A stretch of DNA of 19,187 nucleotides, taken from the NCBI GenBank assembly GCA_040289515.1, contig PSLI01000037.1, forward strand, positions 1 to 19,187, in the 5' to 3' direction. Below, in pieces: positions 1 through 19,187 of the stretch; position 1 is the first letter of the stretch, and each line of letters opens with the position of its first letter. This DNA comes from Candidatus Sysuimicrobiota bacterium (GTDB lineage: Bacteria > Sysuimicrobiota > Sysuimicrobiia > Sysuimicrobiales > Sysuimicrobiaceae). A program made the position numbers and the translations under genes. The notes beneath the pieces were generated by a model. That model was given only the letters and a program-made list of their open reading frames with translations, ran no database searches and had not been told where the DNA came from.

Positions 1-2
1 TC

Positions 3-575
3 GCCCGGTCGATCGAGGCGCTCCGCCAGCGCGACCTGGCGGAGGCGCGACGGATCATCGCCGACGACCAGGAGATCAACCGGAAACGGTACGATATCGA
101 GGAGAAGGCGCTCCTGCTCATCGCCACGCAGCAGCCGATGGCCTCGGACCTGCGCAAGATCGCCGCCGTCCTCTACATCGCCACCGAACTGGAACGGATC
201 GCCGACCACGCCAAGGGCAACGCCAAGATCAATCTCCTTATGGGCAAGGAGCCCCTCCTCAAGCCCCTGGTGGACATCCCCTACATGGAGCGGCTGGTGC
301 AGGAGATGCTGCAGGACGCCCTGCAGGCCTTCGTGCGTCGGGACGCGGCCCTGGCGGAGTCCCTGGCGCAGAAGGATGATGTGGTGGACGCCCTGCGCAG
401 CCAGGTGTTCCGGGAGCTCATCACGTACATGGTGGAGGACCCCCGCACCATCTCCCGCGCCCTGGACCTCATCCTGGTGGCGCAGCACCTGGAGCGGGCC
501 GCGGATCACGTTACCAACGTGGCGGAGCGCGTCGTCTACATGGTCACCGGTGAGTTGCGGGAGCTGAACGTGTGA
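3..575 (+). CDS. phoU: Phosphate signalling complex protein PhoU (5'-truncated by window edge)
   Basis: The frame is open from nt 3 ([51 protein letters not shown]). It contains both PhoU repeats with the signatures 'QQPMASDLR', 'ELERIADH' and '[24 protein letters not shown]'. Confidence 0.96.
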
Positions 576-986
576 TGCGGGTCCTGTTTCTATGCACGGG
601 CAACTCGGCGCGTTCGCAAATGGCGGAAGGGTGGCTGCGGACCCTGTCGGGAGGTCGGGTGGAGGTGGCCAGCGCGGGCACCCACCCCAGAGGACTGCAC
701 CCCCTGGCGGTGCGGGTGATGGCAGAACGGGGGGGTTGACATCTCCGGCCACCGGTCCAAATCCATCTCGGAGCTGGGCGGACAGACCTTCGACCTGGTG
801 GTCACCGTGTGCGACCGGGCGCGGCAGAGCTGCCCCGCTTTCCCCGGGGCGCGGACTTTGCACTGGGACCTTCCGGATCCCGCGGAGGTGCAGCCCGACG
901 AGGAGGCTCTGCGCGCCTTCCGGGCCTTGCGGGACGAGCTGGAGCGCCGCGTGCGGGAGCTGTTGGACTCCCTGAAGGCGGGATAG
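575..986 (+). pseudogene. arsC: Thioredoxin-dependent arsenate reductase (LMW-PTP fold), frameshifted at a G7 run (729-735); real pseudogene or sequencing error
   Basis: ATG at 575 overlaps the phoU stop (TGATG). It reads [20 protein letters not shown]...SAGTHP...[13 protein letters not shown] (P-loop CX5R) with a stop at 737-739. Removing one G continues [38 protein letters not shown]...HWDLPDP...FRALRDELERRV to TAG at 984-986, giving about 136 aa with the resolving Cys pair (VCD...SCP). Confidence 0.9.
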
Positions 987-992
987 CGGGGC

Positions 993-1001
993 TGGTATAA
1001 T
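993..1001 (+). promoter_or_regulatory. Extended -10 sigma70-type promoter for rplY
   Basis: TGGTATAAT (TG-n-TATAAT), a perfect consensus in a GC-rich background, 32 nt upstream of the ATG. SD-like GGGAGGGG lies at 1023-1030. Confidence 0.75.
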
Positions 1002-1033
1002 GGCAGCTTGGGCTTCCGGCCCGGGAGGGGACC

Positions 1034-1684
1034 ATGCAGCGGTTGACCCTGGAAGTGCAGGCCCGAAAGGAGCGCGGCAAGTCCGCAGCCCGCCAGCTGC
1101 GGCGGGCGGGCCGCGTCCCCGGTGTGCTGTACGGGCGCGGGATCGAGCCGTTGCCCATCAGCGTGGAGCTGCGGGCCCTGGAGGCGACCCTCCAGAAGGC
1201 CGCGGGCGGGAACGTGCTCCTGGACGTGGTGGTACGGGAGGACGGCCAGGCTCGTACGGAGCTGGCCATGCTGCAGGACCTCCAGCGGGATGTGCTGACG
1301 CGGCGGATTCTGCACGTGGACCTGCACCGGGTGAGCCTCACGGAGAAGGTGTACACGCGGCTTCCGGTGCGTCTGCTGGGGGAGGCGCGGGGCGTTCGAG
1401 AGGGCGGCGTGCTGGAACTTCTGCGGCACGAGGTGGAGGTGAGCGGCTACCCCACCGACCTGCCGGACCACCTAGAGCTGGATGTCTCCGACCTGGGCGT
1501 GGGCCACTCCCTGCACGTGCGGGATCTGCGGGTACCCCCGGGGGTGGCGGTCCTCACGCCCGCGGACGAGACCCTGGTGACGGTCCTGGCCCCTGCGGTG
1601 GCGCCGGAAGAGGCGGCCGCAGCGGAGGAAATGCCCGCCCAGCCCGAGGTGGTGGCTAAGGGCAAGGCGGCGGAGGAGGAGTAG
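1034..1684 (+). CDS. rplY: 50S ribosomal protein L25 / general stress protein Ctc (long form, TL5-like)
   Basis: Motifs 'RQLRRAGRVPGVLYG', 'ILHVDLHRV', 'GVREGGVL' and 'LDVSDLGVGHSLHVRDL', an acidic tail ending 'PEVVAKGKAAEEE', and the conserved rplY-pth gene order. Confidence 0.97.
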   Translation: MQRLTLEVQARKERGKSAARQLRRAGRVPGVLYGRGIEPLPISVELRALEATLQKAAGGNVLLDVVVREDGQARTELAMLQDLQRDVLTRRILHVDLHRVSLTEKVYTRLPVRLLGEARGVREGGVLELLRHEVEVSGYPTDLPDHLELDVSDLGVGHSLHVRDLRVPPGVAVLTPADETLVTVLAPAVAPEEAAAAEEMPAQPEVVAKGKAAEEE

Positions 1685-1698
1685 CGAAGCTGGGGCGC

Positions 1699-1731
1699 AG
1701 CGGGGGCGCATCGGCGCCCCCGCTTTCCTTT
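1699..1731 (+). terminator. Rho-independent terminator after rplY
   Basis: Perfect 11-bp stem AGCGGGGGCGC (1699-1709), loop ATCG, GCGCCCCCGCT (1714-1724), followed by the T-rich TTCCTTT. Confidence 0.8.
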
Positions 1732-1753
1732 CCTACCGGGTTCTACCGGGCGG

Positions 1754-1759
1754 TACACT
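1754..1759 (+). promoter_or_regulatory. Putative -10 element (TACACT) of a leaderless pth promoter
   Basis: TANNNT hexamer exactly 7 nt before the pth ATG and downstream of the rplY terminator. GGAG is only 2 nt from the ATG, too close to act as an SD. Confidence 0.55.
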
Positions 1760-1766
1760 GGGAGCG

Positions 1767-2339
1767 ATGAGGCTGGTGGTGGGCCTTGGCAACCCCGGGC
1801 GCCGGTACCGCGGAACCCGCCACAACGTGGGGTTCGAGGTGGTGGAGCGGCTGGCTCGGCGCTGGGGCGCCCGCTTTCGTGCGGAGGGCAAGGCGGAGGT
1901 GGCGGAGGCGGAGTTCGCAGGGCAGCCCGTGGTGCTGGCCAAGCCCCTCACCTACATGAACGTCAGCGGCGAGGCGGTACAGGAGCTGGTCCACCGGTGG
2001 GATCTGGACCCCCGGCAGGTGCTGGTGGTGTACGACGACATGGACCTGCCCGTGGGGAGGGTGCGGGTGCGGGCGCGGGGCAGCTCGGGCGGGCACCGGG
2101 GAATGGGCTCCGTCCTGGAAGCCCTGGGCACGCGGGAGGTGCCCCGGGTACGGGTGGGAATCGGGCGGCCGGACCAGGACGCCACGGACCACGTGCTGTC
2201 AGGCTTTGAACCCTTTGAGCGGGCGCAGGTGGAGGAGGCCCTGGAGCGGGCGGCAGACGCAGTGGAGGTGGCCCTGCGGGAGGGCCTGCACCGCGCCATG
2301 GATCGGTTCAACCGGAAGGCGGTGGTGGCGGCGGGGTGA
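1767..2339 (+). CDS. pth: Peptidyl-tRNA hydrolase
   Basis: 'LVVGLGNPG..Y..TRHNVGF', 'KPLTYMNVSG', 'VVYDDMDLP', 'GSSGGHRG', 'RVRVGIGRP', 'DHVLS'. Confidence 0.98.
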   Translation: MRLVVGLGNPGRRYRGTRHNVGFEVVERLARRWGARFRAEGKAEVAEAEFAGQPVVLAKPLTYMNVSGEAVQELVHRWDLDPRQVLVVYDDMDLPVGRVRVRARGSSGGHRGMGSVLEALGTREVPRVRVGIGRPDQDATDHVLSGFEPFERAQVEEALERAADAVEVALREGLHRAMDRFNRKAVVAAG

Positions 2340-3097
2340 GGCTGGTGGCGCGTGAGGACCGGCCCATGACGTGGATCGAGCACCTGGAGGAGTTGCGGCA
2401 GCGGCTCCTGTGGAGTTTGTTGGGCCTGGCCGCGGGGACGGCCGCGTCCTGGAACTTCTCGGAGGCGCTGCTGCGGGTACTCCTGCAGCCCACGGGGGGC
2501 ATGCAGCTGTACGCCATCGGCATGCTGGAACCCTTCCTGGCACGGTTCCGGGTGGCGGTGACCGGAGGGCTGGCCCTGTCCATGCCGTGGATTGTTTACC
2601 AGATGTTCCGGTTCGTGGACCCGGCCCTCAAGCCCCACGAACGCCGCGTGCTGGTGCCCGTGAGCCTGGCGGCCGGGTTGCTGTTCACCGCAGGTGCCGT
2701 CTTCGGTTACTTCTTCATCCTGCCTGCGGCCGCCAGCTGGCTGCTGGCCCAGGCCGGGCAGGTGATCCGGGTGCAGGTAACGGCCCTCAACTACCTGAGC
2801 TTTGTCACGTGGCTGCTGGTCGGGATGGGGTTGGGTTTTCAAACACCTCTGCTGGTGGTGGCCGCGTGCGCTTTGGGCCTCACGACCCCGCAGCGGCTGC
2901 AACGGGAGTGGAAGCTGGCCCTGATGGTGATCCTGGTGGTGTCCGCGGCGGTGACCCCGGACTGGAGTCCCGTTACCATGTTCCTGTTGGCGCTGCCCAT
3001 GTTTGCCCTGTATGAGGGGGCGGTGCTCGTCTCCTTCCTGATCACCCGCAGACATCAGGAGGAGGCGGAGGAGGCCGCGTGGCAGCCGGACGTGTGA
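2336..3097 (+). CDS. tatC: Twin-arginine translocase subunit TatC
   Basis: 'MTWIEHLEELRQRL', 'YQMFRFVDPALKPHERR', 'GLGFQTP' and 'AAVTPDWSPVTMFLLALPMFALYE', with six hydrophobic segments. GTGA overlap with the pth stop. Confidence 0.96.
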   Translation: MRLVAREDRPMTWIEHLEELRQRLLWSLLGLAAGTAASWNFSEALLRVLLQPTGGMQLYAIGMLEPFLARFRVAVTGGLALSMPWIVYQMFRFVDPALKPHERRVLVPVSLAAGLLFTAGAVFGYFFILPAAASWLLAQAGQVIRVQVTALNYLSFVTWLLVGMGLGFQTPLLVVAACALGLTTPQRLQREWKLALMVILVVSAAVTPDWSPVTMFLLALPMFALYEGAVLVSFLITRRHQEEAEEAAWQPDV

Positions 3098-3711
3098 AGG
3101 AGGGAGCCTTGGAGAATGTGCGGCAACCCCGGGTCCCGCCGGGACAGCACGTGACGGACCAGTGGCCGGTGCTGCACTACGGGTCGGTTCCTCGGGTTGA
3201 CCTCGCCCGGTGGCGGTTCCGGGTGTTCGGGGCCGTGGCGGAAGAGCAAACGTGGACCTACGAGGCCTTCTTGCAGCTGGGCCACGCGGAGGTGCGCTGT
3301 GACGTGCACTGCGTGACCCGGTGGAGCCGCCTGGACAACCATTTCGCGGGGGTACCGGCGCGGGCCGTGCTGCGGGCGGTGCGGGTCCAGCCGGGGGCGC
3401 GGTGGGTGATGGTGCGCGCGGAGGAAGGGTACACCACCAACCTGCGGGTGGAGGACCTGGACCGGGACGAGGTGCTGTTCGCCACTCACCATGACGGCCG
3501 GCCCCTGTCGCCGGAGCACGGCTGGCCCGTGCGCCTGGTGGTTCCCCACCTGTACTTCTGGAAGAGTGCCAAGTGGGTGCGGGGGCTGGAGTTCCTCACG
3601 GAGGAGCGATTGGGCTTCTGGGAAGCCGCGGGCTACCACCGGCGGGGGGACCCCTGGCGGGAGGAGCGGTTCGCGGACGAGCCCGAGTCCTGGCGCACGG
3701 CAGGGAGGTGA
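3079..3711 (+). CDS. Sulfite oxidase-like molybdopterin-dependent oxidoreductase (YuiH-like, cytoplasmic)
   Basis: 'RVPPGQ....WPVLHYG', Mo-ligand Cys in 'DVHCVTRWS', 'GYTTNL', 'EHGWPVRLVVPHLYFWKSAKWVRGLEF', 'GFWE..GYH.RGDPWREERF'. The start could instead be TTG at 3109 (GGAGG at 3099-3103). Confidence 0.9.
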   Translation: MAAGRVKEGALENVRQPRVPPGQHVTDQWPVLHYGSVPRVDLARWRFRVFGAVAEEQTWTYEAFLQLGHAEVRCDVHCVTRWSRLDNHFAGVPARAVLRAVRVQPGARWVMVRAEEGYTTNLRVEDLDRDEVLFATHHDGRPLSPEHGWPVRLVVPHLYFWKSAKWVRGLEFLTEERLGFWEAAGYHRRGDPWREERFADEPESWRTAGR

Positions 3712-3717
3712 GGGGAG

Positions 3718-5682
3718 TTGGCCGGGCGCTTCTACGTCACCACGGCCATCGACTACGTGAACGCCACGCCCCACATCGGGCACGCATACGAGAAGATCCT
3801 GGCCGACGTCCTGGCACGCTACCACCGGCTCGCGGGGGAGGAGGTGTTCTTCCTCACGGGGACAGACGAGCATGGCCAGAACATCGTGAACGCCGCCGCG
3901 CAGGCACAGGAGGCCGTGCAGGCCTTTGTGGACCGCAACGCGGCCGCTTTCCAGCAGCTGTGCCGCGACCTGAACCTGTCCAACGATGACTTCATCCGCA
4001 CCACGGACCGGCAGCGCCACTGGCCCGCAGTACAGGAGATCTGGCGGCGGGTGGCGGCCGCCGGCGACCTGTACAAGAAGCACTACCGGGCCCTGTACTG
4101 CGTGCAGTGCGAGGCCTTCGTGACCCTGAGCGAGCTGGTGGACGGGCGCTGCCCCCGCCACCGGACGGAGCCCCAGGTCGTGGAGGAGGAGAACTACTTC
4201 TTCCGCCTCTCCCGGTACCGGGAGCACCTGCGGCGCCTTTTCGAGGAGCGGCCGGACTTCGTCGTGCCGGAGAGCCGGCACGCGGAGATGCGCCAGCTGG
4301 TGGACACCCTGGAGGACGTGTCCGTGTCCCGACCGGTGGAGAAGCTGTCGTGGGGCATTCCGGTCCCGGAGGATACAGGTCACGTCATCTACGTGTGGTT
4401 CGACGCCCTCACCAACTACATCAGCGCCATCGGCTTCGCACGGGACGAGGAGCGCTTCCGGACCTGGTGGCCCGCCCACCACGTCATCGGCAAGGACATC
4501 AACCGGTTCCACTCCCTCCTGTGGCCCGCCATGCTGCTCAGCGCCGGGCTGGAGCCGCCCCGGCAGGTGTTGGTACACGGCTTTTTGACCCTGGAGGGGC
4601 AGAAGATCAGCAAAACGCTGGGCAACGTGGTGGACCCCGTGGCGGTGGCCCGGGAGCTGGCCCAGCGCAGCGGTGCGGAGCTGGAGGTGTGTGTGGACGC
4701 GGTCCGCTATTTCCTGGTGCGCGAGGTGCCCTTCGGCCAGGACGGGGACTTCAGCCGGGTGCAGCTGGTGGCGCGGTTCAACGCAGACCTGGCCAACGAC
4801 TACGGCAACCTTTTGAACCGCACCCTGCCCCTGGTGGAGCGGTACTTCCACGGGTATCTGCCCGAACCGGGGCCAGAGGAGGGCGGGGACGGGGAACTGC
4901 GGCATCTGGCGGAGGGGTTGGCCGAGGTGGTGTGGGAGGCGGTGCAGCGGTGCGACCTGTCCCGGGCCCTCTTCAGCGTGTGGCAGCTTTTGGGGGCGGC
5001 CAACCGCTACCTGGACCGGGAGGCCCCGTGGAACCTGCACCGGTCGGGCCAGCGGGAGCGGGCGGGTACGGTGCTGGTCAACACCCTGGAGGCCCTGCGG
5101 GTGGCCACCGTGCTGCTGGAGCCCGTGCTGCCTACGGCCACCCTGAAGGTGTGGTCGCAGCTGAGCTACCCGGAGTTCGAGGAACGCGCACGGCAGGTGC
5201 GAGAGCGCGGCGAGTCCTACCGCGGGACGGGCCTGCGGCTGGAGGATGCTCGCCGGTGGCGCTGGCTGCGTCCGGGCAGGCGGGTGCGGCCAGGCCCGCC
5301 CGTGTTCCCCCGGGTGGAGGAGGCAAGGCCGCCGCGGGTGGAGGAGGAAGCGGTGCAGCAGACCCTGAGTTTAGAAGAGTTCCGCAAGCTGGACCTGCGG
5401 GTGGGCCGGGTGGTGGAGGCCCGGCGGGTGCCGGGCACCGACAAGCTCATCGAGGCGCGGGTGGACCTGGGCAGCGAGGTGCGGACCATCGTCACAGGCC
5501 TCGTGCCCGAGTACCAGGCCGACGAGCTGGTGGGCAAGACCATCGTTGTGGTGGCCAACCTGGAGCCGCGCAGGGTCCGGGGCGTGGAGTCCCGCGGCAT
5601 GCTGCTGGCCGCGGAGTGGGACGGCCGGCTGAGCCTGGTGACCCTGGACCGGGAGCTCCCTCCGGGGGCGCGGGTGTCGTGA
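3718..5682 (+). CDS. metG: Methionine--tRNA ligase with C-terminal tRNA-binding (OB) domain
   Basis: 'FYVTTAIDYVNATPHIGH' (HIGH), 'TGTDEHG', Zn knuckle CVQC...CPRH, 'YVWFDALTNY', 'IGKDI.RFH', 'KISKT' (KMSKS), C-terminal 'LDLRVGRV...ANLEPRRVRGVESRGMLLAA'. TTG start. Confidence 0.98.
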   Translation: MAGRFYVTTAIDYVNATPHIGHAYEKILADVLARYHRLAGEEVFFLTGTDEHGQNIVNAAAQAQEAVQAFVDRNAAAFQQLCRDLNLSNDDFIRTTDRQRHWPAVQEIWRRVAAAGDLYKKHYRALYCVQCEAFVTLSELVDGRCPRHRTEPQVVEEENYFFRLSRYREHLRRLFEERPDFVVPESRHAEMRQLVDTLEDVSVSRPVEKLSWGIPVPEDTGHVIYVWFDALTNYISAIGFARDEERFRTWWPAHHVIGKDINRFHSLLWPAMLLSAGLEPPRQVLVHGFLTLEGQKISKTLGNVVDPVAVARELAQRSGAELEVCVDAVRYFLVREVPFGQDGDFSRVQLVARFNADLANDYGNLLNRTLPLVERYFHGYLPEPGPEEGGDGELRHLAEGLAEVVWEAVQRCDLSRALFSVWQLLGAANRYLDREAPWNLHRSGQRERAGTVLVNTLEALRVATVLLEPVLPTATLKVWSQLSYPEFEERARQVRERGESYRGTGLRLEDARRWRWLRPGRRVRPGPPVFPRVEEARPPRVEEEAVQQTLSLEEFRKLDLRVGRVVEARRVPGTDKLIEARVDLGSEVRTIVTGLVPEYQADELVGKTIVVVANLEPRRVRGVESRGMLLAAEWDGRLSLVTLDRELPPGARVS

Positions 5683-6440
5683 TCGACACCCACGTCCACC
5701 TGCACCACCCCGCCTTCGACCCCGACCGCGAGGAGGTCGTGACCCGGGCCCGGGCAGCGGGGCTGCAGGTGTTCGTTACCCTGGGGGTGGAGCGGCGCAG
5801 CAGCCAGGAGGCGGTGCGGCTGGCGGAGCACTTCGAGGGTGTGTACGCGGCGGTAGGGATCCACCCCCGCCAGGTGCTCAGCGCGCAGGCGGGCGACTGG
5901 GAGGCTCTAGCGGAGCTGGCCTGGCATCCGAAGGTGGTGGCCGTGGGCGAGTGTGGCCTGGACTACCAGCCTGGCGCACCTCCCATGGAGGTGCAGCAGG
6001 AGGCGCTGCGCTGGCACGTGCGACTGAGCCGGTTCTGCGGGAAGCCCCTGGTGGTGCACAACCGCGGAGCGGATGAGGATCTGCTGCGGATCCTGGAGCA
6101 GGAGGGCGCGCAGCGGGTGGTGATGCACATGTTCACGGGCGGGCCAGCGCACGCGGAAGCCTGCGCGGCGCGCGGGTACTGGATGTCGGTGGGCGGACCC
6201 GTCACAGACTGTCGCCGCGGGGAGCTGCGGCGCGCGGTGAGGGCCATCCCGGACCCCCTCCTGCTGGTGGAAACCGACGCTCCCTTTGCCGCGCCCGTGC
6301 CGTACCGGGGTCGGCGCAACGAGCCCGCCTACCTTCCGACGGTGGTGGAGGCCGTGGCCTCCCTGCGGGGGAAAAGGGCGGCGGTGCTGGCAGCGCTCAC
6401 GGCGGAGAACGCACGGCGATGCTTCGGGCTACCCCGCTAG
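5679..6440 (+). CDS. tatD: TatD family deoxyribonuclease
   Basis: GTG at 5679 overlaps the metG stop (this is the C-terminal part of the listed 4107..6440 ORF). Motifs 'IDTHVHL', 'AVGIHP', 'AVGECGLDY', 'VVHNR', 'MHMF', 'LLVETDAPF', 'RNEPA'. The metG-tatD order is conserved in many bacteria. Confidence 0.95.
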   Translation: MIDTHVHLHHPAFDPDREEVVTRARAAGLQVFVTLGVERRSSQEAVRLAEHFEGVYAAVGIHPRQVLSAQAGDWEALAELAWHPKVVAVGECGLDYQPGAPPMEVQQEALRWHVRLSRFCGKPLVVHNRGADEDLLRILEQEGAQRVVMHMFTGGPAHAEACAARGYWMSVGGPVTDCRRGELRRAVRAIPDPLLLVETDAPFAAPVPYRGRRNEPAYLPTVVEAVASLRGKRAAVLAALTAENARRCFGLPR

Positions 6441-7486
6441 CCCTGGCCCTCCTGTTGGGCGCGCCTGTGGCGGCCCACACGGGGCCGGACCGCGCGGAGG
6501 TGGAGGCGGGCCGCCGCGCGGGCGCTCAGATCGAGCGGGTGCTGCGGGTGGTTACAGATCCCGCGGTGAGCGAACGGGTCACCCGGATGGGCACGCAGAT
6601 CGCGGCGGTGACGGAGCGGCCGCAACTGCCGTGGACCTTCAAGGTGGTGGAGCACCGCACACCCAACGCCGTGGCGCTGCCGGGAGGCTTCGTGTACGTC
6701 ACCTCCGCCATGGTGGCCCGCACCCGCACCGACCACGAGCTGGCAGCCCTGCTGGCCCACGAGGCCGCCCACGTGGCTTTGCGGCACCACCAGCGCATGG
6801 AGCGGGAGGTGACCCGTGCCAATCTTCTGACAATGCTGGTAGCCGTCCTGGCTCGGGACGCGCGGGTGGGGGCGGGCGCGCAGTTGGTGGCGGGCGGCAT
6901 CCTCAGCGCCTTCGGACGGGACCTGGAGCGCGAGGCGGACGTGGCCGCCGTGCGCTACCTGGTGCAGACGTCCTGGCACGCCGTGGGGGTGCTGACCCTG
7001 TTGGAGCGCCTGGCCCGGGAGGACCTGCTGTCCGGCGGTGTAGACCTCGGGGCGTTCCGGACGCACCCCACGTGGGCGGAGCGGCTGCAGGCGGTGGAAG
7101 GGGAGCTGGTGCGCCTGGGGGTTCCCCTCCACCGGAGGGTGGCGGCGGGCTTTTTGCGGGTCTCGGTGGATGAGGAGGGAGAGGTGGGCGTGGTGCGGGT
7201 GAACGGCACACCCGTGCTGCGACTCAGCGGGGGGCGGGACCGTGCCGCGGAGGTGGCCGCCCGGCTGGATCGCGTCTTCAACGAGGACCCCTCCCCCCTG
7301 GACGTGCGGGCGGTAGGCGTGCTGGGCGAGTGGACGGTCCGCATCGGTGACGAGCGGGTGCTGGTGGTGGCCGCGGAGGACGTGCGGCTGTTCGGCCGCG
7401 ACGCCCGCGCCCTCGCCCAGGAGTCCGCGCAGCGGCTGCGGGAGGCCATCGCGGAGGACCGCCGGCGCCGGGCCCTGGAGGGGTAG
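6419..7486 (+). CDS. Exported M48-family (BepA/YfgC-like) zinc metallopeptidase with an extra C-terminal domain
   Basis: Signal-like N-terminus (MLRATPLALALLLGAPVAA), 'PNAVALPGG.VYV', HEXXH = HEAAH, 'EREAD', 'RTHP....RL', followed by about 110 aa of C-terminal extension. Confidence 0.88.
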   Translation: MLRATPLALALLLGAPVAAHTGPDRAEVEAGRRAGAQIERVLRVVTDPAVSERVTRMGTQIAAVTERPQLPWTFKVVEHRTPNAVALPGGFVYVTSAMVARTRTDHELAALLAHEAAHVALRHHQRMEREVTRANLLTMLVAVLARDARVGAGAQLVAGGILSAFGRDLEREADVAAVRYLVQTSWHAVGVLTLLERLAREDLLSGGVDLGAFRTHPTWAERLQAVEGELVRLGVPLHRRVAAGFLRVSVDEEGEVGVVRVNGTPVLRLSGGRDRAAEVAARLDRVFNEDPSPLDVRAVGVLGEWTVRIGDERVLVVAAEDVRLFGRDARALAQESAQRLREAIAEDRRRRALEG

Positions 7487-7575
7487 ACAGCTGCGGTTCG
7501 ACATGCCGGGACCGGCCCGTGCAGGCCCCAGGGTACGAGCAAGCGAGAGGCGACACCCTGGAGGGGAGGACCGAG

Positions 7576-8592
7576 GTGAGCGAGCTTAAGATCGACGCCT
7601 TCTGCCACGTGCTGCCGGAGGGGTACTACCGGCGGATGCTGCAGCAGCTGCCGGGCGGTGCGTACATGCAGAAGCGCGTGCGGGCCGTTCGGACCCTGTA
7701 CGACCTGGAGCAACGCTTCCGACTTATGGACGAGCACCCCGGCTACGTCCAGGTCATCTCTCTGGCGGCGCCCCCCATCGAGGCGGTGGCGCCGCCGGAA
7801 CGGTCGGAGGAGCTGGCGCGGGTGGCCAACGACGCCATGGCGGAACTGGTGCAGCGCTACCCGGACCGGTTTGTGGGCTTCGTAGCCTCCCTGCCCATGA
7901 ACAACCCGGAGGCCGCGCTGCGTGAGGCGGAACGGGCGGTCGGGGAGCTGGGGGCCACCGGAGTCCAGGTGTTCACCAACGTGAACGGTGCACCCCTGGA
8001 CCAGCCCGCTTACGAGCCCCTGTTCGCGCGGATGAGCCAGCTGGACCTTCCCGTGTGGGTGCACCCCACCCGGCCACCCGAGCAGGCCGACTACCCCACG
8101 GAGCGTCGGTCCAAGTACGACATCTGGTGGGCCTTCGGGTGGCCCTACGAGACCAGCGTGTTCATGGCGCGCCTGGTGTTCTGGGGGCTGTTCGACCGCT
8201 ACCCCCATTTGAAGATCCTTACCCATCACATGGGCGGGATGGTCCCGTATTTCGAGGGGCGCGTGAGCTGGGGGCTGGACCAGGTGGGCCTGCGGACGGA
8301 CGAGGCAGAGGACGTGCGAGCCAAGCAAGCCCTGCGGCGGCGGCCGGTGGACTACTTCCGCATGTTTTACGCGGACACCGCCCTGTTCGGGGCCCTTCCG
8401 GCCACGGAGTGCGGCATCGCCTTTTTCGGCCCCGAGCGGGTCCTGTTCGCCACCGACTTCCCCTTCGATCCGGAGGAAGGCGCGCTGTTCCTGCGGGAGA
8501 CCATTCGGGTGGTGGAGAACGTCTCCTTCCCCCCGGAAACCAAGCGGGCCATCTTCGAGGGTAATGCGCGGCGGCTGCTGCGCCTGCGGTGA
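7576..8592 (+). CDS. Amidohydrolase_2 family protein (ACMSD/LigW-like decarboxylase or hydrolase)
   Basis: 'KIDAFCHVLP', 'ARVANDAMAELVQRYPDRFVGFVASLP', 'PVWVHP', 'FGWPYETS', 'THHMGGMVP', 'FYADTA', 'VLFATDFPF'. GTG at 7576 is preceded by GGAGG; the listed ORF starts at 7519. Confidence 0.88.
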   Translation: MSELKIDAFCHVLPEGYYRRMLQQLPGGAYMQKRVRAVRTLYDLEQRFRLMDEHPGYVQVISLAAPPIEAVAPPERSEELARVANDAMAELVQRYPDRFVGFVASLPMNNPEAALREAERAVGELGATGVQVFTNVNGAPLDQPAYEPLFARMSQLDLPVWVHPTRPPEQADYPTERRSKYDIWWAFGWPYETSVFMARLVFWGLFDRYPHLKILTHHMGGMVPYFEGRVSWGLDQVGLRTDEAEDVRAKQALRRRPVDYFRMFYADTALFGALPATECGIAFFGPERVLFATDFPFDPEEGALFLRETIRVVENVSFPPETKRAIFEGNARRLLRLR

Positions 8593-8612
8593 TCGGGTTA
8601 AAGGAGGGTCCG

Positions 8613-9479
8613 GTGCGGCTGGTACGCTTCGAGGACGGCGGGTCGGTCCGGTGGGGTGTTGTGAAGGGGGCGATGGTGGTCCCGGTACGGACCTTCCGCT
8701 ACGAGGGACCTCTGGAGTGGGAGCCACGCCAGTTACCGCTGCCCTCCGTGCGGCTGCGTGCGCCCGTGGACCCGCCCCGCAACGTCTTCTGCATGGGCCT
8801 GAACTATCTGGCCCACGTGGAGGAGTCGCCAACCCGGCAGATCCCCAAGGACCCCGTGTGGTTCACGAAGGCCACCACCAGCGTGGTGGGGCCCGAGGAG
8901 GAAGTGGTGGTAGACCCCGCCCTGACCACCCAGTTGGACTGGGAGGTGGAGCTGGCGGTGGTGCTGCGTCGGGGCGGCCGCCGCATCCGCGCCTCTCAGG
9001 CTCTGGAGTGGGTGTTCGGCTACACCGTGCTGAACGACCTGTCCGCGCGGGACCTGCAGTTCGCCCGCGGGGGGCAGTGGTTCTACGGGAAGAGCCTGGA
9101 CGGCCTGTGTCCCGTGGGGCCCGTCCTGGTGACGGCGGACGAAATCCCCGATCCCCAGGCACTGGAGCTGTGGCTACGGGTGAACGGGCAGGTGCGGCAG
9201 CATGGCTACACCCAGGACATGATCTTCTCGGTGGCGCAGGCCATTGAAGACCTGTCCCGCGGCATCACCCTGCTGCCCGGAGACGTGATCGCCACGGGAA
9301 CTCCCGCGGGCATGGGATTCGGACAGAACCCTCCCGTGTTCCTGCAGGACGGGGATGTGGTGGAGGCGGAGATTTCGGGGATCGGGGTGCTGCGCAACCG
9401 TATCCGCTTCGAAAGCACCGGGGCCCGTTGCGGGGGCCGCACGGGCTCCGTAGGATTAGGGGGTGGAACGCGCCCGTAG
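8613..9479 (+). CDS. Fumarylacetoacetate hydrolase (FAH) family protein
   Basis: 'FCMGLNYLAHVEE', 'PVWFTK', 'LDWEVELAVV', 'GYTVLNDLSARDLQ', 'GKSLDGLCPVGP', 'LLPGDVIATGTPAGMG', 'IGVLRN'. AAGGAGG at 8601-8607 supports GTG at 8613. The stop codon lies inside the tRNA. Confidence 0.93.
   Translation: MRLVRFEDGGSVRWGVVKGAMVVPVRTFRYEGPLEWEPRQLPLPSVRLRAPVDPPRNVFCMGLNYLAHVEESPTRQIPKDPVWFTKATTSVVGPEEEVVVDPALTTQLDWEVELAVVLRRGGRRIRASQALEWVFGYTVLNDLSARDLQFARGGQWFYGKSLDGLCPVGPVLVTADEIPDPQALELWLRVNGQVRQHGYTQDMIFSVAQAIEDLSRGITLLPGDVIATGTPAGMGFGQNPPVFLQDGDVVEAEISGIGVLRNRIRFESTGARCGGRTGSVGLGGGTRP
9428..9456 (+). promoter_or_regulatory. sigma70-type promoter for tRNA-Arg
   Basis: -35 TTGCGG (9428-9433), 17-nt spacer, -10 TAGGAT (9451-9456), 13 nt upstream of the mature tRNA 5' end. 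Confidence 0.65.
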
Positions 9480-9545
9480 CTCAGAGGACAGAGCGTTGGC
9501 CTCCGGAGCCAAAGGCCGCAGGTTCGAATCCTGCCGGGCGCGCCA
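9470..9545 (+). tRNA. tRNA-Arg (anticodon CCG)
   Basis: Acceptor stem GCGCCCG/CGGGCGC, D-stem GCTC/GAGC with GGA (A20), anticodon stem TTGGC/GCCAA around loop CT-CCG-GA (CCG at 9503-9505), T-arm GCAGG-TTCGAAT-CCTGC, discriminator G and encoded CCA; 76 nt. Confidence 0.98.
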
Positions 9546-9619
9546 CCGCTGCGACGAGAGCTTCCGGCGTGGCCCTGTAAATGTTTCGCACCGACAGGCC
9601 CGCGCAGGCCCCAGGCTCC

Positions 9620-9774
9620 TTCGACCTGGTGGAGGAGGTGGACGCCAGTTGCCAGCGCCTGCGGGCTTCCGGGGTGGCGGTGGAGCGCGATCCCCAGGAC
9701 TACCCGGTGGGCCGCGGGCCGCGTGTGTGCGAGACCCCGGCGGAAACTGCATCTGGCTGTTGCAGCGCGGCTAA
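9620..9774 (+). pseudogene. Remnant of a VOC/glyoxalase-bleomycin-resistance family gene (C-terminal half, frameshifted)
   Basis: One frame gives FDLVEEVDASCQRLRASGVAVERDPQDYP. After about nt 9707 the adjacent frame gives GPRAACVRDPGGNCIWLLQRG*. Joined, they match the VOC C-terminal pattern 'V.DVDA...RL...GV....P.D.PWG.R...VRDPDGN.IEL.Q'. No N-terminal half is visible. Confidence 0.7.
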
Positions 9775-9783
9775 CCAAATCTT

Positions 9784-10986
9784 CTACCGGGCCGGGACCT
9801 CGGCCCGGGGGACCTCCCGCGCGCCCGGCCGGAGCTGGCTGCGGGCCTGAAGGCCCGCAGCGGCCATGAACAGCGCGGCCAGCAAGAACACGGGCCGTGG
9901 CCCTAGGGCGCTGGCCACCGCGCCTGCCACGAAGGGTGCCGTGAGGCCGCGCAGACCCAGGAGCACGGTGTAGGCGGCTGCGTACGCGGCCACCCGGCCC
10001 GGCGGGGCCAGCTCCATGCAGGCAGCCATCCACGCCAGGTCCAGGCCCGCCACGAAGAACCCGTCGGAGGCGAAGGGCAGCAGTGCGGAATACGGGTGGA
10101 AGGCTACAAAAAAGCAGGTGGGTGTGAGCGCGGCACCTGCCAGCAGGGTGCGCATGGCTCCCACGCCGGAGTGCCGGTCCACGTAACGCCCCCAGACGAA
10201 GAACCCCACCGTGGAGGTCACCGCGCCGGTGGCGGACAGGACGCCCACCTGGGCCGGGGTCGCGTGCAGCTCGTCCACCAGCAGCAGAGGAACCGCGGGG
10301 GCCATCATCCAGCCTCCGAACCCAAACACGAAGGTCACCCGCAGCAAGGTACGGAAGGCCGGATCCTGGAACGCATCCCACCACGGCGTCGGTGCTGCCA
10401 GCGCGTGTGTGGGCCGGTGGGGTAGGCGGATCCCACGGAAGGCCAGGGCGCCTGCGATCCCGAAGACGGAGGCCGCCGCAAAGACGGCCCCGTGACCGAA
10501 ACGCTCCACCGCAGCGCCCGCCACCAGGGAGGAGGCCACTGCGGCCGCGCTGAACCCCACGCGCACGACGCCCACCAGCCTGCCCCGCAGCTCGGGAGGC
10601 AGCACCCTGCCCACCGTCTCCGCGTACGCGGGCACGGTGAGCCCGTTGAGGAGGTGGTAGACCACCACCAGGGCTATCAGGCCTTCGGGGCCCGCGACCC
10701 ACGGTGTGAGCAGGAACAGCCCCCTGCCCAGCAGGGCGGGCCACACCACCAAGGCCACCGGGTTGCGGGCGGCCAGGGCAGGAGCCCATGCGGAGGTAAG
10801 GAAGAAGCCCAGTGCGGGGGCGCTGGCCAGCACGGAGATCCACAGGGGCGGTGCGCCCAGCCGTCGGGCCACCACGCCTGCGAAGGGGATCACCACCCCG
10901 GAGAACACGCCCGTCAGCAGGGCGCTGGCAAGGTCACGGAGGAAGGCGTGCCGGGCCCGCGGCGGAAGCGACGACAGGGGGCGCAC
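9784..10986 (-). CDS. Major facilitator superfamily transporter
   Basis: 400 aa with about 12 hydrophobic segments, 'LPPELRGRLVG', and motif-A-like 'WGRYVDRHSG' in the second half. Substrate unknown. Confidence 0.88.
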   Translation of the reverse strand: MRPLSSLPPRARHAFLRDLASALLTGVFSGVVIPFAGVVARRLGAPPLWISVLASAPALGFFLTSAWAPALAARNPVALVVWPALLGRGLFLLTPWVAGPEGLIALVVVYHLLNGLTVPAYAETVGRVLPPELRGRLVGVVRVGFSAAAVASSLVAGAAVERFGHGAVFAAASVFGIAGALAFRGIRLPHRPTHALAAPTPWWDAFQDPAFRTLLRVTFVFGFGGWMMAPAVPLLLVDELHATPAQVGVLSATGAVTSTVGFFVWGRYVDRHSGVGAMRTLLAGAALTPTCFFVAFHPYSALLPFASDGFFVAGLDLAWMAACMELAPPGRVAAYAAAYTVLLGLRGLTAPFVAGAVASALGPRPVFLLAALFMAAAGLQARSQLRPGAREVPRAEVPAR

Positions 10987-10993
10987 GGCTCCA

Positions 10994-11023
10994 GTTGTAG
11001 GGCCTGTTTTGCCGCGGTGTCAA
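10994..11023 (-). promoter_or_regulatory. Putative promoter of the MFS gene (possibly leaderless)
   Basis: On the minus strand: perfect TTGACA (11023-11018), 18-nt spacer, TACAAC (10999-10994; imperfect -10), then 7 nt to the GTG at 10986. Confidence 0.5.
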
Positions 11024-11049
11024 ACCCCACCATGGCGCCGCCGCTCGCG

Positions 11050-11055
11050 TAGAAT
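11050..11055 (+). promoter_or_regulatory. Putative -10 element (TAGAAT) for the nucleoside hydrolase-like operon
   Basis: TAGAAT 21 nt upstream of ATG 11077, with SD GGAGG at 11067-11071. No good -35 is visible. Confidence 0.5.
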
Positions 11056-11076
11056 AACGGGGAAGCGGAGGTGCGC

Positions 11077-12096
11077 ATGCGCAGGTTGTTGGTGGACGGC
11101 GACGGCACCACGGAGGATGTGGTGGCCCTGTGGATGGCCGCGAAGCAGCCGGACGTGGAGGTGGTGGCGGTGACCACCGTGGCCGGCTGCGTGCGGGTAT
11201 CCCAGGCCACAGACAACGTCCTGTACGGAATGGAACTGGCAGGGCTGAGCCGCATCCCCGTGTACGCAGGCTGCGAGCGTCCCCTCGTGCGGCCTCACAG
11301 CCCCTTCGACGCGTTCTTCGGCCGGGGCGGCCTGGGAGCCCACAGCGCGGGCAGGCCCAAGGGTCAGCCGGAGAGCGCCCACGCGGTGGACGCCATCCTG
11401 TCTTTGTGCCGGCACTACCGGAGGGAGCTGGAGCTGGTATGCCTAGGGCCCCTCACCAACCTGGCCGCGGCCCTCATCCAGGCCCCGCGTCTGGCGGAGC
11501 TACCCGCGCAGGTGTACGTGTACGGAGGGGCCGGCCAGGGCGGCAACGTGACCGCCTGCGCGGAGTACAACTTCTACGCGGATCCTGAGGCGGCAGCCCT
11601 GGTGCTCGACAGCGGGCTTCCCATCGCCCTGTTCGGATGGGACCTGGCCCGCCAGCACCTGTGGATGCGGGACGCGGATCTGCTCCGCATCCGACAGGGC
11701 CCGACCCGGGAGTGCCGCTTCTTCCTGGAGGGGACCCGGACCCTGGCCGACTACGCCCGAAGGGTCCTGCGGCAGAAGGGTTCGGATCTGGGCGCGGTCC
11801 TGACCATGGCCGCGGCCCTGGACCCCGCGGTGGTGCGGGAGGCGGTGCGGATCCGTGCGGACGTAGAGACGCGGGGGGAGCTGACCCGCGGCCAGCTGGT
11901 GCTGGACCCTCTGGGTATATCCCGCAGGCCGCCCAACGTACGGTGGGTCCGGGACGCGGACGGCGAGCGGGCGCGCGAGCTGCTGTTCGCGGCTTTGGGA
12001 GCGCCTTCCGTGTCGGAGCCGCTCCCGCAGGGACCGGAGAAGGCTCCGGGCGTGGAGCCGGAAGCTCAGGAAGCGCCAGCACCGCAGGGCCCGTAA
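11077..12096 (+). CDS. Inosine-uridine preferring nucleoside hydrolase homolog with a degenerate active site
   Basis: Fold motifs 'LLVDGDGTTEDVVAL', 'IPVYAGCERPL', 'LGPLTNLA', 'GNVTACAEYNFYADPEAA' and 'VETRGELTRGQ'. Several canonical catalytic residues are substituted. Pro/Glu-rich C-terminal tail. Confidence 0.88.
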   Translation: MRRLLVDGDGTTEDVVALWMAAKQPDVEVVAVTTVAGCVRVSQATDNVLYGMELAGLSRIPVYAGCERPLVRPHSPFDAFFGRGGLGAHSAGRPKGQPESAHAVDAILSLCRHYRRELELVCLGPLTNLAAALIQAPRLAELPAQVYVYGGAGQGGNVTACAEYNFYADPEAAALVLDSGLPIALFGWDLARQHLWMRDADLLRIRQGPTRECRFFLEGTRTLADYARRVLRQKGSDLGAVLTMAAALDPAVVREAVRIRADVETRGELTRGQLVLDPLGISRRPPNVRWVRDADGERARELLFAALGAPSVSEPLPQGPEKAPGVEPEAQEAPAPQGP

Positions 12097-12132
12097 GGAC
12101 GGGGAGGCTACGGGCAGGGACGGAGCGACGCC

Positions 12133-12795
12133 GTGTGGGTGGCTGCGGGGACCTCGTTCGCGTTGGGCGTCTTCATCACTGCTGCGGCCAGCCGGAGACG
12201 CTGGCAGGACGCCCGGGTGTGGTCCGCGTTTGCCGCGGGGGGCTTGGTGTTCCTCGGGGTGCAGTTCGGTGCACGTCCCGTGGGCGCGCTGGCGGGGCAG
12301 CTGTCCGGCGGGGGTGACCTGCCCGCATGGGCCGTGGTGGCGGTCGTGGCGGTGTTCGCGGAGGTGTTCAAGCTCACGGCAGCCCTGGTGCTGCACCAGG
12401 TTTACCGGCTGCCGCCTGCGGACGGTGCCCGCCTGGGGGCGGCGGTGGGGGCTGGTTTTGGGGCTTGGTCGGAGGCTGTGGTGCTGCGGGCCGCACAGCA
12501 GGTGGCACAGCTGGGTCTGCCGGGCGGCGTCTCGTGGGCGAGCGTGGTGGTGGCTTCCGCAGCCCGGCTGCTGGCGGGCGCGGGCAGCACGGGGATCGCA
12601 TCCCGGCTGGCCGCCCACGGCAGGCCGTGGGCAGGCCTGGCCGCGGCATGCGGGGCGCAGCTTTTGCTGGACCCAGTCCTGCGGATGGCAGTAAGGCAGC
12701 CCGGATGGGTCCTGCTGTGCACCGCCTTGTTGGGAGGGGGCTTGTTCGCCGCCCTGTGGGTGCCGGAGCGCGGGGGACGGATGAGATGCCGGTGA
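12133..12795 (+). CDS. Integral membrane protein, distant PrsW/YhfC glutamic intramembrane protease-like
   Basis: About 7 hydrophobic helices. 'VFAEVFKL' resembles the EExxK motif and 'GAAVGAGFGAWSE' resembles the second G-rich F..E motif of this clan. The family assignment is tentative. Confidence 0.6.
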   Translation: MWVAAGTSFALGVFITAAASRRRWQDARVWSAFAAGGLVFLGVQFGARPVGALAGQLSGGGDLPAWAVVAVVAVFAEVFKLTAALVLHQVYRLPPADGARLGAAVGAGFGAWSEAVVLRAAQQVAQLGLPGGVSWASVVVASAARLLAGAGSTGIASRLAAHGRPWAGLAAACGAQLLLDPVLRMAVRQPGWVLLCTALLGGGLFAALWVPERGGRMRCR

Positions 12796-13100
12796 ACCCG
12801 AAGCTGCGGGATCCTCACGTGGACCGGCTGTTCGAGGCCATCCTGCAGCTACGGTCGGTGGAGGAGTGCTACCGGTTCTTCGAGGATCTGTGCACCGTCC
12901 ACGAACTGCGGGCCCTGGCCCAGCGGTTCCACGTGGCGCGGCTGCTGCACGAGGGCGCCACCTACGACGAGGTGGTCCGGCGGACGGGGGCTAGCTCCGC
13001 CACGGTGAGCCGGGTGAAGCGGTTCCTAGAGTACGGGGCCGACGGCTACCGCTTGGTGCTGCGCCGCCTCGCGCGCCGCGGACCCCAGAGCCGGGGTTGA
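12786..13100 (+). CDS. yerC: YerC/YecD family TrpR-related repressor (HisR-type)
   Basis: C-terminal 104 aa of the listed 12327..13100 ORF: MPVNPKLRDPHVDRLFEAILQLRSVEECYRFFEDLCTVHELRALAQRFHVARLLHEGATYDEVVRRTGASSATVSRVKRFLEYGADGYRLVL. This is the classic YerC signature, and the gene lies directly before the his operon. Confidence 0.93.
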   Translation: MPVNPKLRDPHVDRLFEAILQLRSVEECYRFFEDLCTVHELRALAQRFHVARLLHEGATYDEVVRRTGASSATVSRVKRFLEYGADGYRLVLRRLARRGPQSRG

Positions 13101-13125
13101 CCCACGGGGCCGGAGGTGGTAGGGT
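13097..13125 (+). promoter_or_regulatory. his operon promoter (sigma70-type)
   Basis: -35 TTGACC (13097-13102, overlapping the yerC stop), 17-nt spacer, extended -10 TG-G-TAGGGT (13117-13125), then 7 nt to the in-frame GTG at 13133. Confidence 0.7.
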
Positions 13126-13132
13126 GGGGAGC

Positions 13133-14341
13133 GTGCTGCATTCACTTCTTTATCGAGGTAAAGAGCTAAAGTCTCGGCTGCCCGCGGGGCTGCGGGACTG
13201 GACGCCGGAAGAGCTGGCACCTTTGCGGGCCCTGGAGGCGCGGCTGCGGAGGACCTTCGAGGCCTGGGGCTACCGCGAGGTGGCCACCCCGGTGCTGGAG
13301 TACCTGGACACGTGGACCCACGCGGCAGGCAGCGGCCCCGCGTCCCTGTTCGTGGTGGTGGACCGCAGCGGGGAGTTGCTGGCTTTGCGGCCGGAGCTTA
13401 CCGCGTCCGTGGCGCGCCTGGTAGCCACCCGCGGGCCGGAGGGAGTGGCGAGGCTGTACTACGTGGGCTCCGTGTTCCGGGCGGACGCGGGGCGGGGCGG
13501 TAGCCGGGAGTTCCCGCAGGCGGGGGTGGAACGGGTGGGCGAAGGAGGCGCGGACGCGGACGCGGAGGTGGTGGCGCTGGCGGTGGAGGCGTTGCGAGAG
13601 GCGGGGGTAGCGGGGGCGCGGCTGGGTGTGGGCCACGCGGGCTTCCTGCGAGCGCTGTTGGAGGCTGCGGGGCTTCAGGAGCGATCCGTGCCGCAGCAGG
13701 CCTTGCTCCGCAGGGACTTCGTCACCCTCTCGGCCCTGCTGGAGGGGGCACCGGAGCCCGTGCGGCAGGCGCTGCTGGACCTGCCGTCCCTGCGGGGTCG
13801 AGGGGCCTTGAGCTCTGCCCGCAGGCTGGGCGTGGGCGGACAGGCCCTGGAGGAGTTGGAGGCGGTGCTGGAGGCGTTGGGGGCCTATGGGGTGGCGGAG
13901 CACGTGGAGGTGGACCTGGGGATCATCCGTGACTTCGACTACTACACCGGCGTGGTGCTGGAGGCGTACGCGCCCGCCAGCGGGGCACCCCTGCTGGGCG
14001 GGGGCCGGTACGACGGGCTGCTGGAACACTTCGGTGCAAGCAGGCCAGCGGTGGGGTTCGCCGTACACCTGGAGCGGGTGCTGTCCAGCTGCCGGCTGGA
14101 CGTGCCGCCACCTCCGGTGCTGGAGGTAGCCTACGACCCCAGCACGCGGCCGCAGGCCGTGGCGTGGGCGTCCAAGGCGCGGGCCGCGGGGCTGCGGGTG
14201 GCCACGGGGCCCGCGCAGAATGGCCCGCCGCGAGCCGGCGTGAATTTCCGGGCGGACGGGGTGTGGTGGGTGGATGCGAGGGGTTCGCGGCGGCTGGCAG
14301 CCTCGGAGCTGGATGCGCTGCTGGAGGGTCGCACGCCGTGA
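13133..14341 (+). CDS. hisZ: ATP phosphoribosyltransferase regulatory subunit HisZ
   Basis: HisRS-like motifs 'LPAGLRD', 'WGYREVATPVLEY', 'LALRPELTASVAR', 'RLYYVGSVFR', 'REFPQAGVE', 'DYYTGVVLE', 'GGGRYDGL', 'PAVGFA'. It precedes a short-form hisG. The listed ORF starts at TTG 13097, which coincides with the -35 box, so GTG 13133 is preferred. Confidence 0.93.
   Translation: MLHSLLYRGKELKSRLPAGLRDWTPEELAPLRALEARLRRTFEAWGYREVATPVLEYLDTWTHAAGSGPASLFVVVDRSGELLALRPELTASVARLVATRGPEGVARLYYVGSVFRADAGRGGSREFPQAGVERVGEGGADADAEVVALAVEALREAGVAGARLGVGHAGFLRALLEAAGLQERSVPQQALLRRDFVTLSALLEGAPEPVRQALLDLPSLRGRGALSSARRLGVGGQALEELEAVLEALGAYGVAEHVEVDLGIIRDFDYYTGVVLEAYAPASGAPLLGGGRYDGLLEHFGASRPAVGFAVHLERVLSSCRLDVPPPPVLEVAYDPSTRPQAVAWASKARAAGLRVATGPAQNGPPRAGVNFRADGVWWVDARGSRRLAASELDALLEGRTP
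13147..13172. promoter_or_regulatory. Palindromic operator, putative YerC/HisR binding site, inside hisZ
   Basis: TCTTTA-TCGAGG-TAAAGA (13147-13164) plus a further TAAAG half-site 8 nt downstream (13167-13171). It forms an AT-rich island in about 70% GC DNA. Confidence 0.75.
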
Positions 14342-14967
14342 ATCGCCTCACCCTGGCCCTACCCTCCGGGCGGTTGCTGGGCGACTGCGTGCGCGTGCTG
14401 CACGCGGCAGGTTACCGGGGAGCCCGGGAGGACCGGAGCCTGGTCTGGGGCTGGGCGGACCTCACGGTGATCGTGGCGAAGCCCGCGGACCTGCTCACCT
14501 ACGTGGAGCGGGGGGCTGCGGACTGCGGGGTGGTGGGCAAGGACGTGCTGTTGGAGCAGTCCCACGAGGTGTACGAGCTGGTAGACTTGGGCTTCGGCCG
14601 TTGTCGGGGTGTGGTGGCCTTACCGGCGGAGTGTCGCCGTCTGTGGGAGGATCCCCGCCGGCACCTGCGGGTGGCCACCAAGTACCCGCGGGTGGCAGAG
14701 CGGTTCTTCTGGGAGCGTGGTCGGCCCGTGGAGATCGTGGAACTGTACGGGTCCGTGGAACTGGCCCCGCAGGTGGGGCTTTCCGACGGCATCCTGGATC
14801 TGGTGATGACCGGTGCCACGCTGCGGGCCAACGGCCTTGTGGAGGTGGCGGAGGTGTTCCGGTCCACCGCGCGCTTGGTGGTGAACCCGGTGAGCCTGCG
14901 GACCCGCAGCGCCGCCGTGCGGGAGCTGGTGGGGCGGCTGGCGCGCGCCGCCCAGGAGGTGTCGTGA
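14338..14967 (+). CDS. hisG: ATP phosphoribosyltransferase, short form
   Basis: GTGA overlap with hisZ. 'LTLALPSGRL', 'YVERGAADCGVVGKDVLLE', 'DLGFGRC', 'RVATKYP', 'LYGSVELAPQVGLSDGILDLVMTGATLRANGL'; 209 aa with no C-terminal regulatory domain. Confidence 0.96.
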   Translation: MNRLTLALPSGRLLGDCVRVLHAAGYRGAREDRSLVWGWADLTVIVAKPADLLTYVERGAADCGVVGKDVLLEQSHEVYELVDLGFGRCRGVVALPAECRRLWEDPRRHLRVATKYPRVAERFFWERGRPVEIVELYGSVELAPQVGLSDGILDLVMTGATLRANGLVEVAEVFRSTARLVVNPVSLRTRSAAVRELVGRLARAAQEVS

Positions 14968-16292
14968 GCAAGGAGGTTCGTCTTCTGCACTTGCGGCAGA
15001 CGCCCTCGACGGAGTTGCGCCGCATCCTCGCCCGGTCCCAGGCGCGTGCCCTGGATGCCCGGACCCAGGAGGCGGTGAGGGCTTTGCTGGAGGATGTGGC
15101 GCGGCGGGGGGACGCTGCGGTGGTGGACGCCACCCGTCGGTTCGACGGCGTACAGCTGGAACCGGACCGGCTGCGGGTGAGCCGGGAGGAGTTCGCTTCC
15201 GCCCGGGATCGGGTGGCGGAGGGGCTACAGGCGGCTTTGGCAGCCGCCGTGGATCGCACCCGGCGGTTCTCGGAGTGGCTGCGGCCCCCCGCCCGGATGG
15301 CGGAGGAGCTGGAGCCGGGCATCACGGTGGGCGTGCAGTTCACGCCCTTGGCTTCCGTGGGGGCGTACGTCCCCTCGGGCAAGGGCAAGTTCCCCTCCAC
15401 CCTGGTGACCCTTCTGACCCCTGCGGTGGTGGCGGGCGTGCCGGAGATCGCGGTGGTGGTGCCGCCCCAGCCGGACGGGAGCGCGGATCCCGCGGTGCTG
15501 GTGGCCGCGGAGCTCGTTGGGGTGGACTGCGTGTACCGGTGCAACGGGCCCGCGGGGATTGCGGCGCTTGCCGTGGGCACGCAGTCGTTCCCCCGCGTGG
15601 AGGCGGTGGTGGGTCCCGGCAACCCGTACGTGGTAGCCATGCAGCTTCTGGTGCAGACCCGCGGGGTACGGGTGCTGGGTACGTTCGGGCCCACGGAGTC
15701 CGTGGTGCTGGCGGACGGGGAGGCGGACCCGGACCTGGTGGCGCTGGACCTTCTGAACGAAGCCGAACACGGGAGCGACTCCGCCGCGTGGCTGGTGACC
15801 CCTTCCCCTGAATTGGCCCGCACGGTGCGCGACCGCGTGCGGGGCTTGCTGGAGCGCCTACCGGAGCCTCGGCGGGGCTACGCCCAGGACGCCCTTACGG
15901 ACCTAGGCGGCATCCTCGTGGTGGAGGACTGGGAGGAGGCGGTGGCCTTCGTGAACCTGTACGCTCCCGAGCACGTGATGGTGCACGCAAAGGACCCGTG
16001 GTCGGTGGCCGCCCGCATCCGGCACGCGGGCGAAGTCCTGCTGGGGCCCCACACGCCCTTTTCTGCGGCCAACTACGCCATCGGGGTGCCCGCGGCCCTG
16101 CCCACCGGAGGCGGAGCCCGCCGGGAGTCGGGGGTAACGGTGCTGAGCTATCTCAAGGCCACCTCGGTGGCGGCTTTAAACCCCGAGGGGTTGGACAAAG
16201 TCCGGCCCGTGGTGGAGCACCTGGGGACGTACGAGGGGTTTCCCGCGCACGTGATGGCGGTGCGGGACCGCCCCCGGGGAGGCATCCGGTGA
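14964..16292 (+). CDS. hisD: Histidinol dehydrogenase family protein (divergent)
   Basis: GTGA overlap with hisG. 'RRGDAAV...TRRFD', 'VGAYVP', 'VVGPGNPYV', 'GPTE', 'AEHG', 'NLYAPEH', 'LPTGG.AR..SG', 'EGFPAH', at the expected position in the his operon. Confidence 0.9.
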   Translation: MSKEVRLLHLRQTPSTELRRILARSQARALDARTQEAVRALLEDVARRGDAAVVDATRRFDGVQLEPDRLRVSREEFASARDRVAEGLQAALAAAVDRTRRFSEWLRPPARMAEELEPGITVGVQFTPLASVGAYVPSGKGKFPSTLVTLLTPAVVAGVPEIAVVVPPQPDGSADPAVLVAAELVGVDCVYRCNGPAGIAALAVGTQSFPRVEAVVGPGNPYVVAMQLLVQTRGVRVLGTFGPTESVVLADGEADPDLVALDLLNEAEHGSDSAAWLVTPSPELARTVRDRVRGLLERLPEPRRGYAQDALTDLGGILVVEDWEEAVAFVNLYAPEHVMVHAKDPWSVAARIRHAGEVLLGPHTPFSAANYAIGVPAALPTGGGARRESGVTVLSYLKATSVAALNPEGLDKVRPVVEHLGTYEGFPAHVMAVRDRPRGGIR

Positions 16293-17344
16293 CGCCCCGT
16301 GCGCGGCCGGAGGTGGAGGCCCTCTCCGGCTACCACTTGAGAGCCGCGGACGTCCCCGTGAAGCTGAACCAGAACGAGTGCCCGTACGACGTCTCCTGGC
16401 AGCTGAAGCAGGAGATCCTCGAACGGCTCCGGGCCCTTCCGTGGAACCGGTACCCGCCCATGAGGGCGGAAGCTGCCCGGGCGGCGGTGGCCGAGGCGTG
16501 CGGGGTTCCACCGGAGCGCGTGCTGGTTACCAACGGGTCCAACGAAGCCATCCTGGCGCTGCTGCAGACCTTCGCGTGCGGGCGGACCGTGGCGCTGCCT
16601 GAGCCTGGCTATTCCATGGCTCGCCCCCTGGCGGTGGTGGCGGGAGCGCGCGTATGTCCCGTGCGGCTGCGGGAGGATCTCAGCGTCGACACACACGCCC
16701 TGGCCCGGGCGGCGCAGGAAGGGGCTGCGCTGGTGTTCCTAGCCTCGCCCAACAACCCCACGGGGCGGGCGGTACCTCCCGAGGAGGTGCGGGCCCTGCT
16801 GGAGGCCTACCAGGGGCCGGTGGTGGTGGACGAGGCCTACTGGGGGTTCTGCCCGTGGTCGGTCCTGCCCCTGCAGGAGCGGTATGCGCACCTGGTGGTC
16901 CTGCGCACCGCCTCCAAGGCCCTCGGCCTAGCGGGCGCCCGGGTGGGCTGGGTCGTGGCGCATCCGGAGGTAATCCGCCAGGTGGCCAAGGTGATCCCGC
17001 CTTACAACGTGAACCTGTTCGGACAGGTGGCGGTGGAGGTCATGGCCCGGCACGGGGGCCTGGTGGCGCGGCGCATCCAGGAGGTGGTGGCGGAGAGGGA
17101 CCGGCTGTACGGAGCCATGCGTGCCCTGGGGGTGCAGGTGTATGTCAGTGACGCCAACTTCCTGCTGTTCCGCGTGCCGGATGCGCAGGCCACGTTCCTG
17201 CGCCTGCTGGAGGCAGGCGTGCTGGTGCGGGACGTGTCCCGTTCCCCCATGCTGGAGGGCTGCCTGAGGGTCACGGTGGGCTGCCGGGAGGAGAATGACA
17301 GGTTTTTGCAGGCCCTGCAGGCCGCGCAGGAGGTGAGGGTGTGA
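16289..17344 (+). CDS. hisC: Histidinol-phosphate aminotransferase
   Basis: GTGA overlap. 'VKLNQNECPY', 'NRYP', 'TNGSNEAI', 'SPNNPTG', 'VVDEAY', PLP lysine in 'LRTASKALGLAGARVG', 'SDANFLL', 'LRVTVG..EEN'. Confidence 0.96.
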   Translation: MTPRARPEVEALSGYHLRAADVPVKLNQNECPYDVSWQLKQEILERLRALPWNRYPPMRAEAARAAVAEACGVPPERVLVTNGSNEAILALLQTFACGRTVALPEPGYSMARPLAVVAGARVCPVRLREDLSVDTHALARAAQEGAALVFLASPNNPTGRAVPPEEVRALLEAYQGPVVVDEAYWGFCPWSVLPLQERYAHLVVLRTASKALGLAGARVGWVVAHPEVIRQVAKVIPPYNVNLFGQVAVEVMARHGGLVARRIQEVVAERDRLYGAMRALGVQVYVSDANFLLFRVPDAQATFLRLLEAGVLVRDVSRSPMLEGCLRVTVGCREENDRFLQALQAAQEVRV

Positions 17345-17919
17345 GGCAGGCGCAGGTGGAGCGCCGGAGCGCGGAAACGGAGGTCCGGGTGCGCCTGCTG
17401 CTGGACGGGACCGGGGCGCACCGGGTGAACACGGGTGTGCCCTTCCTGGACCACATGCTGGCGCAGTGGGCGCACCACGGAGGGTTCGACCTCGAGTTGG
17501 ACGCCTCCGGCGACCTGGCCGTGGATCCCCACCACACGGTGGAGGACGTGGGGCTGGTGCTGGGCGACGCTTTCTGCCGGGCGCTGGGGGACGCGCGGGG
17601 GATTGCGCGGTTCGCCAGCCTGCATGCGGTGATGGACGACACCCTGGTCCTGTGCGCGGTGGACGTGAGCGGGCGCCCGTACCTGCACTGGCAGGTGAGC
17701 TGGCCTGCGCCCCTCATCGGCACCTTCCCCGCGGAGCTGGTGGAGGAGTTCTTCCGCGCCTTCGTCACCCGTTCGCAAATTGGCCTGCACGTGATCGCCG
17801 TGCACAGCCGCAACAGCCACCACCTGGCGGAGGCGGCCTTCAAGGGCCTGGGGCTCGTGCTGGGGCAGGCGGTGCGGCTGGAACGGGCGGGGCACCCGTC
17901 CACCAAAGGCGTGCTGTAG
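17341..17919 (+). CDS. hisB: Imidazoleglycerol-phosphate dehydratase
   Basis: 'TGVPFLDHML', 'GDLAVDPHHTVEDVG', 'DVSGRPY', 'NSHHLAEAAFK', 'PSTKGVL'. Confidence 0.98.
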   Translation: MRQAQVERRSAETEVRVRLLLDGTGAHRVNTGVPFLDHMLAQWAHHGGFDLELDASGDLAVDPHHTVEDVGLVLGDAFCRALGDARGIARFASLHAVMDDTLVLCAVDVSGRPYLHWQVSWPAPLIGTFPAELVEEFFRAFVTRSQIGLHVIAVHSRNSHHLAEAAFKGLGLVLGQAVRLERAGHPSTKGVL

Positions 17920-17922
17920 GGG

Positions 17923-18549
17923 GTGTGCGTGCGGGCGGTCCTGGTGGACTACGGCGCAGGCAACCTCCGCAGCGTGGAGCGGGCCCTGGCGCGGGTGGGG
18001 TTCGCGGTGGTGCGGGCCCACCGGCCGGCCGACCTCAGCGGGGCAGATCTGGTGGTGTTGCCCGGTGTGGGGGCGTTCGGGCCGGCGGTGCGGCGGCTGT
18101 CCGAGGTGGGCTTCGCGGATGCGCTGCGGGACTGGGTGCGCGGAGGCAGGCCCCTGCTGGGGCTGTGCCTGGGGATGCAGCTGCTGTTCGAGTGGAGCGA
18201 GGAGGGGGGGCTGCACCGAGGTCTGGGGTTGCTGCCAGGACGGGTGGTGCGCCTTCCGCCTTTCGGGAAGGTGCCCCACATGGGGTGGAACCAGCTGGAG
18301 CCAACCAGACGTTCCCCTCTCCTCGCGCGGGTGCGCCCCGGGGAGTACGTGTACTTCGTGCACTCGTACTACGTCGTCACCCCTGCCGACCGCGTGGTGG
18401 CCTGCACATGGTACGGTGTCTGTATCCCCGCGGTCGTGGAGGAGGGATGCGTGGCGGGCTTCCAGTTCCACCCGGAGAAGAGCGGGGAGGTTGGACGCCG
18501 GCTGTTGGCGGGGGTGTTAGAGTGGGCGGGTGCCCGGGAGCGCGCGTGA
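17923..18549 (+). CDS. hisH: Imidazole glycerol phosphate synthase, glutaminase subunit
   Basis: 'DYGAGNLRSV', 'LPGVGAF', 'LGLCLGMQLL', 'KVPHMGWN', 'YFVHSY', 'QFHPEKSG'. The start may instead be GTG 17929. Confidence 0.97.
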   Translation: MCVRAVLVDYGAGNLRSVERALARVGFAVVRAHRPADLSGADLVVLPGVGAFGPAVRRLSEVGFADALRDWVRGGRPLLGLCLGMQLLFEWSEEGGLHRGLGLLPGRVVRLPPFGKVPHMGWNQLEPTRRSPLLARVRPGEYVYFVHSYYVVTPADRVVACTWYGVCIPAVVEEGCVAGFQFHPEKSGEVGRRLLAGVLEWAGARERA

Positions 18550-19187
18550 CGGTGTTCCCCGCCTTGGATCTGCTGGGCGGGCGCGTGGTGCGCCTGGCGC
18601 AGGGGGACTTCCGCCGGGTCACCGAGTACGCCGCCGACCCCGTGGAGGTGGCGCGGCGGTGGGCGCAGGCGGGTGCCAGGTGGGTGCACGTGGTGGATCT
18701 GGATGGTGCGCGGGACGGCTCACCCGCCCACCTGAACCTGCTTCCTGCCCTCAGCCAGCTGGGTGTGCGGGTGCAGTTCGGAGGCGGGCTGCGAACGGAA
18801 GAGGCCGTGCAGCACGCCCTGGAGGCGGGCGCGCACCGGGTGGTGGTGGGCACCCGGGCCGTGTTGGAGCCAGCGTGGCTGCGGCGCCTGTGCGCCCGGT
18901 GGGGCGACCGGGTGGTGGTGGCTTTGGACGCGCGGGACGGGCGAGTGGCGGTCCAGGGCTGGGCGCAGACATCACCCGTGGCAGTGGAGCAGGCGGCGCG
19001 GCAAGTGCTGGCGTGCGGGGCTGCCCACCTGCTGGTCACCGACGTGGCCACGGACGGGGTGCTGGCGGGCCCCAACTTCGCCCTGTACCGGGCTTTGGTG
19101 TCGCTACCCGCTTCCGTGGTGGCCTCCGGAGGGGTGCGCCATACGGGGGACGTGCGGGCGCTGCGGCGGGTGGGGGTGCGGGGGCTG
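18546..19187 (+). CDS. hisA: ProFAR isomerase HisA (3'-truncated by window edge)
   Basis: Not in the ORF track because it has no stop. GTG at 18546 overlaps the hisH stop and reads MTVFPALDLLGGRVVRLAQGD...DPVEVARRW...HVVDLDGA...VQFGGGLR...VVVGT...TDVATDGVLAGPN...VASGGV. Confidence 0.95.
   Translation, partial: MTVFPALDLLGGRVVRLAQGDFRRVTEYAADPVEVARRWAQAGARWVHVVDLDGARDGSPAHLNLLPALSQLGVRVQFGGGLRTEEAVQHALEAGAHRVVVGTRAVLEPAWLRRLCARWGDRVVVALDARDGRVAVQGWAQTSPVAVEQAARQVLACGAAHLLVTDVATDGVLAGPNFALYRALVSLPASVVASGGVRHTGDVRALRRVGVRGL

Follow-up and report, generated by a model that had tools for sequence, protein, structure and literature searches.

A HisR-type operator array that probably forms the opening codons of a likely leaderless hisZ in an uncultured bacterial order

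The histidine operon of a Candidatus Sysuimicrobiota bacterium carries a HisR-type operator array 5 to 42 bases past a predicted sigma-70 promoter. Our comparison of sequences suggests that transcription likely starts on a GTG codon at 13133, that the his mRNA is likely leaderless, and that the array is likely read as codons 2-14 of hisZ, where histidine-loaded YerC/HisR would block initiation or early escape. We regard this account as probable, if well short of certain. HisR, intragenic operators, and repressed leaderless promoters have all been published already. Since the regulator and its motif are known, the value of the locus rests in its layout and in the history of that layout.

The his locus and its operator array

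The window, by which we mean the whole stretch of 19,187 nucleotides analyzed, is an entire contig of a 1.99-Mb genome with 70% GC. On its plus strand, yerC is followed by hisZ-hisG-hisD-hisC-hisB-hisH-(hisA). yerC, or hisR (12786-13100), encodes a TrpR-family repressor of 104 aa (PF01371). Counted from GTG 13133, hisZ (13133-14341) encodes an ATP phosphoribosyltransferase regulatory subunit of 402 aa (TIGR00443, 293 bits against a cut-off of 271.65), in which position 1 of the PF13393 model aligns to residue 19. Next come a short-form hisG (14338-14967; TIGR00070), hisD (14964-16292; PF00815), hisC (16289-17344; TIGR01141), hisB (17341-17919; NF002114, above cut-off), hisH (17923-18549; TIGR01855), and a PF00977 protein, likely hisA by its position, that is truncated by the contig end (18546-19187). 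Upstream of hisR lies a co-directional unit (11050-12795, plus strand) that is a possible source of read-through. It consists of a TAGAAT -10-like box (11050-11055; this box or its tail appears in the family loci inspected), a nucleoside hydrolase (11077-12096; PF01156), and an unclassified hydrophobic (membrane) protein (12133-12795).

The earlier note on this DNA had placed YerC in the HisR family, and the assignment holds. The protein scores 133 bits against TIGR02531 (cut-off 42.2) and matches PDB entries 3FRW (E 5.9e-30) and 3G1C (E 4.5e-28), the latter of which is treated as a HisR structure in the published HisR regulon (PMC9413887). The helix-turn-helix residues named for HisR (Tyr, Ala, Thr, Ser, and Arg) are visible in the YerC alignment. 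Within that regulon study, R. gnavus HisR is the sole HisR for which histidine-dependent binding was demonstrated in vitro (PMC9413887).

The operator array occupies 13137-13174 on the plus strand, which is +5 to +42 if 13133 is taken as +1, and spans hisZ codons 2-14. It is built of four half-sites with an 8-bp period. TrpR-like proteins bind tandem operators with an 8-bp period. The "8 bp" of the HisR paper is the spacer between half-sites (PMC9413887). The palindrome TCTTTA-N6-TAAAGA (13147-13164) lies within a 20-bp core operator (13146-13165) that matches the published consensus cacTTTAnnnnnnTAAAgtg at 8/8 core bases (PMC9413887). A second TAAAG (13167-13171) follows the palindrome, and a fourth half-site, TTCA (13141-13144), sits 8 bp upstream of the palindrome as the mirror of this extra TAAAG. 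The peptide SLLYRGKELK that the array encodes takes up codons 4-13, one codon earlier than first numbered (5-14). The AT-richness ascribed to that stretch is evident: no other 30-mer in the window has as little GC as 13140-13169 (33% vs 71%; runner-up 47%).

Is the palindrome a HisR-type operator, as was proposed? Besides its agreement with the published consensus, the array is the best site in the genome for an operator matrix built from the sites of 36 relatives, scoring 46.5 bits against 11.0 for the next unrelated non-N site; the score is partly circular because those sites were chosen by the same operator core. The whole 1.99-Mb genome has a single TCTTTA-N6-TAAAGA. The genome's second CTTTA-N6-TAAAG, at C50:15138, is on the minus strand within a called gene and absent from the top matrix hits, and we do not count it as a regulon member. 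A search of metagenome contigs with the exact operator pattern returned 0 matches, and a search of genome contigs with the HisZ N-terminus gave no locus that could be confirmed.

The predicted promoter begins inside hisR. Its -35 box TTGACC (13097-13102, plus strand) contains the hisR stop codon TGA (13098-13100), in agreement with the earlier description of yerC as directly upstream with its stop overlapping the box, and the stop falls within the -35 box at 12/12 loci examined. A 17-nt spacer leads to the predicted extended -10 box TG-n-TAGGGT (13117-13125, plus strand), of which TGGTA and the last T are invariant across 12 aligned loci. GTG 13133 (13133-13135) follows 7 nt after the box, with C at -1 and G at +1 of the predicted start region. 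Every element that had been noted, from TTGACC, the 17 nt, TG-n-TAGGGT, the 7 nt, and GTG 13133 to the palindrome and extra TAAAG, was found at its given position. A generic promoter scan was blank over 11000-14500 (0 sites) because TAGGGT falls under the scan's match threshold.

An ancestral layout and the history of the hisZ start codon

How did a repressor operator come to lie in a coding sequence? Judging from sequence comparison, a promoter with a downstream operator is the ancestral layout of the order, because the two occur together in 60 of 94 order genomes. The pattern TTGAC-N17-19-TANNNT-N10-30-TTTA-N6-TAAA is present in one copy in each of the 60 save one with two, and the same pattern read backwards is found in 0/94; the position before hisZ was checked for those matches whose loci were fetched. 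Promoter and operator are both present in 38 of the 42 loci compared (30 genome loci and 12 metagenome loci, the latter picked for holding the site), 15-29 nt apart. Outside the deletion clade described below, an in-frame ATG, GTG, or TTG follows the palindrome in 30/30 loci, and the operator-to-core distance falls in frames 0, 1, and 2 at 6, 11, and 13 loci, some near duplicates being included in both counts. Since the operator stands 15-29 nt after the -10 box across the order, as untranslated leader, loss of the 5' UTR would have come later and the operator would not have moved. The earlier note had the order reversed when it put the operator in coding sequence for want of a 5' UTR; the operator predates that loss and sits untranslated in order relatives.

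Genus g2 lacks hisR (0/3 genomes, 94-99% complete), and its promoter and operator are also gone, hisZ standing directly after the upstream membrane-protein gene. This joint loss with hisR, together with the match to a validated DNA motif, argues against the idea that the AT-rich palindrome acts at the RNA level, as a hairpin, an attenuator, or a sensor of His codons. A weak hairpin can form, and the window has a His codon at position 3. However, folding z-scores are -1.10, 0.05, and -1.29, an Rfam search of the window gave a tRNA only, and the His codon is present in just 1/6 clade loci. Neither an Rfam match to a T-box or His attenuator nor a tandem-His leader peptide with terminator was found in the window. 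We have thus set aside RNA structure and His-codon sensing as the basis of the element, and rate an RNA-level role as very improbable.

In the window's genus, sequence comparison indicates a deletion of 14-20 nt that took the old Shine-Dalgarno sequence (SD) and start codon. Three loci (G003, G006, and L045) have an operator-to-core distance of 74 nt, with SD and GTG. The SD-start segment is gone from the alignment in eight loci. For seven of them the operator-to-core distances are 33, 42, 42, 54, 54, 54, and 60 nt, each divisible by three; the eighth, L044, is truncated, is left out of these distances, and was placed in the tree by YerC only. The two TAA-containing arms of the operator stop two of three frames at 12/12 loci, and hisZ is in the sole open operator frame in 7/7 complete deletion-clade loci despite four different spacer lengths. 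This bears out the proposal that the operator is in frame with hisZ and upstream of its conserved domain, as does the finding that all candidate canonical starts precede it.

In a tree of his-operon proteins (1938 columns), the eight deletion loci form a clade (support 1.0/100). Within it, six loci that include the window share a GTG at +1 and form a clade of their own (FastTree 0.999, UFboot 100) that is sister to G007/L044; the FastTree tree had 19 rows and the IQ-TREE tree 13 of those rows. In all six, an open in-frame GTG follows the -10 box by 6-7 nt and precedes the operator core by exactly 15 nt; the five bases after this GTG vary freely. We looked for another canonical start common to all six and found none. 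An in-frame TAG/TAA variant of the left arm is seen in 0/6 of these loci vs 30/55 other genomes, by a count made by eye in which kin are not independent. Three further proteins (P0009, P0011, and P0013) have V or M at the register of the +1 GTG and other linkers; this evidence is biased because the search included the N-terminal peptide itself.

The sister branch differs. G007 and L044 are without a GTG at +1 and instead have one in the right arm of the operator (TAAAGTG), 3 nt after GAGGT; in L044, the left arm also contains a TAG in frame. This branch likely starts hisZ at the GTG within the operator, as far as its sequence tells. In the six-locus clade, GAG or GAA stands where G007 and L044 have the right-arm GTG. 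The hisZ start would first have moved to the GTG of the TAAAGTG arm, where G007 and L044 would still have it, and then to the GTG at +1, the inner GTG decaying to GAG or GAA. The +1 GTG may have been present before hisZ came to start there. An ATG or GTG lies 4-9 nt after the -10 box in 11/30 loci outside the clade, none in frame with hisZ. In G003, a GTG at the same register as the +1 GTG has its frame closed by TAG, and therefore such a GTG can exist there without starting hisZ.

One further reading would make the loci a series caught in the act. The leader would have been deleted, and the start would have hopped to the GTG of the TAAAGTG arm, where the spacer GAGGT would serve as SD, before it reached the transcription start. 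HisZ would thereby have gained a 13-residue N-terminus from regulatory DNA, and a single array would both block a leaderless promoter and act as a roadblock to read-through from the hisR unit. We offer this full scenario tentatively, with slightly less than even confidence.

Evidence for translation of the operator from GTG 13133

The operator region is likely translated as hisZ codons 2-14. Among codons 2-13, seven are invariant in amino acid, and four of these, TCA, CTT, GGT, and AAA, keep an invariant A/T third base even though each makes up 2-10% of its own amino acid's codons. In the hisZ core, 0 of 239 amino-acid-invariant codons have an invariant A/T third position, and deep branches disagree at 35-47% of their four-fold sites. 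The invariant A/T third bases therefore place the operator DNA under a constraint of its own, and the conservation beyond amino-acid need that an alignment of relatives was expected to reveal is present.

Codons 2-14 are unusual for an N-terminus. By codon usage they look non-coding, because their GC3 (3/13) is below that of each of 1525 called N-termini. This is one of several features that fit a different reading, in which a 33-nt leader leaves the operator mostly untranslated and translation begins at a non-canonical codon inside it (CTA 13166, or ATA in some relatives). The operator spacer would provide GAGGT as SD, 6 nt before CTA (13155-13168, plus strand; -5.4 kcal/mol). ATA stands 6 nt past GAGGT in 6/8 deletion-clade loci, the near-identical protein P0002 carries I in place of the window's L and so likely has an ATA codon there, and the resulting N-terminus would give HisZ its ordinary length. 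However, the codon is CTA in the window and GTA in L043, and P0009, P0011, and P0013 have V there. In E. coli, AUA initiates at 1-2% and most other codons at 0.1-1% of the AUG level (10.1101/063800). Moreover, this reading leaves the +1 GTG and the stop-free frame unexplained in 6/6 loci. We consider it quite improbable and favor a start at GTG 13133.

Canonical in-frame codons before the HisZ conserved domain are limited to TTG 13097, GTG 13124, and GTG 13133, each upstream of the operator. The next such codon past GTG 13133 is TTG 13223, and a start there would lose Pfam positions 1-12. The earlier note held that there is no usable SD. This needs correction, since SDs precede two of the three codons. 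With pairing computed against the genome's own 16S tail, which is standard, GTG 13124 follows GGAGGTGGT at spacing 6 (-13.7 kcal/mol; GGAGGTG and codon together span 13112-13126, plus strand), and GTG 13133 follows GGGTGG at aligned spacing 7 (-6.6 kcal/mol). Of called starts, 37% have an SD as strong as the latter, compared with 12% of internal control codons. Both SDs lie upstream of the predicted +1 and would therefore be usable on read-through RNA only.

It is conceivable that most HisZ is made from mRNA that reads through from the unit of hydrolase, membrane protein, and hisR. An SD would then lead translation at GTG 13124 or at GTG 13133, unless the start is coupled at TTG 13097 by way of the TTGA overlap. 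Under this view the operator would still be coding, and HisR would serve chiefly as a roadblock to elongation. In addition to the two SDs, several observations are consistent with this possibility. Between 11397 and 14500 the scan gave no terminator-like site, a TAGAAT box stands upstream of the hydrolase across the family, and the public gene calls P0001-P0003 start at 13097 or 13124. Public HisZ calls are themselves discordant, at 390, 412, and 424 aa within one cluster and 405 and 414 aa in the window's cluster. Genus g2, which retains the operon despite loss of the local promoter, apparently has only upstream transcription with which to express hisZ. Yet the local promoter stays invariant across the genus and the order. 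GTG 13124 is in frame in just 3/6 clade loci (SD -13.7, -6.0, and -2.8), and TTG 13097 in only 2/6, which rules it out as a general hisZ start. In G001 and G002 a TAA interrupts the frame within the -10 box, and the +1 GTG lacks an SD. TAGGGT-type boxes are also present in relatives with ordinary leaders, and the SD likeness may therefore be a by-product of the -10 box. We judge predominant read-through unlikely, but read-through from this unit may coexist with the local promoter.

A leaderless start at GTG 13133 would be in keeping with other genes. A 5' ATG or GTG suffices for leaderless translation in mycobacteria and is poor in E. coli (PMC4633059). For 1915 genes from a home-made gene caller, a genome-wide leaderless histogram gave a weak signal with a frame bias when the genes were pooled, and stratification by SD sharpened it. 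Of the 325 genes that have no SD-led candidate, 20 show TANNNT at a distance of 6-7 nt from an SD-less ATG or GTG start, vs 7.7 expected (Poisson P 1.5e-4), and 15 of these 20 starts are GTG. The remaining genes show the same geometry 47 times vs 21.2 expected. Control patterns gave 6 observed for 6.0 expected, 5 for 6.8, and 11 for 5.5, the mildly raised one being TA...C. Leaderless genes would be a small minority, with an excess of about 12 and 26 candidates among 1874 genes.

Two genes illustrate the geometry across genomes. purE has TACAAT or TAGAAT 7 nt before its start in 8/8 genus genomes and 0/4 outside the genus, and ksgA has TACGCT or TACCCT 6 nt before a GTG in 8/8 genus genomes and 3/4 outside. 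At hisZ, an SD for the +1 GTG is absent from G001, G002, and G004 (-1.7, -1.7, and -0.9); in the other 3/6 clade loci, including the window, it is -6.6 kcal/mol, and in the window it overlaps the -10 box. The genome-wide excess and the purE and ksgA geometry support the existence of leaderless GTG starts in this genus.

Mechanism and relation to known systems

Transcription would start at or beside 13133, and this GTG would start HisZ. The polymerase footprint reaches about +20. Histidine-bound HisR dimers would occupy +5 to +42 and overlap the downstream part of that expected footprint, and a block to initiation is therefore as likely as an elongation roadblock. Bound HisR would block initiation or escape just as in relatives with an untranslated operator, because the promoter-operator distance is unchanged, and it would also partly obstruct any polymerase reading through from the unit upstream.

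The locus shares much with the HisR regulon described by Ashniev et al. in 2022 (PMC9413887), namely a TrpR-family repressor, a 20-bp TTTA-N6-TAAA operator, and a his operon with hisZ first. As in the Peptococcaceae and Negativicutes of that regulon, hisR is directly upstream of the his operon (PMC9413887). The window's lineage falls outside the phyla named in the sections of that paper considered here. Of the HisR sites of its Additional file 4 considered here, nearly all are upstream of the start codon, by a reading in which rows were not tallied, whereas the operator here covers codons 2-14 of a likely leaderless hisZ and belongs to a four-half-site array (PMC9413887). Three rows of the supplement carry positive positions (+54, +129, and +3), without comment in the parts considered, and one site at -17 would touch the start codon (PMC9413887).

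Repressor sites written in open reading frames are known from the C.Kpn2I box within kpn2I.C (PMC6237814) and from the PurR site in E. coli purB, which we know as a title in a reference list (PMC9934606). Both act as elongation roadblocks. The hisZ site begins about 5 nt past the predicted +1; it would have kept its ancestral promoter-proximal place and become coding through leader loss. Most intragenic sites are described as inert and unconserved (PMC9934606); the hisZ site, by contrast, is conserved. Repressor control of transcripts that start at the start codon is likewise known, from Mesorhizobium nreA (PMC12724321) and the C. glutamicum Zur targets (PMC2823685), but the operators of those leaderless promoters are placed within or across the core promoter and outside the coding sequence. 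DtxR sites downstream of a transcription start have also been reported (PMC5784534). Searches of the open literature turned up no HisR operator placed within the coding region of a leaderless gene; the supplement of PMC9413887 may list more coding-region sites.

Why does this arrangement matter? The leadered loci, those with a start inside the operator, and those that are likely leaderless make up a natural series for how bacterial genes turn leaderless and how regulatory DNA turns coding. The series is small and well sampled, and its ancestral state is preserved in sister species. Motif searches limited to upstream regions would miss operators placed like that of hisZ. Altogether, our work traces the HisR regulon through an uncultured order and points to conserved leaderless-type GTG starts in that order.

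Possible further starts of the leaderless type

The start of hisZ may not be the only one of its kind in the window. In the stretch 10986-11023 (minus strand), a promoter-like motif (TTGACA-18-TACAAC), divergent from the promoter of the nucleoside hydrolase gene, ends 7 nt before the GTG of an MFS transporter gene, which is possibly a second leaderless gene. Elsewhere in the same genome, four genes that start without a Shine-Dalgarno (SD) sequence have a -10 box 6-7 nt upstream: an argC-like gene (contig C73, ~4065), purE (C36, ~6115), ksgA (C62, ~18909) and an rfbD-like gene (C24, ~42339; all strand-wise positions). The names argC and rfbD are our presumption from N-terminal sequence. An ARG box may be present in the AT-rich promoter of the argC-like gene.

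Other genes of the window

A hydrophobic protein of 220 aa (12133-12795) is kept directly upstream of hisR or hisZ across the family; a search of Pfam and NCBIfam with this protein gave no match. HisD (14964-16292) reads NEAEHG where a conserved SQAEH motif would be expected. The window also holds a tRNA-Arg(CCG) gene (9470-9545).

The operator region in relatives

Three loci of the related genus g2 (L132-L134) have lost hisR together with the promoter and operator of the his operon, which is fused there to the upstream hydrolase-membrane protein unit. In six order relatives (L014, L016, L019, L022, L023 and L052), a 10-codon mini-ORF lies directly past the -10 box. Its GTG is part of an upstream operator half-site and the operator's TAA closes it; two neighbouring His codons occur within it in L016 and L019. 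The mini-ORF is probably incidental to the operator sequence, but it could encode a leaderless leader peptide ahead of hisZ. L014, L016, L019 and L023 have the operator spacer GAGGT 5-9 nt upstream of the hisZ start codon, where it may double as the hisZ SD. This arrangement may be an independent approach to the state of G007, a sister-branch genome in the window's genus whose hisZ likely starts at a GTG inside the operator, behind the same spacer.
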